NCBI GenBank assembly: GCA_977020255.1
Contig: CDROCS010002105.1
Coordinates: 248,001 to 312,000, forward strand
Source of the DNA: Obrimoposthia wandeli
Taxonomy: Eukaryota
Direction: 5' to 3'
DNA length: 64,000 nt
Shown: positions 1 through 64,000 of the stretch, piece after piece
How positions within the stretch are numbered: position 1 is the first letter of the stretch
Layout of the letters: each line of letters begins with the position of its first letter
Position numbers and translations under genes: made by a program
Notes under the pieces: model-generated
Database searches by the model: none
What the model was told of the DNA's origin: nothing
The model's input: the letters and a program-made list of their open reading frames with translations, nothing else

Positions 1-527
1 TCATTTTTTTGGCGTCGAACCAGTTTCTTATGTTTATCTTTAAAACTGGCATCAAATTTAAGAATGTCATCTTTCACATCAACGCTTTTTCGCCAGTTAG
101 TATTTGCATTTTTTTTGTTAACAGTGACGCTGTTTAATAAAGCATTTAGGCGTATAGAGTCAGCTTGAGAGCCTGCCAAGTTTTGTGTCCGTTCACGAAA
201 ATCGGATCGAAATAGGGTGTCATCTATCAATAGCAGCTTTTGATTTTGTTCTACATGTTGCCCTTCTTTTACCAATACCTCTTTGACGATACCGCCTTCT
301 AGGTTTTGCACAATTTGTAGCTGCGATGATGGGATTACCTTGCCTGTACCCACGGTTACTTTATCCAGCTTGGCGACAGATGCCCATGCAATAGCCACGA
401 TAAAAAACAACACCATAACCCAAAGCATTATTCGCGCACTATGTGGTGTATTTAGCAATAAAGCCGCTGATTTATCATCAACGAAGTCTAATTGAGTAGT
501 TGAAAGTGCTCGGTTTTTCTTCGCCAT
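1..527 (-). CDS. HlyD-family type I secretion periplasmic adaptor (LapC-like), 3'-truncated by window edge
   Basis: Not in ORF track; read by hand from ATG at 527: MAKKNRALSTTQLDFVDDKSAALLLNTPHSARIMLWVMVLFFIVAIAWAS...GKVIPSSQLQIVQNLEGGIVKEVLVKEGQHV, open to position 1. TM helix plus the QxVQNLEGGIV motif is typical of T1SS membrane-fusion proteins. Confidence 0.92.
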   Translation of the reverse strand, partial: MAKKNRALSTTQLDFVDDKSAALLLNTPHSARIMLWVMVLFFIVAIAWASVAKLDKVTVGTGKVIPSSQLQIVQNLEGGIVKEVLVKEGQHVEQNQKLLLIDDTLFRSDFRERTQNLAGSQADSIRLNALLNSVTVNKKNANTNWRKSVDVKDDILKFDASFKDKHKKLVRRQKN

Positions 528-824
528 AAAATTACCAATGCAGTAGCCTAAGAATTCATACAGTAAATACCTAGTTACATTCTAGTCCTAAAAAAATATT
601 CTTTATAAAACAGAAGCTAAAATTCTAATATCTTGCCATTTATACTTATGTCATTGAATGCAACTTGCTCTTTAGGAGCTTAAAGTTCGTTTTTCTGTAC
701 AAAATATGGATGAGGGTTCTACTCATTATGCTATCAACGACTTACAGGATACACTTTTATGTGCAATTGGTTTAATTTGTCTTCTGTTGATATGTTTGTA
801 ACGGATTATTTCAAATGATAAACT

Positions 825-838
825 GCCAATATATTGAC
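825..838. promoter_or_regulatory. Putative FleQ/FlrA-type box in adhesin/HlyD divergent promoter
   Basis: GCCAATATATTGAC matches the Pseudomonas FleQ consensus GTCAATAAATTGAC at 12/14; a second GTCACGAAATGAC palindrome lies at 876-888. Confidence 0.35.
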
Positions 839-1087
839 GTAAAGTGTTATTTTTTATTAAAAGTATGAATTTTTTGTCACGAAATGACGTCAAAAAAGTC
901 ATAACGACACAGTTTAATCGTTAACGTACCATTATTTGAAAGTATGCTTTTTAGAGATTACTTCCAAATGATAGAAAGAATACATTATTTTATCCATGCT
1001 GATGAAGTTAGGTATTTGATATAAATAATAAAGATAAAACTATATGTGCGTGTGTACATATCCAAGTGCTAACTGAGTGGTCTTTTT

Positions 1088-4000
1088 ATGGATAAGAACG
1101 ATACAAAAAATGTGGTTGATATGCAGGCTTCAAAAGATGTCGCTTTTATCATTAAAGCAGGGAACAAGGTTGTTCCTATAAAAGCTGATTATCAGATGCA
1201 ATCAGATGAAGTAGTCGTTGCAAATGCGGGTGCTAAATTTGTTGTGATGCAAAATGGCATTCCTACTGTTGTGAATGAATCTTGCCCCACCTGTATCATG
1301 ATGTCCGTAGACGGCCTAAAAATCTCAGAGCTCAGTGATAGCGTATCGTTTAGCGCAGAAGGGGCGAGTAATTCCAGCTTCTCTTCGAATGATGTAGCCG
1401 CGATTCAAAATGCAATTTTATCTGGCGATGACCCAACAGAAACACTAGAAGCCGCAGCTGCAGGTAATGAAGCACAAGGTTCATCAAATAGCCGTTTTGT
1501 TGTTATTGACTACGATAACAATGAAACGCTTGCACAAGCGGGTTTTGATACTGCCAGTGAGCAGCAAGAAACTAGAAACGAAGATGAAAGCCTAGCTATC
1601 CTTACTGCTGAAGGGGGCGATACTGCGTCTATTTCTTTGGTTGAAGGTGATCTAGACGTTGACCAACTAAGTACGTATCCAGTAGAAACCACTCAATCTG
1701 TAACCATTGAAGCAGGAACGCAGCCACTCAACCCTGATTCATTTACGTTTGATTCGCTCACTCTTGATAGTTTACTTAGCGAACTAAATAGTGAAATTAC
1801 ATCAGGCGGTGAGCCAGTTGTATTTATCTTTGATTCAGCTACGAATTCTATTGTTGGTACGCAAGATGGTGAACCGGTACTGACGATTGATTTGGATATC
1901 AGCACCAATGGTCGAGATGTCACTCTCGATATCACGACGACATTACACCAACCTATCGATCATTTGGATGGCGCTAATAATTCCGGTTTAGTGACCAACG
2001 TTGATGATCAAATCAATATCAACCTGTCTATTCAAGGTACAGATACCAGCAACAATGCTCTCGATAATCCTATTGAAATTGATATCGGTATTGCAGATGG
2101 CGCCGATCCATCTTTTGGTACGGATAGCGGTGTAACAATTAATGAAACAACGCAAAAAGATGATGTGATTTCAGGCCAGATTCCTTTGGATTTAGGTTCT
2201 GATGAAATCGCAACCATCGTTTTCCAATTGAGCCAACCAAGCCTAGCAAATATCACCAGTAATGGCTTACCGACAACTTATACCGTTGAAGGAAATACAG
2301 TTACGGTTATCGATAGTACTGGTAACCCTGTCATGACGGTAACCATTGATACTGGCGGTTTTTACGACGTGAAAGTGACTGGTCCGATCGATCAGGGCAA
2401 CAGTGAATCGACCAATCTTGTCCTGAACGTCACCGCCACTGATAACGACGGCGATACCACTGATGGTTCAATGAACATAACCATCAACGATGGTGACAAT
2501 GCGGGTGGTAACAGTACCGATGGTAATAACCTAGGCACTGTTACGCTGACCGAAGGTGATTTGGATGTTGACGGCAATGGTGTTGGTGGCATTGATACCA
2601 CGTACCCAGCATCACAATCAGGTTCGTTTGTGATCCACGCAGGTGAAGACCGTTTAGTCCCTGATACAGTTGTTATCGACCCTGCTTTGCAAGATGCTTT
2701 AATCACCGAACTGCAAAATGAACTGACCTCGGGCGGCGAGAAGCTGACGTTTGAAGTCGATGGCAGCGGTAATCTGGTTGGTAAATTGCCAAGCGGCGCT
2801 GTTGCAGTGACCGTTTTACTACAAGGTGAGCAGCAAGGCCAAGACGTAAAAGTCACGGTGACCATCACGCAAAACGTCCCGCTTGATCATAACGGCGCAG
2901 ACGGCGCGGGTTATGTGACTTCTGATAATGATGACATCCACATCAATGTACCCGTGCAGGCAACAGATACCGATGGCGATGATTTAGATACCCCAGCCAA
3001 TGTGGACATCACCATTACCGATGGTGCTAACCCATCGTTCGGTGCTGACTCTGGCGTGACGATTAATGAGTCCACCGATAAAGGCGATGTCATTTCCGGT
3101 CAAATCCCACTGGATGTGGGCTCAGATGCGATTGATACGATTGTTTTCCAAGCGGCTCAACCAGGTTTAACTGGTATTACGAGTAATGGTGAAGCAACGA
3201 CCTTTACTGTTACTGGCGATACCCTGACAGTACTCGACAGTGCTGGCGATACCGTGATGACGGTGACTATCGCCACTGACGGTTCATATGACGTCACGGT
3301 CACAGGCCCAATCGACCAAGGTGACAGCGAATCCACCAATATTGATTTGAACGTGACTGCGACCGACAAAGATGGTGATACCACTGATGGTTCAATGGAT
3401 ATCACGATTACTGACGGCACTAATGCCGCGGGGGGTGACCAAGGTGCGCTAACGCTGAACGAAGGCGATTTAGACACGTTGGGCGACGGCGTGAATCCAA
3501 GCGATACTGATACTTCTTACCCAGCATCCCAATCTGGCTCGTTTGTGATCAAAGCGGGTGAAGACAGCCTTGTTGCGGGTTCAATAAAAATCGACTCAGC
3601 ATTACAAAGTGATTTGATCACCGAACTGCAAAATGAACTAACCTCGGGCGGCGAGACGCTGAGCTTTGAAGTCGATAGCAGCGGTAATCTGGTCGGTACA
3701 TTGCCAAATGGCGTTGTGGCGGTAACCGTTTCACTGCAAGGCGAGCAGCAAGGCCAAGACGTGAAAGTCACGGTGACTATCACGCAGAATGTACCGCTGG
3801 ATCATAATGGTTCAGATGGAACGGGTTATGTGACGTCTGATAATGATGACATCCACATCAATGTACCCGTGCAGGCAACAGATACCGATGGCGATGATTT
3901 AGATACCCCTGCCAATGTGGACATCACGATTACTGACGGTGCCAATCCTTCGTTCGGTACTGATTCTGGTGTGACGATTAATGAGTCAACAGACGAAAAT

Positions 4001-7000
4001 AAGGCAATTGAAGGTCAGATCCCGCTGAATGTGGGCTCTGATGAAATCGCAACCATTGAATTCCAATTAAGCCAACCAAGCCTCACTGGTATCACCAGTA
4101 ACGGTGAAGCGACGACGTACACCGTTTCTGGCAACACAATTACGGTTGTAGACAGTGCGAATAACCCTGTCATGACGGTGACCATCGCTACCGATGGTTC
4201 ATACAAGGTGACGGTTACAGGCCCGATTGATCAAAGTGACAGTGAATCGACTAATATCGATTTGAATGTGACTGCTACTGATAAAGACGGTGACACCACT
4301 GATGGTTCGATGGACATCACCCTCACCGACGGCATCAATGCTGCGGGTAATGATCAAGGTGCGCTAACGCTGAATGAAGGCGATTTGGATGTTGACGGCA
4401 ATGGTGTCGGTGGTATTGATACCACGTACCCAGCATCACAATCAGGTTCGTTTGTGATCCACGCAGGTGAAGACCGTTTAGTCCCTGATACAGTTGTTAT
4501 CGACCCTGCTTTGCAAGATGCTTTAATCACCGAACTGCAAAATGAACTGACCTCGGGCGGCGAGGAGCTGACCTTTGACGTCGATAGCAGCGGAAATCTG
4601 GTTGGTAAATTGCCAAGCGGCGTTGTTGCAGTGACCGTTTCACTGCAAGGCGAGCAGCAAGGCCAAGACGTGAAAGTCACGGTGACTATCACGCAGAATG
4701 TACCGCTGGATCATAATGGTTCAGACGGCGCAGGTTATGTGACTTCTGATAATGATGATATCCACATCAATGTGCCCGTGCAGGCGACAGATACCGATGG
4801 CGATGATTTAGATACCCCTGCCAATGTGGACATCACCATTACCGATGGTGCTAACCCATCGTTCGGTGCTGACTCTGGCGTGACAATTAATGAGTCAACA
4901 GACGAAAACAAGGCCATTGAAGGTCAGATCCCACTGAATGTGGGCTCTGATGAAATCGCAACCATTGAATTCCAATTAAGCCAACCAAGCCTCACTGGCA
5001 TCACCAGCAATGGTGAAGCGACTACTTTTACCGTTTCAGGTAACACGATCACGGTTGTGGATAGTGCGAAGAACCCAGTGATGACGGTGATTGTCGATAC
5101 TGATGGTTCATACAAGGTGACGGTTACAGGCCCTATTGATCAAAGTGACAGTGAATCGACTAATATCGATTTGAAGGTTACCGCTACCGATAAAGACGGC
5201 GATACCACTGATGGTTCAATGGACATCACGATTACTGACGGTACCAATGCCGCGGGTAATGATCAAGGTGCTGTTACGCTGAATGAAGGCGATTTAGACG
5301 TCGCGGGTGACGGCGTTAACCCAAGCGATACCGATACAAGCTACCCAGCATCTCAATCTGGTTCATTTGTGATCAAAGCGGGTGAAGATCGTTTAGTCCC
5401 AGATTCGATTGTTATTGATCCTGTACAAGTGAATGCCTTGATGGCCGAGTTGGCGAGCGAGCTGACGTCTGCGGGGCAAGTATTAACCTTCTCACTAAAT
5501 ACTGACGGTGACATTGTTGGTATGTTGGGCAACACAGTGGCGTTGACGGTTGAACTATCAGCGGCGCAAAACGGTCAAGACTTGACGGTGAGCGTTAAAA
5601 TTACGCAAAACGTTCCGTTGGATCATAACGGCGCAGACGGCGCGGGTTATGTAACGTCGGCGGGTGATGACATCCACATTAACGTGCCGATCCAAGCCAC
5701 CGATACCGATGGCGATGATTTAGATACCCCAGCTAATGTCGATATCACGATAACAGATGGTGATAATCCATCGTTTGGTACTGATTCTGGTGTGACAATT
5801 AATGAGTCAACAGACGAAAACAAGGCCATTGAAGGTCAGATCCCACTGAATGTGGGCTCTGATGAAATCGCAACCATTGAATTCCAATTAAGCCAACCAA
5901 GCCTCACTGGCATCACCAGCAATGGTGAAGCGACTACTTATACCGTTTCAGGTAACACAATCACGGTTGTGGATAGTGCGAAGAATCCAGTGATGACGGT
6001 GATTGTCGATACTGATGGTTCATACAAGGTGACTGTGACGGGCCCAATCGATCAAGGTGACAGTGAATCCACCAATATTGATTTGAAAGTGACTGCCACC
6101 GATAAAGACGGCGATACTACTGACGGTGTCATGGACATTACCCTCACTGACGGCACTAATGCCGCGGGTAATGATCAAGGCGCTGTTACGCTGAATGAAG
6201 GCGACTTAGACGTTGCGGGTGACGGCGTTAACCCAAGCGATACCGATACAAGCTACCCAGCATCACAATCAGGTTCGTTTGTGATCAATGCGGGTGAAGA
6301 CCGTTTAGTCCCTGATTCAATTGTTATTGACCCTGCTTTGCAAGGGGCGTTAATCACCGAACTGCAAAATGAACTGACCTCGGGCGGCGAGACGCTGAGC
6401 TTTGAAGTCGATGGCAGCGGTAATCTGGTTGGTAAATTGCCAAGCGGCGCTGTAGCAGTGACCGTTTCACTACAAGGTGAGCAGCAAGGCCAAGACGTGA
6501 AAGTCACGGTGACCATCACACAAAACGTCCCACTGGATCATAATGGCTCAGACGGCGCGGGTTATGTGACTTCTGACAATGATGACATCCACATCAATGT
6601 GCCGGTCCAAGCCACCGATACCGACGGTGATGATTTAGATGCGCCAGCTAATGTCGATATCACGATAACAGATGGTGCTAATCCATCGTTTGGTACTGAT
6701 TCTGGTGTAACAATTAATGAGTCAACAGACGAAAACAAGGTAATTGAAGGTCAGATCCCGCTGAATGTGGGTTCTGATGAAATCGCGACCATCGAATTCC
6801 AATCAAATCAACCAAGTCTTGCTGGCATTACCAGTAATGGTCAGGCGACTACATTCAAGTTTCAGGGTAATACATTGACGGTTGTGGATAGTGCGAAGAA
6901 CCGTGATGACGGTGACCATCGCCACTGATGGTACATACAAGGTGACGATTACAGGCCCGACAAGGTGACAGCGAATCCACCAATATCGATTTGAATGTTA

Positions 7001-10000
7001 CCGCCACCGATAAAGACGGTGATACCACTGACGGCACCATGGACATTACTCTCACTGACGGCACCAATGCCGCGGGTAATGATCAAGGTGCTGTTACGCT
7101 GAATGAAGGCGATTTAGACGTCGCGGGTGACGGCGTTAACCCAAGCGATACTGATACTTCTTACCCAGCGTCTCAATCTGGTTCATTTGTGATCAAAGCG
7201 GGTGAAGACCGTTTAGTCCCAGATTCGATTGTTATTGATCCTGCACAAGTGGATGCCTTGATGGCCGAGTTGGCGAGCGAGCTGACGTCTGCGGGGCAAG
7301 TATTAACCTTCTCACTAAATACTGACGGTGACATTGTTGGTATGTTGGGCAACACAGTGGCGTTGACGGTTGAACTATCAGCGGCGCAAAACGGTCAAGA
7401 CTTGACGGTGAGCGTTAAAATTACGCAAAACGTTCCGTTGGATCATAACGGCGCAGACGGCGCGGGTTATGTAACGTCGGCGGGTGATGACATCCACATT
7501 AACGTGCCGATCCAAGCGACCGATACCGACGGTGATGATTTAGATGCACCAGCTAATGTAGATATCACGATAACAGATGGTGAAAACCCATCGTTCGGTA
7601 TTGATTCTGGTGTGACAATTAATGAGTCAACAGACGAAAACAAGGTAATTGAAGGCCAGATCCCGCTGAATGTGGGTTCTGATGAAATCGCGAGCATCGC
7701 ATTCCAATCAAATCAACCAAGCCTCACTGGCATCACCAGCAATGGTGAAGCGACTACTTATACCGTTTCAGGTAACACAATCACGGTTGTGGATAGTGCG
7801 AAGAATCCAGTGATGATGGTGATTGTCGATACTGATGGTTCATACAAGGTGACAGTGACGGGTCCAATCGATCAAGGTGACAGTGAATCCACCAATATCG
7901 ATTTGAATGTTACCGCCACCGATAAAGACGGTGATACCACTGACGGCACCATGGACATTGCGGTACGCGGGTAATGATCAAGGCGCTGTTACGCTGAATG
8001 AAGGCGACGACGTTTGACGGCGTTAACCCAAGCGATACCGATACAAGCTACCCAGCATCTCAATCTGGTTCATTTGTGATCAAAGCGGGTGAAGATCGTT
8101 TAGTCCCAGATTCGATTGTTATTGATCCTGCTTTGCAAGGGGCGTTAATCACCGAACTGCAAAATGAACTGACCTCGGGCGGCGAGAAGCTGACGTTTGA
8201 AGTCGATGGCAGCGGTAATCTGGTTGGTAAATTGCCAAGCGGCGCTGTTGCAGTGACCGTTTCACTACAAGGTGAGCAGCAAGGCCAAGACGTAAAAGTC
8301 ACGGTGACCATCACGCAAAACGTCCCGTTGGATCATAATGGCTCAGACGGCGCGGGTTATGTGACTTCTGACAATGATGACATCCACATCAATGTGCCGG
8401 TCCAAGCCACCGATACCGATGGAGATGATTTAGAGATACCTGCCAATGTCGATATCACGATCACTGACGGCGCGAACCCCTCGTTCGGTACTGACTCTGG
8501 TGTGACGATTAATGAGTCATCACAGCAAGGCGATGTCATTTCTGGTCAGATCCCGCTGAATGTGGGCTCTGATGAAATCGCAATCATTGAATTCCAATTA
8601 AGCCAACCAAGCCTCACTGGCATCACCAGCAATGGTGAAGCGACTACTTATACCGTTTCAGGTAACACGATCACGGTTGTTGATAGTGCGAAGAACCCAG
8701 TGATGACGGTGATTGTCGATACTGATGGTTCATACAAGGTGACAGTGACGGGTCCAATCGATCAAGGTGACAGTGAATCGACTAATATCGATTTGAACGT
8801 GACTGCCACCGACAAAGATGGCGATACCACTGATGGTTCAATGGATATCACCCTCACTGACGGCACCAATGCTGCGGGGGGGGACCAAGGTGTGCTAACG
8901 CTGAACGAAGGTGATTTAGACACGTTGGGCGACGGCGTTAATTCAAGCGATACTGATACTTCTTACCCAGCGTCTCAATCTGGTTCATTTGTGATCAAAG
9001 CGGGTGAAGATCGTTTAGTCCCAGATTCGATTGTTATTGATCCTGCACAAGTGGATGCCTTGATGGCCGAGTTGGCGAGCGAGCTGACGTCTGCGGGGCA
9101 AGTATTAACCTTCTCACTAAATACTGACGGTGACATTGTTGGTATGTTGGGCAACACAGTGGCGTTGACGGTTGAACTATCAGCGGCGCAAAACGGTCAA
9201 GACTTGACGGTGAGCGTTAAAATTACGCAAAACGTTCCGTTGGATCATAACGGCGCAGACGGCGCGGGTTATGTAACGTCGGCTGGTGATGAAATCCATA
9301 TTAACGTGCCAGTGCAAGCCACCGATACCGACGGCGATGATTTAGATACCCCAGCCAATGTGGATATCACCATTACTGACGGCGCCAATCCATCGTTCGG
9401 TACTGACTCTGGCGTGACGATTAATGAGTCCACCGATAAAGGCGATGTGATTTCCGGTCAAATCCCATTGGATGTGGGCTCAGATGCGATTGATACGATT
9501 GTTTTCCAAGCGGTTCAACCAGGTTTAACTGGTATTACGAGTAATGGTGAAGCGACGACTTACACCGTTACTAGCGATACCCTGACAGTACTCGACAGTG
9601 CTGGCGATACCGTGATGACGGTGACTATCGCCACTGACGGTTCATATGACGTCACGGTCACAGGCCCAATCGACCAAGGTGACAGCGAATCCACCAATAT
9701 TGATTTGAACGTGACTGCGACCGACAAAGATGGTGATACCACTGATGGTTCAATGGATATCACTATCACTGACGGCACTAATGCCGCGGGTAATGATCAA
9801 GGCGCTGTTACGTTGACCGAAGGCGATTTAGACACGTTGGGCGACGGCGTTAATCCAAGCGATACTGATACTTCTTACCCAGCATCACAATCAGGTTCGT
9901 TTGTGATCACTGCGGGTGAAGACCGTCTTGTTCCAGATTCAATTGTAATCGACCCTGCTTTGCAAGCTGCGTTAATCACAGAGCTGCAAGCTGAACTAAC

Positions 10001-13000
10001 CTCGGGCGGACAAGCACTGACCTTTAGCGTCGATGGTGATGGCAATCTGGTTGGTAAATTGCCAAGCGGCGCTGTTGCAGTGACCGTTTCACTACAAGGT
10101 GAGCAGCAAGGCCAAGACGTAAAAGTCACGGTGACCATCACGCAGAATGTGCCGTTAGATCATAACGGTTCAAGTGATGGTGGTTACGTGACCTTTGACG
10201 GTGACAACATCCACATTAATGTCCCAGTACAAGCCACTGACACCGACGGTGATGATTTAGATGCGCCAGCTAATGTCGATATCACGATAACAGATGGTGA
10301 TAATCCATCGTTTGGTACTGATTCGGGTGTGACGATTAATGAGTCGATAGACGAAAACAAGGCAATTGAAGGTCAGATCCCGCTGAATGTGGGCTCTGAT
10401 GAAATCGCAACCATTGAATTCCAATTAAGCCAACCAAGCCTCACTGGCATCACCAGCAATGGTGAAGCGACGACGTTCAAGGTTGTGGGTAATACATTGA
10501 CGGTACTGGATAGTGCAGGCGATACCGTGATGACGGTGACTATCGCCACTGACGGTACATATGACGTCACGGTTACAGGCCCAATCGACCAAGGTGACAG
10601 CGAATCCACCAATATTGATTTGAACGTGACTGCGACCGACAAAGATGGCGATATCACTGATGGTTCAATGGATATCACCCTCACTGACGGCACTAATGCC
10701 GCGGGTAATGATCAAGGCGCTGTTACGCTGAATGAAGGCGACTTAGACGTTGCGGGTGACGGCGTTAACCCAAGCGATACCGATACAAGCTACCCAGCAT
10801 CTCAATCTGGTTCATTTGTGATCAAAGCGGGTGAAGATCGTTTAGTCCCAGATTCGATTGTTATTGATCCTGCTTTGCAAGGGGCGTTAATCACCGAACT
10901 GCAAAACGAACTGACCTCGGGCGGCGAGAAGCTGACGTTTGAAGTTGATAGCAGCGGTAATCTGGTTGGTACATTGCCGAGCGGCGTTGTAGCAGTGACC
11001 GTTTCACTACAAGGTGAGCAGCAAGGCCAAGACGTAAAAGTCACGGTGACCATCACGCAAAACGTCCCGTTGGATCATAACGGCGCAGACGGCGCGGGTT
11101 ATGTGACTTTTGACAATGATGACATCCACATCAATGTGCCGGTCCAAGCCACCGATACCGATGGCGATGATTTAGATACCCCAGCTAATGTCGATATCAC
11201 GATAACAGATGGTGATAATCCATCGTTTGGTACTGATTCGGGTGTGACGATTAATGAGTCAACAGATAAAGGCAATGCGATTGAAGGGCAGATCCCATTA
11301 AATGTAGGTTCTGACGAAATCGTAACGATTGTCTTCCAAGCGAGCCAGCCTGAATTAGCTGATTTGACTAGCAATGGCTTACCAACAACGTATGCAGTGA
11401 CAGGCAGTACCATCACCGTTTATGACAGTGCGAATAAGCCTGTAATGACAGTAACTATTGATACCGATGGATCATATAAAGTCACGGTCACTGGACCTGT
11501 TGATCAAAGTGGTGCGAGCGATAGCATCAATATCGATTTGGGGGTCACGGCAACCGATAAAGACGGTGATACAACGAATGGCTCAATGGATATCACGATC
11601 ACAGATGGTGATGATGCAGCAGGCGGTTATTCCGGCACGATTGAACTGATCGAAGGTGATCTCGATACTGACGGCAATGGTGTCGGTGGAACAGATACCT
11701 CTTATCCTGCAACGAAGTCAGGTAATTTTGAACTAACTGCCGGTGAAGATCGCTTGGTTCCTGACTCTGTTGAAGTTGATCCTGTGCAAGTCAATGCTTT
11801 GATGGTGGAATTGGCGTCTGAATTAACGTCAGGCGGCCAAGCACTAACTTTCACGTTAAATGCTGATGGTGACATTGTCGGTATGTTAAATGGCCAAGTG
11901 GCGTTGACGGTTGAACTGTCTGCGGCACAAAACGGTCAAGATCTGACGGTGACTGTCGATATCACGCAAAACGTTCCATTGGATCACAAGAATACTGGTG
12001 ATACTGCGGGTTATATTACTTCTGAAAACGATGAAATTCACATCAAGGTGCCGGTTCAAGCAACCGATACTGATGGCGATGATCTGATGAGTTCTGCCAA
12101 TGTAGGCATCATTATTAAAGATGGTGATGATCCATCATTTGGTACTGACTCTGGCATCACTGTTAATGAAACATCGAATAAAGGTGTCGCTGTAGAAGGT
12201 CAACTGAATCTGGATGTGGGTTCAGATGCTATTGCAACGCTAGTCTTTGCAGAAACTCAAACAGATCTTGAAAGCCTTACCAGCAATGGCAATCCTACAA
12301 CCTATGATGTGACAGATAACACGATCACGCTGTTTGACAGTAATGATCAAACAATCATGGTGATCACTGTTGATACCGACGGTAAATATACCGTGACGGT
12401 AACAGGTCCAATTGATCAAGAAGCGAGCTTGTCGACCGACTTGAACTTGGGTGTAATTGCGATCGATAAAGACGGTGACAGTGCATCAGGTTCAATGAAG
12501 GTCAGCATTACAGATGGTGCGAATGCGGGCGGTGGTGAAACCGCGAAGGTAGAAATCACGGAACCAGATTTAAATCCAAATGGCTACCCAGTTTCAGCTG
12601 AGACTGATATCAAGCTGAATGCGGGTGAAGATCGCCTTGATGTCACCACTGTGGGTATTGATGCCACACAACAAGCAGCATTAATTTCTGAACTGGAAGC
12701 AGAACTGACTTCTGGTGGTGAAAAACTGACATTCACACTCGAAAACGGTGTGTTAGTGGGTAAATTGCCGAACGGTGATGCAGCGGTCAGCGTGACAGTG
12801 ACGGCGGTGCAAGCTGGTCAAGATGTCACAGTGACGGTAAAAGTCGATCAACTTCTGCCTCTGGATCATAACGCATCGGGTAATAGCACGGGGTATGTCA
12901 GTGAAAATGGCGACAGTATTGCGATAAATGTTCCTCTGCAAGGCAAAGATACCGACGGTGACAGTTTAGATAACCCTGCGGTTGTGACGGTCACGATCCA

Positions 13001-16000
13001 AGATGGTCAATTGCCATCATTTGGTGTTGATACGGGCATTTCTTTAAATGAAGAAACGCAAGAAGGACTAGTTATCTCTGGCAGTATCGCCGTTGATACA
13101 GGCAGTGATGCGATTGCGTCTATCACATTTGATGATGCGAATATGCAATCTGGCTTTAACGGTGTCACCAGTAATGGGCATGCAACGACAGTTGAAGTGA
13201 GTGGTAACGTATTGCTGTTGAAAGACAGTGGTGGTCAAACCGTACTTGAAGTCACCATTAATAACGATGGTTCTTACACGGCAAAAATCACCGGAGAGTT
13301 GGATCAGGATGTTAATAACCTGCTGAACTTACCAATCAAAGTGACCGTAACAGATGATGATGGTGACACCGCCAGCGGTACCATTAACATCAAAGTGACT
13401 GACGGCAGTGATGCTGCAGGCGGTGAAGGTCACGCAATGACTGCAGTTGAAGGAGATCTTGAAACGTCAACGGGGGGAACAACCTATCCTAAAACAACGT
13501 CAGATTCCTTTAAGGTAACGGCAGGTGAAGATCGCCTCGACCCAACAACAGTGAACGTAGATCCAGCACAAGTAGCAGCGTTGATCACTGAGTTGGAGTT
13601 GGAATTAACCTCTGGTGGTGAGAAGTTGGTCTTCTCGCTCAGTGCAGATGGTTCGACGTTAGTCGGCACCACGACCCCTGGTGGTGATATAGCCGTGACG
13701 ATTACACTGTCGGGCACCCAAGTGGGTGACGATATCAATGTGAATGTTGAGTTTAAACAGCATCTACCACTAGATCATAATAAACCAGCTGATACTGATG
13801 GCTTCGTTAAGACTCATGGCGATGACATTACGATTAGTGTTCCTGTTCAAGCGAAAGATACTGATGGCGATGATTTAGATACAGCCGTAAAAGTAGACAT
13901 CACGATTCAAGATGGTGCCGATCCTGTCTTTGGTCTTGATGGTGGCAAAACCATTACAGAAACCGAAAATAGCCAAACGGTATCAGGTGCGATTGACCTT
14001 GATATAGGCAGTGATGCAATTGATAAGGTGGAATTTGATGCGGTACAAGCGTCACTTGTTGGCTTAACCACTAACGGTCAAGCTACAACGTATGCTGTGA
14101 ATGGTAACGTGATTACAGTAACGATTAACGGCGGTACAAATAACGGTGATTCAGTTCTAACCATCACCATGAATAAAGACGGTAGTTATACCGTTAAGCA
14201 AGATGAGCCGCTTGATCAAGATAATGTACAAGGAGATGACATTGCTCTGACTTTGGGCGTTACTGCAACGGATAAAGACGGTGATGTTAGCAATAACGGT
14301 CAAGTCATCATTACGATCAAAGATGGTCAAGATGCGACAGGTGAAAATGTTACTGCAAACCTAACAGTTGTAGAAGGCGACCTTGAAAATCCGGCTATCG
14401 GTAAAGCGTACCCATCAACAGGGTCTGGTAGCTTTACGGTTGAGGCTGTCAACGACAACCTAGTTCCAAGCACGACGCGTGTTGAAGCGGATGTGCAAAC
14501 TAACCTCTTAGATGAGTTGAACGGCCTGACCTCAAATGGTGCTCCATTGACGTTTACGCTAACGGTTGATGCCAATGGCGTGATTACCATTACTGGCATG
14601 ACACAGACAGGCAGTACAGAAATTTTAGAAATAACACTGACGCCTACGCAACAGGCGGACGGGGATGTTCGCGTTGATATGGCGATAGAGCAGAGTGGTC
14701 CATTAGATCACACCAGTGGCTCGGGCACTTACGTGAATGTGGGAGACGACGCGATCACTGTCGATATTCCAGTTCAAATGACGGATTCTGACGGCGATGA
14801 TCTTGAAAAGCCCGTCAATGTGAATGTCACTATCACCGATGGTGATGATCCGACATTTGGTGCAGACAGTACAGTCAACCTAGAAGAAGGGGATGACGGT
14901 ATTGTTTCTGGTACAGGTCAAATCGATGTCGATACGGGCAGTGATGACGTTGTTAAAGTGTACTTTGACGATACGCAATCTTCGTTGAATGGCCTAACCA
15001 GTAATGGTGAAGCAACCACTTATACCGTTAGTGCAGATGGCAGCACGATTACTGTCACTTTAGTGAGTGATCCGAATGTGGTGGTCATGGAAGCCACGGT
15101 TGACATCAACGGTAACTATACGGTTGATCAAAAACAACCGATTGACCAAGTGGATGACAAAGCCGGTGATAATGAAAACATCATTCTTAATGTATTAGCA
15201 GACGACAAAGATGGTGATACCAGCGAGCCGGGTCATATTAATGTCGTGGTTAAGGACGGCAACAATGCAGGTGGTGGTCAAACAGATTTTATTGCTATTA
15301 CTGAAGGTGATTTGACACCTGAAGGTAGTGAGTCTCCTTACCCTGTAATAGGTAGCACCACGATCAATGTCCCTGCAGGCGTCGATCGTCTAGATCCTAA
15401 TTCTGCTGAGATCGATAGCGATACGCTTAATGCATTAATTACTGAACTACAAAATGAATTAACATCGGGTGATCAGCCAATTACGTTCACCTACAATGCA
15501 AATGCGGGCACATTAACGGGTGTTGCTGCTGGTGTTATCGTGATGACAGTGGTTGTAGACGCAGTGCAAGCCGAGAATGGTCATGATGTAGATATCACTA
15601 TTACCATTACACAAAACCAGCCACTTGATCACCAAGGTGGCAATGCAAATGACATGGTATCAACTGATGGTGACAAGATTACCATCGATGTGCCTGTCCA
15701 AGTCGCAGATACTGACGGTGACAAACTTACTGCTGGTATTTCAGTTGAAGTGACTATCAACGATGGTGCCGATCCTGTGATTACTGGTTTTGAGTCGATT
15801 TCTGTCGATGAAAGTGCCCTGAATGGCAATAATAAAAACCATCAAGGCTCTGATCCATCAAGCAAAGACGAAAAAGCGAAAGGGCAAATCACTGTTGATA
15901 GCGGAAGTGATGAAGTCACTGATTTCGTTATTGATGTTGCCACCTTTAATCAGCAAAATGCTGGTGTGCTAATGTCGGATGGGCAGCAAATCACGCTGTC

Positions 16001-19000
16001 TTACAATAGCAACAATGGTAATTACTTCGGTAAGGTTGGCAATACGACTATTTTTGTTGTCAAACTCAGTGATAGCGGTAAATATGAGTTTATTCTTAAA
16101 GGTAATGTTGACCACGAAGAAGGCGGCGCAACAGATGATGAACTGACAATTACTCTTCCAGTACAAGCGATTGACCAAGATGGTGACAAGAGCAATATCG
16201 TCAATGTACCTGTGACAATTAAAGATGATGAGCCAACCGCGACAGATGTTACGTTAAATACAATAGAGGGGCAGTCGACCACTAGCGCGGATGTATTAAC
16301 GATTATTGGTGAAGGTGCGGATGATGCGACCGTCACGGCCTTAATCGTAGATAACGTTCATATTCCTCTAGATTCTTTACCTACTTCGGGTGATTACTAC
16401 TTATACGAAGTTAAAGAAGGCAATGAGGTGCTGGGTACGTTGCTGATTACCGTCGAAGGTAAAACATATTTTGTAGCTAATGATGATTTAGACCATGACA
16501 TTGAAAATATCATCAAAGAGATTGGCTTTGAGGTAACGGACGGTGATGGTGATACTGATACGGGTATCATTACGTTAGAAATAAGTGACCAAGACGCCAG
16601 CTTAACGACAGATAACAGCAAGGGTCTAGAAGATAACGGCAGTGCTTCAGATACGATTGCTTCGAATTACCACGGTATTGCCATCAACATGGATATCGAT
16701 GTGGGTGACTCAGATCGTGGTGAATCTGTCGGCACGGTTACCATTACCCTTGCGGGTGAGATGCACGGCGATTTCATGTGGAATGGGGTTATTATTACGC
16801 CTAATGTCGATGGTTCGATTACGCTTCCTGCTGGAGCATTTACGGACAGTAATAATGATGGCATCTTCACACTTGATGGTGTGACCTTCATGCCTGACGA
16901 AGACTTCTCAACCATTAAAGGCGACTTGAACTTCAATGTGAGTGCTGAAGTCGTCAATACGGACGGCAGCAAGCATCCAGAAATGAATGGTAGCTTTACT
17001 GTGCATGTCGACGGTGTGGCGGATATCCCAACCTGGGATGATAGCAATACCACCTATCACTATACCGTGACGGAAGATGCGGATAACGTTGAACTGAACT
17101 TGACAGCCGTACTTCAAGATGACGATGGCTCTAATACTAGCTCAGAAGATCTGTATTACTTCATTACGATTAAAGAAGGTGAAGGTACATTAGAGGGAAA
17201 AGATTTAGTTGTCGATTCTCTAAATCCGACTGTTTACAAAGTATCCGCGGATAACATCGATTCTATTCAAGTGAATCCTGCGGATAACTTCAGTGGTGAC
17301 ATTAAGCTGGATGTGTGGGCACAAAGCCAAGAAAAAGATAATGGTGATACGGCTGATTCTGTTCATAAAGAAATCATCATCAATGTCAATCCAGATGCTG
17401 ATGATGCGACTATGAAAGTGAAGCGTATTGAGTCAGATGAAGATGTTCGGATTGACTTAAAAGATCACATTTTCCTCACGCCTGAAGACGACAACGGTGA
17501 TGGTTCAGAAAAACTCTTTGTTCGTATATCTGGCTTGCCGACAGGCGCTATCTTGTTCCTTGATGGGCAAGCATTAGTACCTGATGCTGATGGAAAATAC
17601 GAAGTGGCTTATGATGAAATTGATAAGCTGCAGCTACAGCCAACGCCAGAGAGTAATGTTGATTTCACGATAAAAGTTGAAGGTGTAGTAAAAGATACAA
17701 CCACAGTAACAAATCCTGATGGCACAACGACGACAGATGTGGTGGATGAATTTGTAACCAGCAGTCAATCTATTGAAGTTGCTCTAACGGGCGTCGCCGA
17801 TACGCCAGATTTTGATTTTAACAACTCATCATGGAAAGAGCTGACCGATGGTCGTACTGGTCTCGAAACTACGATTGATGAAGATGGTTCTGCTGTTTTT
17901 GATTTCTCAGTTCTTTCTGGTGAGTACACGTTAGCGCCAACGGATAACTCAGAAACACTCAGCCTTGTGATTTCGAATATTCCAGAAGGCGTTAAGATCT
18001 TTGATGCGAATGGTAATGAGCAGGCCTTAGTTTATGTCGGCACCGATGAGCATGGTAATCCGAAATACGAAGTGAACTTGAGTACGCTGCATGGCATTAC
18101 GATTGCCCCACCACTAAACAGCACGAAAGATATTGATCTCAATGTACGCTTGGTTGTGACCGAAAATGATGGAGACAGTAAGGCGTTTGACGGCAACTTG
18201 GTTATTCATGTTGAGCCAGTGGTCGATGCGACGGACTACAGTAAAAACTCAAATGGCCTAGAAGACAATGTTGTCAATCTGAATTGGCAACCAGATCTAA
18301 CGGACAGTAAAGAAGTGATTACTGGGCTTGTCATTAAGGATTTACCTGCTGATTACGATTTATACATAGGTAATACATTGATTGCTTCTGGCGGCGGGGA
18401 CATAACCTTGACGCCAGCACAAGTGGCTCAAATTACGTCTGGCGGGCAATCACTACGCGTGAAAGGGCCTGAAGATTCTGATGTCGATTTGAAACTGACG
18501 ACTGAAGTCACTGTTACCGAAGTTGATGTGGACTCTGCTGCGACGGATGAGAAAACAATTGAAGGTACATTAAATGTCAATATTAATGCGGTTGTTGAAG
18601 ACGATGGTCAATTAGCGATTATTGATAATAGCGGTGATGTGACGAATAAGATTACCAGTGATGCAAATGGTGTTATCGACATCAATGTTAATACAACAGG
18701 TGACCAGACGTTTACGGGCGGTTTAAGTTTCATCGAAGATGATTTGAGCAGTGCTGAAGTTATTGAAAAAGTCATTATTACGTTAGTCGATGCTGATGGT
18801 AATACGATTACCGATCAAGATATTTTGGATCAGTTCTTGGTGATGGGTGGTATTAACAATGGTGATGGTAGCTGGACGGTACCTCAGTCTGAATTAGGTA
18901 ATCTGCAAGTTATTGCAACAGTCGACCAGACCTCTACAGTTTACGTTCATATTTCGGCTGAAATTCGTGACCTAGGTGATAACAACGAAGGTGATTCGAG

Positions 19001-22000
19001 CGGCGCTGTAATAAAAGAAGTAGAGACTGTTATTGAACTTGATTTCCAAGGTTCATCAGGTGGCAGCCAATTAGCTGGAAATATCGATGTTGATGACGAT
19101 GTGATTATTATTGGCACCGAAGATAATCACTTAGATTTTGGTAACCAGTTAGATGCGCTTGTATCCGTTAGTACGTCCGGTTCAAATCATGAGAATGATG
19201 TATTTACCTTAGTCATCGAGGCTTCAACGCTACCTAACGGTGTGTCTATCACTGGCGCGGAATATAACTACGAAACGGGTGAGTATGTACTTAAAGTACC
19301 TGTTGACTCAGAAGGTCACGTTGATTTGTCAGCGGTTGGTATTAACTTACCTGAAGACTTTGCCGGTGATTTTGAGCTTGACGTGAAATATGTGACAACC
19401 GACACCGTGAGTGGTGATGTCAAAGAAGTGACAGATACCATTCCTGTGAAGGTGAATCCTGTTGTTGATATTCCCGGTAATTCACAAACGGGTGACCATA
19501 CGCCGGAAATCGAGATCAGCGTAGTGAAGACAGACGGACTAGACGGTAACAAGCAACCGATTACCGCTGGTAGTGCTGATCATGATTACGTAGGTGTGGC
19601 TTATGAAGATGGTGATATCACGCTTGATTTGAGTGTGGTGCTTGCAGATAGCAGCACTTCATTAAACGAAGGTCTAGAAACAGTGACGTCAGTAACACTG
19701 ACGGTCGATCCTGCAAAAGGCTTCTTTGTTGCAGCTGACGGTTCATTAGTCTCTGAAATTACCCTACCGACTAGCGAGTTGGGCAATATCCAATTCCGCC
19801 CTGTGGAAGACTTCAGTGGTTCCGTCAATGTTGGTGTGAAAGTCGACATTACAGATACGGCGAACTTCGATCAAACGGGTGGTTCAGCAACGGATACCGG
19901 TTCTTACACGACTGATGTGAACTTTGAGGTTGTGGCAGTTAATGATGCGGTGAATTGGACTGGCACCGATAAAGTGGTGATTGGTCAAGAAGATGCTGGC
20001 GGTGTGTCGCTTGTTGGTATTGGTGGAACGATTGTTGATGTTGATGGTTCTGAACAAATTCTGTCGATGAAACTGACGGGGGTGCCAGATGGTTTCACTA
20101 TTGAAGGAGCGGCAAACAACAGTAATGGTGAGTGGAGTATTTCGCTACCATCAGGCCAGACAACATTCAACTTAGATAATATTAAAGTAATTCCACCGGA
20201 AGACTTCAGTGGTGAAGTTGAATTAAATGTGGTGGTTTACAGCAAAGAAGATTCGTTAACGGAAGTGGTTGAGCATTCAACCAGTATCACCATTGACGTG
20301 CAACCAGTGGCTGACCGTGTAGATACAGATGTTGAAACAGAAGCGTCAGGCACAGAGAACAACACGGCAGGGATTGATTTAATCCTGAATGTTGAAGCCT
20401 TTGATGATCAAAATAGCTACGGCGGTTCAGCATCAAATGTGACAGAAAAAGGGCCGGAAGGTTTACAAATTACCTTGAGCAATATACCCGACTCTAGCTC
20501 AATTGCATTGCCTGATGGTGTGGTCGGTACCGTGACCAACAATGGCAATGGTATTTGGGTCGTGACGGTTGAGTCTTCTGACCTTGATAAGTTGATTTTC
20601 CACCCTGGTGATGCGAACAGTGCGAATTGGGACGGTAATATTGAGGTTGATATCCGTGCCATGGATAACGGTGTTGTGGCAGAAGATAGTATCGCGGTTG
20701 ATAAAATCATTCATGTCGATGTTGAAGCCGAAAATGATGCACCTGTTAACGTACTTCCAAGCAATTTGACAGCAGATGAAGATGTACCGTTATTGATTAA
20801 CACCCTCAAAGTGACGGATGTTGACGCTAACGAAACGGCAAACAGTACAATGACGGTGACCTTAAATGTGGGCGAAGGTACATTGAATGTGCCAGATAGC
20901 TTCGATTGGGCGGCATTGGGATTAATCGTTACTGATGAAGGCTCGGATACATTAACTATCATGGGTAACCGTGATGACATCAATGCGCTATTAGCGAGCG
21001 GCGTGGAGTATACGGGTAATACTAACTTCAATGGTGACGATACCTTAACCATGACCACCAACGATCAGGCGAACTCAGGAACGGGACCAGCAGAAGGGTT
21101 AACTGATACTGATAGCATCACGATAACGATTAACCCTGTGAATGATGCGCCTGTGAATACAGTACCTAATGCTGTGACCGCGGAAGAAGATGGCAGTACA
21201 GTAATTGCAGGTATACAGATTAGTGATGTCGATTTTGGTGAAACTGGCTCGACGGGCTCTATGTCTGTCACGTTAAATGTGGCGCACGGGATTTTGAGTG
21301 TTAATACTCCTGTTGGAAGCAGTGTTGTTGTGACAGGTCAGGGAACTGATACTGTGATGGTCACGGGTTCAATGAATGACATTAATGCACTATTAAACAA
21401 CGGTGTTATTTATGAAGGTGACGACAACTACAGTGGTACTGATGAACTGACTATGACGACCCATGATGGTGGCAATGTCGGCTCAGGTACAGACGACACG
21501 GCAATCAGTAAAGTTCCTGTAACGGTAACCCCGAAAGCCGATGTGCCAACGTTATCATTGGATAACAGTTTCATTCAAACCGCTGCAATTCGTGGTTCGC
21601 TAGGCACAATGATCCCTCTGCTTGGCTTGATTGCAGTATTAACCGATACCGATGGTTCTGAAACCTTGAGTATTATGGTTAAAAATCTTGCTGGAGCTGA
21701 CTTGGTCAATAGTAATGGTGATGTCATTGCGGGTAATCAAGGCAATGGTACTTGGGTTATCACCAAAGAAAACCTTGCAGATTTAAATGTGACTGGCTTG
21801 CCTGAAGGGGTTAACAACCTAGAAGTTGTGGCTGTGTCAGAAGAAACGGATGGCACTAAAGCTGTTTCTGCGCCTATCGATATCAATGTTGTGATTGATA
21901 ATCTGGCTAATACCGGCAACCACATTGGTGGTAGCGCAAATGCTGATGGTGCAAATCTAGTGATTGATAGTAGCGCCGAAGCGACATTATTAGGTGGTGA

Positions 22001-22922
22001 TGGCAACGACATCTTAATTGGTGGCGCGGCTTCTGACATCTTAGTTGGTGGTGCGGGCGACGATATTCTTTGGGGCGGTATTCAAGACGGTTCTGGTGAT
22101 GGTGTTGAAGATATCTTCAAATGGCAAGCCGGAGACTTTGGTACTGCGGCTAATATCGCGACTGATACCATCATGGACTTCGAACAGGGTATCGATAAAA
22201 TTGATTTAACCGACGCTTTCAGTGCATATGACTCAATGTCACTGAGTGATTTGAGTAGTCTCATCAAGCTGACGGGCAATGGTACGGATTCGACTCTTGA
22301 AATTTACGATATTCAAGGCGACCTAGTTCAGAATATCGTGATTAATGGTGTATCGGAAACAGCTTTACTAGGAAATGATCCTACTGGTATGTCTGATGAA
22401 GATAAGTTAGGTACGTTACTAAACAGCGGACAGCTTGATGTGGCTAACAACTTCGGTGATTCCGGAGGTAATAGCCTTGTTGCGGATAATAGCGGCGAGA
22501 ATCTCTACGGTTTTGACGGCAACGATATCTTAACGGGTGGAGCAGGAGATGACTTCTTGACTGGCGGTAACGGTAATAACCTGTTCACATGGGATGCTGC
22601 ATTATCCAATGAAGATGTGATTACTGACTTCAAACTGGATCAAGACCAACTCGATTTATCTCAAATATTATCTGACGGTAATGATGATAAATTCACCATG
22701 GATGATTTGTTAGTACACACAAAATCGGGTGATTTGGCTGCAAGCTTTGATGCAGAAGGTAACGTGAACCTAACCGTGAAAATGGAAGAGAACGAACAAA
22801 GTATTGTCCTTAATAACATTGATTCTTCCAGCTTGGGTGATATCGGTTCTAGTGCCAGTTCAACCGATATTTTGAATCAACTATTCAGCCATGATGCTTT
22901 CAAGGTAGATACTAACCTTTGA
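1088..22922 (+). CDS. Giant retention-module RTX adhesin (LapA/BpfA-like T1SS substrate), split into ORFs 1088-6928, 6991-7974 and 7998-22922 by frameshifting deletions
   Basis: N-terminal DVAAIQNAILSGDDPTETLEAAAAG...GSSNSRFVVIDY retention module with poly-Ala LapG-type site; tandem Asp/Thr/Gly-rich Ig-like repeats; cadherin-like VNDAPVN domains; GGxGxDxLxG nonamers and T1SS C-terminal target domain. Repeat periodicity continues across the frame breaks; restoring 7+25 missing nt gives ~7,290 codons. Confidence 0.9.
1643..16200 (+). repeat. About 16 tandem ~909-930 bp (~303-aa, two-domain) coding repeats
   Basis: Unit-start motif E[G/P]DL at 1643, 2552, 3461, 4376, 5285, 6197, 7105, 8000, 8907, 9819, 10734, 11652, 12561, 13449, 14373, 15303; central units near-identical at DNA level, outer units diverged. 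Confidence 0.92.
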
Positions 22923-22930
22923 TGTAGTCA

Positions 22931-23817
22931 TAATAAGTCCTAAGTAACGTAAATCACACACCTTGGTGGAGATGTTCGTTTCTTTGGCAATTAATCGCAA
23001 AATTTCTGGTAAGCACCATAAAAACTCGTCCTGTATTAACAACGCATTGATAAAGCTGATTCAGTAACTGATAACGACTCATCTCATAAGTTGTATGAAA
23101 CGTAATATTGCTTTGGAGTTGACCTTGCTTTAATTCACCGCACATCAACAATCTTTTGGGATACTTCTGAGGATCTTCAAGAGAAGTAATGAAGCCCTTT
23201 ATTTCACCTTTGATCTGGAATTAAGACCAATCTACATTCCAGAAATCATCCAGTAAGCCTGTGGGGATGGCATTTTAATTAGTTTGTCATGCGGCGTGTA
23301 TTCCTCAACAACTTCATACCTGAGTTTGGCTTTTAATTAAAATGAGTGTTTTTTCCAGCACCACGTAAATAGCTCTGCTGACATAAAACCACGGTGGTGC
23401 GCAGCCGCATGCTGTATCTGAGGTATCTTCTTTTTCCCATTCTGCCGCTGTCGTACGGAATAGATGACGTAACACTCCTATACGTTGTCTGGCTTTAACG
23501 ATGCTACTTGTCGCAAGCGGTGGGAGTAGAGTCAGGAAATGCTAGCTCCAACTTATCACATACGGAACGATCTCTCATAAGCCCAATTCCAAGTACAAGC
23601 CATACAGGGAATCGACGTTTTCGAATGGCAGCTCTGCCAGTCTGTTGTACCGCTTCTTCTATCCATTCACTTGGTATATTTTTACGAAAAGCATCAATTG
23701 CTTCAAGTTAAGTTCAGCAGTAACTTGTAGTTCTCAGACATCGGCCTCAAACAAAAGTTGAGACCGATTATGAATCAGCTACAGGATCGTTCAAGTCCCC
23801 TTAAACGATCAGTATTA
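22931..23817 (-). mobile_element. Degraded, internally deleted IS4-family insertion sequence
   Basis: Minus-strand end TAATACTGATCGTTTAAG resembles the IS4 IR TAATGCCGATCAGTTAAG; the other end (TAATAAGTCCTAAG at 22931) is eroded; 887 bp versus ~1.4 kb for a full element. Confidence 0.8.
22940..23741 (-). pseudogene. IS4-family transposase fragments
   Basis: Frame-shifted pieces IDAFRKNIPSEWIEEAVQQTGRAAIRKRRFP..VWLVLGIGLMRDRS, SSIVKARQRIG, RGFMSAELF, YEVVEEYTPHDKLIKMPSPQA and IKGEIKGFITSLEDPQKYP align by eye to E. coli IS4 transposase (RKRRLP..VW, ARQRLG, SPQARK, LLTSMTD). A hairpin at 23741-23767 covers the start/RBS. Confidence 0.85.
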
Positions 23818-23840
23818 ACCCATTTACGGTTGGCTTTTTT
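23818..23840 (+). terminator. Distal part of the adhesin's rho-independent terminator (proximal part AGTCA at 22926-22930)
   Basis: Joining the IS flanks gives AGTCAACC-CATTTAC-GGTTGGCT-TTTTT (8-bp stem with one G-U pair). Confidence 0.65.
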
Positions 23841-24093
23841 AGATTTAACTATCAGCCACATAATACAGGTTACCTACTTAATGGCGTATCAATGGGTATA
23901 GGATTAATAAATCGAAACAGCCTTCCTTGTTTCACGCTGAATAGACATGCTTATTGCTAGTAGCTTGTCTGCCAGTGTAGAGCCAACGAGTAACTTGTTT
24001 GGTACTTGTCATAAATGTAAATACTTTGTTATGTTGTGTGCTATGTTTTTAGTGGCTTAGATTCAAATAGTAAGTGCAGAAAATGGAATATAT

Positions 24094-25428
24094 ATGAAAG
24101 CACGTGAAGCAAATTTTGATGGGTTGGTCGGCCCTACGCATAACTACAGTGGTTTATCTTTTGGTAATGTCGCCTCTGAAAAGAATCAGGCGAATAAGTC
24201 CAACCCCAAGCAAGCTGCTAAGCAAGGGTTAGCGAAAATGAAAGCACTGGCTGATATGGGCTTAGTGCAGGGTATTTTAGCCCCTCAAGAGCGTCCAGAT
24301 GTTCACACTCTGCGTCGACTTGGTTTTATGGGAAGCGATGCTAATGTTATAGAACAAGCAGCTAAGCAAGCACCAAAAGTGTTGGCTGCATGTTGTTCGG
24401 CTTCAAGTATGTGGACCGCGAATGCGGCAACGGTGTCGCCCTCAGCAGATACCGCTGATGGTAAAGTACATTTCACTCCCGCAAATTTAACAAATAAATT
24501 TCATCGCTCGATTGAACATGAAACTACAGGGCGTATTCTTCTGGCAACATTTGCTGATAAAAATCACTTTGTTCATCATCCTGCGTTACCTGCTGTAGAG
24601 CATTTTGGTGACGAAGGTGCTGCAAACCATACGCGTTTTTGCCATCAATATGATGAGCAAGGTGTCGAGTTTTTTGTTTATGGTCGTCATGCTTTTGATA
24701 GCCAATACCCAGCCCCGAAAAAGTACCCTGCACGTCATACCTTTGAGGCGTGCGAAGCTGTAGCGCGTCTTCATCAATTACATAGCGCTAAGGTTGTGAT
24801 AGCGCAGCAAAATCCAGACGTTATTGATCAAGGGGTGTTTCATAATGACGTTATCGCAGTGGGCAATAAGAACGTCCTGTTCTGTCATGAACAAGCTTTT
24901 TTGAATCAACAAGCCGTGTATACCGAGTTAACCGCAAAAGTAGGCGGAAACTTTAAGATTATTGAAGTGCCTACCAGTGCAGTAACTATTGAAGATGCTG
25001 TAACCAGCTACTTGTTTAATTCCCAACTGCTTGAAATGCCTAATGGTGAAACAGTATTAGTATTGCCTGAAGAATGTCGAAATAATGAGCGTGTTTGGGC
25101 ACACGTACAAACGATTATTAGCGCTAAGCAAGGTATTGATAAAATACAGTTTTTTGACTTAAAGCAAAGCATGGCAAACGGGGGGGGGCCGGCATGTTTA
25201 CGTTTACGTGTTGTGCTGAATGAACAAGAACACCAAGCCATCAATCAGTCTACGCTAATGAACGACGTGTTGTTCAATCGTTTAAATACGTGGGTAGATA
25301 GCCATTATCGCGACACGATAACAGATGCAGATCTTGCTGACCCACAGCTAGTTGTTGAATCTCGTGCTGCACTTGATGAGCTAACTCAAATTTTAGACCT
25401 AGGCTCAGTTTACGCTTTCCAGCGCTAA
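24094..25428 (+). CDS. astB: N-succinylarginine dihydrolase
   Basis: [51 protein letters not shown] and [12 protein letters not shown] motifs. Confidence 0.97.
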
Positions 25429-25455
25429 TCATTCACGGTTGACCTATGAGTCATT

Positions 25456-25491
25456 AAAAAGCAGAAAGAATCATCTTTCTGCTTTTTTTTT
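25456..25491 (+). terminator. Rho-independent terminator after astB
   Basis: AAAAAGCAGAAAGA...TCTTTCTGCTTTTTTTTT. Confidence 0.85.
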
Positions 25492-25809
25492 GCTTATAGC
25501 AATACAGTATTTATTATTTTTAATAGAAAGAGATGATGGATATTGGTATTTAATGAAGACAAGTTTTAAGTAAGTGAGTTGCCATTAAATAAAAAGTAGA
25601 TCATATATTTTAAGCTAAATTTTTAGGCTAAAAAAATCATAAATTCGAAGTTTGTATTTTTGCATGTATTAATGATGTGTTGAAGAATGCTTTGCAATTT
25701 GAAATTGACAAAGCGAACGTTTTTTCTTAACTTGTTGTAATTAAAGTAATATTTGTTGGCATGTAATGTGAATTATCCTCATGAAATACTAAATAATGAG
25801 TGACGGATA

Positions 25810-26187
25810 ATGCGCTATTTTTATATAATATTTATTACATTTTTTGTGGTTGGGTGTGGGGGAAGTGATGAAGAAAATGCTACGAGTATGAATGAAACAC
25901 CTATTAATTCATTGCTGAGTACGCAATCTGCACCGACCAATAGTCAATTTTCTAATTTCAAAAATAAGCAATTTAATATAGATCCTCGATCGTTTAACTT
26001 CGATGGAGATAATGTGTATTTGAAGGTTTACGATACGGGTGGCAGCGTGTTGTATTTGGGAGGAATAAAGAAAGATGCTATTTTTTCTATTGAATTAACC
26101 TTACCAAATAATGACTCTACCGTCGTTTATGACCTTTTTACTGATTCTGCCAATGATCAGTCTGTAAGTGGGGAGTTCGTACTATGA
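25810..26187 (+). CDS. Hypothetical lipoprotein
   Basis: Lipobox VVGC after hydrophobic leader; overlaps next start (ATGA). Confidence 0.75.
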   Translation: MRYFYIIFITFFVVGCGGSDEENATSMNETPINSLLSTQSAPTNSQFSNFKNKQFNIDPRSFNFDGDNVYLKVYDTGGSVLYLGGIKKDAIFSIELTLPNNDSTVVYDLFTDSANDQSVSGEFVL

Positions 26188-27671
26188 GATACATACTGTT
26201 TACCGTTCTGATATTGTTATTAACTGTTTCCACTCATACTTTTGCTGACAGTGTTTCGGTGAAACTAAAAGACACGATTAAACAAGGTAACGGAACGATT
26301 GATGTGTTTCGATCGCAAACAAAAAATAAGAATCCTACGGCGATAGAATTAGAAGCTTTTCGTATCAATAATGGTGGAAAGCTGGTGTTTGCTGTTGATG
26401 TTAATGAAGCAGCTAATGGAACAGAAAAAGCGTCGAGCCAAGGAGTGGCGGTAGAAAGTGCCTCTATTACAGTAGTCAGTGGAGGGGTAGCCACTACATT
26501 CTCTGATTTTTCAACGCCGACACGGTCAATGTTAGCTAAAACGGGAACCACCGAAAGAACGGGTTATTACACGCTTATAGGTGAAACTGGTTCTTCGAGA
26601 GTGACACCGAATGCTAACAGTGATGTTAGTGGTTCTTCATTTGATGGAGTATTAATTATAACCGTCGATCAAGATTTAAGTTCGGCTACGGCTGTTACGT
26701 TAAATGTCACATTATTAGATACCAACATTTCATTGGGGGATCCAGAAGCATTCTATGACTTTACTGGGGGTTTTGAAGATGTGGCATTGATCAGCGATGA
26801 AGATAATGCTTATTTAACAGGACTCGGAGCAGGCCAAGCAGAAGCACCATTGGTGATAACGCAAGGGCAAGTATCGAACCCCGTTGATGCATGGGTGTAC
26901 TATCCCTCATCAACAGAATACTTTGTGGCAGCGTATGAAGATCTGTACCCAACAAAAGGGGATTATGATTTCAACGATTTGGTTATAGGGTATCGTGTCG
27001 GTTTTGGTATGAATAATAATCAAGTTACTTCTATGCTGGTGTATGGGTATATTATTGCGCGAGGTTCTAGCTATAACCATGATTGGTACCTTCATGTTGC
27101 GTACCCTGACGGTACGAGTGGCAGTGGTACACTCAATTTGTTTAAGCCGGGATCTACCGAACAAGAAACAGGTTACCCATTAGCCATTACGCAACTGAAT
27201 GATTTTGATCAGAAGATCTTAATTAGTTCGAAAGCCCTAATGACACAAGTAGGATCTGAAATGGTGAACACCATGACAGATACCCCCTTAGTACAAGGGC
27301 ACAAGTTTAGTATCTCAATGGATTATGATGATTTGATTGATTTGGCTCAGCTTGACACTGCACCGTATGACCCTTATTTATATGTTCAAAACTCAGGGTA
27401 TGAAATACATCTGCCAAACAAACCGTCACGTTTGGGTATATCCGTCAATAATAGTGAAACAGGCGCGGGATTTAAAGATAGTAGCGGATATCCGTTTGTT
27501 ATTGTTATTCCTGATGATTGGGAACCACCGTTAGAGAATACCGATTTAGGTGAAGCCTATATCGATTTTCTTAATCATGTTGCCAGTGCAGAAAATACGT
27601 ATTCATCATGGTACTTGTCACCACAAGGTAGCAAAGTGAAAGGGATTGGGCAGGGGCATTGGAAGTGGTAA
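26184..27671 (+). CDS. LruC/DUF4842-domain exported protein
   Basis: Signal peptide; AYEDLYPTKGDYDFNDLV and C-terminal YPFVIVIPDDWEPPLE..LGEAYIDFLNHV..WY typical of LruC-domain proteins. Confidence 0.85.
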   Translation: MRYILFTVLILLLTVSTHTFADSVSVKLKDTIKQGNGTIDVFRSQTKNKNPTAIELEAFRINNGGKLVFAVDVNEAANGTEKASSQGVAVESASITVVSGGVATTFSDFSTPTRSMLAKTGTTERTGYYTLIGETGSSRVTPNANSDVSGSSFDGVLIITVDQDLSSATAVTLNVTLLDTNISLGDPEAFYDFTGGFEDVALISDEDNAYLTGLGAGQAEAPLVITQGQVSNPVDAWVYYPSSTEYFVAAYEDLYPTKGDYDFNDLVIGYRVGFGMNNNQVTSMLVYGYIIARGSSYNHDWYLHVAYPDGTSGSGTLNLFKPGSTEQETGYPLAITQLNDFDQKILISSKALMTQVGSEMVNTMTDTPLVQGHKFSISMDYDDLIDLAQLDTAPYDPYLYVQNSGYEIHLPNKPSRLGISVNNSETGAGFKDSSGYPFVIVIPDDWEPPLENTDLGEAYIDFLNHVASAENTYSSWYLSPQGSKVKGIGQGHWKW

Positions 27672-27707
27672 CTGATTAGATATCTATTTTGGGGATAATA
27701 ACGACTG

Positions 27708-27743
27708 AGTAAAGCTTACCATTATTTAGTGTTAAGCTTTACT
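27708..27743. terminator. Inverted repeat between convergent LruC and pilin genes
   Basis: AGTAAAGCTTA...TAAGCTTTACT. Confidence 0.55.
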
Positions 27744-27763
27744 TGCGTTAAGAGTTAACCTCG

Positions 27764-28399
27764 CTAACACCCATCTGTTATAGTTGAAACTTCACGAAAG
27801 GTTATTTCCTCACCGTTTTCACTGAAAATGTAATACGCTAAGCAATTGTCTTTCACCGTTCTACCGCGGGGAAAAAAGAACATGCCCCAGCCCGTTTTTC
27901 CTGTTAGCACACGAGAGGCAGGAGTTTGGTCGACCACACAGAATGTTCCTTTATTACAAGGCGTGGTGAGTGAATCTGGTTGGTAATAGCCATTACCTTG
28001 ATAATGAATATCGCTGTTCATTAGTGAGGCGAGGTTTTTGTCCCATATTTCCTGTGGCGTTCCAAAGTAGGTATTAATGAGGGTTCCGCCAGCATCTACT
28101 TTTACATTTCTTTGGTGCTCGACACCTTGCACTATAGCGAAGTAATTAACTTGTTCGACAACAGTATTAAAGCCAGCTGCAATCCCTTTCATTACTGCGG
28201 CTGATGCATCATGTTTTACACCTAAAAAACGCGGCAAGGCTGTTACAGCTAATATGCCGACTAAAATAATAGCAATCACAAGTTCGATCAGAGTAAAACC
28301 TGATTGAGCCGTTGGTAAATTTGTGTGTACGCTATTCAAAGTAATAATCCCTTTATTAGTAAATAAGCCATTTTTTCTTTTATGTATATCATTTATCAA
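27764..28399 (-). CDS. Type IV pilin-like protein (MshA-like N-terminus); true start may be downstream
   Basis: QSG/FTLIELVIAIILVGILAVTALPRF class III signal; C-terminal cysteines. Confidence 0.85.
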   Translation of the reverse strand: MINDIHKRKNGLFTNKGIITLNSVHTNLPTAQSGFTLIELVIAIILVGILAVTALPRFLGVKHDASAAVMKGIAAGFNTVVEQVNYFAIVQGVEHQRNVKVDAGGTLINTYFGTPQEIWDKNLASLMNSDIHYQGNGYYQPDSLTTPCNKGTFCVVDQTPASRVLTGKTGWGMFFFPRGRTVKDNCLAYYIFSENGEEITFREVSTITDGC

Positions 28400-28627
28400 T
28401 ACATTGTCGCAAAAGTGCTACTCAAAAGAGTGACTTTAGTGACAATTGTTGTTGAATAAGAAAAACAGCAAGCGTTTTTTAGCTTATAGCCACTCGTATA
28501 GGTTGAAGTGCGTGTCATTACAATAAGCTGGTGGTATAAGTATTTAGCGCACAAAGAAAATTTTTTAGTAAATATTAATATTCGCTTGTGTGAATTACAT
28601 GAGTAAACAGTTGAGGAAGGAAGTGCT

Positions 28628-29281
28628 ATGCACGATATTGTTACTGTTGCGGTTACCGTATTTATGGGATTCTTTGCAATGATGAATCCGATTGCCAATA
28701 CGGCTGTTTTTGTGGGTATGACCGGAGATTTTACGCCACAGCAACGTCGCCAAACGGCATTTAAAGCGCTAGTGGCTGCGTTTTGTATCATTGCCGCATT
28801 TTGTCTTTTAGGGAAGGGGATCTTTGAGATTTTCGGGATTACATTACCAGCCTTACGATTGGCTGGTGGTATTCTGGTTTTCTTAGTGGGCTACCACATG
28901 TTGCAAGGCAGCAGTTCTAAATTACATACCAATGAACAAGCAAACCCTGAAAAGGGTGAGAAAATACAGCCTGCAGACATTGCAATTTCGCCGCTCGCTT
29001 TACCTATATTGGCGGGTCCCGGCACCATTGCTACAGCGATGAATTATTCAGCATCAGGCAGTATGTTGAATATTATGGTGACCATCGCTGCATTTGCAAT
29101 TTTGTGCTGCATTACGTTTGTATGCTTTATATACGGACCTAAATTGGTCGATATGATTGGTGAGAACGGCATCAACATTACAACACGTTTGATGGGTTTG
29201 ATCTTAACTGTTATAGGTATGCAAATGCTGATTCAAGGCGTGCATGATGCCTATTTGTTATTTGATATCACGCCTAAATAG
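28628..29281 (+). CDS. MarC-family membrane protein
   Basis: FFAMMNPIAN, PLALPILAGPGTIAT, TRLMGLILTVIGMQML motifs. Confidence 0.93.
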   Translation: MHDIVTVAVTVFMGFFAMMNPIANTAVFVGMTGDFTPQQRRQTAFKALVAAFCIIAAFCLLGKGIFEIFGITLPALRLAGGILVFLVGYHMLQGSSSKLHTNEQANPEKGEKIQPADIAISPLALPILAGPGTIATAMNYSASGSMLNIMVTIAAFAILCCITFVCFIYGPKLVDMIGENGINITTRLMGLILTVIGMQMLIQGVHDAYLLFDITPK

Positions 29282-29319
29282 CACGGTTTACTATTTACTA
29301 GCCTTCATCATAAACCAAT

Positions 29320-29342
29320 AAAAACTGCCACAGATGTGGCAG
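29320..29342. terminator. Terminator between convergent marC-like and VOC genes
   Basis: AAAAACTGCCAC-AGAT-GTGGCAG. Confidence 0.65.
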
Positions 29343-29350
29343 TGTCTGTT

Positions 29351-29734
29351 TTAAGCCTCGTATAACTCTAAAGGTAAGCCATCGGGATCGCTGAAAAATG
29401 TGTACCGTTTCCCTGTGTATTCATCGATACGAATGGGTTCAACTTCGACGCCGGAATGTTGTAAGTGCAATGTGAAGTTGTCTATCGATTCGACAGTAAA
29501 GGCTAAATGTCGTAATCCTCTCGCTTCAGGATAGCTAGGTCGAGCAGGGTTGTTTGAAAAAGAAAACAACTCTATCTGATTGCCATTGGGTAACGCTAAG
29601 TCCAGTTTGTAAGAATTGCGTTCGGCGCGGTAATTTTCGGCAATAACTGTTAAGCCAAGAATGGTGGTATAAAATCGCTTAGATTTTTCATAATCTGAGC
29701 AAATAATTGCAGCATGATGAATACCTTGAAGCAT
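29351..29734 (-). CDS. VOC/glyoxalase family protein (YaeR-like)
   Basis: IHHAAIICSDYEKSKRFY, GLRHLAF, FFSDPDGLPLELYE. Confidence 0.93.
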   Translation of the reverse strand: MLQGIHHAAIICSDYEKSKRFYTTILGLTVIAENYRAERNSYKLDLALPNGNQIELFSFSNNPARPSYPEARGLRHLAFTVESIDNFTLHLQHSGVEVEPIRIDEYTGKRYTFFSDPDGLPLELYEA

Positions 29735-29819
29735 TGTTGACCTTTCTAAGCCTGAATGGATTAAGGAACAAGCCTACCTTATTTTGATATTATTGTTTAT
29801 CAGCAGCAATCAAAAATAG

Positions 29820-29850
29820 AAAAATCAGTAGCGTGAGACTACTGATTTTT
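29820..29850. terminator. Terminator downstream of OYE reductase
   Basis: AAAAATCAGTAG-CGTGAGA-CTACTGATTTTT. Confidence 0.8.
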
Positions 29851-29906
29851 GCTTAGTTCGGTTTAGTTTTAGTTTTACTTGGTTTTGTTTGTTTAATTTC
29901 TGGTGA

Positions 29907-31016
29907 TTACACGCATGCAGGATAGTCGCTATAACCGCTTTTATCACCACCGAAAAGTTTAGTGTTATCAGCTTCAGCTAAAGCAACGTCATTGGCTAAT
30001 CGATGTGCTAAATCTGGGTTTGCAAGAAATGCACGCCCAAAGGCAACCAAGTCGGCATACCCTGCATCTAGAATGTATTCTGCACGTTTAAGATCATACC
30101 GACCCGCGACAATAATGGTTCCGCTAAAGCGTTCACGCAACGCCACTCGAAAATTGTCTGGAATGGTAGGTGCATCATCCCAATCAGCTTCAGATAAATG
30201 CATGTACGCAATACCGCATTGATTAAGGCGTTCAGCTGCATCTAGAATTGTTGGAACAATATCAGGGCAGTCCATATCTTTAAATGTCACAAAGGGTGCA
30301 AGACGAACGCCCACACGCTCAGCACCAATACGTGCAGACACAGCTTCTACTACTTCCATCAAAAAGCGCAGTCTATTTTCACGGCTGCCACCGTATTCAT
30401 CAGTACGCTTGTTAGAATTAGTACGTAGGAATTGGTCGATTAGATACCCGTTTCCGCCGTGAATTTCTATGCCATCAAAACCTGCTTCTATCGCATTTTC
30501 AGCGGCTTGTGCAAAATCAGCAATAACATGCTTAATGTCATCGGTATGCATCTCGCGAGGCATCGGGCACGGAAACATTGTGCCATCTTGACCGTCTTTA
30601 ACAATCCATACTTGCGTATCGATAGGCTGTACGGCCGATGGGGCCATTGGTGCTTCGCCGTTCTGAAAATGTGTATGCGACACTCGACCTACATGCCACA
30701 GTTGGTTAAATATTTTACCGCCCGCCTGATGCACAGCATCGGTTACTGTTCGCCAGCCTTGAATGTGCTCTGAAGTATATACGCCGGGAGTGAATGAATA
30801 CCCTTGGCTATCATCTGAAATTTGCGTAGCTTCTGTAATGATTAAGCCAGCAGATGCACGCTGAGCATAATATTCAGCCATCATTTCATTGGGTATATTG
30901 CCAGGTTGGCTGGTTCTAGCGCGTGTCATTGGTGCCATTACCATTCGGTTTGAAAGCGTGATTGGCTGCTGAGAGTTATTTGACATCGATGTTGGTGTGA
31001 ATAGCGGGTGAGTCAT
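29907..31016 (-). CDS. Old yellow enzyme family alkene reductase (NemA-like)
   Basis: NRMVMAPMTRAR, QLWHVGRVSH, GFDGIEIHGGNGYLIDQFL, DLVAFGRAFLANPDL. Confidence 0.95.
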   Translation of the reverse strand: MTHPLFTPTSMSNNSQQPITLSNRMVMAPMTRARTSQPGNIPNEMMAEYYAQRASAGLIITEATQISDDSQGYSFTPGVYTSEHIQGWRTVTDAVHQAGGKIFNQLWHVGRVSHTHFQNGEAPMAPSAVQPIDTQVWIVKDGQDGTMFPCPMPREMHTDDIKHVIADFAQAAENAIEAGFDGIEIHGGNGYLIDQFLRTNSNKRTDEYGGSRENRLRFLMEVVEAVSARIGAERVGVRLAPFVTFKDMDCPDIVPTILDAAERLNQCGIAYMHLSEADWDDAPTIPDNFRVALRERFSGTIIVAGRYDLKRAEYILDAGYADLVAFGRAFLANPDLAHRLANDVALAEADNTKLFGGDKSGYSDYPACV

Positions 31017-31179
31017 AATAATAATCCGTCGTGTAATGTTTGATGGAATAATTGTGACAGAAAATACGAAGCTGAAAAGCCAGTGCTTACCGTAAACATC
31101 TTCAAAATAAATTTGAAAGTGAGCCTACTTGTTTTGTTTATTGTATTATGTGGATAGAGTGAACAATTGAAGATAAAGG

Positions 31180-32073
31180 TTGGTTGTTGTGGCGGGTATT
31201 GCAGATTACAGAACATTTCTTGAAATCGTGCACAGTGGGAGCATTTCTGCTGCGGGACGTCGTTTAAATGCTTCACCTGCGAATGTGAGTGCAGTATTGG
31301 CTCGCTTAGAAAAGCAATATGATGCACGTTTGCTTTCTAGAACAACGCGTAACCAACAGTTAACGTATGAAGGTGAGCATTTCTACCAATTTTGTTTATT
31401 AGCTGCAGATCAAGAAGATGAATTATTAAACCATCTGTCAAAGCAACAGCAGTTACAGGGAAGTATTGCAATATCTTGTACGTGCGATTTTGGCCGCAAT
31501 ATTTTGGTGCCTTTACTGGATGAGTTTATGGCGTTGTATCCGCAATTGTCTATTCATTTACACCTCACCGATAAGCTCAGTGATTTGGTGAAAGATAGTA
31601 TTGATGTAGCCATTCGATTTGGGGCGTTAAAGGATTCCAATTTGGTCGCACGCCATTTGGCTAATAATCATCGCATGCTGGTGGCATCACCGGAATATTT
31701 GGCTCAACATGGGTATCCGAAGAGTGTTGATGAGTTGGCTGATCATGCGTGCTTGTTGATCAGCCGTGAAGGAGAAACACAGGCCGAATGGCAGTTTAAT
31801 AAAGCCAATCAGATCTACAGCGTTGCTGTAAACGCTGCCTTCTCCAGTAATAATGGGGAGGTGGTAAAACATTGGGCGCTGGCATCAAAAGGCATCGCGA
31901 TGAAGTCTATTTGGGATGTAAAGGCAGCCTTAGCCGACGGAACGTTAGTGAGTGTGTTAGACGAGTTTAAACAAGATGATGGTGCGGTATATGCGGTTTT
32001 CCCGAATCGTAAATTCTCACCACAGCGAATTACAGCCTTAATCGACTTTCTCAAGCAAGCGTTACAGCAGTAA
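31180..32073 (+). CDS. LysR-family regulator divergent from the alkene reductase (start probably GTG ~31189)
   Basis: N-terminal HTH (GSISAAGRRL...LLSRTTR) and LysR substrate-binding domain. Confidence 0.93.
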   Translation: MVVVAGIADYRTFLEIVHSGSISAAGRRLNASPANVSAVLARLEKQYDARLLSRTTRNQQLTYEGEHFYQFCLLAADQEDELLNHLSKQQQLQGSIAISCTCDFGRNILVPLLDEFMALYPQLSIHLHLTDKLSDLVKDSIDVAIRFGALKDSNLVARHLANNHRMLVASPEYLAQHGYPKSVDELADHACLLISREGETQAEWQFNKANQIYSVAVNAAFSSNNGEVVKHWALASKGIAMKSIWDVKAALADGTLVSVLDEFKQDDGAVYAVFPNRKFSPQRITALIDFLKQALQQ

Positions 32074-32145
32074 TGTGATTTTTTTGGCTATTTAGAGCGT
32101 TTAATCGGAATGTATTCTTGACCCATTTCTATCTCGCCAGCGATA

Positions 32146-32709
32146 ATGCGTACAATAGATCAAATTGATAGAAATTATGGAGTCTCGATGGCAAAGCTAA
32201 GCTTACAAGAGCAAATGCTGAAAGCAGGTCTTGTTGACAAAAAGAAATTAAAAAAAGCAGCAAAAACGTCTAAAAAATCTCGAGTTCAATCAAGAGAAGC
32301 AAAGGCTGCCGTTGAAGAAAAGCGTACAGCACAACTAGAACAAGACAAAGAGCTGAATCGCCAAAGAGACGAAGATGCCTTGAAGAAAGCGTTTGTTGCT
32401 CAGATTAAACAGCTTATCGAAATGAATCGCATCGATCGCACTAAAGGTGATATTAGCTATAACTTTACCGACGGTGCATTAGTTCGAAATATTTATGTTG
32501 ATAAAACAACGCAAAATGAGCTAGTAAAAGGTCGCTTGGCGATTGTTCGTTTTGGTGATGGCTTCGACGTTATTCCAGGTGTTGTCGCCGATAAAATCAG
32601 CTTGCGTGATGAAGACATTGTTGTTCTAAACAATATTGTTGACGAAAAAGACGTAGATGAAGATGACCCATATGCAGATTTCGTGATCCCTGATGATTTG
32701 ATGTGGTAA
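32146..32709 (+). CDS. DUF2058/YaiL-like protein (start likely ATG 32188, MAKLSLQEQ)
   Basis: LQEQMLKAGLVD...DDPYADFVIPDDLMW. Confidence 0.88.
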   Translation: MRTIDQIDRNYGVSMAKLSLQEQMLKAGLVDKKKLKKAAKTSKKSRVQSREAKAAVEEKRTAQLEQDKELNRQRDEDALKKAFVAQIKQLIEMNRIDRTKGDISYNFTDGALVRNIYVDKTTQNELVKGRLAIVRFGDGFDVIPGVVADKISLRDEDIVVLNNIVDEKDVDEDDPYADFVIPDDLMW

Positions 32710-32742
32710 TCATCTTGTTGTGATCCACTATTGAATAAAAAG

Positions 32743-32778
32743 AAAGCCTGATGAGCACGTTGCTGATCAGGCTTTTTT
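32743..32778. terminator. Bidirectional terminator at end of curlin operon
   Basis: AAAGCCTGAT...ATCAGGCTTTTTT. Confidence 0.8.
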
Positions 32779-32805
32779 ATTATCGTTCTACTTTGGTGCG
32801 TGCAA

Positions 32806-33135
32806 TTAGGCGATAGGAACAACATGGCAACTCTCGTCAATACGGATTTTTCCTGTTTTCACATCGGTATGATATTTTGCGGTAATAGGAAACTGAGCAG
32901 CACCAAATGTAAATGATGTTGTACTTTTTCCTGAAATCGACGTGTTTAATTGGTTATTACCGCTTGAAATAACCTCTAATTGAATGTGTTCAGCACTTTC
33001 ACTGCGTATAGATATACGTGTATCAGTACTTTGTTGAGTACATTCAAGTTGAAAGGGAAGATCGTCAGCTGCTGCCGCTATTGCACTAAATGAAAAAGCG
33101 GCGATAAACGCCGCTTTTATTATAAAGGTATGCAT
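32806..33135 (-). CDS. Small exported curli accessory protein (CsgH/CsgC-like candidate)
   Basis: Signal peptide, ~88-aa beta-rich mature part with two Cys near the termini; starts 1 nt after the csgA stop. Confidence 0.55.
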   Translation of the reverse strand: MHTFIIKAAFIAAFSFSAIAAAADDLPFQLECTQQSTDTRISIRSESAEHIQLEVISSGNNQLNTSISGKSTTSFTFGAAQFPITAKYHTDVKTGKIRIDESCHVVPIA

Positions 33136-33136
33136 A

Positions 33137-34075
33137 CTATTGTTGAATCACATGAACTTGGTTATTGGCACTGGTTAGCATTGTGACATTCGAGCTATCA
33201 TTTGTTGACTGTGTTACATTTACAAGGTTATAAAATGAGTTGTCAGAAATTGATACTTTTGACTTGGAGTCATTGCCGTACTGGGTTACATAAATATCAT
33301 TATCCCAGCTATCATCAACCTTTAAGATAGACTTATTTCCATTACCATATGCCTTAGATACAAATTTGTTGTCATGTGAATCATTAAATGTTGCTTTGAC
33401 TGTATTGTCGTCACCGTAGACTTTAACTTTTACACGGTTATCATCTGAGTCTGGACCGTTGAATCTAACTTTTGTTATATTCTCGTCGCCATAAACATTA
33501 ATACGTGTGCGGTTATCATCACCACGGCTAGCATATACTAGTGCTGTGTTATCTTTACCATCTTGAAGAACATAACTCTTATTGTCGTCAGCATGCCCAT
33601 AACCCGTGGCTGATGTATAGACGATTTTTGCATCATTTTTCTTACCATACTGATGGATACGGGCAAGGTTATCATCAGAACTTTGGTTGATTTTAACTGT
33701 TGCAGTATTTTTCTTGCCACGTTGTTTAATCTTGGCTTTATTACTGTCAGCATTGCCTTTAATGGCAACTTTAGCTTCGTTCTTGTACCCATGCTGATTG
33801 ACTTTAACAATATTGTAACTAGATAAATATTTAATATCGACATCAACATCGTTTTTACTGCCTTGTTGATAAGTATCGACATCATTACCATGACCTAATT
33901 TTATATTTACATCTGCATTATTTTTAGAATCATCACCATAAGACATTTGTGTTATATCAACGGTATTGCCTGATGAATATTCAATGTTTACATTCGAATT
34001 GTTATCATCACCTGCTGCTGCTGATACGCCACCTGAAACTAATAGAGCTGAAATTGCTAATGCTAACTTTTTCAT
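33137..34075 (-). CDS. csgA: Major curlin subunit, ~12 repeats
   Basis: Signal peptide then ~24 N-x-h-x-h-x-(Q/h) strands with xGxx turns (e.g. NKAKIKQRGKKN, NLARIHQYGKKN); follows csgB. Confidence 0.8.
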   Translation of the reverse strand: MKKLALAISALLVSGGVSAAAGDDNNSNVNIEYSSGNTVDITQMSYGDDSKNNADVNIKLGHGNDVDTYQQGSKNDVDVDIKYLSSYNIVKVNQHGYKNEAKVAIKGNADSNKAKIKQRGKKNTATVKINQSSDDNLARIHQYGKKNDAKIVYTSATGYGHADDNKSYVLQDGKDNTALVYASRGDDNRTRINVYGDENITKVRFNGPDSDDNRVKVKVYGDDNTVKATFNDSHDNKFVSKAYGNGNKSILKVDDSWDNDIYVTQYGNDSKSKVSISDNSFYNLVNVTQSTNDSSNVTMLTSANNQVHVIQQ

Positions 34076-34095
34076 GATACTTTCCTTAGAATGAT

Positions 34096-34662
34096 TTAGT
34101 TTACAGATATATGTTTGTTCATACCATTAACGATAATAATGTGATCATTACCATTTTGATTAACAGAATAATCAGAGTGGCGAACATTACTTTTCTCTAC
34201 CACATAAGCGGTGTTGTTATTGTCTTGCTGATTAATTAATTTTTCATTGCCATAACCTTTTTGAACAAGGTAGGCCTTATTGTTATCACCATTTTGAATG
34301 ATGATGCCATCATTATAAAATCCCGCCTGTAAAATAGCGGCTTCATTGTTATATCCATTTTGATTTATATAGGCACGGTTTCCATTGCCTACTTGACCAA
34401 TTGTTGCGTTGTTATCTCTTCCTTGCTGTTTTATTTTTGCTGCATTTCCTTTATGGCGACCAAAGCTTTTTTGAACAATGGTTGCGTTACTGTTTATTGC
34501 TTCATTAAGATTAACGACGGCAACGTTATCGAAGCCAGATTGTAATTCAGATAAACTTCGCAATTCATTTTTTGCCAAATCTTCCGAAATAGCATGAGTG
34601 CTGAAACTTACTAATAACAAACCTGATAAAGATAATGTATTTACTATGCTTAACGACTTCAT
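34096..34662 (-). CDS. csgB: Minor curlin/nucleator
   Basis: Start ATG 34662; DLAKNEL segment like E. coli CsgB N-terminus; canonical NxAxIxQxGxxN repeats; atypical last repeat. Confidence 0.88.
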   Translation of the reverse strand: MKSLSIVNTLSLSGLLLVSFSTHAISEDLAKNELRSLSELQSGFDNVAVVNLNEAINSNATIVQKSFGRHKGNAAKIKQQGRDNNATIGQVGNGNRAYINQNGYNNEAAILQAGFYNDGIIIQNGDNNKAYLVQKGYGNEKLINQQDNNNTAYVVEKSNVRHSDYSVNQNGNDHIIIVNGMNKHISVN

Positions 34663-35182
34663 GTTTAACAGGCCACCAATCAATTTGTAATTTAATTATC
34701 GGACTTATCACCATTAATTAAATGAACCTTTCTATGATTTGAGAAAAGTTATTGTTATTTATTGGTTGAGAGAAAAGGTCTTAGTAATGGTAATAAGGTT
34801 GAAAAATAAGAGAGCCATCTAATGGAAAAGTTTAGATGTGAGTATAAGTAATTCTCATTTTAAGGTTAAAAGAATTTCTGTTAATACAGCATAATTTGTG
34901 CCATTGAAAATAAATTGTTTAAAATCAATTATTTGAAGTATGCGAGTGTTTAAGGTTGTATAGAATTCAACGTATTATTATGGTTTATTGCAAATTGATA
35001 ATATAAAAGCGAATGAAAAGCACCTACAAATGTATTTAAATTAATTCGTATTCATAAGCAAGAGATATAAGGTATGAATGAGAGAGGGCTAGAGTTGATA
35101 AATTTGGCTGCTGATAGAGTAGTGAAAATAAAAATCGTTAGAAGGGAAAGGCTACGGTAAATAATGGACAAAAACTGAAAGT

Positions 35183-35211
35183 AAAAACGCCCTTAAAATG
35201 ATTAAAGGCGT
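35183..35211 (-). terminator. Terminator after csgG separating csgDEFG from csgBA
   Basis: Minus strand ACGCCTTTAA-TCATT-TTAAGGGCGT-TTTT. Confidence 0.65.
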
Positions 35212-35265
35212 CAGATACTGAACTTGAAATGAAACCCAAGCATTATTTAATCATACTACAGGGAA

Positions 35266-36102
35266 TTACATGATAGGGAATGATTTACTTAAATAAGCCT
35301 GAATAGTTGGATGGTTAATGTCTTCTGAACGTGCTGGTTGCCATAGTCCTGTTTTAATACCGCCGACGATTACATGGACAACGGCTGCATCAATGGCAGA
35401 CATTACAGCGAGGTTTACAGGTTCATTTGTGGAATAACCCAGCTCAGCTTCAAGTAAGTCTTTGTAATCAACAAATTTGAATACGCCAGTCTGTAATTCT
35501 TTCGATAAAATGGTTTTACTTGTTGTAACACTCAGTAGAATTTTACCGCTTCGCACATCAACAGCACGTACATTTACTGTTACTTGGTCGGTACGGTATT
35601 TTCCTGATGCACCAATGCCTAAGTACCGTGCACCTGCACCACCTGTTTTAACATTGGTGTCGTAGGCAACAATTCCGCCTTCCATCATTATATTGGCTGA
35701 TGTTAAAGAAGGAAGATAATCACCATGGTTAGTGGGCGCTTCATGTTTTTTTTGTGCTGCACGAATTATCTTACGTTCGGTTAGTAGGTTTTGTAAGCCT
35801 TCACGCTCGAGTGGGATAAACCATTTTGAGTCTAATAGTGCTGTGGTTAGCAAAGCCGCACCGCCTTGAGGTACTGCGGTTGAAAAGTTACTGTTGGGTT
35901 GTGGTTTATATTGCCCTGTTTGATCTCGGAAATCATAAACCGATACAAAAATCTTTCCTTTAGGAACAGGTAAGGATACAAGATCTTTATATGTTGAACC
36001 TCGTGCCATCAGCGAAGGCTCACTGCTAATTTCGGGTGTACCTAACGACATTGAACACCCTGATAGCGTCAATAATGCAATGCCGAGTAATACTGCTTTC
36101 AT
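35266..36102 (-). CDS. csgG: Curli secretion channel lipoprotein
   Basis: Lipobox LSGC; VSVYDFRDQTGQYKP, LEREGLQNLLTERKIIRA, EAELGYSTNEPV. Confidence 0.97.
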   Translation of the reverse strand: MKAVLLGIALLTLSGCSMSLGTPEISSEPSLMARGSTYKDLVSLPVPKGKIFVSVYDFRDQTGQYKPQPNSNFSTAVPQGGAALLTTALLDSKWFIPLEREGLQNLLTERKIIRAAQKKHEAPTNHGDYLPSLTSANIMMEGGIVAYDTNVKTGGAGARYLGIGASGKYRTDQVTVNVRAVDVRSGKILLSVTTSKTILSKELQTGVFKFVDYKDLLEAELGYSTNEPVNLAVMSAIDAAVVHVIVGGIKTGLWQPARSEDINHPTIQAYLSKSFPIM

Positions 36103-36113
36103 GATGAATATCC

Positions 36114-36518
36114 TTATTGGTCGGGTACTAAACCGCTAACTTGAATCGTCGATGATTCGCCAGTTTCTTTATCCGTGATTTGAATCATCAGGCTGCCATT
36201 GTCATCCACGATATTAAGAACAAAGTCATCAGTGACTAGCTGCCCTGTATTACCCGCCCCAATATCAGATAAAAGTTGGCTAATTAATCGTGATTCTAAG
36301 CTTGCTGCTAGCCGCTCCAGATCGGATTGCTCTTCAAATCCTAAATCATCAATGGGTGCTTTATAGTCATTAATGGCATTTGCTACACCGAGCAAGTGGC
36401 TGCTATTTAATGGGCTTCCACCAAAGCTTGGATTGATCGGTGAATAAACAAGCTCCGTAGCCGAGGCTTTGGTTATGCTAATGCATAGCAAAGCGAGAAT
36501 ACATATTTTCCCTTTCAT
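36114..36518 (-). CDS. csgF: Curli assembly component
   Basis: Start ATG 36518; mature TELVYSPINPSFGGSPLNSSHLL..ANAIN motif. Confidence 0.95.
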   Translation of the reverse strand: MKGKICILALLCISITKASATELVYSPINPSFGGSPLNSSHLLGVANAINDYKAPIDDLGFEEQSDLERLAASLESRLISQLLSDIGAGNTGQLVTDDFVLNIVDDNGSLMIQITDKETGESSTIQVSGLVPDQ

Positions 36519-36528
36519 GTTTCGCCCT

Positions 36529-36990
36529 CTAAATTTCATCATGACCAACGTCAAAAGTGTCTTTTAAGTAACGTTCAATTCGCCATCGAACAACATAAGA
36601 ACCTACAACTTTTACGGCTTCTTCAGCTTTTGTTTCTGCTTGTTGTCTTCCTGGTGATAATGCTGTTCGGTAGATCGGTGTTTGTCGATGGAAAACGGTA
36701 ATAATACTGCCAGATAGAGCCGTTGCTCTTTCTTTTACCGTTAAGTTTTCAGTTAAGTCTTCATATTGATCATTTAGCATTTGAGAAAATATGGAATAAA
36801 AATCGGCTCCCAATCGCGTCATGGTTCTGTCAACAACAACACCTGTTATTTCATTTAAATCATCTAAGCTATCTCTATTTTCAAGTGGCGCTTTGTTTTC
36901 TAATGGGGCAGCATTCTCGACTGCGAATGCTGTGCTAATTAAGCTCATATGAATAACAAACAAAATTAATGCTATTAAGTGAGTTTTCAT
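36529..36990 (-). CDS. csgE: Curli assembly component
   Basis: EITGVVVDRTMTRLGADFY..F, LTVKER..A.SGSIITV motifs; between csgD and csgF. Confidence 0.9.
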   Translation of the reverse strand: MKTHLIALILFVIHMSLISTAFAVENAAPLENKAPLENRDSLDDLNEITGVVVDRTMTRLGADFYSIFSQMLNDQYEDLTENLTVKERATALSGSIITVFHRQTPIYRTALSPGRQQAETKAEEAVKVVGSYVVRWRIERYLKDTFDVGHDEI

Positions 36991-37649
36991 AATGACATGT
37001 CAGTGTAATAATTATTTTTGGCCCACATAAATGCTTGGATTCTATTTTTAACTTTAATTTTTTTAAATACATTATGAAGATGTGTTTTTACAGTGTTTTC
37101 ACTCACATACAACTCTTGCGCAATTTGTACATTTGATACACCTGATACTAATAATTGCATAATTTCTTTTTCACGTGTTGTGAGTTTTACATCATGTTTA
37201 GGTGTAATTGGTTCTTTACTACGATAAGCACTGATCAAGCGTTGTGTTATTTTTCGGCTCAACCATAATTCACCATCAAGGATAGTACGCATGCCTTTAA
37301 CGACAAGTGATAATTCATCAATGTCAAAAAATACACCGACAACATTTGGCCATTTAGCGAGTTGCTCAATATCAATGCTGCCTTGGGAGTTAATGAAAAT
37401 TTCTTTGGTTATTAATGAGTGTGAGCAAACGAAATCTATATAAAGATCATAGCTATCATCCGTTATTTTTGTATGATCAATGATAATAGTGATGTCATTA
37501 AATTTTGCTAACTCACTGTTTTTCAATGTTTCAAATGTTGTGAATTCAATACTGATATCTAATGACTTCTCAAGGTAGTCCTTGAATAGTGAAGATTGAA
37601 GACTGGAACAAGATATAAATAGAAATTTATTATTTTTCTGTTCTAGCAT
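36987..37649 (-). CDS. csgD: CsgD/VpsT-like LuxR-family regulator
   Basis: Degenerate receiver domain, GELWLSR motif, LTTREKEIMQLL...VSENTVKTHLHNVFKKIKVKNRIQAFMWA HTH; first gene of csgDEFG. Confidence 0.88.
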   Translation of the reverse strand: MLEQKNNKFLFISCSSLQSSLFKDYLEKSLDISIEFTTFETLKNSELAKFNDITIIIDHTKITDDSYDLYIDFVCSHSLITKEIFINSQGSIDIEQLAKWPNVVGVFFDIDELSLVVKGMRTILDGELWLSRKITQRLISAYRSKEPITPKHDVKLTTREKEIMQLLVSGVSNVQIAQELYVSENTVKTHLHNVFKKIKVKNRIQAFMWAKNNYYTDMSL

Positions 37650-37789
37650 GATAATTCCCTTTTACAAACTGCTACATAATGGGGCAATTTGTTATCGTGC
37701 AAATCGAGATCAAATTAAGCATCGCTTTATCGTTATAGTATGTCGCATGTCGCATATTGCATCTCGCTCTGAAGTAACTGTAGTGCATA

Positions 37790-37803
37790 GTCAAAAAAAT
37801 GAC
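37790..37803. promoter_or_regulatory. Putative FleQ/FlrA-type box upstream of csgD
   Basis: GTCAAAAAAATGAC (GTCA-N6-TGAC), ~140 bp upstream of the csgD start. Confidence 0.4.
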
Positions 37804-38182
37804 ACCCGTAAAGGGCACTATCTCCTAAATTGAAAGCTGTTCAATTAAACTTTATCTTTATATTGATATAGTTATGACTAATAAAAAAGTTTGATATTTT
37901 TTTCGAAAGTACTAGTAGTGATTTTTTTGTGGTACAAATTTTTTATTCTTTGATGATTTTTTGCACTTGTATGACAGAAGTAACGAAGATAGTGACTTAT
38001 TACCGTGATTAGCATGGCATCTATACTTTAGGTATTTCTTTCTTTGCTTAATGGTGACAGGTTTGCGTTGTGAACAGGGTGACATTTATAAGTAAAATTA
38101 AAGCAAGATTACCCATGGTAATACGAATCAATATCACTTATGGTGATTTGATAAGATATTAATGCAGATAGGAACAGACAGA

Positions 38183-39892
38183 ATGAAGACTAAAATTTCT
38201 CGTTGGCTATCAAGAGACCCTGATCCTAACACTCGAGATGAACTACAACGACTGATTGATTCGCAAGAGTCAGCCGAGTTAGAAGATCGCTTTAATGGTC
38301 GTTTAGAGTTTGGCACCGCAGGTTTAAGAGGGATTGTTGGTGCTGGGCCTAATCGAATGAATCGTTTAGTGATTCAAGAAACAGCCATTGGTTTAGCGCA
38401 TTATTTAAAAGCGCAAGAACATGACGCTGAATTCCGTGGGGTGGTGATTGGTTACGATGGCAGACCTGATTCAAAGCAATTTGCTTGCGATGCGGCATCA
38501 GCGTTAACCGCCCATGGCATAAAGGTTTATCTTACGATACGCGTTGCGGCAACACCTCTTGTTGCATTTGGGGTTAAACACCTAGGAGCAGCAGCTGGTA
38601 TTGTGGTAACAGCTAGCCATAACCCACCGGCTTACAATGGCTTTAAAGTGTATTGGGGCAATGGGGCGCAAATTATTCCTCCACATGATTCAGGTATTGC
38701 CGCTGAAATTGATGCTGCCGCGCAACAAGAACTGCATTTAATGGATTTAGAAATAGCCCATCAACAAGGGTTATTAGTGTGGCTTGATGATGATTTCTAT
38801 CAAGAATACCGTCGAACCATGAATGAAAACCCATTACTTGCAAATCATACTCAGCCTGATGGTATCAGCCTTGCCTATACCGCCATGCATGGTGTTGGTG
38901 CCAATATGGCAGAAACTCTGTTACACGATGCAGGCTTTAATCATGTGTATAGTGTCGCTGCACAACGTGAGCCTGATGGTGCATTCCCAACGGTTAACTT
39001 CCCCAACCCTGAAGAACCAGGTGCGATGGATATGGTGATAGCGGAAGCCAAAAAACAGGGTGCGACTTTAGCGTGTGCCAATGACCCAGATGCAGATCGC
39101 TTTGCTGTTGCTGTGCAGCTAGATAATGGTGAATACAAAATGCTAACGGGCGATCAAGTCGGCGTGCTCTTTGGCCATTATTTGTTATCGCATGCAAAAG
39201 CTGAGCAAAATTTAGTGGGTGCGACAATTGTATCTTCAAGCTTATTAGAGCAAATAGCGAAAGCTGCTGGTGCTAATTATTATCAAACACTAACGGGTTT
39301 TAAATGGTTAACGAATGTAGGCATGAAACTAGAAACTGAAACCAGTCAATTCTTGTTCGCTTATGAAGAAGCCTTGGGTTATACCGTCGGCAGTGAAGTA
39401 TGGGATAAAGATGGTTTGTCGGCTTTGGTGGCATTTGCACAATTAACCGCAGAGTTAGCCAGTAAAGGGAAAACGATATGGGATCAGCTAGAAGCAATTT
39501 ATCGTGAGCATGGTTTATATCTTAATGCTCAGCGAAGTATTGCACTTGACCCAGCAGCGCCACCTATTGGTGATAAGTTACGGGCTAACCCTGTAATGAA
39601 AATTGCAGGTCAAATTGTTTTGCAAACCGATGATTTGAAGTCATCTAAGCGAACGTTTCAAGATGGGACGGTTGAAAATATTGATTTACCCACGAGTGAT
39701 GTATTGATCTACCATTTAGACAGTGGGGCACGTGTTGTTGTACGACCTTCAGGAACAGAGCCCAAGTTAAAATGCTACTACGAAGTTGTAGAGCCAATGA
39801 TTCATGAAGATACCCTAGAGCATGCTCAGCAACGGGCAGAATCTGCAATGAATGATTTGATCTTGCAGCATCAGGCATCTATTGCCAGCTAG
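38183..39892 (+). CDS. Phospho-sugar mutase (PGM/PMM family)
   Basis: LEFGTAGLRG, VVTASHNPP active serine, ANDPDADR metal loop, RPSGTEPKLK. Confidence 0.95.
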   Translation: MKTKISRWLSRDPDPNTRDELQRLIDSQESAELEDRFNGRLEFGTAGLRGIVGAGPNRMNRLVIQETAIGLAHYLKAQEHDAEFRGVVIGYDGRPDSKQFACDAASALTAHGIKVYLTIRVAATPLVAFGVKHLGAAAGIVVTASHNPPAYNGFKVYWGNGAQIIPPHDSGIAAEIDAAAQQELHLMDLEIAHQQGLLVWLDDDFYQEYRRTMNENPLLANHTQPDGISLAYTAMHGVGANMAETLLHDAGFNHVYSVAAQREPDGAFPTVNFPNPEEPGAMDMVIAEAKKQGATLACANDPDADRFAVAVQLDNGEYKMLTGDQVGVLFGHYLLSHAKAEQNLVGATIVSSSLLEQIAKAAGANYYQTLTGFKWLTNVGMKLETETSQFLFAYEEALGYTVGSEVWDKDGLSALVAFAQLTAELASKGKTIWDQLEAIYREHGLYLNAQRSIALDPAAPPIGDKLRANPVMKIAGQIVLQTDDLKSSKRTFQDGTVENIDLPTSDVLIYHLDSGARVVVRPSGTEPKLKCYYEVVEPMIHEDTLEHAQQRAESAMNDLILQHQASIAS

Positions 39893-39948
39893 TATCATGC
39901 TGAAGATGTAAAATTCTTAAGGGCTGATACTTTTTGCGATGCCCATTT

Positions 39949-39974
39949 AAAAAGCCGCTGAGTGCGGCTTTTTT
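39949..39974. terminator. Bidirectional terminator
   Basis: AAAAAGCCGC-TGAGT-GCGGCTTTTTT. Confidence 0.85.
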
Positions 39975-40027
39975 GTTTTATGCGTGTTTGCTATTACAAT
40001 TTAATTGATTGTTATATATGGTTATTA

Positions 40028-40489
40028 TCATTTCTTGTCGCTGATTTCCGCATATTTGTGCAGTAGCTCTGTCAGTACTTTTATCCAGCCAAAAGCATTA
40101 TCAGGTGCGTCGACTAAAATAGCTTCAACTTGCTCGCAGTGCTGCTCAAGTGGTACCGCAGCTTCAAGGTTGAATGACATCGCATAAAAGTGCCACAGAA
40201 TAAGGCGAGTCATACGAATAGCATTCTGATTTGCATTTTCTGAATCAGAGAATGCAACTTTCACTTCACCTAATGCGATAGATGTCATACGTAACATGGC
40301 ATCTAGTTGAGCTGAGCGCATACGCTCGTCACTATCGATTTCTTCTTGATCGAACGTGAACAATTCCTGCATAACATCTTCAGGTACCATGCGGCTAATA
40401 ACACGGTGACTAAATTCTTCTAGCTCGTGGCGTGGCATAGTCAACAGGCATTCAAGTTTGTAGTCGCGTTCCATAGTTATTCTCAGCAA
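40028..40489 (-). CDS. Conserved hypothetical helical protein
   Basis: Clean 153-aa ORF (MERDYKLECLLTMPRHELEEF...); no motif I can assign. Confidence 0.75.
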   Translation of the reverse strand: MLRITMERDYKLECLLTMPRHELEEFSHRVISRMVPEDVMQELFTFDQEEIDSDERMRSAQLDAMLRMTSIALGEVKVAFSDSENANQNAIRMTRLILWHFYAMSFNLEAAVPLEQHCEQVEAILVDAPDNAFGWIKVLTELLHKYAEISDKK

Positions 40490-40565
40490 TTATTCAATAT
40501 ATATTTATCGCATTAACGATAAACGGGCGCGTATTTTGAGGGATTTTCTATTGAATTACCATCTT

Positions 40566-40598
40566 TATACCAAGGTGACGTTAAAGTGCTTGGGTATA
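40566..40598. repeat. ERIC/MITE-like remnant
   Basis: TATACCAAGGTGAC...AGTGCTTGGGTATA; same ends as other copies. Confidence 0.5.
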
Positions 40599-40751
40599 CA
40601 TGTTTTGCTAATAGCGTGCTCTGACAAAAGCATGACACTTATTGGGTGCTTATTCCTTATTATGCGCCCATTAGAGCTCCCTCAAAAGATTGTGGAGCCA
40701 ATTACACAGCAGGGTAAGACTCAGGCATTATCTGAGCAATAAGTACTATTT

Positions 40752-43028
40752 ATGACTATGTCAGATAAACACAAACAACGCGTGTGGATTAAGCGTACGC
40801 TGATTGGTGCTACCATATTGGGCACGGTTAGCATTGTATGGATGGGCTTTTCACTTAACCAAGCTGTAAGTGAAAAATTTGAAGGGCAGCTTTGGCAGTT
40901 ACCCTCAGTTGTCTATGCGCGTGAACTGACTTTGCAACCGGGCGCCCCGATTCGATTTGATGATTTAGTTAACGAACTAAAGGTCTTAAAATACAGAAAA
41001 GTAGCCTCACCAAAGCAAAGTGGTGAGTATTCGGTAAGCCGTCAACGTGTTGAGCTTGTACGCCGTCCTTTTGAATTTAAAGAAGGGGCTGAAGGTGCTC
41101 GACATGTTGTGGTCGATTTTGATTATGCATCGATTAAACGTATTTCAGAAGTCGAGTCAAATCGAGAATTAGGTTTCCTTCGTGTAGAACCTAAAATGCT
41201 AGGTATGCTGGAAGCAAAAGCCGAAGAGCAACGTATTTATTTACCGAAAGATGAAATGCCAGAGCCATTAATTCAAGCATTGATCACCACAGAAGATCGT
41301 AATTTTTATGAGCATGATGGTGTTTCTCCCGTTGCGATTGCACGAGCATTTTTAGCCAACCTCAAAGCGGGTAGAACCGTTCAAGGCGGTAGTACACTTA
41401 CCCAGCAGTTGGCCAAAAACCTTTTCTTAAGTAGTGAACGTAGCTTATGGCGTAAATTCAAAGAAGCGTACATGGCGTTAATTATTGATTACCGCTATGA
41501 CAAAGATCAGATCCTTGATGGCTATTTGAACCAAGTGTATTTAGCACAAAGTGGGGCAGATGCTATTCATGGGTTTGCGTTGGGTTCACGTTTCTATTTT
41601 GGACGCCCTTTGTCTGAATTACGTGTTGATCAGCAAGCTTTGCTGGTGGGGTTAGTTAAAGGTCCTTCCTATTATAATCCATGGCGATACCCTGAGCGTG
41701 TGAAACGACGTCGTGATTTAATTCTCAGCATGATGGTGGATTCAAAACAGCTAGAGCCAGCAGATTATGAAGCTGCCATAAAGTTACCATTGGATTTACA
41801 AGAAAAAGGGCAGATAGCTAATCGACAGCCCGCGTATTTTGAACAAATTAAACGAGAACTAAAAGCGAATGTTGGTGATGATTATCAGCCAGATAAAGGC
41901 TTACGATTGTTCACATCACTCGATCCTTTATCGCAAGAAAAAGCAGAACTCGCGGTTCGACAAACGGTGCCAAAATTAGAGAAAAAAGCAGGTAAAGATC
42001 TAGAAACTGCCGTTGTTATTGCTGATCGTATGTCTGGCGAAATTCGAGCTATGGTCGGCGGTAGTCGTCCGGGATATGCTGGCTTTAACCGCGCAATTGA
42101 TGCCAAACGTCAGATTGGTTCTATCGTTAAACCAGCTATCTATCTTGCTGCACTTGAACAGCCAGAACGTTTTTCTCTCGCAACAAGCTTGAAAGATCGA
42201 CCGCTTACGTTAAAAGGGGCAAAAGGCGAGAATTGGTCGCCACGTAACTATGATCGCCGATATCGCGGTGAAGTGCCGTTGTATATGGCTTTGGCTAAGT
42301 CTTACAATATTCCAACCGTTAATCTTGGTTTGGCTGTTGGGCTTGATACCGTGATTGATACGCTTGATAAATTGGGTGTCGATCGTAAAGAAGTGCCAAA
42401 GTTGCCTTCTATGTTATTAGGCGCGTTTACATTAACGCCATTACAAGTAACTCAGATGTATCAAACCATTGCGAGTGGGGGTCATAAAGCCGAGCTTACA
42501 GCATTAAGTGCAGTAACAGATGGTAAAGGCAATATCATTTATCAAAATTGGCCTACTTCATCACCCGCAGTAGCTACACAAGCCGCTTGGTTAACGATGT
42601 ATGGTATGCAAAAAGTGGTTTCGACTGGTACTGGTCGTTATTTAAATGCACAATTTCCCTCATCACATCTAGCGGGTAAAACAGGTACGACAGATAAAAA
42701 TCGTGATAGCTGGTATGTCGGCATTGATGGACGAGAAGTTGTGACTGTGTGGATGGGGCGAGATGATAACAAGGGTATTAATCTAACGGGGTCTTCTGGG
42801 GCGCTTAGATTGTATTCTGATTATATTAAGTTGCGTGATCCTGAAGCATTGGTGTTGCGTCGTCCTGCTCAAATTACCAACTTCACCTACAGTCAATCAC
42901 AGAACGGTACGTATTCAGCCAGCTGTGTGGGGCAGAGTAAGTTGCCAGCATGGGATCCGAAAGGAAACCTTCAGCCAAGTTGCGTTAAGAGTGTGGAAGG
43001 CTTTTTACAAAAATTGTTTAGCTGGTAA
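40752..43028 (+). CDS. mrcB: Penicillin-binding protein 1B (class A PBP)
   Basis: TM anchor, UB2H region, EDRNFYEHDG, GGSTLTQQLAKNLF, RQIGSIVKP (SxxK), SYN, GKTGTT. Confidence 0.95.
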   Translation: MTMSDKHKQRVWIKRTLIGATILGTVSIVWMGFSLNQAVSEKFEGQLWQLPSVVYARELTLQPGAPIRFDDLVNELKVLKYRKVASPKQSGEYSVSRQRVELVRRPFEFKEGAEGARHVVVDFDYASIKRISEVESNRELGFLRVEPKMLGMLEAKAEEQRIYLPKDEMPEPLIQALITTEDRNFYEHDGVSPVAIARAFLANLKAGRTVQGGSTLTQQLAKNLFLSSERSLWRKFKEAYMALIIDYRYDKDQILDGYLNQVYLAQSGADAIHGFALGSRFYFGRPLSELRVDQQALLVGLVKGPSYYNPWRYPERVKRRRDLILSMMVDSKQLEPADYEAAIKLPLDLQEKGQIANRQPAYFEQIKRELKANVGDDYQPDKGLRLFTSLDPLSQEKAELAVRQTVPKLEKKAGKDLETAVVIADRMSGEIRAMVGGSRPGYAGFNRAIDAKRQIGSIVKPAIYLAALEQPERFSLATSLKDRPLTLKGAKGENWSPRNYDRRYRGEVPLYMALAKSYNIPTVNLGLAVGLDTVIDTLDKLGVDRKEVPKLPSMLLGAFTLTPLQVTQMYQTIASGGHKAELTALSAVTDGKGNIIYQNWPTSSPAVATQAAWLTMYGMQKVVSTGTGRYLNAQFPSSHLAGKTGTTDKNRDSWYVGIDGREVVTVWMGRDDNKGINLTGSSGALRLYSDYIKLRDPEALVLRRPAQITNFTYSQSQNGTYSASCVGQSKLPAWDPKGNLQPSCVKSVEGFLQKLFSW

Positions 43029-43120
43029 TACGGCATTTTACAGATTACCTGAAACGAGTGAGTTTTTACGTTAGAATAGCCGACTTTTCTCGTTTCGAAT
43101 TGAATTAGGCGACAAAATTA

Positions 43121-43693
43121 ATGCCATTATTACAAGCTATGCGTTTATTAAAGTCTTCTGTGCATCCTGATATTGCAGGTTTAGATGGCACTGTTTTTCA
43201 TCGTAAAGCGGCTCGCGGTATCATTCTTGACGGTGAAAATATTCTGATGCTTTATACCGCTCGTTATCATGACTACACCTTACCCGGTGGTGGTATTGAT
43301 GACGGTGAAGATGCAGTCATGGGCTTGATTCGAGAGCTTCAAGAAGAAACGGGTGCACAAAACATTCGTGATATTCGTGCATTTGGTATTTATGAAGAAT
43401 TCCGCCCTTGGCATAAACCTGAATTTGATATCGTGCATATGGAATCATACTGTTTTGTATGTACCATTGATGCTGAACTCGGTGAAACACGCTTTGAAGA
43501 CTACGAAATCAAAAATGGGATGAAACCTGTTTGGATGAATATTCATGAGGCGATTGCTCATAACGAAGAGACGATCGCTAATAGTGATAAAAAAGGCATG
43601 TCGATAGAGCGCGAAACCTTTTTATTGAGATTGATTGTCGATGAGTTGTTATCGTCATCAGTTCCAACATCTGAATTAAAGAAAGCGAGCTAA
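43121..43693 (+). CDS. NUDIX hydrolase
   Basis: Nudix box GGGIDDGEDAVMGLIRELQEETG. Confidence 0.92.
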   Translation: MPLLQAMRLLKSSVHPDIAGLDGTVFHRKAARGIILDGENILMLYTARYHDYTLPGGGIDDGEDAVMGLIRELQEETGAQNIRDIRAFGIYEEFRPWHKPEFDIVHMESYCFVCTIDAELGETRFEDYEIKNGMKPVWMNIHEAIAHNEETIANSDKKGMSIERETFLLRLIVDELLSSSVPTSELKKAS

Positions 43694-43898
43694 CGAGCTC
43701 TATAGATAGGCTTTGTTCAAGTAAAGGCTTATTGCTTCTTATTTTTGTTTATAAAGAGCCTGCCTAATTGCAGGTTTTTTTGTGGCAAAAATCTAGGTTT
43801 CGTAATCAGAGCAAGTTCTAAAAATCAGTGAAAAGACTTTGCCGGGTTATTTTTAGCCTATAGTGATGAAATCAGTTTAAATAATCACAGGGCGGTTT

Positions 43899-44492
43899 AT
43901 GAAGCTTTTAAAATATATTTTTCTATCAACAGGTATCGCATTAGTCAGTTTTTCATCATCGGTGTTTGCCGACTGGACACTGAGCCCTAACGGTTCGAAT
44001 ATTAACTTTATATCGGTAAAAAATGCGACAGTAGCTGAAATACATCACTTTAAAAATATTAGTGGTTCAGTTACTGATAGTGGTGACGTTAAAATCTCGA
44101 TAGACCTTACTAGTGTCGATACAGCGATATCAATTCGTGATGATCGAATGAAAGAGATGCTATTTGAAACAGGGAAATTCCCTGTTGCAACCCTAAGCTC
44201 AACGGTAGATTCCGATGCATTATCTGGCTTGTCTGCTGGAAAAACGATGCCTATTGAGGTTGAGTTTGATCTCGATTTACACGGTAATAAACAGTTATTA
44301 ACGGCTAACTTGCAAGTGACAGGGCTTGAAAACGGTGGGTTACAAGTTAACTCGATTAACCCTATCGTGATCGATTCAGCGGCTTTTAAACTGGATGGTG
44401 GTGTTGCAGCATTACAACAAGTAGCAAAGCTTAATTCTATTGCGACAAGCGTACCTGTAAACATACAGCTCTTTTTTATGAACAAAAACTAA
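43899..44492 (+). CDS. YceI-family periplasmic protein
   Basis: Signal peptide; SNINFISVK, IDLTSVDT.ISIRDDRMK, DLHGNKQ. Confidence 0.9.
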   Translation: MKLLKYIFLSTGIALVSFSSSVFADWTLSPNGSNINFISVKNATVAEIHHFKNISGSVTDSGDVKISIDLTSVDTAISIRDDRMKEMLFETGKFPVATLSSTVDSDALSGLSAGKTMPIEVEFDLDLHGNKQLLTANLQVTGLENGGLQVNSINPIVIDSAAFKLDGGVAALQQVAKLNSIATSVPVNIQLFFMNKN

Positions 44493-44526
44493 TGCTATTA
44501 TTGTGAAATAATATACCCCATTATAG

Positions 44527-44566
44527 AAAGCCGCAGTCGATTGAATAAATAGACTGCGGCTTTTTT
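44527..44566 (+). terminator. Terminator after yceI-like gene
   Basis: AAAGCCGCAGTC...GACTGCGGCTTTTTT. Confidence 0.85.
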
Positions 44567-44575
44567 GTTATAGCG

Positions 44576-44597
44576 ATACCCAAGTAACCTCAAGGTG
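44576..44597. repeat. ERIC/MITE-like left end
   Basis: ATACCCAAGTAACCTCAAGGTG. Confidence 0.6.
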
Positions 44598-44637
44598 TTA
44601 GCCTTGCCAGATTAACGGTCGTTATTAAGGGATTAAA

Positions 44638-45255
44638 ATGAATCAAATCACGTTAGATGGAGCACCTATAACACCAAGTAAGGTGGTTTGTGTAGGGCGA
44701 AATTATGTGGAACATATCAATGAACTGGGTAATGAAGTGCCAGATGAAATGGTACTATTTGTAAAACCTAACTCTGCTATATCTTCATCTTTACTTGCAT
44801 CACATAATGGCGATGAACTGCACTATGAAGGCGAGATCTCTTTCCTTTATAAAAATGGCAAATTTAGTGCTGTGGCGTTCGGCATTGATTTAACAAAACG
44901 CAGTGTACAAAATATTTTGAAATCGAAGTCTCTTCCGTGGGAACGCAGTAAAGCGTTTAATGGTTCAGCCGTATTCAGTGAATTTGTATCATTGCAACCT
45001 GAAGTGTCTTTATTGGGTTTAACGTTAAGTATCAATAATACGTTGATTCAAGAAGGTGATACCCAATTAATGCTCTATAAGCCCGATGAGATATTAGCTG
45101 AAATACAAACTTTCATGGCATTAACGGATGGCGATATCGTCATGACAGGCACACCCAAAGGCGTGGGTAAAATAATCGCGGGTGATGTGTATATCGGAAC
45201 CGTAACACAAAATGAAAAAACGTTGGTTAGCCATCAATGGACTGCAAGCGTATAA
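44638..45255 (+). CDS. Fumarylacetoacetate hydrolase family protein
   Basis: KVVCVGRNYVEH, LHYEGEI, PWERSKAF, GDIVMTGTPKGVG. Confidence 0.93.
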   Translation: MNQITLDGAPITPSKVVCVGRNYVEHINELGNEVPDEMVLFVKPNSAISSSLLASHNGDELHYEGEISFLYKNGKFSAVAFGIDLTKRSVQNILKSKSLPWERSKAFNGSAVFSEFVSLQPEVSLLGLTLSINNTLIQEGDTQLMLYKPDEILAEIQTFMALTDGDIVMTGTPKGVGKIIAGDVYIGTVTQNEKTLVSHQWTASV

Positions 45256-45294
45256 TATTCATGTAAAAGCAGTTTAATGCGGATAAATAAAGAT

Positions 45295-45510
45295 ATGTTT
45301 CAAAAAGAACACCTAATCAAACTAGCCAATATGAAAATGCCATTTGGAAAGTACAGTGGGCGAGTATTGATCGATCTGCCTGAGGAATATTTGCTGTGGT
45401 TTCGAAAGCAGGGTTTCCCAGAGGGAGAACTAGGCACGTTAATGGCACTGGCGCTGGAATTTCAAATTGAAGGGCTGGAATCGGTTATACGACCTTTGAG
45501 GCATGATTAG
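45295..45510 (+). CDS. DUF3820-family small protein
   Basis: MPFGKYSGRVLIDLPEEYLLWF. Confidence 0.85.
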   Translation: MFQKEHLIKLANMKMPFGKYSGRVLIDLPEEYLLWFRKQGFPEGELGTLMALALEFQIEGLESVIRPLRHD

Positions 45511-45551
45511 TCGCGAGTTCAGTTCACTCTAGTCATTAATGTCCACAAAAG

Positions 45552-45581
45552 AAAAAGGTACAGCTTATGCCGTACCTTTTT
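45552..45581. terminator. Bidirectional terminator
   Basis: AAAAAGGTAC...GTACCTTTTT. Confidence 0.75.
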
Positions 45582-45645
45582 CATATGTTCTTATAGTAGA
45601 AGCGTCGGTTAATACTGACACCTTACAGTCACAGCTTTTAATCGA

Positions 45646-46071
45646 TTAGTACTTACCTAGGTAAGCGTAACCTGTTGTGAATGCAGCTTCTTGGAACTGA
45701 CGTAGACCCGTTGCACGGAAATCAATTCCCATTGGATTACGCTTAAGCTTCTGCTTAATTTCAGCATTTGTCATGAAGTCTACTTCAAGACCTTCAATTA
45801 ACTGAATAGCTGATTCTAGCTTAAAGCCAACAGAACTACCTGCAAACTTACCGCGTGTTTCACGAGTACGAATAACAACACGCTCAACTTTGTAATCATC
45901 CAATAGCTTTTTAAATGCGAATTGGAATTCTCTCATTTGTTCGTTATCAAGAGAGTCCTGCATGATGAACTTCTGAGTACGACACTGAGGAAGATCAAAC
46001 AGACCATCTTTTAGAGAAAGAAGGCAAACAATTGCCTCGTTGCTTCGTAACTCAACAGCACAAATTTTCAT
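45646..46071 (-). CDS. DUF3010-family protein
   Basis: MKICAVELRSNEAIVCLL, GKFAGSSVGFKLESAIQL. Confidence 0.8.
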   Translation of the reverse strand: MKICAVELRSNEAIVCLLSLKDGLFDLPQCRTQKFIMQDSLDNEQMREFQFAFKKLLDDYKVERVVIRTRETRGKFAGSSVGFKLESAIQLIEGLEVDFMTNAEIKQKLKRNPMGIDFRATGLRQFQEAAFTTGYAYLGKY

Positions 46072-46177
46072 GTAAACACCTAATCATTTTTCTAGCTGAA
46101 CATTGTAGGCTAAAACCCGAAGTATTGTCAGGCTTTCACTCAGAAATCATTAAAAAACCAATTATTCCAATCGTCTT

Positions 46178-47788
46178 CTAAGGTTGTAAGCTCATTATTT
46201 TAATTGTTGATGAAAACATCTGTTCAAGTTGCTCTGCATTCATTGGTTGACTAAGAAAGTGACCTTGTAACAATGCGGTCTCTAATGTTGAAACTTTAGT
46301 CAGCACTTTTTGGTTTTCAATACCTTCAATAACGACTTTTGCACCGATGCTTTTTGCCAGAAAAGCAATGGATGAAATGATGGCAAAATTATTATTCTTA
46401 CGACTCATCTCAATCACGTATTGAGCATCAATTTTTATCTGTTTTATTGGCATATCACTTAACATGGTCAATGATGTATAACCTGAACCAAAATCATCAA
46501 CACTTAGTGTAATGCCAAGTGCGTATAGCTTTCTGAGTGCATTTTTAGCCAAGATAATATCAGCAATCATGGCACTTTCTGTTATTTCTAATATGACTTG
46601 ATTTGGGTTTATATTAAAAGTGTCTAATTGTTCTTTTAAGTAATCAACAATGGCATCATTTTGTAAATCGCAAGCAGATAAATTAATTTGAAGGGATCGG
46701 TAATGTCCTGAGTCTTGCCATATTTCAAGCTGGGTAAAAGCAGCGTGGATCACCCATTGTGTGATCGATGAAATTAGCCCCGCTTTTTCTGCGACCGGAA
46801 TAAATAAAGAAGGAGAGATGTAACTACCATCTTGCTGCCGCCAGCGAATTAATGCTTCTAAGCTATAAACTGTTCGACCATCATTTTCAAAAATAGGTTG
46901 GTAATGCAATGAAAATTCATTCTTAGCGAGTGCGTTACGAATTTTATCGTTAAGCTGAATGTGTTGTATAGAACTTCGCTCATAATCTATTGAGTAAAAA
47001 CAGAAACCAGACGCTTGTTTCTTCGCTTTGTACATTGCCACATCTGCCGACTTTATCAATTCAGTGATACTGCAAGAATGCTCAGGGTAGCAGGCTATAC
47101 CAATACTCATTTGAATATGAACCATCGTACCACGAATGAAAAAAGGCTTTTTTAAGATGCTTTGTAGCAGTTGAATACAATCGGTAACTTCATTTTTCTT
47201 TGTGTAATCTAGAATGATGGCAAATTCATCACCTCCTAACCGAATTAGCTCAACATTATTGTTTACCGTATTGTTTTTCTTAAATATAGCTTGGATGCGT
47301 GTTGCTATTGCTTTCAATAAAGCATCACCCGCTAAGTGACCAAACGCATCATTTACTTGCTTAAAGTTATCGAGGTCGATAAGCATTAAGGAAAAATGTT
47401 GTTTGTGCTGGGTTTTAAACTTTAAGTTTTGCCACATGAACTGACGATTTTTAAGCCCTGTTAGTGCGTCATGTTGAGCGTTAAAGCGCTCATTTATTGC
47501 TGTGATTTGGTATTGGTTAATACTCTTCAGGCTAAGGTGCATGGCTAGTAAGATAAACAAACTACCAATTGCAAAAATTGGAGTGATAAACAGTTCTAAA
47601 GGGCTGAAAGGAAGCAACAAAAGTAGAACTGTGTGAGTGACTGAACCAAAAATGAAAAAGATTAAAAACGTGGCGAGAATACGCCAGCCTTTATGGTTGT
47701 TTTTGCCACAAATCGACAATGTTGGGCTAATGGAAAGCAGTAGAATTAGCGTACTGAACATTGTTAAAGAGGGCGCAATATAATTCAT
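46178..47788 (-). CDS. Membrane-anchored GGDEF-EAL c-di-GMP enzyme
   Basis: Three N-terminal TM segments; HDALTGLKNR, GGDEF, EAL and DDFGSGY intact; no RxxD I-site. The ORF-track start (TTG 47830) falls inside a repeat, so ATG 47788 is preferred. Confidence 0.9.
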   Translation of the reverse strand: MNYIAPSLTMFSTLILLLSISPTLSICGKNNHKGWRILATFLIFFIFGSVTHTVLLLLLPFSPLELFITPIFAIGSLFILLAMHLSLKSINQYQITAINERFNAQHDALTGLKNRQFMWQNLKFKTQHKQHFSLMLIDLDNFKQVNDAFGHLAGDALLKAIATRIQAIFKKNNTVNNNVELIRLGGDEFAIILDYTKKNEVTDCIQLLQSILKKPFFIRGTMVHIQMSIGIACYPEHSCSITELIKSADVAMYKAKKQASGFCFYSIDYERSSIQHIQLNDKIRNALAKNEFSLHYQPIFENDGRTVYSLEALIRWRQQDGSYISPSLFIPVAEKAGLISSITQWVIHAAFTQLEIWQDSGHYRSLQINLSACDLQNDAIVDYLKEQLDTFNINPNQVILEITESAMIADIILAKNALRKLYALGITLSVDDFGSGYTSLTMLSDMPIKQIKIDAQYVIEMSRKNNNFAIISSIAFLAKSIGAKVVIEGIENQKVLTKVSTLETALLQGHFLSQPMNAEQLEQMFSSTIKIMSLQP

Positions 47789-47821
47789 TTTTTGCTCAGT
47801 TATTATATATGTTGAATGGTT

Positions 47822-47891
47822 TATATCCAATCTGTCTCAAAGGCTCGCTGAGCTTATTCTGATTCCTGAATCTTGAGGTCGCTTGGGTGTA
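47822..47891. repeat. ERIC/MITE-like remnant with both ends
   Basis: TATATCCAATCTGTCTCAA...ATCTTGAGGTCGCTTGGGTGTA. Confidence 0.65.
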
Positions 47892-47900
47892 TTAATCGGG

Positions 47901-48407
47901 TTAAGATTTTGAATTTTTGGAAATATCTATATGAGTTAGATATAAACGCATATCAAATTCTAGCTGGTGATAGTTGGGTTCCATGTGGCAACACAATTGA
48001 TAGAAAGACTTGTTATGTTCTTTTTCTCGTAGATGGGCAAGTTCATGCACGACGATCATACGTAAAAAAGCTAATGGTGCGTCTTTAAATACGGCAGCGA
48101 CACGGATTTCGTGTTTAGATTTTAGTTTTCCACCTTGTACTCGAGAGATAAATGTATGAAGGCCTAAAGCATGGTGAATAACATTGATCTTATTATCGTA
48201 TGCAACCTTGCTAATAGGAGCCGATTTTTTTAAGTATTGGTTTTTAATTTCAACAACATAATCATACAAGGCTTTCTCTGTTTTAATGTTATGATTTTCA
48301 GGATATTTCTTTAGCAATAATGCTTCAAGCCTTTGACTATCTATCAGTTGTTGTACTTGGCTGGTCAAATCAGAAGAGTAACCTTGGAGGTATTTCAATT
48401 CTTGCAT
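47901..48407 (-). CDS. YgjP-like metallopeptidase family protein
   Basis: VVHELAHLREKEHNKSFYQLC..MEPNYHQLEFD (HExxH). Confidence 0.9.
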   Translation of the reverse strand: MQELKYLQGYSSDLTSQVQQLIDSQRLEALLLKKYPENHNIKTEKALYDYVVEIKNQYLKKSAPISKVAYDNKINVIHHALGLHTFISRVQGGKLKSKHEIRVAAVFKDAPLAFLRMIVVHELAHLREKEHNKSFYQLCCHMEPNYHQLEFDMRLYLTHIDISKNSKS

Positions 48408-48677
48408 AGAAAATCATCTCGATAACACATGGAAAACAATAAATGAGAAAGCAGCCTGATTTTATAAGTCTTCCTTAGTTCTGGCAATATAATATCAGTA
48501 AAATAGTTGTACTATTTATGCGACTTGTCACCGTATTTCTAAGCTAAATCTGTATGGTTATGATTATTTGCACAGTGCATCAATAGATTGGGTATGGCGC
48601 TATATACTTAGTTTGTAACGTCGCTTTATTGCGCTAGATAGTTGCACTAATTTCTTGAATTCAGCGATAGACATTGA

Positions 48678-49163
48678 GTGACAAACAGAATCATATATAT
48701 GGAGTTTTTTATGAGTCTTAAGCTACCACCACCGCTATTGCTGTTGTTATCTTTTGGTGGAATGTATTTATTGGCAATGTACTGGCCGCTTTGGGTATTC
48801 GTTTTCTCTGGGCAATCTTTTGTCGTTCTTACTTTATGTTTTTTAGGCGCTATTCTTGGGTTAGCTGGCATCGTTTCGTTTGCGAAAGCCAAAACATCGA
48901 TTGATCCAAGGAAGCCACAAAAGGCATCTCGTCTTATTACCTCAGGAATATACCGTTATTCTCGTAATCCTATGTATTTAGGATTAGTGCTATTTCAATT
49001 AGCCGCAGTCTTTTACTTTGGCGCAATATCGTGTTTTTTGATGCTTGGTATCTTTGTCTTTTTCATGAATAACTTTCAAATAGAGCCTGAAGAAGAAGTG
49101 CTTACCGCTATATTTGGCGATGATTACAAAAAGTATTGCAGTGAAGTTCGCCGCTGGTGCTAG
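48678..49163 (+). CDS. Isoprenylcysteine carboxyl methyltransferase/PEMT-family membrane protein
   Basis: LITSGIYRYSRNPMYLG, EEEVLTAIFGDDYKKYCSEVRRW. Confidence 0.9.
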   Translation: MTNRIIYMEFFMSLKLPPPLLLLLSFGGMYLLAMYWPLWVFVFSGQSFVVLTLCFLGAILGLAGIVSFAKAKTSIDPRKPQKASRLITSGIYRYSRNPMYLGLVLFQLAAVFYFGAISCFLMLGIFVFFMNNFQIEPEEEVLTAIFGDDYKKYCSEVRRWC

Positions 49164-49182
49164 TTGCGGTAACTTGGGTATA
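49164..49182. repeat. ERIC/MITE-like right end
   Basis: TTGCGGTAACTTGGGTATA directly after the stop codon. Confidence 0.5.
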
Positions 49183-49351
49183 TCCATACGTGATGAGCAG
49201 TATTCGTTATTGTCTTGCTGCTATAAGACCGTGAGCTTGCCTGAAATGGGCTAATAGCATAGCATTGTGAACAGTGTTCACTTTTTTGAAGTGAATGATA
49301 TTACTATAAATTCAAGCCATTAACTTGTGCACCGTCGAAAGGAAATTCCAA

Positions 49352-50800
49352 GTGAATCTGAATGATCCCAGTTTGTTTAAACAAAAGTGTTATATAGCAG
49401 GTCAATGGGTAACAGCTGAAAACGGCAAAGTAGAGCCTGTTACAAATCCATCGACGGGTGAAATTATCGGCTATGTACCTGTAATGGGGCATGAAGAAAC
49501 CCTGCACGCTATTGAGGTTGCACAGCAAGCATTTTTAAGCTGGAAAAAAGTGTCAGCTAAAGAGCGTTCAAATACGTTACGTAAATGGTATGAACTTATT
49601 TTAGAAAATGTCGATGATCTCGCGACCATCATGACAACTGAGCAAGGTAAACCTTTTGCTGAAGCCAAAGGTGAAGTGGTTTACGCCGCTAATTTTATTG
49701 AATGGTTTGCCGAAGAAGCGAAGCGTACATACGGTGAAGTAATACCAAGCCATAAAATCGATGCTCGAATTGTTGTATCAAAAGAACCTATTGGTGTTGT
49801 AGGTGCTATTACACCGTGGAATTTCCCAGCCGCAATGATCACTCGTAAATGTGGCCCTGCATTTGCGGCAGGTTGTGCCGTTGTATTAAAACCAGCCCCA
49901 GATACACCGTTTAGTGCTTTTGCATTGGCTGAACTTGCCGATCGTGCGGGATTACCGTCAGGCTTATTTAACGTTATCACGGGTGATGCTGTTGCTATTG
50001 GTGGCGAACTGACGAAGAATAAAGTGGTAAAGAAAATCTCTTTTACGGGTTCAACGGCGGTTGGTAAGTTGCTAATGGCACAGTCGGCTCCAACAGTGAA
50101 AAAATTGTCGTTAGAGCTAGGTGGTAATGCACCATTTATCGTTTTTGAAGATGCAGATCTGGATGCAGCTATTGATGGCGTTATGGTTGCTAAATTCCGT
50201 AATGCAGGTCAAACCTGTGTGTGTGCAAACCGTTTATATGTACATGAAACAGTGTATGACGTCTTTGTTGAAAAGCTGGTTCAGCGAGTATCAACACTAA
50301 TAATGGCTGACGGTTTTACCGATGGCGCGACAATCGGACCATTAATTAATCGAGCATCTGCTGAAAAAGTACAAAGTCATGTAACAGATGCTTTAGAAAA
50401 GGGGGCAACCTTAGCATTCGGTGAAAAGGCTGATTCAACAACAAACTTCTTTCCTCCGCATGTTATTACACACGTTACTGATGAAATGCGTGTAGCTACA
50501 GAAGAAACATTTGGCCCTTTGGCTGCAGTATTCAGTTTTGCGACAGAAGATGAAGTTATTGCCCGTGCAAATAATACAGATTCAGGTTTAGCATCATATG
50601 TTTATACTCGCTCATTAAAGCGTGCATGGCGCATGGGTGAAAGCCTAGAGTTCGGTATGGTGGGTATTAATGAAGGGTTAATTTCTACTGAAGTTGCACC
50701 TTTTGGTGGCGTGAAAGAATCGGGACTTGGTCGAGAAGGTGCTCGACAAGGGATCTGTGATTACATGGAAACAAAGTACATGCTAATGGGCGGCCTGTAA
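49352..50800 (+). CDS. gabD: NADP-dependent succinate-semialdehyde dehydrogenase
   Basis: GTG start 49352 with AAAGGA RBS; ITPWNFPAAMITRK, SFTGSTAVG, LELGGNAP, FRNAGQTCVC, PFGGVKESGLGREG. Confidence 0.93.
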   Translation: MNLNDPSLFKQKCYIAGQWVTAENGKVEPVTNPSTGEIIGYVPVMGHEETLHAIEVAQQAFLSWKKVSAKERSNTLRKWYELILENVDDLATIMTTEQGKPFAEAKGEVVYAANFIEWFAEEAKRTYGEVIPSHKIDARIVVSKEPIGVVGAITPWNFPAAMITRKCGPAFAAGCAVVLKPAPDTPFSAFALAELADRAGLPSGLFNVITGDAVAIGGELTKNKVVKKISFTGSTAVGKLLMAQSAPTVKKLSLELGGNAPFIVFEDADLDAAIDGVMVAKFRNAGQTCVCANRLYVHETVYDVFVEKLVQRVSTLIMADGFTDGATIGPLINRASAEKVQSHVTDALEKGATLAFGEKADSTTNFFPPHVITHVTDEMRVATEETFGPLAAVFSFATEDEVIARANNTDSGLASYVYTRSLKRAWRMGESLEFGMVGINEGLISTEVAPFGGVKESGLGREGARQGICDYMETKYMLMGGL

Positions 50801-50824
50801 GGTTTAGCTAAATAGATATAATTT

Positions 50825-50853
50825 AAACGGTAACATTATCGTTACCGTTTTTT
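50825..50853. terminator. Bidirectional terminator
   Basis: AAACGGTAAC-ATTATC-GTTACCGTTTTTT. Confidence 0.85.
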
Positions 50854-50906
50854 AGATTTCGTTTAAATTGAGTGCGTTTACGCTATATACCGTATATTAC
50901 TAATCG

Positions 50907-51551
50907 TTATTTGGCTTGTGGAAGATTAAGTGCAAATCCTTCAAAATTTGATTGAATCACATCACTTAAATTTGACGGTGAGGGAAACGGCTGATCAGCA
51001 GGTTCAACCATACTGTCGACTAAAGCATCTATAATTTTATCACTCGTCTTTTCTTTTTTATCATCATCTTTCTTAAGTTTATAAGATGCTGATGTATCTT
51101 GAGATGTTTCTATTATACCAGCCCAAACTGTATGGTTATTCTGCTTATCTGTAATGGTGTAATTAACTTTTACTGATCGCGTGGTTACTTTATAAAGTTG
51201 ATCGCTGCTATTGGTACTATTTCGAATATCGTTGGTCAATATGTCTGCGTTAATCTGATATTGCCCATTACTGCTTATCGTTATATCAGCTCGTTTTTCT
51301 CGAATGGCAGCAGTAAGTTGTGGGGCAATCGCTTTGGGCGTTATTTCATCGGAATTCAGTGATGAGGTGACAGTAATTTTTGAAACCCCTCCTTTCTCAA
51401 TGGCATTCACATCGAAGCTAGGATCTTGACGTAGCCCGTTAACATTGGGTTTACTCCATTCTTCGAGCTGTGCACAACCTGAAAGTGTACTTAGAGCCAA
51501 AGCAAATAGAACTAAGTATTTTAATCGTTTGGTCAATTTTTGCGTGTCCAT
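50907..51551 (-). CDS. Hypothetical lipoprotein
   Basis: Lipobox LSGC; no recognisable domain. Confidence 0.75.
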   Translation of the reverse strand: MDTQKLTKRLKYLVLFALALSTLSGCAQLEEWSKPNVNGLRQDPSFDVNAIEKGGVSKITVTSSLNSDEITPKAIAPQLTAAIREKRADITISSNGQYQINADILTNDIRNSTNSSDQLYKVTTRSVKVNYTITDKQNNHTVWAGIIETSQDTSASYKLKKDDDKKEKTSDKIIDALVDSMVEPADQPFPSPSNLSDVIQSNFEGFALNLPQAK

Positions 51552-51701
51552 TACGACCTCTATATGATGCTATTTTTAAAACCATAGCGTATGAATGGAG
51601 TGCATGGAGTAAAAATAAAAAATGGTGTTTTATTTTTATCATCTACATTGTGAATGTTCTAGTTAACTAATCATTGATTGCAGGAATGATCGCTTCTAGC
51701 G

Positions 51702-51746
51702 TATATCCAAGTTACGAGTCCTGCATCTTGAGGCTGCTTGGGTATA
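51702..51746. repeat. ERIC/MITE-like remnant with both ends
   Basis: TATATCCAAGTTACGAGTCCTGCATCTTGAGGCTGCTTGGGTATA. Confidence 0.7.
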
Positions 51747-51911
51747 AACATCTTCTTTCTCTTTATCCTTACGCGATTATTCCTTAATATTGCATTTCAA
51801 ATCATTCATTTGGTTATTGTGATAAATGGAATCCGTTTTATACGGTAATCATAGATTACAATGTACCGATAACTAACAAATGAAGGCTTATAAAGGCCTG
51901 AGGGATAACAG

Positions 51912-52445
51912 ATGAGCAAAGCGAAAATCGGTATTGTGACAGTAAGTGATCGTGCTAGTGCTGGTGTTTACGAAGATATTTCTGGCCAAGCCATTATCGA
52001 TACGTTGAATGACTACTTAACATCGCCTTGGGAGCCTGTATACCAAGTAATCCCTGATGAGCAAGACGTGATTGAAGCAACCCTTATCAAAATGGCGGAT
52101 GAGCAAGATTGCAGCCTTATTGTAACAACAGGCGGCACTGGCCCTGCAAAGCGTGATGTAACACCAGAAGCAACAGAAGCTGTGTGTGACCGTATGATGC
52201 CAGGTTTCGGCGAGCTAATGCGTACTGAATCATTGAAATTTGTACCAACTGCGATTTTATCGCGCCAAACGGCGGGCCTTCGTGGTGATAGCTTGATTGT
52301 AAACCTACCGGGTAAGCCAAAATCTATCCGTGAGTGTCTGGATGCGGTATTCCCTGCTATACCTTATTGTATCGATTTGATGGAAGGTCCATTCCTTGAA
52401 TGTAACGAGGAAGTGATTAAACCTTTCCGTCCTAAGCAGAAGTAA
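51912..52445 (+). CDS. mog: Molybdopterin adenylyltransferase
   Basis: IGIVTVSDRASAGVYEDISG, TTGGTGPAKRDVTPEAT, NLPGKPKSIRECL. Confidence 0.96.
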   Translation: MSKAKIGIVTVSDRASAGVYEDISGQAIIDTLNDYLTSPWEPVYQVIPDEQDVIEATLIKMADEQDCSLIVTTGGTGPAKRDVTPEATEAVCDRMMPGFGELMRTESLKFVPTAILSRQTAGLRGDSLIVNLPGKPKSIRECLDAVFPAIPYCIDLMEGPFLECNEEVIKPFRPKQK

Positions 52446-52468
52446 TGACTTCAGCTTAACTAATTTAC

Positions 52469-52497
52469 AAATCGGTAGCCTTATGGCTACCGTTTTT
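52469..52497 (+). terminator. Terminator after mog
   Basis: CGGTAGCC-TTAT-GGCTACCG-TTTTT. Confidence 0.85.
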
Positions 52498-52513
52498 ATA
52501 TGAGGGCAGTATC

Positions 52514-53197
52514 GTGAAATATAGAGCCATTATTATCGCTTTGGGTTTATTCGTTTTACCCGTTCATGCTAGCTGGGATAAAGTAAAAGATTCTGCATCT
52601 GATTTAGGTAGCGCAATCGGTGATACCAGTAAAGATGCATGGGACAGTGTATCTGATTTTTCGAAAGAAACATGGGAATCTGGTGAAGCTAAACTGGATG
52701 AGATGTTAGAGCCAGAAACCCCAGAAGAAGCTCGAAAAGCACTAAATACAATGTCTGATACTGCACTTGCTCGATTATTTGATAAGCAACCTTCGGCAAA
52801 AGTATTGTTTAATTCGGCTTATGGCTATGCCGTTTTTGATTCCCGAAAATTCTCATTGATGTTGCACACTAACCAAGGCGCAGGTGTCGCGGTGAATCGT
52901 AAGACAAACAAACGTACATACATGAAAATGTTTGGTGCGGGCCTAGCTGCTGGGATTGGTGGGAAATTCTATCAGCAAATCATCTTTTTTGAAGATCAAA
53001 AAACATTTGATGGTTTTGTGAAAGATGGCTGGGAGGCTACATCTGAAATGGGGGCTGTTGCGGGTACTGAAAGTGCAGAATTAACCGCGAAATATAATGG
53101 TGGAATGGCTATTTATCAAATAGGCGAAAAGGGTTTGTTGCTTGATGCAAACGTGTCTGGTTCTAAATACTGGATTGATACCGATTTAATGCAATGA
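52514..53197 (+). CDS. Exported protein with Ysc84/SYLF-like C-terminal domain
   Basis: Signal peptide; AYGYAVFD...GAGVAV...GAGLAAGIG...IIFFED...F..F pattern. Confidence 0.65.
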   Translation: MKYRAIIIALGLFVLPVHASWDKVKDSASDLGSAIGDTSKDAWDSVSDFSKETWESGEAKLDEMLEPETPEEARKALNTMSDTALARLFDKQPSAKVLFNSAYGYAVFDSRKFSLMLHTNQGAGVAVNRKTNKRTYMKMFGAGLAAGIGGKFYQQIIFFEDQKTFDGFVKDGWEATSEMGAVAGTESAELTAKYNGGMAIYQIGEKGLLLDANVSGSKYWIDTDLMQ

Positions 53198-53236
53198 TCG
53201 TTATTTGTTCTATTTGAACTTAAACTCGGTACTTAC

Positions 53237-53265
53237 ACGAGAGGAGTGATTTACACTCCTCTCGT
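53237..53265. terminator. Inverted repeat between convergent genes
   Basis: ACGAGAGGAGTG-ATTTA-CACTCCTCTCGT. Confidence 0.7.
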
Positions 53266-53280
53266 TGTAGTTCTAAGAAA

Positions 53281-54813
53281 CTATTTCTGATTCTTGGTTA
53301 TATTGACAGGCTGAGCCAAAGCTTTCGGAAAATGTCTACTTTCGGCTAATTGTTCAGCAACTCGAACAACATCTGCAGTGTTAAGAGCATGCGTCACTCG
53401 AAATTGTTCTTCGCGTGACAATAAGCCTGCGAATATATCTTTAGTGATCAGACCTTCTTCTACCAGTTTGTCTAAAATAGCATCTGCTGCTGATATAGCA
53501 GACGACGCTTTTACAATTTCAGATCGGGCGTAACGTTGATCTTCGAAAGAAACATCTGCAGCACGTAATGTTGGGTCATTCCCCGGAATTTGCTGTGCAC
53601 CAAAAAGAGGGTTTCCACCCACAATAGCATCATCAAATTTTGGAACAAATTGTGCCATGTGATTGATTGCTCGTTGTGTTCGGGCTACTACTTCAAACGG
53701 TTTCCACTTTGTCTTCAGCTTACTAATAAAGTGTTCTTCAAGTTTTGGCTGAGCACTTTGTTTGGTTGAACTGACGAGCCCTTTTTTGAATAAGGTTATG
53801 TCTTCAGTCATGCCATGAAGTTGGAAGTATCCATCAGGGTAGGGGGTTAATTGTGCCATACCATTGGGTGTTCCACGTTCGCCGTGAAAAATTACCTCTG
53901 GCCAAACACCTTTACATGTTGGCCATTGAGTGACATAAGCGGCTTTAAATTCAACCATGCGGTTTCGTTTAATGTTAGCCATATCATCTAATGAGCCTGT
54001 TCGATAGCCACAAGCATTGACGAGATAATCAACGGTTATACTCTCCGTTTGATGATCATTAAGTGGATCATTAAAGCGTTGAAAAGAAATATTCCAAGTT
54101 TGTTGGTTCTCACAATCGCTTTTTTCTATCTTAGTAACTTTGGCGTTAGTATAAATCTTACAGGCTGGCAATTTATCAAAAGCTAGAGACGCAGTTGCAG
54201 CAATTCTAAATATGCTTAATCCGTACTCTTGCACCATGATAATGGGGTATTTGAACGTATTTAAATTCAAATTTTTAGCCACTGGAATCATCCAATCATC
54301 CAGTGAAACTGGCATTAACGGTAAACTTTTAGCAGCCAGATTTATCAAATCTTGTTGTTGATAAACTTTAAAATATTCATCTGGGTCACCAAGTACAGCA
54401 TTGCCTTCGTCCTGCTCTATGAGTTTTTTATATACCTTTTTAAGTAACTTTAAGCGTGGTAATAATGTATCAGGATTACCTGAATCGCGTAATGGCACAG
54501 CGATAACGGTTGGCCGGATGTTTGCTGTATGAGGAAAAACACGCAGCGTATCTATCGATTGACGAAGTAATGTGACGCATTGTTCGTCCGATATCTCGCG
54601 ATACAAATTACCGCCAGCATGTAAGTGACAAATAGGAGGACCATTGACTAAGGTCGCGCCTTCTTCAATTAAAGTCACTGGTATGCCAAGTTCGGCTAAA
54701 CGTAGTGCTACGGTTGAACCTGCAACACCACCTCCTACAACACCAACGGTGATTTTAGTTTTTATTGAGCCATTGATGTTTTCAAAAGGTGTATCAGAAA
54801 CATTTACATTCAT
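53281..54813 (-). CDS. FAD-dependent oxidoreductase of unknown substrate
   Basis: VGVVGGGVAGSTVALRLAELG Rossmann motif; CHLHAGGNLYREIS. Confidence 0.85.
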   Translation of the reverse strand: MNVNVSDTPFENINGSIKTKITVGVVGGGVAGSTVALRLAELGIPVTLIEEGATLVNGPPICHLHAGGNLYREISDEQCVTLLRQSIDTLRVFPHTANIRPTVIAVPLRDSGNPDTLLPRLKLLKKVYKKLIEQDEGNAVLGDPDEYFKVYQQQDLINLAAKSLPLMPVSLDDWMIPVAKNLNLNTFKYPIIMVQEYGLSIFRIAATASLAFDKLPACKIYTNAKVTKIEKSDCENQQTWNISFQRFNDPLNDHQTESITVDYLVNACGYRTGSLDDMANIKRNRMVEFKAAYVTQWPTCKGVWPEVIFHGERGTPNGMAQLTPYPDGYFQLHGMTEDITLFKKGLVSSTKQSAQPKLEEHFISKLKTKWKPFEVVARTQRAINHMAQFVPKFDDAIVGGNPLFGAQQIPGNDPTLRAADVSFEDQRYARSEIVKASSAISAADAILDKLVEEGLITKDIFAGLLSREEQFRVTHALNTADVVRVAEQLAESRHFPKALAQPVNITKNQK

Positions 54814-55073
54814 ATTCTACTTGTCTGTGATCAAATCAAACATGGTCATATTAAGGGGTATTCTACTTGGCATTAATCATGTTTAAAACTATTTCGACAG
54901 TTGTAATTGTTAAAATATGTACTTTTAGCGGTAAGAAAACAGTATTAGCCAATAAACGTGCAGTGAAACTCGCTTTTTTTGTTTTTAATGACTTATTAGC
55001 GGTAGGGTTATTTGATGGTTGTTCATATATTAAACTTAAATAAAGTAAGTGAATACGCTGAGTGATAAGAGTT

Positions 55074-55108
55074 TCTTGTAATGCAGTCTTGTAATGCAGT
55101 CTTGTAAT
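55074..55108. repeat. 13-bp tandem repeat (2.7 copies)
   Basis: TCTTGTAATGCAG TCTTGTAATGCAG TCTTGTAAT. Confidence 0.85.
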
Positions 55109-55319
55109 AGTAGGGGTTACCTATAAGTAATTGATAGTTAAGTTAATAGCTGTAAGTTATATATGATTTCCAATTATAGGACAATAATAACTATCGTGCT
55201 GAAATAATTTAATAAAAATTGAACTATATGGAAGAAATAGAAAGTCGGCTTGTAAAGAATAAGAACTGAGCCTAAAAGTGTACATGGTAGTGGCACTAAA
55301 ATAATAAAAGGATTGAAAA

Positions 55320-56303
55320 ATGTCTAAAATGAATTACATACTTCCACTTGCATTACTCATTTCTGGTGTAGTTAATGCTGCAACAGAAAATCCGTGGTAT
55401 GCAGGTGCTCGAGTCGGTGGTACGAGTTACAGTGATTTCTCTGGTCTTGGTTCAGATCAAATTGATAAAGAGGATTGGGGTGGTGGTGTATTCTTAGGGT
55501 ATAACATTGTGCCGTGGTTTGCCGTTGAAGGTGGTTATACTTACCTTGGTGAAGCGGATATAAAAGGTACCAATGCATCAATTGAGCAGCAAGGTATTGA
55601 TCTTGTCGGTAAGTTCACCTGGAACGTAACGAACTCAATTGATTTGTTTGCTAAAGCGGGTGGTTTCTATTATTACGCTGATGGTAGCGGTCTTATTGAT
55701 GCTTCTGATGATGGTATCATTGGTACGGCAGGCGTAGGTGCTGAATACTTCTTTAATAAGAACCTATCGGCACGTCTTGAATACCAATATTATAATGATC
55801 TAGAACTTAAAGATTCAGGCATTGATGCTAGTTGGGACACACATTTCTATGGCATCAGCTTAGTGTATGGTTGGGGCGCTCCTGCACCGGTTGCAGTGGT
55901 TGAACCAGCACCTGAACCAGTACCTGTTCCAGTTATGGTTCAAGTAGAACCAATCACCGTTGCACTGCCGTTTGCGTTTGATAGCGATACGTTATCTCAG
56001 CAAGATATTGATCAGTTACAGCCTATTGCACAGCGTCTGGTTAACTTCCCAGAAACTGAGCTATTTGTTATCGGTCACACTGATAGCCGTGGTGCAGAAG
56101 CATATAACCAAAACCTATCTGAAGAACGTGCAGCAGTGGTTGCTGGTTATTTAGCTACGCATTTTGGTATTGAACCAAGCCGAATTCAGGCGCAAGGACG
56201 TGGCGAACTAGAGCCTGTTGCTGCAAATGATACTGAAGATGGTCGTGGTCAAAACCGTCGTGTAGAAGTATTTACACCTGGTTTTGAGATGGAAGGTCAG
56301 TAA
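55320..56303 (+). CDS. ompA: OmpA-family outer membrane protein
   Basis: NPWYAGARVG beta-barrel start, SARLEYQY, Pro-rich hinge (PAPEPVPVP), GHTDSRGAEAYNQNLSEERA...NRRVE peptidoglycan-binding domain. Confidence 0.92.
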   Translation: MSKMNYILPLALLISGVVNAATENPWYAGARVGGTSYSDFSGLGSDQIDKEDWGGGVFLGYNIVPWFAVEGGYTYLGEADIKGTNASIEQQGIDLVGKFTWNVTNSIDLFAKAGGFYYYADGSGLIDASDDGIIGTAGVGAEYFFNKNLSARLEYQYYNDLELKDSGIDASWDTHFYGISLVYGWGAPAPVAVVEPAPEPVPVPVMVQVEPITVALPFAFDSDTLSQQDIDQLQPIAQRLVNFPETELFVIGHTDSRGAEAYNQNLSEERAAVVAGYLATHFGIEPSRIQAQGRGELEPVAANDTEDGRGQNRRVEVFTPGFEMEGQ

Positions 56304-56385
56304 CCAATCTTTAATAGTATCTTTCTAACAATAAAAGCGCCTTAGGGTAATGCTTGCCAGTTGAACGATGCTGTTAGCCTGACAT

Positions 56386-56418
56386 AATCCGGAATCAGTT
56401 ACTGATTCCGGATTTTTT
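56386..56418. terminator. Element-borne hairpin terminator
   Basis: Perfect 13-bp stem AATCCGGAATCAG-TTA-CTGATTCCGGATT followed by Ts. Confidence 0.85.
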
Positions 56419-56470
56419 ATGCAACTGTCAGACGCTCTGCCTGCGTTTATCTTTATAGCCGTTCTGACTT

Positions 56471-57193
56471 TCAAAGTCTGGCTGAGCTTGGATTAAAGCT
56501 CCCAATCATCGGTATTGGGTTTGGGCATCCCTTCATGACATTTATAACAGTCGATTTGCTGTTAATTACAATGGGGCTGATCTCAATGGCTTTAGGGCTG
56601 GTAATACAGGCTTCTCGACATAATCCACAACCGACACAGTTCTCTTGTATGATGCTGGGTTTTTCATTCTGCCAGACTAAAGTGTCGGGGATTGGGCTGC
56701 TGCCTTTACAGGCTCCACATTCAGGTCCGGAGTAAGGTAAACATGCAGCGCTGTTGACGGTGGTTTTGGCCATAGGAGGACAATCCTTCGCATCAGGACG
56801 TTTTTTGTCTTCTGTTTCACCCGTTTTATCCTTTTCATCTATTATATTTATTGGAAATACCAGTGCTTTCTCATTACAGGCCGTTACACATGGCCAGTCA
56901 GCACAGAGGTGACAGCCCTTATTAATAATATCCATCGCTGGCGTTCCAGCAACGTCAGCACCGCGTTTCAGTGGTAACGGAAAAATGACTTGGTGTGGGC
57001 AGGCACTGATACAATCGCCGCAACGGCTGCAGTTGATTAACAAATCCAGCTCCTGCTCGGCAAAAGGAGGTCGGATCCAGCCCTTGGCTTTTTCAATCGC
57101 TTTTTGTTCGATGATATCGTTGCCAGCCTGGACCATTTTTGCAAAGCTATGTTTAAAAAAACGCCGGCGATCCATTGGATTATCTTTATTCAC
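56471..57193 (-). CDS. NapG/MauM-like 4Fe-4S ferredoxin (start probably MDRRRFF)
   Basis: IRPPFA, CSRCGDCISACP, CHLCADWPCVTAC, CVGCGLCREAC; third cluster has Ser (AGC) where a Cys is expected (CGACKGSSP). Confidence 0.85.
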   Translation of the reverse strand: MNKDNPMDRRRFFKHSFAKMVQAGNDIIEQKAIEKAKGWIRPPFAEQELDLLINCSRCGDCISACPHQVIFPLPLKRGADVAGTPAMDIINKGCHLCADWPCVTACNEKALVFPINIIDEKDKTGETEDKKRPDAKDCPPMAKTTVNSAACLPYSGPECGACKGSSPIPDTLVWQNEKPSIIQENCVGCGLCREACITSPKAIEISPIVINSKSTVINVMKGCPNPIPMIGSFNPSSARL

Positions 57194-57206
57194 GATACAG
57201 TACCTT

Positions 57207-58091
57207 CTACATTCTCATGGCCATCGGTTGTATGAGCATCCACAGATTAATGCCGGAAATTAGCACCGCAAACAACAGCATGGGCAGTAACTGTATGCCT
57301 CGGGCTGCAAATAGATGGCTTCCCCGATGACGAATGACCTGTACGGCAATAAAGAAACCAGCGGCCATTAACAGACCTTGCAAGGCGAATAACATATCTT
57401 CCGGGATCATCATTGCCATATGACGTATGTGTTTTTCCATCATGCTTAATGGTTGAGCATCAATACCCAGTGGATTGCTAAGTAATTCTGCCCAGTTACT
57501 GCTTTCACGAATAAAGTGATTCAGGTTATGGGTAATATGGTAGGAAAAGGCTAACGGCAGAGAGACAAAAGCAAAGCCGGAGAATAGTTTTTTCAAACTG
57601 ATCCCGACAGTTTCATCGCATAACTTTGACGTTAACCAGACGCTCACACCATACAATAAAATGGGCAGTAGTAAGCACACAATCAGGCCAATGGTAAAAC
57701 TCAAAAGGAGCTGGCCGCTGTCATTAATATTTTGCGCTATCTGACTGATATAGATTTGCCAGTCGTCAAGCATGGTTAAGCCGTGAAAAATGGTAAGAGC
57801 CAAAAGAATCAACATGAAGAATGCCTCATCCGTATGAGGACGGGCATCGTTGATCGCCTCGCTACTTGGTGAGCGTAGCTGCCAGCTAATATTGTGAGAG
57901 GGACAACTTTGCGTACAATTTCCGCAGGAGGTGCAATAGGTGTTTTCTTGCAAACGCCCCATGATCTGCTGGGTTGGGCAGGGGGCTATTTTCTCTGAAC
58001 CGTGATAACACTCTAATGTCTTGCGCCTAACTCGTTGACCGTGACAAAGGCTCTGCCACGGTATTGCGGTTATATTTTTTCTATCCGGCAA
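57207..58091 (-). pseudogene. 5'-truncated membrane polyferredoxin (NapH/CcoG-like 4Fe-4S binding protein)
   Basis: TLECYHG...PCP, CTSCGNCTQSCP and C-terminal TM helices are kept; the N-terminal TM part and CxxxCP motif are missing, and the first ~20 codons look like junction sequence. Confidence 0.7.
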
Positions 58092-58654
58092 GCTAGCTTT
58101 TTAAAGTCGACCTGTCCGGAAACAGGATCCCAGCAACGGTTACTGATGCCATTTGCCAGCCATTTGTTTTTCTTGGGATCGGCACTGTCTGCCACTGAAA
58201 GATTCCAAGGACCAAACATATAACCGCGCGGTACACTGTTTCGAGCGGGTTTCACTAAACTATCCGTGCCACCGACCTGTGCAGCTCTTTGTGCTTCAAC
58301 AGCGGCCGAACGGTTTGGCAGGGTTTCATGGCTGCGTAAATAGGTAACAATGGCGCTAATGTCGTCACGGTTAAGATGAGCGTAAGGGGCCATGGCAGTC
58401 CCTTTTCGACCATCACGAATTGTGGACATCAGGTATTTGTCGGAGGAAGTTGAAAGTAACTCTGGGTTGGATAAAGATGGGGAAAATCCCGGTTTGCCAA
58501 TCGCATCTGGCTGATGACAAAAAACACAGTTCTGATTATAAAGCGTTTCACCTTCTTTAATTTTTTCGCTATTTGCCGCAAAGGTAAATGAACCAAACAG
58601 CAAGTTGACACAGAAGGCCATCAAGGAGATAAAATAAGTCTTTTCCCTATTCAC
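58070..58654 (-). pseudogene. Chimeric ORF: c-type cytochrome N-terminus fused in frame to the C-terminal ~68 aa of a NapA-like molybdoenzyme
   Basis: Signal peptide + CVFCH heme motif + TAM (Met ligand), then VPRGYMFGPW...WDPVSGQVDFKKLACRIEKI, resembling the NapA end ([20 protein letters not shown]). Confidence 0.72.
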
Positions 58655-59009
58655 GATCTGCTTCTTTATGTATTTATTATATTTATTTTTAAAATAAATA
58701 TAGTAAATGTTTTGTCTTGCGCAATCTTATTGTTTTATTAGAAGTGGTTGTTGTTAAATGGAGATAGTTATTATTAAGTAAGGGGTGGTTATTTTATGAA
58801 CTGTCTAATTATAAGGTTTTTTAATTAATAACTAAGCCAGTCAGTTATATTCTCTTGTAAAAAAAGATAATCCCATATGCTTAATTATAAATTTATCAAT
58901 CAATTACAAACGATAGGTTGTTCCATGATGTTATATTTATGTTGAGATTGACTATGCTGGTAACTGATAATAGAGGGTAGACGTCTGTTTAATTTACTGA
59001 TTTTAAATT

Positions 59010-59023
59010 TTGATCTAGATCAT
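59010..59023. promoter_or_regulatory. FNR-like box
   Basis: TTGAT-CTAG-ATCAT vs TTGAT-N4-ATCAA (9/10), ~355 bp upstream of the cytochrome gene. Confidence 0.35.
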
Positions 59024-59269
59024 CTAAATGTAAACTGTTGTCTATTTGTTTATTAATGAAAGCTATTATTAAGAGTTCTTAGTATTTTTTAATTCCACCA
59101 TCAAGTTTTATTATTTATTTTTCTTTACCCCGTTGTATATTACAAAGGGTTGGAAAATACGGTTTTGTCACAAAGTTATGCTGAAGTACATCCGCTTAAT
59201 GTTAACCACAAAGCCAACCACTGCATCACCAGAGATGCAGTAAGTTGGACTGTCATGAAGTAGGGTAGA

Positions 59270-60910
59270 CTAGCCAAGTTCGAAGAATTGAACTTGTTTC
59301 AATACTTGCTTGCTAACCTGATTCATTTCATCACTGCAGCTTGCTGTTTCGGCACAAATGGTTGCTGACTTTTGAGTCAATTCTTGTACAGTATGCATGT
59401 TACCGCTGATCTCAGTCGCGACAGCACTTTGTTGCTCAGCGGCCGTGGCAATTTGCTGCGTCTGATCATTAACTTGATGAATCAAATCTAGAATGTCTTC
59501 AATCATCTGGTTACTTTCTACCACTTTCCCTTCAGCTGAAGTGGCAATTTCAGTGCTGTCAAACATCATTTTAACTGCATTTTCACAAGCTGAGCTGAGT
59601 TGATTCAGCATGGCTTCGATTTCATTTACTGATGATTGCGAACGTTGAGCAAGGGTTCTTACTTCATCGGCAACAACAGCGAATCCACGTCCTTGTTCAC
59701 CAGCTCGTGCAGCTTCAATGGCTGCATTGAGGGCAAGCAGATTTGTTTGTTCAGCAATATTACGAATCACATCGAGGATACTTTCGATTCTTGTTGATTC
59801 GTCTTTTAGCAGGCCAACGACATTGGCAGTTTCATTCAGATTACCAACCAGTTTAATAACGGCGTCTTTGGTCTGATTTGAAGAGTCGATCCCTTTGTTC
59901 GCCAGCACCGCCATGGTATCTGAAGTTTGCGCAGATTCAGAAGTATTGTCGGCAATATTCATGCTGGTGATCGTCAATTCTTCAATGGCCGTTACAACCT
60001 GTACAGTGTGATCTGACACTTCAGAAGCTGAAATTTGAATATTGTTATTGGCTTCTAGTAGTGTTTGACTGTTGGTATCGACAATCTGCGTCGAGCTATT
60101 GATAGCAGAAAGCGTATTGTTCAGGTTTTGAATTGTGGTGTTCAATGCACGGCTGAGTTCGGCTATTTCATCTTTTCCGTCAACAATACACGACACATTC
60201 AGTTTGCCTTTGGCCATTGCGTGCGCAGTATCCATTACATGCTTAATACTATTAGTAATTTTTTTTGATAAGAATTGACTAAAGATTACAGCGATGGCAA
60301 CTGAAATAATGATGGATAAATAAAAGACATAATTCGCATAACTGATTGCATTTTTGGTGTCCTTATTTGCGGTATCTGCTGCGCTATAATTCATTTTTTG
60401 AAAATCATGAAAGAATTCGTTAAGGGCGGAATATGCATCGCGGTAATTTGAGAATACAGAAAAAGGGGCTTTATTATCTGGTGCATTTTCCATTGCTTTA
60501 ATGAAAGCCGATGAATTGTTCTGGAAAGTTGTTACTACTTGTCTAAGTTTAATCGTAGTCGTTGCATCACCGGCAAAGTCTTTGGATAAGGCATTCAATA
60601 ACTGTGGAGTATCCGCCATGTTTTTATTAATGCTCGACACATAGCCATCAACCTGATTCGAAAGGTTCAACAAGTAAGCAATCTGCAATCCTCGAACATT
60701 CAACATAATCTCGGTTTGCGTATCTTTGACTTCTTCAAATAACAGTGAAACTGCGAAGTTTTGTGTATAAAACTGATTGAAATTGTTCGCAATTCGATCA
60801 TTAGCTGATTTTATAAAAAGTAATGATATAGCAAAAATGGATAAAATCACGCCAATCAAAAGATAGAACTTTGTTCTTATTGTTAAGTTATTTATGTTCA
60901 TAACAGCCAA
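59270..60910 (-). CDS. Methyl-accepting chemotaxis protein
   Basis: Two TM segments with a helical periplasmic domain, HAMP ([11 protein letters not shown]), [34 protein letters not shown]. Confidence 0.96.
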
Positions 60911-61190
60911 CTATAAAGAGTGGTTAATCCAAGAGTGAGTGGTTGAAAATTGCACTACACATATATGTTACAGCTTAAAACTGCGAGATTTGAGCGCGGT
61001 ATTCGCTAGCGGTATGCAGTTATAATGTGAGGGTATGCTCTCTTGTTGTTATAGCGGCCGTAATATTAATAACTTTAGAGATACTTTAAAGGGTAAAGCA
61101 ATGCCGCTCACGTTAAGTGAACGGCATCACGCCTTAGGGCGCTTTTAATGACGCATTAACTCAATGTTAGTCGCAAAGCTAGTCGTAATT

Positions 61191-61982
61191 TTATAACTTA
61201 CAGCTTTGTCGTTTTGTGTTCGTTGCCGGTAATTGAGCTATTTCAGCTTTTAAATCATCAATACGCGTTGAATGGGAAGGGTGAGTTGATAGTAATTCAG
61301 GAGGTTGATTTCCTCCCGATGCTTTCGCCATGTTTTGCCATAGTTCAACACTCTGGTATGGGTCAAACCCTGACTCAGCCATTAACCTTAACCCAATAAT
61401 ATCTGATTCAGATTCTTGTGCTCGTCCGTAAGGCATAAGTACGCCATATTGCACACCTAAGCCTAAACCTGCCATAGCAGCACCTTGGTATTGTGTACCG
61501 CTCATTGCAATATTGGTAAGCCCTAAACCTGCGTTTGCGAGCTGGCTACGAGATAACCGTTCATTACTATGCTGAGCCATTACATGACCGATCTCATGGC
61601 CAATAACCGTTGCTAACTGATCTTGGTTTTTAGCTACGTTAAGTAACCCAGTATAGACGCCAATTTTACCACCAGGAAGTGCAAATGCATTAACTTGGTC
61701 GCTATCAAAAACAACCACTTCCCATTGGTCAAAATCAGGCTGTGGGCCTAATTGGGTTGTGATTGCGCTTGTAACACATTGAACATATTGGTTAGTTTTA
61801 GCATCGGTGTTGATCTTCTCTTGCTTTTTCAACTCTTCAAATGACTGAGCACCAAGCTGAGACATATCATTTCCTGAAAAAAGCAAAACTTGTTGTCGGC
61901 CAGTGGGAGAGCTTGAGCACGCAGTAAGAGTAAGTGACGATGCGACTAATGCTGTTATAAACAGAGGATGCTGTAATTTCAT
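61191..61982 (-). CDS. M48-family Zn metallopeptidase lipoprotein
   Basis: Start ATG 61982 with GGAGG-like RBS; lipobox LTAC; VNAFALPGG, GHEIGH (HExxH), ESESD, LSTHP. Confidence 0.92.
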   Translation of the reverse strand: MKLQHPLFITALVASSLTLTACSSSPTGRQQVLLFSGNDMSQLGAQSFEELKKQEKINTDAKTNQYVQCVTSAITTQLGPQPDFDQWEVVVFDSDQVNAFALPGGKIGVYTGLLNVAKNQDQLATVIGHEIGHVMAQHSNERLSRSQLANAGLGLTNIAMSGTQYQGAAMAGLGLGVQYGVLMPYGRAQESESDIIGLRLMAESGFDPYQSVELWQNMAKASGGNQPPELLSTHPSHSTRIDDLKAEIAQLPATNTKRQSCKL

Positions 61983-62177
61983 ATGAATGACTCCTTCCAT
62001 TCCTTAATTATAAATTATGTATCTATTATGTCGTGACTATCTATTCAAGTACCAGATTAATTGCTCATATTTAATTGTTATTTATATGCAAATTAAATCG
62101 CTGGTGGGTGATTTGATGGATTTAAGAAGGTTAACTGGTATTCTATCTACAGAGTAGACCGAACGTTAGGTAAATTA

Positions 62178-62612
62178 ATGACAATTTGGAAGAAAGCTTT
62201 TACGCTCGACACCCTAAACCAAACATCATCGAATACACTGGTTGAACATTTGGGGATTAAATATTCATCGTTTGATGACACTAGCCTATCGGCAACGATG
62301 CCTGTGGAACCTAAAACACATCAACCGCTTGGTATGTTGCATGGTGGGGCATCGGTGGTATTAGCTGAAACATTAGGCTCAATTGCTGCAAATATGTGTG
62401 TTGATGAGAAGAAATATTGTGTTGGCTTAGATATTAATGCCAATCACATTCGCGCTATGCGAACAGGCAATGTGACGGGAAAAGCCACACCACTTCATAT
62501 TGGTATTACAACGCAAGTGTGGCAAATTGAAATTAGTGACGAAAGAGAGCGACTTGTTTGTACTAGTCGAATTACTATGGCAGTTATGCAACATAAAAAG
62601 AAAGAAAAATAA
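62178..62612 (+). CDS. menI: Hotdog-fold thioesterase (MenI/YdiI-like)
   Basis: HQPLGMLHGGASVVLAETLGS, GLDINANHIRA. Confidence 0.8.
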   Translation: MTIWKKAFTLDTLNQTSSNTLVEHLGIKYSSFDDTSLSATMPVEPKTHQPLGMLHGGASVVLAETLGSIAANMCVDEKKYCVGLDINANHIRAMRTGNVTGKATPLHIGITTQVWQIEISDERERLVCTSRITMAVMQHKKKEK

Positions 62613-62849
62613 ATGTTAATGACATTTTCTGAAGGTAAAATCATAGCCAATCAACATGAGCTTGTTATACGTATTGAAAGCGCTGCAAAAGTGACACTGC
62701 AAGCGCAAGTTGATGAAGTTACACTGATTGGCGGTGCAAATGTAATAACAGCGACAGGAAGTGGTATAAATTGGTCTGTACGGTTAGACAATGAAGAGCA
62801 GTTAAAGGAATTGTCTAACGAAATTGGAATCGCTATACAAAAATATTAA
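62613..62849 (+). CDS. DUF3389-like small protein
   Basis: FSEGKIIANQHELVIR...LQAQVDEVTLIGGANVITATGS. Confidence 0.7.
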   Translation: MLMTFSEGKIIANQHELVIRIESAAKVTLQAQVDEVTLIGGANVITATGSGINWSVRLDNEEQLKELSNEIGIAIQKY

Positions 62850-62874
62850 TGTCGTTATATAAGCAGCTATATAG

Positions 62875-62897
62875 AAAGAGGTATTATTTACCTCTTT
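62875..62897. terminator. Short hairpin after the thioesterase operon
   Basis: AAAGAGGTA-TTATT-TACCTCTTT. Confidence 0.55.
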
Positions 62898-63186
62898 AAA
62901 ATCACTCCACCGGCACCGCCGCCAGTGACGATTTGAAAACATCCGCTTTTAACCCTATGAAATTTTAGGTACAAGATTCGCTTTCGCCCAACACGTAGTC
63001 GAATCTTTCGTTCTTGCTTGAATGAAATTATTTATTTTTAATAAATCACTAGTATTGCTATGCATTTTATTGCACTCTTATTGATGTCAATGAATTAAAA
63101 ATATAATAGATTAATATTTTATTCTTAAGTGGAATAATAAGTATTTAAAGTTGCCAGTAATGCTAGGTTAGTATAAGGATATTATA

Positions 63187-64000
63187 ATGAATAAGCCCCA
63201 ACTACAGCGAATTGCTGAAAGCGCTTATCAAGCTATGTTTAGTCAAAGGCCTGAAGTGAGTAATATTCAAGAAACATTCTATGGTTGGGTTGTCTTCCTT
63301 ATTTCATCTAAAGGAAGAGTTGTTGTGAAATTTTCTCGTGAAATTGGACGGATAGAGAAAGAGGTAACAGGTCTAGCATTATTGAAAAAGAAAGTGACTT
63401 GTCCTGTGCCTGAAGTGTATTTTTTTGGTCGTTCAGAAGGCCACGATTACATGCTGATGGAATGGCTAGAAGGCATATCTGCTTATGAATTACCCGATAA
63501 CCCCAAAGCAATAGAAACGTTCCGAGAAGATTACACAAACATATTAATTGCATTGCATGAACACACTGACTCCCGAGGATTTGAAGCGACACCTGAACAG
63601 TTTGAACCTTCTTTAATCGATGCTTTTGATAAGTGGATGTATCCTGTTTTAAGGTATGTATTAAGTTCTTGTTCACCGTTTTCCCGTGAATTAAAAGATG
63701 CGTACGCGCTATTGTGGGAGAAAAAAACAGAAATATTAATGCCCATCAATAATCAGTCCTCTTTTGTTCATGATGATTGTCACATTGCTAATGTGCTTTT
63801 TGATCCCAAAACATACAAAATTTCGGGGTTACTCGATCCTTGCGATGTCGGCTTTAAACATAAAGAATTTGATATTTTTCATTTGTTTGATGTAAGAGAA
63901 GATTTGAAATTAGTTGATCGCTACCATGAAAAATCTCCATTAATTGAAGGGATTGAAGTTAGAAGATATTTTTTAGGATTGTGGGAAGACGCCAAACATA
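63187..64000 (+). CDS. Aminoglycoside phosphotransferase/choline-kinase-like protein, 3'-truncated by window edge
   Basis: Not in ORF track; MNKPQLQRIAE...VVVKFS...PVPEVY...MLMEWLEG...FVHDDCHIANVLFD...LLDPCD (HxDxxxxN catalytic loop), open to the end. Confidence 0.85.
   Translation, partial: MNKPQLQRIAESAYQAMFSQRPEVSNIQETFYGWVVFLISSKGRVVVKFSREIGRIEKEVTGLALLKKKVTCPVPEVYFFGRSEGHDYMLMEWLEGISAYELPDNPKAIETFREDYTNILIALHEHTDSRGFEATPEQFEPSLIDAFDKWMYPVLRYVLSSCSPFSRELKDAYALLWEKKTEILMPINNQSSFVHDDCHIANVLFDPKTYKISGLLDPCDVGFKHKEFDIFHLFDVREDLKLVDRYHEKSPLIEGIEVRRYFLGLWEDAKH

What the first reader, a model, noticed from the sequence alone, without database searches (positions are those of the whole stretch)
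33137..34075. Non-canonical curlin: half of the Gln ladder replaced by hydrophobics, with a Gln-free central block
Seen: parsing gives ~24 strands. In alternate strands position 7 is I/Y/A/F/V instead of Q (NNADVNI, NDVDVDI, NEAKVAI, NTATVKI, NDAKIVY, NITKVRF). Three successive repeats also lose Q on the other face (NRTRINV-YGDE, NRVKVKV-YGDD, NKFVSKA-YGNG). Outward positions are rich in K/R/D, and one loop is expanded (TSATGYGHADD). Established: E. coli CsgA and this locus's own CsgB have N...Q on both strands. Inference: a distinct beta-solenoid core chemistry that could alter fibre stability, seeding specificity or surface binding.
Basis: partly seen in the sequence, partly recalled or inferred. 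Interest (0 to 1): 0.72.

Follow-up and report, generated by a model that had tools for sequence, protein, structure and literature searches.

The report
Vibrionaceae-type curli subunit, one glutamine ladder
The gene encodes the main curli fibre subunit of a Photobacterium, and its odd pattern (glutamine on only one of the two sheets, plus a glutamine-free middle) is real but is the normal design of this protein across Vibrionaceae, so it is a little-studied lineage variant and not a one-off.

Summary
Window 33137-34075, on the minus strand, encodes a 312-aa secreted curlin with 24 strands. Position 7 is Gln in 9 of 12 motif-a strands and hydrophobic in 12 of 12 motif-b strands. Seven consecutive strands (residues 176-258) have no Gln.

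It is the csgA of a csgDEFG-csgB-csgA locus in a Photobacterium of the P. frigidiphilum clade. AlphaFold2 gives a confident two-sheet beta-solenoid (pLDDT 87). Its best solved match is Pontibacter korlensis CsgA (Z 33.3).

The pattern is not peculiar to this locus. All 47 other Vibrionaceae CsgA sequences I parsed show the same hydrophobic/Gln alternation: 41% Gln at position 7, and 86% of the non-Gln residues are hydrophobic. Sixteen of them, including Aliivibrio fischeri ES114, also have a Gln-free block. None of 70 CsgA-size curlins from other Gammaproteobacteria does (about 83% Gln).

Sleutel et al. 2023 already define a "degenerate" curlin class that lacks the motif-b Gln or carries hydrophobic N/Q substitutions. 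So this is a new member of a known kind.

No biochemistry exists for this type. The only genetic test, a V. fischeri csgBA deletion, showed no Congo-red or biofilm phenotype.

The scan's other notes on this stretch (s1-198714, s1-198742) concern this same DNA, not other DNA.

The parts
33137..34075 (-). csgA: 312-aa curli major subunit of the Vibrionaceae type, stop codon included
   Evidence: ORF. Pfam Curlin_rpt 59 bits against a cut-off of 20.7. AF2 beta-solenoid with pLDDT 87.4. Z 33.3 to 8c50 P. korlensis CsgA.
34013..34075 (-). Signal peptide, residues 1-21 (basic start, hydrophobic stretch, Ala-rich end)
   Evidence: Read from the sequence. pLDDT below 50 for residues 1-21. No signal-peptide predictor was run.
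33551..34003 (-). Strands 1-12 (residues 25-175): strict alternation of hydrophobic (motif b) and Gln (motif a) at position 7
   Evidence: Fragments of this part score 12.7-23.7 bits against Curlin_rpt; the first fragment gave no match.
33584..33616 (-). Expanded 11-residue arc after strand 11 (residues 154-164)
   Evidence: The pLDDT block for residues 151-160 falls to 79.
33302..33550 (-). Gln-free central block, strands 13-19 (residues 176-258); position 7 reads A,V,F,V,F,A,V; the Asn ladder is kept
   Evidence: No Curlin_rpt match for the three fragments that cover it. Still modelled as regular strands with pLDDT 88-95.
33140..33301 (-). C-terminal strands 20-24 (residues 259-312), Gln restored on motif a; the terminal motifs are shared across Vibrionaceae CsgA
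34096..34683 (-). csgB: 195-aa minor/nucleator curlin with Gln at seven consecutive strands
   Evidence: Pfam Curlin_rpt 63 bits with 4 stretches. Best NCBIfam hit is CsgB. Position-7 string.
32806..33135 (-). 109-aa secreted ORF in the csgC position; no family match; two invariant Cys
   Evidence: No Pfam hit. Found after csgA in 8 other Vibrionaceae loci. AF2 beta-sandwich with pLDDT 80.8. Only generic Ig-like structural matches.
35266..36102 (-). csgG secretion channel
   Evidence: Pfam CsgG, E = 5.7e-83. 99% identical to P. frigidiphilum JCM 12947.
36114..36554 (-). csgF
   Evidence: Pfam CsgF, E = 1.6e-26.
36529..36990 (-). csgE
   Evidence: Pfam CsgE, E = 9.9e-31.
36987..37649 (-). csgD-like regulator (VpsT-like receiver domain plus LuxR helix-turn-helix)
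   Evidence: Pfam VpsT-like_REC and GerE.
35186..35212 (-). Terminator-like hairpin (11 pairs) after csgG
   Evidence: This is a consensus match only.
34857..34884 (-). Promoter-like site upstream of csgB
   Evidence: 10 of 12 matches. The region's promoter-like count equals the chance expectation, so this is weak.

Best explanation
This is csgA, the major curli subunit of a Photobacterium in the P. frigidiphilum clade.

How it most likely works (inferred from the E. coli curli pathway, not tested here):
- The protein is exported by Sec.
- It passes the outer membrane unfolded through CsgG, with CsgE and CsgF as accessory factors.
- It is nucleated at the cell surface by the neighbouring CsgB, which has canonical Gln on both strands.

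Its predicted structure (predicted, not solved):
- It folds into a two-sheet beta-solenoid of 12 strand-arc-strand repeats that can stack head to tail into a fibre.
- Sheet 1 (motif a: N-x-h-x-h-x-Q, then x-G-x-x) keeps the Asn and Gln ladders in 9 of 12 repeats.
- Sheet 2 (motif b: N-x-h-x-h-x-hydrophobic, then a longer acidic arc) replaces the second Gln ladder with an Ile/Val/Leu/Phe ladder in all 12 repeats. This lengthens the hydrophobic core by one rung on the arc-2 side.
- In strands 13-19 the motif-a Gln is lost as well, leaving a module held by the Asn ladders and hydrophobic packing alone.

This design is inherited and conserved across Vibrionaceae CsgA. It is not a local oddity or decay.
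For: Family and context:
- Pfam Curlin_rpt 59 bits against a cut-off of 20.7.
- The gene sits directly after csgB and in tandem with csgDEFG.

Fold:
- AF2 gives pLDDT 87.4 and pTM 0.84, with 24 regular strands including the Gln-free block.
- The top structural match is 8c50_A, P. korlensis CsgA: Z 33.3, 287 residues aligned, 25% identity, rmsd 8.6 A. It stands well above the rest.
- The same entry is found by sequence at E = 1.3e-10.

Conservation of the pattern:
- 47 distinct Vibrionaceae CsgA-type sequences have 41% Gln at strand position 7, and 86% of the non-Gln residues are hydrophobic.
- All 17 in the first sample have a Gln fraction of 0.55 or less. None of 70 CsgA-size curlins from Halomonadaceae, Microbulbifer, Shewanella, Pseudomonas and others does; their medians are 0.66-0.93.
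- 16 of 47 have a Gln-free run of five or more strands.
- The alignment with A. fischeri ES114 CsgA is collinear, 33% identical over residues 1-311.
- 69 of 301 Vibrionaceae species genomes hold a relative.

The allele is real and probably expressed:
- Contigs 98.7% identical or better occur in runs from independent studies.
- In a metatranscriptomic cDNA run, contigs cover only 33068-34661, which is csgB plus csgA. They do not cover the flanks, which DNA runs do cover.

Related experiment: the V. fischeri curli locus is among the most induced genes in biofilm models (PMC10804989).
Against: - No fibre, amyloid dye binding or secretion has been shown for any Vibrionaceae CsgA.
- The V. fischeri csgBA deletion had no Congo-red, wrinkled-colony, aggregate or colonisation phenotype (PMC10804989).
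- The protein fails NCBI's enterobacterial CsgA equivalog cut-off: 57.9 bits against 160.
- The central block has no Curlin_rpt match.
- I infer that position 7 points inward from strand periodicity and from the published curlin structure. I could not read the model's coordinates.
- The RNA evidence rests on assembled contigs from one metatranscriptome study.
Confidence: 0.8

Rival explanations
1. Relaxed or decaying csgA: the loss of Gln reflects drift in a system that is no longer used, and the protein no longer polymerises.
For: The V. fischeri csgBA deletion has no phenotype. The central block is not recognised by Curlin_rpt. csgA diverges far faster than its neighbours: 38% identity to JCM 12947 against 85-99% for them.
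Against: - The ORF is intact, with Asn or Ser at position 1 in 24 of 24 strands.
- The replacements are 86% hydrophobic rather than random, across 47 sequences in three genera.
- The AF2 model is confident through the block.
- Nearly identical alleles persist in independent samples, and contigs from an RNA library cover csgBA.
- The locus is strongly induced in V. fischeri biofilm models.
Confidence: 0.07
2. A beta-solenoid with another main role. It would be secreted by the curli machinery but act as, for example, a divalent-cation-binding or surface/ice-binding adhesin rather than as an amyloid scaffold. The stacked acidic arcs (S-D-D before Asn) would be the working face.
For: The second-best structural match is the Ca2+-dependent beta-helical antifreeze protein 3p4g: Z 21.1, rmsd 2.4 A over 235 residues. 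Asp directly precedes the motif-a Asn in 6 of 12 arc-2 loops. The nearest named relative is a cold-loving species.
Against: - The antifreeze protein's 19-residue Ca2+-binding repeat is absent, and identity to it is 11%.
- Any flat two-sheet solenoid will superpose on another.
- The same CsgA design occurs in mesophilic Vibrio and Aliivibrio.
- The curlin match is much stronger (Z 33.3).
Confidence: 0.05
3. One reading: a core chemistry special to this locus that sets it apart from curlins in general.
For: The exact sequence is absent from a collection of about 15 billion proteins. The best full-length relative among 1.84 billion representatives is 41% identical. Among Photobacterium CsgA sequences seen here, only this one has the Gln-free block.
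Against: The half-Gln pattern is universal in the Vibrionaceae CsgA sequences sampled. The Gln-free block is shared with Aliivibrio and several Vibrio. The class is already described in PMC10192328.
Confidence: 0.05

Closest known systems
Aliivibrio (Vibrio) fischeri ES114 CsgA, in the curli locus studied in PMC10804989
   Same: Collinear over the whole length at 33% identity. It has the same hydrophobic/Gln alternation, a central Gln-free block, similar C-terminal motifs and similar size (314 aa). It sits next to csgB and csgDEFG.
   Different: Its csgBA is divergent from csgDEFG, whereas here the two units are in tandem. It is acidic (pI 4.2), while this protein is Lys-rich (pI 6.1). Its Gln-free block is longer, about 10 strands.
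Pontibacter korlensis CsgA R15.5 (PDB 8c50), the solved centrosymmetric curlin
   Same: Two-sheet beta-solenoid of strand-arc-strand repeats with Asn ladders (Z 33.3, 25% identity). Sequence match E = 1.3e-10.
   Different: R15.5 has Gln at the end of both motifs in a near-symmetric core (PMC10192328). Here motif b has no Gln at all, and arc 2 is longer.
Degenerate (D) class curlins of Sleutel et al. 2023, for example Sediminicola sp. YIK13 A0A0S1S4K2
   Same: The class is defined by incomplete motifs (such as no Q in motif b), hydrophobic substitutions in the N/Q columns, and longer arcs next to them. All three apply here.
   Different: The published example has irregular deviations. Here the substitution is systematic (12 of 12 motif-b strands) and conserved across the family.
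Escherichia coli CsgA
   Same: Same pathway genes (csgB, D, E, F, G) and the same repeat logic. As in E. coli, the core hydrophobics are bulky in motif a and small in motif b.
   Different: E. coli CsgA has 5 repeats, Ser at the start of motif a, Gln on both strands and an N22 targeting segment. This protein has 12 repeats and fails the NCBIfam CsgA equivalog cut-off (57.9 against 160 bits).

Membership tests
Curlin / CsgA (curli major subunit) | Pfam PF07012 Curlin_rpt above the gathering score | tested here: met
   59 bits against 20.7. Taken fragment by fragment, only the N-terminal half and the C-terminal end score; the fragments covering residues 176-258 give no match.
Curlin / CsgA (curli major subunit) | Encoded next to csgB and with the csgEFG secretion genes | tested here: met
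   csgD, E, F, G, B and A lie in a row on the minus strand.
Curlin / CsgA (curli major subunit) | Two-sheet beta-solenoid fold like solved CsgA | tested here: met
   AF2 pLDDT 87.4. Z 33.3 to 8c50_A over 287 residues, though rmsd is 8.6 A. Foldseek alone found nothing.
Curlin / CsgA (curli major subunit) | Canonical kernel N-x-h-x-h-x-Q in both motif a and motif b (QX10Q) | tested here: not met
   Motif a has Q in 9 of 12 strands. Motif b has Q in 0 of 12.
Curlin / CsgA (curli major subunit) | Minimal repeat of Dueholm et al. 2012, X6-Q-X-G-X2-N-X10 (a single Q per repeat) | tested here: met
   Nine of the 12 repeats have Q at the end of motif a. Q-x-G-x-x-N stands in seven of them; strand 2 has a longer arc, strand 22 has no Gly and strand 24 is terminal. 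The motif itself is taken from PMC3521004.
Curlin / CsgA (curli major subunit) | NCBIfam NF007470 CsgA equivalog cut-off | tested here: not met
   57.9 bits against 160. Relatives in Vibrio are named 'hypothetical protein' by NCBI.
Curlin / CsgA (curli major subunit) | N-terminal Sec signal peptide | tested here: inconclusive
   A typical signal sequence is seen by eye, and residues 1-21 are disordered in the model. No predictor was run.
Curlin / CsgA (curli major subunit) | Nucleation-dependent polymerisation into Congo-red / ThT-positive fibres | not testable with these tools
   No data for this protein. The V. fischeri csgBA deletion showed no Congo-red change.
Degenerate (D) class curlins (Sleutel et al. 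2023) | Motif a and/or b incomplete (for example no Q in motif b), hydrophobic N/Q substitutions, arcs longer than 4-5 residues | tested here: met
   measured against the definition quoted.
CsgB (curli nucleator) | NCBIfam NF007506 cut-off; about 150-200 aa; canonical repeats with a degenerate last repeat | tested here: not met
   48.4 bits against 165. A separate, typical csgB lies upstream.
Ca2+-dependent beta-helical antifreeze protein (MpAFP region IV type) | 19-residue Ca2+-binding repeat with a Gly/Thr/Asn/Asp turn in every coil | tested here: not met
   The resemblance is structural only: Z 21.1 at 11% identity. The repeats here run 21-29 residues, mostly 22-24, with curlin motifs. The definition of the family's repeat comes from my own knowledge.

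The most novel reading that the evidence does not exclude
Vibrionaceae CsgA would form a distinct, conserved curlin subclass. It has one Gln ladder, one aliphatic ladder, acidic extended arcs and, in about a third of members, a Gln-free module. Its fibres would assemble or stain differently from enterobacterial curli: for example weak Congo-red binding, cation dependence, or a need for the cognate CsgB. That would explain why the V. fischeri csgBA deletion shows no classical curli phenotype. This gene would be a Lys-rich representative of the subclass.
Probability: 0.2. Interest if true: 0.55.

Novelty: new member of a known kind. Interest (0 to 1): 0.3.

Why it matters
In E. coli, the Gln and Asn ladders are held to drive CsgA amyloid formation (Wang and Chapman 2008, cited in PMC10804989). 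A whole bacterial family has kept the Asn ladders but swapped one Gln ladder, and locally both, for aliphatic residues. That makes it a ready-made natural experiment on what the Gln ladder contributes to nucleation, stability and cross-seeding.

There is also an annotation point. These proteins fall below NCBI's CsgA model and are often named 'hypothetical protein', so curli may be under-counted in marine Vibrionaceae.

For this particular gene, the result is mainly a correction: it is typical of its lineage.

Tried and rejected
- The word-index protein search gave no scored hit.
- Pattern-based locus search with CsgA found nothing in genome contigs. I reached relatives through CsgG instead.
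- The genome search 'relatives' failed because the window's assembly has no relatives in the collection. I then centred on the P. frigidiphilum handle.
- Foldseek against the PDB found no significant match for either model. VIA-align found the curlin.
- Tandem Repeats Finder found no DNA-level repeats in csgB or csgA, so the repeats are old and not recently duplicated.
- The promoter scan was at chance level, 25 found against 25 expected, so I make no promoter claim.
- Cold or marine adaptation as the reason for the pattern is rejected. Marine Halomonas, Microbulbifer and Shewanella keep Gln, and mesophilic Vibrio share the pattern.
- The csgC-position ORF could not be shown to be CsgC or CsgH: no Pfam hit and only generic Ig-like structural matches.
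- I could not read model coordinates, so side-chain orientation was not measured.

Full report
**What is at the coordinates**

The plus-strand frame of 33137-34075 is full of stops. The gene lies on the minus strand and encodes 312 residues. The surrounding genes are all on the minus strand:
- a CsgD-like regulator (36987-37649)
- csgE (36529-36990)
- csgF (36114-36554)
- csgG (35266-36102)
- a 195-aa curlin (34096-34683)
- the 312-aa curlin
- a 109-aa ORF (32806-33135)

Pfam recognises CsgE, CsgF and CsgG with E-values from 1e-26 to 6e-83. Both curlins match Curlin_rpt, at 59 and 63 bits against a cut-off of 20.7. NCBIfam ranks the 312-aa protein nearest CsgA and the 195-aa protein nearest CsgB. 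Both lie far below the enterobacterial equivalog cut-offs.

**Organism**

The window is contig C2105 of a 1.35-Gb, 6912-contig assembly. That is eukaryote-sized, so this contig is a bacterial passenger. Its CsgG is 99% identical to that of Photobacterium frigidiphilum JCM 12947. DNA identity across csgD-csgG is only 87%, so it is a related species, not the same strain.

**Checking the observation**

A dynamic-programming parse, followed by a fixed-register table, gives 24 strands.
- Position 1 is Asn in 22 strands and Ser in 2.
- Positions 3 and 5 are hydrophobic or small.
- Strands followed by a four-residue x-G-x-x arc correspond to motif a in the nomenclature of Sleutel et al. They end in Gln in 9 of 12 cases and in V, V, A in three successive repeats.
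- The alternate strands (motif b) never end in Gln. They end in I six times, F twice, and Y, A, V, L once each. Their arcs have 4-7 residues, with one arc of 11.
- The contrast of 0/12 against 9/12 gives Fisher p = 3.4e-4.
- Outward positions are K/R/D/E in 33 of 72 cases.
- The neighbouring CsgB has Gln at seven consecutive strands.

The only caveats are the strand, and a one-residue register ambiguity at strand 23.

**Fold**

I built an alignment of 50 relatives. With it, AlphaFold2 gives mean pLDDT 87.4 and pTM 0.84. The model has 24 regular strands. The blocks covering the Gln-free region score 88-95.

Foldseek against the PDB found nothing significant. The exhaustive VIA-align search placed Pontibacter korlensis CsgA (8c50_A) first: Z 33.3, 287 aligned residues, 25% identity, rmsd 8.6 A. 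The next row stands at Z 21. The same entry is the only PDB sequence hit, at E = 1.3e-10.

Position 7 lies within the modelled strands and in phase with positions 1, 3 and 5. I therefore infer that it points into the core, as Gln 7 and Gln 18 do in the published structure (PMC10192328). I could not read coordinates to measure this.

**How unusual the pattern is**

This is the decisive point. I fetched 80 csgG-linked loci across Gammaproteobacteria and then 30 more loci from a sample of 301 Vibrionaceae species genomes. I applied the same parse to every curlin ORF.

In Vibrionaceae (Photobacterium, Aliivibrio, Vibrio), across 47 distinct CsgA-type sequences:
- All show the same hydrophobic/Gln alternation.
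- Gln occupies 41% of 1003 strand ends.
- Of the 590 non-Gln residues, 86% are hydrophobic (I 199, L 94, V 85, A 58, F 31, M 31).
- Sixteen of the 47 also have a Gln-free run of five or more strands.
- These include Aliivibrio fischeri ES114, whose CsgA aligns collinearly with this protein over residues 1-311 at 33% identity.

In other Gammaproteobacteria, none of 70 CsgA-size curlins has a Gln fraction of 0.55 or less:

| Group | Median Gln fraction at position 7 |
|---|---|
| Vibrionaceae (first sample, n = 17) | 0.44 |
| Halomonadaceae | 0.93 |
| Microbulbifer | 0.83 |
| Shewanella (short alternating blocks only) | 0.66 |
| Others | 0.82 |

The pattern is therefore a conserved family trait. 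Within Photobacterium, the Gln-free block was seen only in this protein.

**What the literature already says**

Sleutel et al. 2023 (PMC10192328) divide curlins into centrosymmetric, non-centrosymmetric and degenerate classes. The degenerate class is defined by incomplete motifs, with "absence of ... Q in motif b" as the worked example. It also covers hydrophobic substitutions in the N/Q columns and extended arcs. Their extraction expressions explicitly include repeats that lack the second Q.

Dueholm et al. 2012 (PMC3521004) already used a minimal repeat with a single Q.

I found no paper that remarks on the systematic, family-wide version in Vibrionaceae.

The one experimental study of a Vibrionaceae curli locus is PMC10804989. 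It reports that csgBA is among the most induced genes in V. fischeri biofilm models. Its deletion changed neither Congo-red binding, nor wrinkled colonies, nor aggregates, nor squid colonisation.

**How divergent this sequence is**

- The word-index search gave nothing.
- A full HMMER scan of 1.84 billion representatives gave only 74 hits at E of 0.001 or better. The best full-length hit is 41% identical. One 53-residue fragment is 98% identical.
- The exact sequence is not among about 15 billion proteins.
- Named relatives are mostly 'hypothetical protein' from Vibrio xuii and V. mediterranei, with one UniRef 'Curlin'.
- The best full-length match in 301 Vibrionaceae species genomes is 36% identical, and 69 of the 301 have a relative.

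| Part scored | Curlin_rpt result |
|---|---|
| First fragment (residues 25-63) | no match |
| Fragments from residues 52-187 | 12.7-23.7 bits |
| Three fragments covering residues 176-258 | no match |
| Fragment at residues 247-282 | 12.7 bits |

**The allele is real and probably transcribed**

Runs from 15 studies hold the stretch or a part of it. A 3.3-kb DNA contig from another study matches 33091-35265 with 29 differences. Marine-sediment contigs match csgA with a handful of differences.

In a metatranscriptomic cDNA run, contigs cover only 33068-34661, which is csgB plus csgA. The intergenic region and the downstream ORF are uncovered there, although both DNA runs cover all bins. This fits a csgBA transcript. 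It rests on assembled contigs from one study and is tentative.

**Mechanism**

| Status | Statement |
|---|---|
| Shown | Family membership by Pfam, locus context, predicted solenoid fold, conservation of the pattern |
| Inferred from the E. coli pathway | Sec export, CsgG/E/F secretion, CsgB nucleation, head-to-tail stacking |
| Inferred from strand geometry | The motif-b position-7 residues form an aliphatic ladder that takes the place of the Gln 18 ladder and extends the hydrophobic core towards a longer, Asp-rich arc 2 |
| Not shown | Amyloid formation or any effect on stability or seeding |

**Rivals**

- Decay is unlikely. The Asn ladder is intact, the replacements are hydrophobic rather than random, and the design spans three genera.
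- A cation- or ice-binding role is suggested only by the second structural match: the Ca2+-dependent antifreeze solenoid 3p4g, Z 21.1, rmsd 2.4 A over 235 residues, 11% identity. The acidic arcs are also compatible with it. The defining repeat of that family is absent, and mesophilic relatives share the design.
- Uniqueness to this locus is contradicted.

**Verdict**

The gene is a new, rather divergent member of a known kind: Vibrionaceae CsgA, which falls in the published degenerate class. Interest is modest. What remains is that this conserved single-Gln-ladder design has never been characterised biochemically.

Noticed in passing
window 33118-33852 against L009:9354-9803: csgA is the odd one out against P. 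frigidiphilum JCM 12947. Protein identities are CsgD 85, CsgE 90, CsgF 96, CsgG 99, CsgB 89 and the csgC-position ORF 86%, but CsgA only 38%, and it is 217 aa there against 312 aa here. DNA similarity (85-89% in the flanks) stops about 74 codons into csgA and resumes just after its stop codon. This suggests the repeat region was replaced or turns over quickly.
   Followed up: partly
window 32806-33135 (-): A 109-aa secreted ORF in the csgC position has no Pfam or NCBIfam match. It is conserved after csgA in Photobacterium and some Vibrio, with two invariant Cys and a Q-F-P motif. AF2 gives an eight-strand beta-sandwich (pLDDT 80.8). Structural matches are only generic Ig-like folds, and CsgC or CsgH is not among the top rows.
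   Followed up: partly
window 32806-37649; L009-L026: In all Photobacterium loci seen, csgBA lies downstream of csgDEFG on the same strand. In Aliivibrio and Vibrio, csgBA is divergent from csgDEFG (coordinates). This agrees with the scan's note s1-198742 and departs from Dueholm et al.'s statement for Vibrionales.
   Followed up: partly
window 33068-34661: Contigs from a metatranscriptomic cDNA run cover exactly csgB plus csgA and nothing else of the 2.46 kb laid, while DNA runs cover everything. This is a possible csgBA transcript in a natural sample.
   Followed up: partly
G000:C253:4476546-4480289 (L001, L002, L008): Another contig of the same 1.35-Gb assembly holds the assembly's best Curlin_rpt match (45.6 bits, 4.48 Mb along the contig). 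It encodes a 484-aa curlin whose strands alternate small or hydrophobic residues (A, S, V) with Gln. This is a second, unrelated single-Gln-ladder curlin. Further curlin genes lie on contigs C4837, C5106 and C2007.
   Followed up: no
L012, L104, L105, L107, L111, L113-L115: Several Photobacterium/Vibrionaceae genomes carry two csgA paralogues side by side, of 214-269 aa, both with perfect hydrophobic/Gln alternation.
   Followed up: no
P0002, P0009, P0078, P0079: Vibrio relatives of this CsgA are named 'hypothetical protein' in NCBI records (V. xuii, V. mediterranei, Vibrio sp. CyArs1). Only one UniRef entry says 'Curlin'. So curli may be under-annotated in Vibrionaceae.
   Followed up: no
window 33137-34075, model mf85e0ed97ccf: This CsgA is Lys-rich and near neutral (36 K+R against 39 D+E, pI 6.1). 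Most relatives are strongly acidic, with pI 4.0-4.2 in four of the five compared. Charge runs from acidic N-terminal repeats to basic central repeats.
   Followed up: no

What the first reader, a model, noticed from the sequence alone, without database searches (positions are those of the whole stretch)
56338..61139. Transposase-less 4.8-kb cargo element with IS4-like ends inserted into the ompA terminator
Seen: an exact 10-bp direct repeat CGCCTTAGGG (56338-56347, 61130-61139) brackets 4,782 bp. Deleting the segment and one copy rebuilds a perfect bidirectional terminator AAAAGCGCC-TTAG-GGCGCTTTT between ompA and the convergent M48 peptidase. The ends TAATGCTTGCCAGTTGAACG and (rc) TGATGCCGTTCACTTAACG are imperfect inverted repeats of each other and resemble the IS4 IR (TAATGCCGATCAGTTAAG). 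The right end forms a hairpin and reads ...SNAAHVK*, like an IS4 transposase 3' end. Established: IS4-family elements make ~10-13 bp TSDs, and some (IS231 MIC/tIS derivatives) carry passengers without their own transposase. Inference: this is a non-autonomous IS4-type cassette, or a collapsed composite transposon, that delivered a chemoreceptor and an anaerobic respiration operon. No gene caller would label it mobile.
Basis: partly seen in the sequence, partly recalled or inferred. Interest (0 to 1): 0.85.

Follow-up and report, generated by a model that had tools for sequence, protein, structure and literature searches.

The report
Fossil IS4-ended cargo transposon in Photobacterium
A block of respiration and chemotaxis genes in a deep-sea Photobacterium sits between the two ends of an IS4-type jumping gene that has lost its own transposase; it landed once, long ago, in the terminator between ompA and a peptidase gene, and in this strain it has since shrunk from about 14.3 kb to 4.8 kb by internal deletions.

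Summary
The 10-bp repeat CGCCTTAGGG occurs only at 56338-56347 and 61130-61139. Removing the 4,782 bp between the copies plus one copy rebuilds a perfect terminator. Photobacterium alginatilyticum has that terminator intact (21/22 identical) between convergent ompA and M48 genes, so it is an empty site.

Both ends are real IS4-subgroup ends. They match E. coli IS4 and intact 1.4-kb IS4-family elements in Vibrio pelagius and Pseudoalteromonas plasmids:
- The left end keeps the terminal repeat, the subterminal hairpin, the T-run and the transposase ATG, with up to 27 N-terminal codons in a relative.
- The right end keeps the last ~35 nt, including NAAH(V/L)K-stop.
- No transposase body remains.

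In P. indicum and P. frigidiphilum the same ends at the same site enclose 14.3 kb, carrying a NapA-like molybdoenzyme operon, a DsbD-like gene and a chemoreceptor. The window's copy lost 9.5 kb through four deletions, three at 9-10-bp microhomologies, which wrecked the operon.

The element was found only at this one site, and it diverges in step with its flanks. It is therefore an old, vertically inherited fossil, either a collapsed composite transposon or a MIC-like cassette. It is a new member of a known kind and of moderate interest. The scan had not reported it on other DNA.

The parts
56329..56347 (.). Left half of the split ompA/M48 bidirectional terminator. The last 10 nt (56338-56347) are the left copy of the target-site duplication CGCCTTAGGG.
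   Evidence: The intact counterpart is in P. alginatilyticum.
56348..56374 (+). Left terminal inverted repeat of an IS4-subgroup element (TAATGC...GTTGAACGAT). In this strain the conserved GATCAG core has three substitutions (TGCCAG).
   Evidence: Alignment A1 with E. coli IS4, the V. pelagius and Pseudoalteromonas IS, and Photobacterium relatives. The relatives' left end matches the V. pelagius IS at 24 of 27 positions (read).
56386..56421 (+). IS-derived subterminal hairpin (13 bp stem, 56386-56414), T-run, and the former transposase ATG (56419-56421). It probably now acts as the ompA terminator.
   Evidence: It is the strongest terminator-like site in the region and folds as predicted. The same hairpin, T-run and ATG are present in IS4 and the marine IS.
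56419..56439 (+). Remnant of the transposase N-terminus (MQLSDAL). It is longer in P. frigidiphilum, about 27-30 codons.
   Evidence: ungapped 27-residue alignment from residue 1, score 57-58 against 28 +/- 3.5 for shuffles.
56471..57193 (-). NapG-like ferredoxin ORF fused to the tail of the lost NapC/NirT-like cytochrome gene. Deletion junction 1 lies at 56555-56563 (9-bp repeat TTTGCTGTT; 647 bp lost).
57207..58091 (-). C-terminal part of the 508-aa NapH-like membrane protein. Deletion junction 2 lies at 58013-58022 (about 3.7 kb lost: the gene's 5' part, a 195-aa gene, two NapG-like genes and one NapH-like gene).
58070..58654 (-). Chimeric ORF made of the dihaem cytochrome c N-terminal part joined to the last ~71 codons of the NapA-like molybdoenzyme. 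Deletion junction 3 lies at 58273-58282 (2.78 kb lost).
59161..59191 (.). 31-nt filler at deletion 4. A 2.29-kb stretch holding a 784-aa DsbD-like gene present in relatives is missing here.
59270..60910 (-). Methyl-accepting chemotaxis protein (546 aa). It appears intact and is 96-97% identical in DNA to the relatives' gene.
61095..61129 (+). Right end of the IS4-subgroup element: the last 7 transposase codons (SNAAHVK-stop), a 12-bp hairpin at 61100-61128, and the terminus GGCATCA (canonical GGCATTA).
   Evidence: Alignment A2. It matches the V. pelagius IS over 33 nt at 91%. Fold, translation.
61130..61148 (.). Right copy of the duplication (61130-61139) and the right half of the terminator.
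   Evidence: It is lost in most relatives through a 29-bp or a 7-bp deletion.

Best explanation
The segment is the decayed remains of one IS4-subgroup transposition event.

The insertion. In an ancestor of the Photobacterium profundum / indicum / frigidiphilum clade, a DDE transposase of the IS4 subgroup inserted DNA bounded by its left and right terminal repeats into the hairpin of the terminator shared by ompA and an M48 peptidase gene. Staggered cuts 10 bp apart gave the duplication CGCCTTAGGG.

The contents. The bounded DNA was about 14.3 kb and carried:
- a nine-gene NapA-like molybdoenzyme respiratory operon (dihaem cytochrome c, an 899-aa molybdopterin oxidoreductase, several NapG/NapH-like iron-sulfur proteins, and a NapC/NirT-type quinol dehydrogenase);
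- a DsbD-like gene;
- a chemoreceptor gene.
Of the IS itself only about 75-165 nt on the left and about 35 nt on the right remain. The element is therefore either a composite transposon whose two direct IS copies lost their inner parts, or a MIC-type cassette moved by a transposase supplied in trans.

Later history. It has been inherited vertically. In this strain four deletions, three of them between 9-10-bp imperfect or perfect repeats, removed 9.5 kb and broke the operon. Only the chemoreceptor and fragments are left. The left repeat core and the right terminus are also mutated, so the element is very probably immobile.

Side effect. The IS-derived subterminal hairpin with its T-run probably now terminates ompA.

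Shown: the duplication, the empty site, homology of both ends to IS4-subgroup elements, absence of a transposase, the 14.3-kb ancestral form, and the deletions.
Inferred: that the cargo travelled with the ends, and the terminator role of the hairpin.

The confidence given (0.8) is for an IS4-type insertion that left a now-fossil element bounded by IS ends. That the cargo moved as one unit between those ends I rate lower, at about 0.6.
For: - Duplication and rebuilt terminator.
- Empty site: P. alginatilyticum has an intact AAAAAAAGCGCCTTCGGGCGCTTTTTT between convergent ompA and M48, with the same neighbouring genes on the M48 side.
- Left end: it matches IS4 and intact IS4-family elements in the terminal repeat, subterminal hairpin, T-run and ATG.
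- Right end: it matches the last 33-35 nt of those IS at 86-93%. Left-end and right-end queries hit the same V. pelagius IS, 1.4 kb apart and in the same orientation.
- The comparison elements are real IS. They have 12-bp duplications and transposases matching NF033592, PF01609 and PF13006.
- N-terminal transposase remnant.
- IS4-subgroup features (duplication of 10-13 bp, ends -AATR--------WTW): PMC2266710, Table 1.
- Same ends, same site, 14,276-14,297 bp in P. indicum and P. frigidiphilum.
- Four deletions with their junction repeats.
- Cargo and flanks are equally diverged, 90-97%.
Against: - No second copy or second insertion site of the ends-plus-cargo unit was found. Every related contig or locus that carries the element (about a dozen) has it at the same ompA-M48 site. 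Movement of the cargo as a unit is therefore not shown.
- The homologous operon in Shewanella has no IS ends, no chemoreceptor gene and no DsbD-like gene beside it.
- Only one syntenic empty site was recovered. In P. swingsii and P. gaetbulicola, M48 is not next to ompA.
- No inner IS ends that would prove a composite origin are present.
- No cognate transposase lies in the 64-kb window. The rest of the genome could not be searched.
Confidence: 0.8

Rival explanations
1. IS first, cargo later. A plain 1.4-kb IS4-subgroup element inserted into the terminator and made the duplication. The 14-kb cargo then replaced the transposase gene in situ, by illegitimate recombination or by recombination with incoming DNA that carried copies of the same IS. 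On this view the cargo never transposed between these ends.
For: - Both surviving remnants have the polarity of one single IS: the transposase 5' part on the left and the 3' part on the right, both on the + strand.
- No other copy of the unit exists anywhere that was searched.
- The locus is clearly prone to illegitimate deletions.
Against: - It needs a rare double event that removes about 1.2 kb of the IS and brings in 14 kb.
- No IS-only state was seen in any relative.
- Two direct IS copies of a composite transposon would leave exactly the same polarity.
- DNA bounded by IS ends and flanked by a duplication is the classical mark of transposition of the whole unit.
Confidence: 0.2
2. The element is a still-active, non-autonomous cassette (MIC or tIS type) that is mobilised today by IS4-subgroup transposases elsewhere in the genome.
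For: - Both ends and the duplication are present.
- IS4-family elements are reported to be greatly expanded in P. profundum SS9 (PMC2266710).
- Related transposases occur in Photobacterium species.
Against: - Only a single site is occupied in all genomes and metagenome contigs.
- Divergence equals that of the flanks.
- In this strain the conserved GATCAG core of the left repeat has three substitutions and the right terminus is GGCATCA instead of GGCATTA.
- One relative (L009) has lost the outermost nucleotides of the right end, and most relatives have lost the right copy of the duplication.
Confidence: 0.07
3. The segment is not a transposon. It is either a genomic islet integrated by a site-specific recombinase at a 10-bp core site, or the repeat is a chance match.
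For: Insertion in an intergenic hairpin and a short direct repeat are also seen with some integrative elements.
Against: - No integrase or recombinase gene is present in the 4.8-kb or the 14.3-kb version.
- Both ends are homologous to IS4-subgroup termini.
- The repeat is unique to the two junctions, and removing one copy restores a terminator that exists intact in a relative.
Confidence: 0.02

Closest known systems
IS4 (E. coli) and IS4-subgroup insertion sequences, e.g. the 1,405-bp element in Vibrio pelagius plasmid pATCC25916 and the 1,413-bp element in the Pseudoalteromonas sp. HL-AS1 plasmid
   Same: - Terminal repeats beginning TAATGC.
- A subterminal hairpin and T-run immediately before the transposase ATG.
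- A right-end hairpin that contains the stop codon (NAAH-L/V-K-stop).
- A target duplication of about one helical turn (10 bp here; 12 bp in the three intact elements).
   Different: There is no DDE transposase; only about 7-30 N-terminal and 7 C-terminal codons remain. The length is 4.8 kb (ancestrally 14.3 kb) instead of 1.4-1.65 kb. It carries 11 ancestral passenger genes.
MIC231 and other mobile insertion cassettes (IS231 subgroup of the IS4 family, Bacillus cereus group) and transporter IS (tIS)
   Same: IS-type ends without the element's own transposase, passenger genes inside, and a flanking target duplication. Movement would need a transposase in trans.
   Different: - MIC231 elements are small (my own knowledge: roughly 1-3 kb, one or a few passengers) and occur in several copies.
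- This element derives from the IS4 subgroup. [quoted passage not shown]
- It is 14 kb long, single-copy, and shows no sign of repeated movement.
Composite transposons of the IS4 family (Tn10 with IS10, Tn5 with IS50)
   Same: Cargo lies between the outer ends of IS4-family elements, and one duplication flanks the whole unit.
   Different: No complete flanking IS copies and no inner ends are left. If it was composite, both IS copies have been reduced to their outer tips. The orientation implies direct, not inverted, IS copies.

Membership tests
IS4 family, IS4 subgroup (autonomous insertion sequence) | Terminal inverted repeats with the subgroup's end pattern (-AATR--------WTW; PMC2266710, Table 1) | tested here: met
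   The left end is TAATG...; the right end is TGATG... in the window and TAATG... in relatives. Both align with IS4 and two intact marine IS. Position 16 of the left end is G, as in the V. pelagius IS.
IS4 family, IS4 subgroup (autonomous insertion sequence) | Target-site duplication of 10-13 bp | tested here: met
   An exact 10-bp duplication. The three intact comparison elements have 12 bp.
IS4 family, IS4 subgroup (autonomous insertion sequence) | Encodes a DDE transposase with an IS4 N-terminal domain (PF01609 + PF13006; NF033592) | tested here: not met
   tblastn with three IS4-subgroup transposases finds nothing in the element or in the whole window beyond the terminal codons.
IS4 family, IS4 subgroup (autonomous insertion sequence) | Length 1.4-1.65 kb | tested here: not met
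   4,782 bp here; 14,276-14,297 bp in relatives.
Mobile insertion cassette (MIC) / non-autonomous IS derivative | Both IS ends present, no transposase, passenger genes inside, flanking duplication | tested here: met
Mobile insertion cassette (MIC) / non-autonomous IS derivative | Evidence of movement: several copies or different sites, or mobilisation in trans | tested here: not met
   Every related contig or locus that carries the element has it at the one ompA-M48 site. Trans-mobilisation cannot be tested with these tools.
Mobile insertion cassette (MIC) / non-autonomous IS derivative | A cognate transposase present in the same genome | not testable with these tools
   None in the 64-kb window, and the rest of the genome was not available. 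Related transposases exist in Photobacterium species, and an IS4-family expansion in P. profundum SS9 is reported (PMC2266710).
Composite transposon | Two IS copies flanking the cargo | tested here: not met
   Only one left end and one right end per locus, with no inner ends. A collapsed composite remains possible but is not demonstrable.

The most novel reading that the evidence does not exclude
IS4-subgroup transposases can move transposase-less cassettes of more than 14 kb in trans. This would be MIC-type behaviour, so far documented within the IS4 family only for the IS231 subgroup. On this reading, that route delivered a complete, still uncharacterised NapA-like respiratory operon plus a chemoreceptor into the ancestor of the deep-sea P. 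profundum clade.
Probability: 0.3. Interest if true: 0.5.

Novelty: new member of a known kind. Interest (0 to 1): 0.4.

Why it matters
- It is a clean, fully documented case of a metabolic operon and a chemoreceptor acquired at a neutral intergenic site through IS4-type transposition. The evidence includes the empty site, the duplication, both ends, the ancestral form and the decay series. No gene caller would flag it, because no transposase is left.
- It shows that IS4-subgroup ends can bound large cargo.
- It shows that an IS's own subterminal terminator can replace the host terminator the IS destroyed.
- It gives a dated series of microhomology deletions that turn a 14-kb island into a 4.8-kb remnant.
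- It does not reveal a new mechanism.

Tried and rejected
- Exact-protein look-ups of the window's OmpA and M48 found nothing on record.
- tblastn with E. coli InsG and with the two marine transposases found no transposase body in the element, its relatives or the window.
- The genome-wide note search was uninformative: its hits came from unrelated DNA. The word search found nothing.
- Contexts of M48 homologues P0003 and P0004 (uncultured relatives), P. swingsii and P. gaetbulicola are not syntenic with ompA, so they give no further empty sites.
- Shewanella loci with the homologous operon carry no IS4-type ends.
- The metagenome scan for the cargo/IS junction returned only the same site.
- I found no source for the 31-nt filler at deletion 4.
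- An integrase-type island and a chance repeat were considered and rejected (see the rival explanations).
- I also considered that the relatives' shorter right junction (GGCATTA directly followed by CTCAGTG) is ancestral. I rejected this because it leaves no duplication and no right terminator half. It is explained instead by a 29-bp deletion between GCATTA repeats.
Full report
**1. Observation**

- The 10-mer CGCCTTAGGG lies at 56338-56347 and 61130-61139. It occurs nowhere else in the window: 0.06 copies are expected by chance, and none of 100 shuffles gave two.
- The left flank ends in AAAAGCGCCTTAGGG and the right flank continues CGCCTTAGGGCGCTTTT. Deleting the 4,782 bp and one repeat copy gives a perfect stem-loop, GCGCC-TTAG-GGCGC, with an A-run before it and a T-run after it.
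- The flanking genes are an OmpA porin (55320-56303, +) and an M48 peptidase (61191-62000, -), which are convergent.
- The two quoted end sequences are present and unique in the window. The G+C content of the insert does not stand out.

**2. Whose genome, and what do relatives have?**

OmpA finds three Photobacterium species: P. profundum ATCC BAA-1252 (96%), P. indicum (92%) and P. frigidiphilum (91%). In all three, the sequence just after the ompA half-terminator is the same left end (TAATGCTGATCAGTTGAACGATCC, or TAATGTCGATCAGTTGAGCG), followed by the same hairpin.

The interval to the M48 gene is much longer in the relatives: 14,276 bp in P. indicum and 14,297 bp in P. frigidiphilum. In window orientation it holds:
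- a NapC/NirT-type tetrahaem cytochrome;
- a NapG-like ferredoxin;
- a 508-aa NapH-like protein;
- a 195-aa protein;
- a second NapG-like ferredoxin;
- a NapH-like protein;
- a third NapG-like ferredoxin;
- an 899-aa molybdopterin oxidoreductase, most similar to NapA but far below the NapA cut-off;
- a dihaem cytochrome c.

All nine of these are on the minus strand. They are followed by a 784-aa DsbD-like protein and a 543-aa chemoreceptor.

**3. The window's copy is a deletion derivative**

Collinear BLAST segments show four losses relative to the relatives:

| Junction in window | Lost | Junction sequence |
|---|---|---|
| 56555-56563 | 647 bp | perfect 9-bp repeat TTTGCTGTT |
| 58013-58022 | about 3.7 kb | CTAATGTCTT / CTAACGCCTT |
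| 58273-58282 | 2.78 kb | CGACCTGTGC / CGCCCTGTGC |
| 59161-59191 | 2.29 kb (the DsbD-like gene) | 31 nt of filler, no repeat |

These deletions created the fused or truncated ORFs at 56471-57193, 57207-58091 and 58070-58654. Only the chemoreceptor gene looks intact.

**4. Empty site**

Among M48 homologues, P. alginatilyticum has the same gene neighbourhood on the M48 side (4HBT thioesterase, DUF3389, APH, RimB-like, DUF2797, cytochrome c'). In it, ompA converges on M48 only 90 bp away. The spacer holds an intact terminator, AAAAAAAGCGCCTTCGGGCGCTTTTTT (fold). The window's flanks, joined with one repeat copy, align to it with 21 of 22 terminator positions identical.

Two other species (P. swingsii and P. 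gaetbulicola) have M48 next to other genes and are uninformative.

**5. The ends are IS4-subgroup ends**

I fetched IS4 from E. coli K-12. Its left end runs as follows: terminal repeat TAATGCCGATCAGTT..GATCAGTTGACCGATCC, then a hairpin (AATCCGGAAAC...GTTTCCGGATT), a T-run, and the insG ATG. The Photobacterium left end has the same layout.

A search of plasmids with the two Photobacterium ends hit, with both queries, one annotated IS4-family element in Vibrio pelagius pATCC25916. The two hits lie 1.4 kb apart in the same orientation. The right-end query also hit an element in a Pseudoalteromonas plasmid.
- Both elements are intact (1,405 and 1,413 bp), with 12-bp duplications.
- Both encode transposases. 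The V. pelagius one was tested and matches NF033592, and its close homologues carry PF01609 and PF13006.
- The relatives' left end matches the V. pelagius element at 24 of the first 27 positions (read). The window's last 33 nt match it at 91%.
- The right end reads SNAAHVK-stop. The marine transposases end NAAHLK or AAHVK.
- At the left, the window keeps MQLSDAL after the ATG. P. frigidiphilum keeps about 27 codons that align without gaps from residue 1 of IS4-subgroup transposases, scoring 57-58 against 28 +/- 3.5 (maximum 43) for shuffled controls.
- Nothing else of a transposase is present in the element, its 14-kb relatives or the whole window.

Published features of the IS4 subgroup fit apart from size and the missing transposase: 1.4-1.65 kb, ends -AATR--------WTW, duplications of 10-13 bp (PMC2266710, Table 1).

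**6. History of the right junction**

Three states exist:

| State | Where found | Right junction |
|---|---|---|
| A | the window | full terminus plus duplication plus right terminator half |
| B | metagenome contig L009 | 7 bp missing across the terminus/duplication boundary |
| C | P. indicum, P. frigidiphilum and five other contigs | GGCATTA directly followed by CTCAGTG |

State C is what a 29-bp deletion between two GCATTA motifs would give: one motif is the IS terminus and the other lies in the M48 3' region. States B and C cannot be derived from each other, so a state like A is ancestral. The left copy of the duplication has drifted in P. indicum (CACCCTAGGG) and in P. profundum BAA-1252 (TACCCTAGGG).

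**7. Age and mobility**

- Every related contig or locus that carries the element has it at this one site.
- DNA identity between the window and the relatives is similar for cargo (92-97%) and flanks (90-94%).
- The insertion therefore predates the split of these species and has been inherited vertically.
- In the window, the conserved GATCAG core of the left repeat reads TGCCAG and the right terminus reads GGCATCA. This argues that the copy is immobile.
- Related transposases are common in marine Gammaproteobacteria, including Photobacterium species. An expansion of the IS4 family in P. profundum SS9 has been reported (PMC2266710). A transposase source in trans is therefore plausible but was not examined here.

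**8. Mechanism**

Shown: an IS4-type insertion signature, consisting of the ends, a 10-bp duplication, and a matching empty site.

Inferred: the 14.3 kb travelled between those ends. This could have happened in two ways:
- as a composite transposon with two direct IS copies that later lost everything but their outer tips;
- as a MIC-type cassette moved in trans.

The rival history, in which a single IS landed first and its interior was later replaced by the cargo, cannot be excluded. I rate it at about 0.2.

The homologous operon in Shewanella (enzyme 91% identical) has no such ends and no chemoreceptor or DsbD-like gene beside it. No donor context was found.

The IS-derived hairpin and T-run at 56386-56420 is the strongest terminator-like site downstream of ompA. 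It probably took over termination after the host hairpin was split (inference).

**9. Comparison with known elements, and novelty**

The element works like a member of the IS4 family's non-autonomous derivatives (MIC231) or a collapsed Tn5/Tn10-type composite transposon. It fails membership as an IS because it has no transposase and the wrong size. It also lacks the evidence of repeated movement expected of an active MIC.

PMC2266710 noted in 2008 that passenger DNA had been seen only in the IS231 subgroup. In two literature searches I found no description of this element.

I class it as a new member of a known kind. It is well worth annotating and of moderate interest (0.4), but it is not a new mechanism.

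Noticed in passing
L005:10666-13365 (P. indicum) and relatives; remnant at window 58070-58282: The 899-aa NapA-like molybdoenzyme scores far below the NapA cut-offs (336 bits against 904). Yet it is 81-91% identical across Shewanella, Psychromonas, Methylococcales, Thiohalobacter and alphaproteobacterial MAGs. In the two Shewanella genomes and the Photobacterium relatives whose neighbourhoods were examined, it sits with a dihaem cytochrome c and NapG/NapH-like genes. This looks like a widespread, uncharacterised respiratory module.
   Followed up: partly
window 56555-56563, 58013-58022, 58273-58282, 59161-59191: One strain carries four independent internal deletions in a single 14-kb island. 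Three lie at 9-10-bp direct repeats, and one has a 31-nt filler of unknown origin.
   Followed up: yes
L005:5255-5290, L007:5257-5292, L009:926-960, L023-L026: The right junction exists in three states among relatives. The same 29-bp deletion between GCATTA motifs is found in both P. indicum and P. frigidiphilum, while a frigidiphilum-like metagenome contig keeps the terminator half. This suggests either a recurrent deletion or recombination.
   Followed up: partly
L001:11090-11160 and L002:11100-11170: P. profundum BAA-1252 and P. indicum carry about 60-70 extra bases right after the former transposase ATG. The window and P. frigidiphilum lack them. The stretch has short inverted termini (CCATTAA...TTAATGG) and may be a small secondary insertion.
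   Followed up: no
L018:556-4216 (Vibrio pelagius pATCC25916): The intact IS4-family element used for comparison is itself inserted inside an IS66-family element, between its tnpB and transposase genes. It has a 12-bp duplication, GTGTTTACCCTG.
   Followed up: no
window 61165-61190: The M48 3' region in the window holds a short local duplication, GTCGCAAAGCTAGTCG, where relatives have a single GTCG.
   Followed up: no

What the first reader, a model, noticed from the sequence alone, without database searches (positions are those of the whole stretch)
58070..58654. In-frame cytochrome c::NapA-like tail chimera marks a collapsed, uncharacterised molybdoenzyme operon
Seen: a secreted CxxCH cytochrome domain ending ...AAVEAQRAAQ runs without a stop (junction near 58277) into VGGTDSLVKPARNSVPRGYMFGPW...NRCWDPVSGQVDFKKLACRIEKI. 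Established: NapA ends ...[22 protein letters not shown], the last strand of the molybdopterin dinucleotide-binding domain. Inference: a multi-kb deletion removed the rest of the cytochrome, any intervening genes and about 90% of a Mo-bisPGD enzyme. The tail is clearly divergent from canonical NapA and the operon layout (cyt c, Mo enzyme, polyferredoxin, NapG-like) is not napFDAGHBC, so intact relatives may encode an undescribed terminal reductase.
Basis: partly seen in the sequence, partly recalled or inferred. Interest (0 to 1): 0.75.

Follow-up and report, generated by a model that had tools for sequence, protein, structure and literature searches.

The report
Deletion scar of a Nap-like operon
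The 194-codon gene is a dead fusion left when a 2.8-kb deletion joined the front of a cytochrome c gene to the last 68 codons of a molybdenum enzyme gene; this is ordinary gene decay, but the destroyed operon belongs to a widespread, highly conserved, still unnamed relative of periplasmic nitrate reductase.

Summary
Observation confirmed. ORF 58070-58654(-) is an in-frame chimera. Residues 1-126 are 93% identical to residues 1-126 of a 216-aa diheme cytochrome c. Residues 127-194 are 68/68 identical to residues 832-899 of the adjacent 899-aa Tat-exported Mo-bisPGD enzyme of Photobacterium frigidiphilum/indicum/profundum.

The junction lies in a 7-nt microhomology (GCACAGG). About 2,780 nt are missing there.

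Against the intact 12-kb cluster of a 92%-identical relative, the window has also lost:
- a DUF255/DsbD-like gene (about 2.3 kb);
- four whole genes plus the 5' half of a 508-aa membrane Fe-S gene (about 3.7 kb);
- the end of the NapG-like gene plus most of napC (about 0.65 kb), which makes a second, out-of-frame chimera.

An independent assembly of the probable source run spans all junctions. A second sample carries the 3.7-kb junction. Near-identical strains in two other samples keep the intact genes, so the decay is real and recent.

The parent enzyme keeps NapA's Cys-Met and Arg. It falls outside the NapA, Nas and Fdh clades, scores 336 bits against NapA's cut-off of 904, occurs in at least 278 species-level genomes, and has no specific name in any source or paper I found.

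The scar is ordinary; the family is worth study.

The parts
58070..58654 (-). Chimeric 194-aa ORF (cytochrome c N-terminal domain fused in frame to the molybdoenzyme C-terminal tail)
58277..58654 (-). Residues 1-126: signal peptide plus the first heme domain (CVFCH) of a 216-aa diheme class-I cytochrome c; the second heme domain is deleted
58073..58276 (-). Residues 127-194: the last 68 codons of an 899-aa Tat-exported Mo-bisPGD enzyme (end of the molybdopterin dinucleotide-binding domain), 68/68 aa identical to L001
   Evidence: seven synonymous and no non-synonymous differences
58276..58282 (-). Junction J2: 7-nt microhomology GCACAGG, present at both break points in the intact relative; about 2,780 nt missing (L001 8150/8160 to 10930/10939)
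58655..59160 (-). Native upstream/promoter region of the cytochrome gene; aligns with L001 7270-7777 (84% nt identity over the whole block window 58273-59160 = L001 7270-8159)
   Evidence: only weak promoter-like matches
59161..59191 (.). Junction J1: 31-nt filler with no match in the relative, at the place where a 784-aa DUF255/DsbD_N thioredoxin-like gene (about 2.3 kb) lies in L001 and L006
57207..58091 (-). 294-aa ORF. It is the 3' fragment (codons 238-508) of a 508-aa NapH-like membrane Fe-S gene, read through from 23 codons of former molybdoenzyme 3' end and intergenic DNA. It has no native start.
58013..58022 (-). Junction J3: imperfect microhomology (AAGnCAT); about 3,700 nt missing. 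Lost: NapG-like 201 aa, NapH-like 354 aa, ferredoxin 210 aa, unknown 194 aa, and the first 237 codons of the 508-aa gene.
   Evidence: spanned by a contig of a second sample (X3)
56471..57193 (-). 240-aa NapG-like Tat ferredoxin ORF whose last ~29 residues are an out-of-frame read of the napC 3' end (a second chimera)
56555..56563 (-). Junction J4: about 9-nt imperfect overlap; about 650 nt missing (the last 13 codons of the NapG-like gene plus most of a 224-aa NapC/NirT tetraheme cytochrome gene)
   Evidence: contig 19 of X4 carries 639 extra nt here
56479..56563 (-). Remnant of the napC 3' end (matches L001 17040-17124, 93% nt)

Best explanation
The ORF is a pseudogene-type fusion scar. A Photobacterium of the profundum/indicum/frigidiphilum group once carried a ~12-kb respiratory cluster. 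Its genes were:
- a DUF255/DsbD-like protein;
- a diheme cytochrome c;
- an 899-aa Tat-exported Nap-like Mo-bisPGD enzyme;
- a NapG-like and a NapH-like protein;
- a ferredoxin;
- a 194-aa membrane-anchored beta-sandwich protein;
- a 508-aa NapH-like membrane Fe-S protein;
- a NapG-like Tat ferredoxin;
- NapC/NirT.

In this strain, four deletions removed about 9.4 kb of it. Three of them lie between short direct repeats of 7-9 nt. This points to replication slippage or illegitimate recombination, which is an inference.

The deletion between two GCACAGG heptamers happened to join codon 126 of the cytochrome to codon 832 of the enzyme in frame. That produced a 194-codon ORF behind the old promoter and signal peptide.

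Shown: the junctions, the microhomologies, the intact form in relatives, and the presence of the deleted form in two samples.

Inferred: the product, if made, would be at most a monoheme cytochrome c domain carrying 68 residues of a beta-barrel fragment that cannot bind the cofactor, and the whole pathway is non-functional in this strain.

The events are recent. The surviving fragments have no stop codons or frameshifts, and locally >=99%-identical strains still have the intact genes.
For: - Synteny and four gaps against L001 (Photobacterium, about 92% nt identity).
- Base-level junctions with microhomology.
- Protein identities of 93% (residues 1-126) and 100% (residues 127-194).
- Intact nine- to ten-gene cluster in L001, L002, L003, L004 and in most of 80 further loci.
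- No protein with the chimera's architecture.
- Neither junction sequence searched (J2, J3) occurs in any of the large contig collections scanned: J2 is absent from genome contigs, and J2 and J3 are absent from JGI metagenome contigs.
- Logan contig of run X1 (7,699 nt, 2 differences) spans all junctions.
- An X3 contig spans J3 with 0 differences.
- Loose ends of X2 and X4 at 58022, 58071, 58276 and 58282 continue into the sequence that L001 has there. X4 contig 19 carries 639 extra nt at J4 (one search compared).
- The remnants are open, with dN/dS of 0.13-0.20.
Against: - Run X1 is probably the sample the window was assembled from, so J2 and J4 are confirmed only by a second assembler, not by a second sample.
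- Only contigs were available, not raw reads.
- In X3 two contigs end on either side of J2 (58274 and 58282) without bridging it, so the state of J2 there is unknown.
- The promoter and signal peptide are intact and the frame is open, so expression of a monoheme cytochrome with some residual use cannot be excluded. No RNA data were laid.
- J1 has a 31-nt filler and no microhomology, so it may have a different history.
Confidence: 0.92

Rival explanations
1. Assembly artefact: the assembler collapsed an intact operon at short repeats, so the chimera does not exist in any cell.
For: The junction sequences tested (J2, J3) were found in no other collection. J2 and J4 are bridged only in the run that is probably the window's own source.
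Against: The repeats are 7-9 nt, far below any assembler's word length. A different assembler (Logan) rebuilt the same 3.1 kb in one 7.7-kb contig at even depth 11.6. A separate sample (X3, invertebrate gut metagenome) has a 318-nt contig across J3 with no mismatch. No X1 contig continues into the intact sequence.
Confidence: 0.04
2. Neofunctionalised gene: the fusion is retained because a secreted monoheme cytochrome c with a new C-terminal extension is useful.
For: The frame is open, the native upstream region and signal peptide are retained, the heme motif is intact, and the tail has 0 non-synonymous changes.
Against: - The synonymous-only divergence of the tail is what purifying selection before a recent deletion would leave.
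- The architecture is unique to this strain lineage.
- The rest of the operon was shredded by three more deletions, one giving an out-of-frame fusion.
- A 68-residue piece of the cofactor-binding barrel has no known independent fold (inference).
Confidence: 0.04
3. The short form is ancestral, and the relatives gained the extra DNA by insertion.
For: None beyond the logical possibility. J1 (the DUF255/DsbD-like gene) could be an insertion in the relatives, because it lacks microhomology.
Against: The 'insertions' would have to restore complete, conserved reading frames of genes found in the same order in at least 278 species-level genomes of several proteobacterial classes. Homologues of the DUF255/DsbD-like gene lie beside the cluster in distant lineages too.
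Confidence: 0.01

Closest known systems
Periplasmic nitrate reductase NapA with NapB, NapC, NapG, NapH and NapD
   Same: - The parent enzyme has a Tat signal (SRRNFLKG) and an N-terminal 4Fe-4S motif.
- It has the three Pfam domains PF04879, PF00384 and PF01568.
- The Mo-ligand motif RMCMTSAV aligns with Cys140-Met141 of D. desulfuricans NapA.
- Asp155, Arg354 and the Lys after the fourth cluster cysteine are kept.
- NapG-, NapH- and NapC-like partners are present.
(residue roles from PMC13223375)
   Different: - It scores 336 bits against the NapA equivalog cut-off of 904.
- It is about 35-40% identical to NapA-clade representatives.
- It forms its own clade outside NapA, Nas and Fdh (SH-aLRT 90 for the clade, 97 for the branch separating the rest).
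- The channel residues Glu156 and Asp355 are Thr and Phe, and Met308 is Ile.
- No NapB or NapD is present.
- The electron partner is a class-I (cbb3/c4-type) diheme cytochrome.
- There are two NapGH-like modules plus an unknown beta-sandwich protein.

Gene-fusion scars from microhomology-mediated deletion in bacterial pseudogenisation
   Same: The junctions lie at short direct repeats, the fusion is in frame by chance, several lesions hit one dispensable operon, and the flanking genes are intact.
   Different: Nothing essential differs. The notable point is only that four lesions accumulated with no point-mutational decay in between.
NosGH / NapGH quinol dehydrogenase modules
   Same: Fer4_5 membrane proteins are paired with periplasmic poly-ferredoxins, one of which carries a Tat signal.
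   Different: All scores are below the NapG, NapH and MauM/N cut-offs. The 508-aa member carries a large extra C-terminal membrane domain. Function was not tested.

Membership tests
NapA (periplasmic nitrate reductase catalytic subunit) | Score at or above the curated NCBIfam equivalog cut-off (NF010055 904 bits; TIGR01706 930.55 bits) | tested here: not met
   The parent enzyme L001:8443-11142 scores 336 and 319 bits. The window ORF's tail scores only E=0.13. A true NapA representative (P0296) scores 1546 bits.
NapA (periplasmic nitrate reductase catalytic subunit) | Placement inside the NapA clade of the Mo-bisPGD tree | tested here: not met
   FastTree (106 rows) and IQ-TREE (55 rows) both give a separate clade with P0241-P0243. 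A 97* branch splits off the set holding NapA, Nas and Fdh.
NapA (periplasmic nitrate reductase catalytic subunit) | Cysteine ligand to Mo in the RxCMxSAV motif, the 4Fe-4S motif and the Tat signal | tested here: met
   RMCMTSAV is invariant in the family and aligns to Cys140-Met141 of 2jio. The N-terminus reads SRRNFLKG...CPYCGVGCG. This holds for the parent enzyme only; all of it is deleted in the window.
NapA (periplasmic nitrate reductase catalytic subunit) | Charged substrate-channel residues Asp155, Glu156, Arg354 and Asp355 (D. desulfuricans numbering, PMC13223375) | tested here: inconclusive
   Asp155 and Arg354 are kept, while Glu156 is Thr and Asp355 is Phe, in the phmmer alignment to 2jio. 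This rests on an alignment, not on a structure.
NapA (periplasmic nitrate reductase catalytic subunit) | NapB diheme partner and NapD chaperone in the cluster | tested here: not met
   The Pfam listings of the called genes in L001-L005 show neither family. The diheme protein is PF13442/PF00034.
NapA (periplasmic nitrate reductase catalytic subunit) | Nitrate reductase activity | not testable with these tools
   No biochemical or genetic data were found for any member.
Mo/W-bisPGD (MopB / DMSO reductase) superfamily | Domains PF04879 + PF00384 + PF01568 | tested here: met
   This is met for the parent enzyme. The window ORF keeps only the last 68 residues, and Pfam detects no such domain in it, so the window ORF itself is not a functional member.
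Class I c-type cytochrome | CxxCH heme motif within a PF13442/PF00034 domain, after a signal peptide | tested here: met
   Residues 31-109 match at E=2.6e-12 and 1.3e-10, with CVFCH at 43-47. One of the two ancestral domains remains.
NapG / MauM ferredoxin | Score at or above the NCBIfam cut-offs (NapG 269 bits; MauM/NapG subfamily 178.85 bits) | tested here: not met
   The window's 240-aa ORF scores 86.7 and 55.1 bits. It is NapG-like only.

The most novel reading that the evidence does not exclude
The destroyed operon is a member of a functionally undescribed, ancient and widespread periplasmic molybdoenzyme system. Its core is a class-I diheme cytochrome c, a ~900-aa Nap-like Mo-bisPGD enzyme, NapGH-like modules and a small copper-protein-like beta-sandwich protein.

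The enzyme is a separate lineage from NapA, Nas and Fdh, with an altered substrate channel. It may reduce an oxyanion other than nitrate, or reduce nitrate by a chain not yet described.

It is common in marine sediment, vent and oxygen-minimum-zone Proteobacteria, where pipelines currently label it narB, napA or 'selenocysteine-containing dehydrogenase'.
Probability: 0.5. Interest if true: 0.7.

Novelty: new member of a known kind. Interest (0 to 1): 0.42.

Why it matters
The chimera matters little in itself. It is a clean, datable example of an operon being dismantled by several short-repeat deletions before any point mutation accumulates, and it warns that an open, signal-peptide-bearing ORF can be a scar.

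The parent system matters more.

- The catalytic subunit is at least 79% identical across the Gamma- and Alphaproteobacteria and the Rhodocyclaceae and is found in at least 278 species-level genomes.
- These include cultivable Photobacterium profundum and Shewanella gelidimarina/benthica, as well as sulfur oxidisers and oxygen-minimum-zone MAGs.
- It has no curated family model, no specific name and no paper that I could find.
- Automated annotation files it under assimilatory or periplasmic nitrate reductase, which may distort nitrogen-cycle gene counts in marine metagenomes.
- Because cultivable, genetically tractable hosts carry it, its substrate can be tested directly.

Tried and rejected
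- Pfam and NCBIfam on the chimera alone give only the cytochrome domain plus a sub-threshold NapA C-terminal touch. That was not enough, so I moved to relatives.
- Exact searches for the J2 junction in 185,579 species genomes and in JGI metagenomes, and for J3 in the metagenomes, found nothing. The deleted allele is therefore rare, and the window's strain is not a species representative carrying it.
- Seven literature searches and five papers named no such lineage. The Bacillus azotoformans and Sporomusa ovata Nap clusters that looked similar are canonical NapA systems with NapB/NapD or NapC/NapD.
- I considered whether the unknown 194-aa operon protein is a TorD/NapD-type chaperone, and rejected this. 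The AlphaFold model (pLDDT 88) is a membrane-anchored beta-sandwich closest to the copper proteins CrdA, PmoD and FetP.
- I looked for the J1 filler inside the deleted DNA and found no match.
- Neighbouring genes outside the cluster gave no functional hint. They differ in every lineage.
- The first-stage idea that 56338-61139 is a transposase-less cargo element was not pursued beyond noting that the whole stretch is syntenic with the chromosomal locus of relatives.

Full report
**1. What is in the window**

ORF 58070-58654 on the minus strand has 194 codons and a GTG start. It begins with a Sec-type signal peptide and holds one CxxCH motif. Pfam sees a single class-I cytochrome c domain at residues 31-109 and nothing after it. 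The NCBIfam NapA model touches residues 136-194 with its last 49 positions, only at E=0.13. Downstream on the same strand lie a 294-aa ORF with one ferredoxin motif and several hydrophobic segments (57207-58091) and a 240-aa NapG-like ORF with a twin-arginine signal (56471-57193). The ompA-like gene follows on the other strand.

**2. Relatives of the two halves**

A search of 5.8 billion proteins with the whole ORF returned 474 hits. Nearly all are about 216-aa proteins with two cytochrome c domains. Among the 120 listed, none covers more than 81% of the query and most stop at 65%, which is residue 126.

The best hit, P0001, is 117/126 identical over residues 1-126. It then continues with a second heme domain (CATCH at 139-143) that the window lacks. 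P0001 is encoded on a Photobacterium contig, L001, whose product names and near-identical copies point to P. frigidiphilum and P. indicum.

In L001 the cytochrome gene is followed 15 nt later by an 899-aa protein with the three domains of a Mo/W-bisPGD enzyme. Residues 127-194 of the window ORF are 68/68 identical to residues 832-899 of that protein.

**3. The locus is syntenic, with four gaps**

BLASTN of window 54000-64000 against L001 gives collinear blocks at 84-96% identity. They cover the 4HBT, DUF3389, M48 peptidase and MCP genes on one side and ompA on the other. Between MCP and ompA, L001 carries a 12-kb cluster of which the window keeps about 2.7 kb. One search shows each junction base by base.

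- **J1 (window 59160/59192).** A 784-aa DUF255/DsbD_N thioredoxin-like gene (about 2.3 kb) is replaced by 31 nt that match nothing in the relative.
- **J2 (58276-58282).** The heptamer GCACAGG occurs at both L001 break points (about 8153-8159 and 10933-10939). About 2,780 nt are missing. Both break points sit at codon starts, which is why the fusion is in frame.
- **J3 (58013-58022).** About 3,700 nt are missing between imperfect repeats (AAGnCAT).
- **J4 (56555-56563).** About 650 nt are missing between a 9-nt imperfect overlap.

J3 removed four whole genes: a NapG-like gene (201 aa), a NapH-like gene (354 aa), a ferredoxin (210 aa) and an unknown gene (194 aa). It also removed the first 237 codons of a 508-aa NapH-like membrane Fe-S gene. 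The window's 294-aa ORF is the rest of that gene, read through from former intergenic DNA.

J4 removed the last 13 codons of the NapG-like gene and most of a NapC/NirT tetraheme cytochrome gene. The NapG-like ORF now ends in about 29 residues read out of frame from the napC remnant. Its length of 240 aa equals the ancestral length only by coincidence.

**4. Real or artefact**

All runs that could be laid are kept as contigs.

- Run X1 holds 98% of the sampled words and is probably the window's own source. It contains one 7,699-nt contig covering 56300-59400 with two differences, so a second assembler rebuilt all junctions.
- Run X3 is an invertebrate gut metagenome whose pieces are at least 99% alike. 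It has a 318-nt contig across J3 with no difference. Two of its contigs end at 58274 and 58282, on either side of J2, so J2 is unresolved there.
- Runs X2 (sediment) and X4 (food metagenome) carry pieces 95-100% alike. These break at 58022, 58071, 58276 and 58282. Compared, their loose ends are the sequences that L001 has at those points.
- X4 contig 19 has 639 extra nt at J4.

Strains nearly identical to the window at this locus therefore still have the intact genes. The deleted form exists in at least two samples. The repeats are far too short to mislead an assembler.

The exact J2 junction is absent from 185,579 species genomes and from JGI metagenome contigs. J3 is absent from the latter.

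**5. Age**

All surviving fragments are free of stops and frameshifts. Against L001, their dN/dS is 0.20 (cytochrome part), 0 (tail, 7 synonymous changes), 0.13 (508-aa fragment) and 0.16 (NapG-like). The flanking genes give 0.02-0.06 for MCP, M48, 4HBT and DUF3389, and 0.13 for ompA. The slight rise is compatible with a short period of relaxed selection. Together with section 4, it places the deletions within the species.

**6. What the operon was**

The 899-aa enzyme has a twin-arginine signal and a CxxCxxxC 4Fe-4S motif. Its nearest solved relatives are periplasmic nitrate reductases (2jio, E=5e-76), followed by formate dehydrogenases. In the alignment to D. desulfuricans NapA:

- the Mo-ligand Cys140 and Met141 are kept (RMCMTSAV), as are Asp155, Arg354 and the Lys after the fourth cluster cysteine;
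- Glu156 is Thr, Asp355 is Phe and Met308 is Ile.

These come, with residue roles from PMC13223375. The motif is invariant in the family. It resembles Nap/Nas (RLCM[AS]SAV) and not Fdh (RLCH).

Its NapA equivalog score is 336 bits against a cut-off of 904. A search of 1.84 billion 50%-identity cluster representatives finds only three full-length neighbours, at 53, 50 and 40% identity. Everything after them is at 39% or less.

In a FastTree of 106 rows and an IQ-TREE of 55 rows, the family plus those three forms its own clade (support 92 and 90). A branch with support 93 (FastTree) or 97 (IQ-TREE) sets apart the group that holds NapA (labelled by P0296, 1546 bits), the Nas-like clade and Fdh (labelled by P0367, 812 bits). 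The root is an unnamed outgroup, so I claim only 'outside the NapA, Nas and Fdh clades', not a branching order.

**7. Distribution and conservation**

The top 120 of more than 5,000 hits are 81-100% identical. 278 stretches in species-level genomes encode it. They include:

- Photobacterium indicum (100%) and P. profundum (99%, also strain SS9, CAG22523, on a 2.24-Mb record);
- Shewanella gelidimarina, S. benthica and S. abyssi (91-92%);
- Colwellia, Motiliproteus and Thiohalobacter;
- Thioalkalispiraceae, Candidatus Parabeggiatoa and Sulfuriflexus;
- Rhodocyclaceae, Hyphomicrobiaceae and Kiloniellaceae;
- many MAGs whose names point to vents, sediments and oxygen-minimum zones.

A tblastn matrix over 85 loci shows the same gene order almost everywhere that the contig is long enough: diheme cytochrome, enzyme, NapG-like, NapH-like, often the extra ferredoxin, the unknown protein of about 200 aa, often the 508-aa protein, the Tat NapG-like protein, and napC either upstream or downstream. 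A DUF255/DsbD-like gene is adjacent in many loci.

Even the 50-53% relatives keep the cytochrome, enzyme, NapG-like, NapH-like and small-unknown core. No NapB or NapD appears in any listing.

The source names are generic or contradictory: 'molybdopterin-dependent oxidoreductase', 'ferredoxin-nitrate reductase', 'anaerobic selenocysteine-containing dehydrogenase' and 'nitrate reductase NapA'.

**8. The unknown 194-aa operon protein**

This protein is deleted in the window. An alignment of 51 homologues has invariant His24-His25 just after the predicted signal/anchor. The AlphaFold model (pLDDT 88) is an N- and C-terminally helix-anchored beta-sandwich. Its best PDB matches are the copper proteins CrdA, PmoD and FetP/P19, and DUF4426, at E=1e-4 to 1e-3 with 14-16% identity. 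It is not a TorD/NapD-type chaperone. A metal-binding role is a lead only.

**9. Likely working of the intact system (inference)**

Quinol would be oxidised by NapC and/or by the two NapGH-like modules. Electrons would pass through the diheme cytochrome to the 4Fe-4S cluster and the Mo-bisPGD site of the periplasmic enzyme, which would reduce an oxyanion. Nitrate is the default guess from the Cys-Met-Arg site. The altered channel leaves another substrate open, and so does the existence of two canonical napA genes in S. gelidimarina (Simpson et al. 2010, as cited in PMC13223375). None of this operates in the window's strain.

**10. Literature**

Seven full-text searches and the DMSO-reductase-family phylogenies I could read list no such lineage (PMC7331816, PMC10100899, PMC12769810, PMC13223375). 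The Nap variants of Bacillus azotoformans (PMC3475470) and Sporomusa ovata (PMC12780646) are canonical NapA systems. Absence from an open-access library is not proof that the family is undescribed.

**11. Earlier notes of this scan**

These notes are unchecked. If both are from this strain, it may be shedding parts of its anaerobic respiration. I could not test this from this window. A first-stage note reads 56338-61139 as a transposase-less cargo element. The synteny with relatives speaks against that reading.

**12. Verdict**

The feature itself is an ordinary, recent deletion scar. Its value is as a pointer to an unnamed, widespread Nap-like enzyme system.

Noticed in passing
window 56471-57193 (-), junction at 56555-56563: The NapG-like ORF is a second chimera. 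Its last ~29 residues are an out-of-frame read of the napC 3' remnant, and its length of 240 aa equals the ancestral length only by chance.
   Followed up: yes
L001:13600-14184 and 50 homologues (alignment A1): The conserved ~200-aa operon protein has no Pfam family. Its model is a membrane-anchored beta-sandwich resembling the copper proteins CrdA, PmoD and FetP, with an invariant His-His pair at the mature N-terminus. That is odd in a molybdoenzyme operon.
   Followed up: partly
L001:4992-7346(-); homologues beside the cluster in L009, L059, L071, L073, L075, L082 and others: A DUF255 thioredoxin / six-hairpin / DsbD_N protein of about 780 aa recurs next to the cluster in distant lineages (25-43% identity). 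It is probably an accessory of the system. It is absent at window 59161-59191.
   Followed up: partly
window 56816 (L001 16098): There is a 42-nt in-frame length difference in the acidic linker of the NapG-like gene. Run X4 has a third variant of 28 other letters at 56810-56814, so the linker is variable between strains.
   Followed up: no
window 56381-56438: A 13-bp-stem terminator-like palindrome (56386-56414) lies behind ompA. A second X1 contig (996 nt, 5 differences) matches only these 58 nt on the opposite strand, so a similar hairpin element lies elsewhere in the genome.
   Followed up: no
window 58274-58282 in run X3: Two low-depth contigs of the invertebrate gut sample end on either side of junction J2 with no loose ends, while J3 is bridged. 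This may be chance, or a graph branch caused by a second allele at J2.
   Followed up: no
window 56471-58654 versus flanks: Synonymous divergence from L001 is lower in the operon remnants (dS 0.11-0.20) than in the flanking M48, 4HBT and ompA genes (0.34-0.36). This may reflect recombination or transfer of the cluster within the genus.
   Followed up: no
80 loci L006-L085: The catalytic subunit is 79-100% identical across proteobacterial classes, while its operon partners are only 40-75% identical. This implies unusually strong constraint on the enzyme, or its recent spread.
   Followed up: partly
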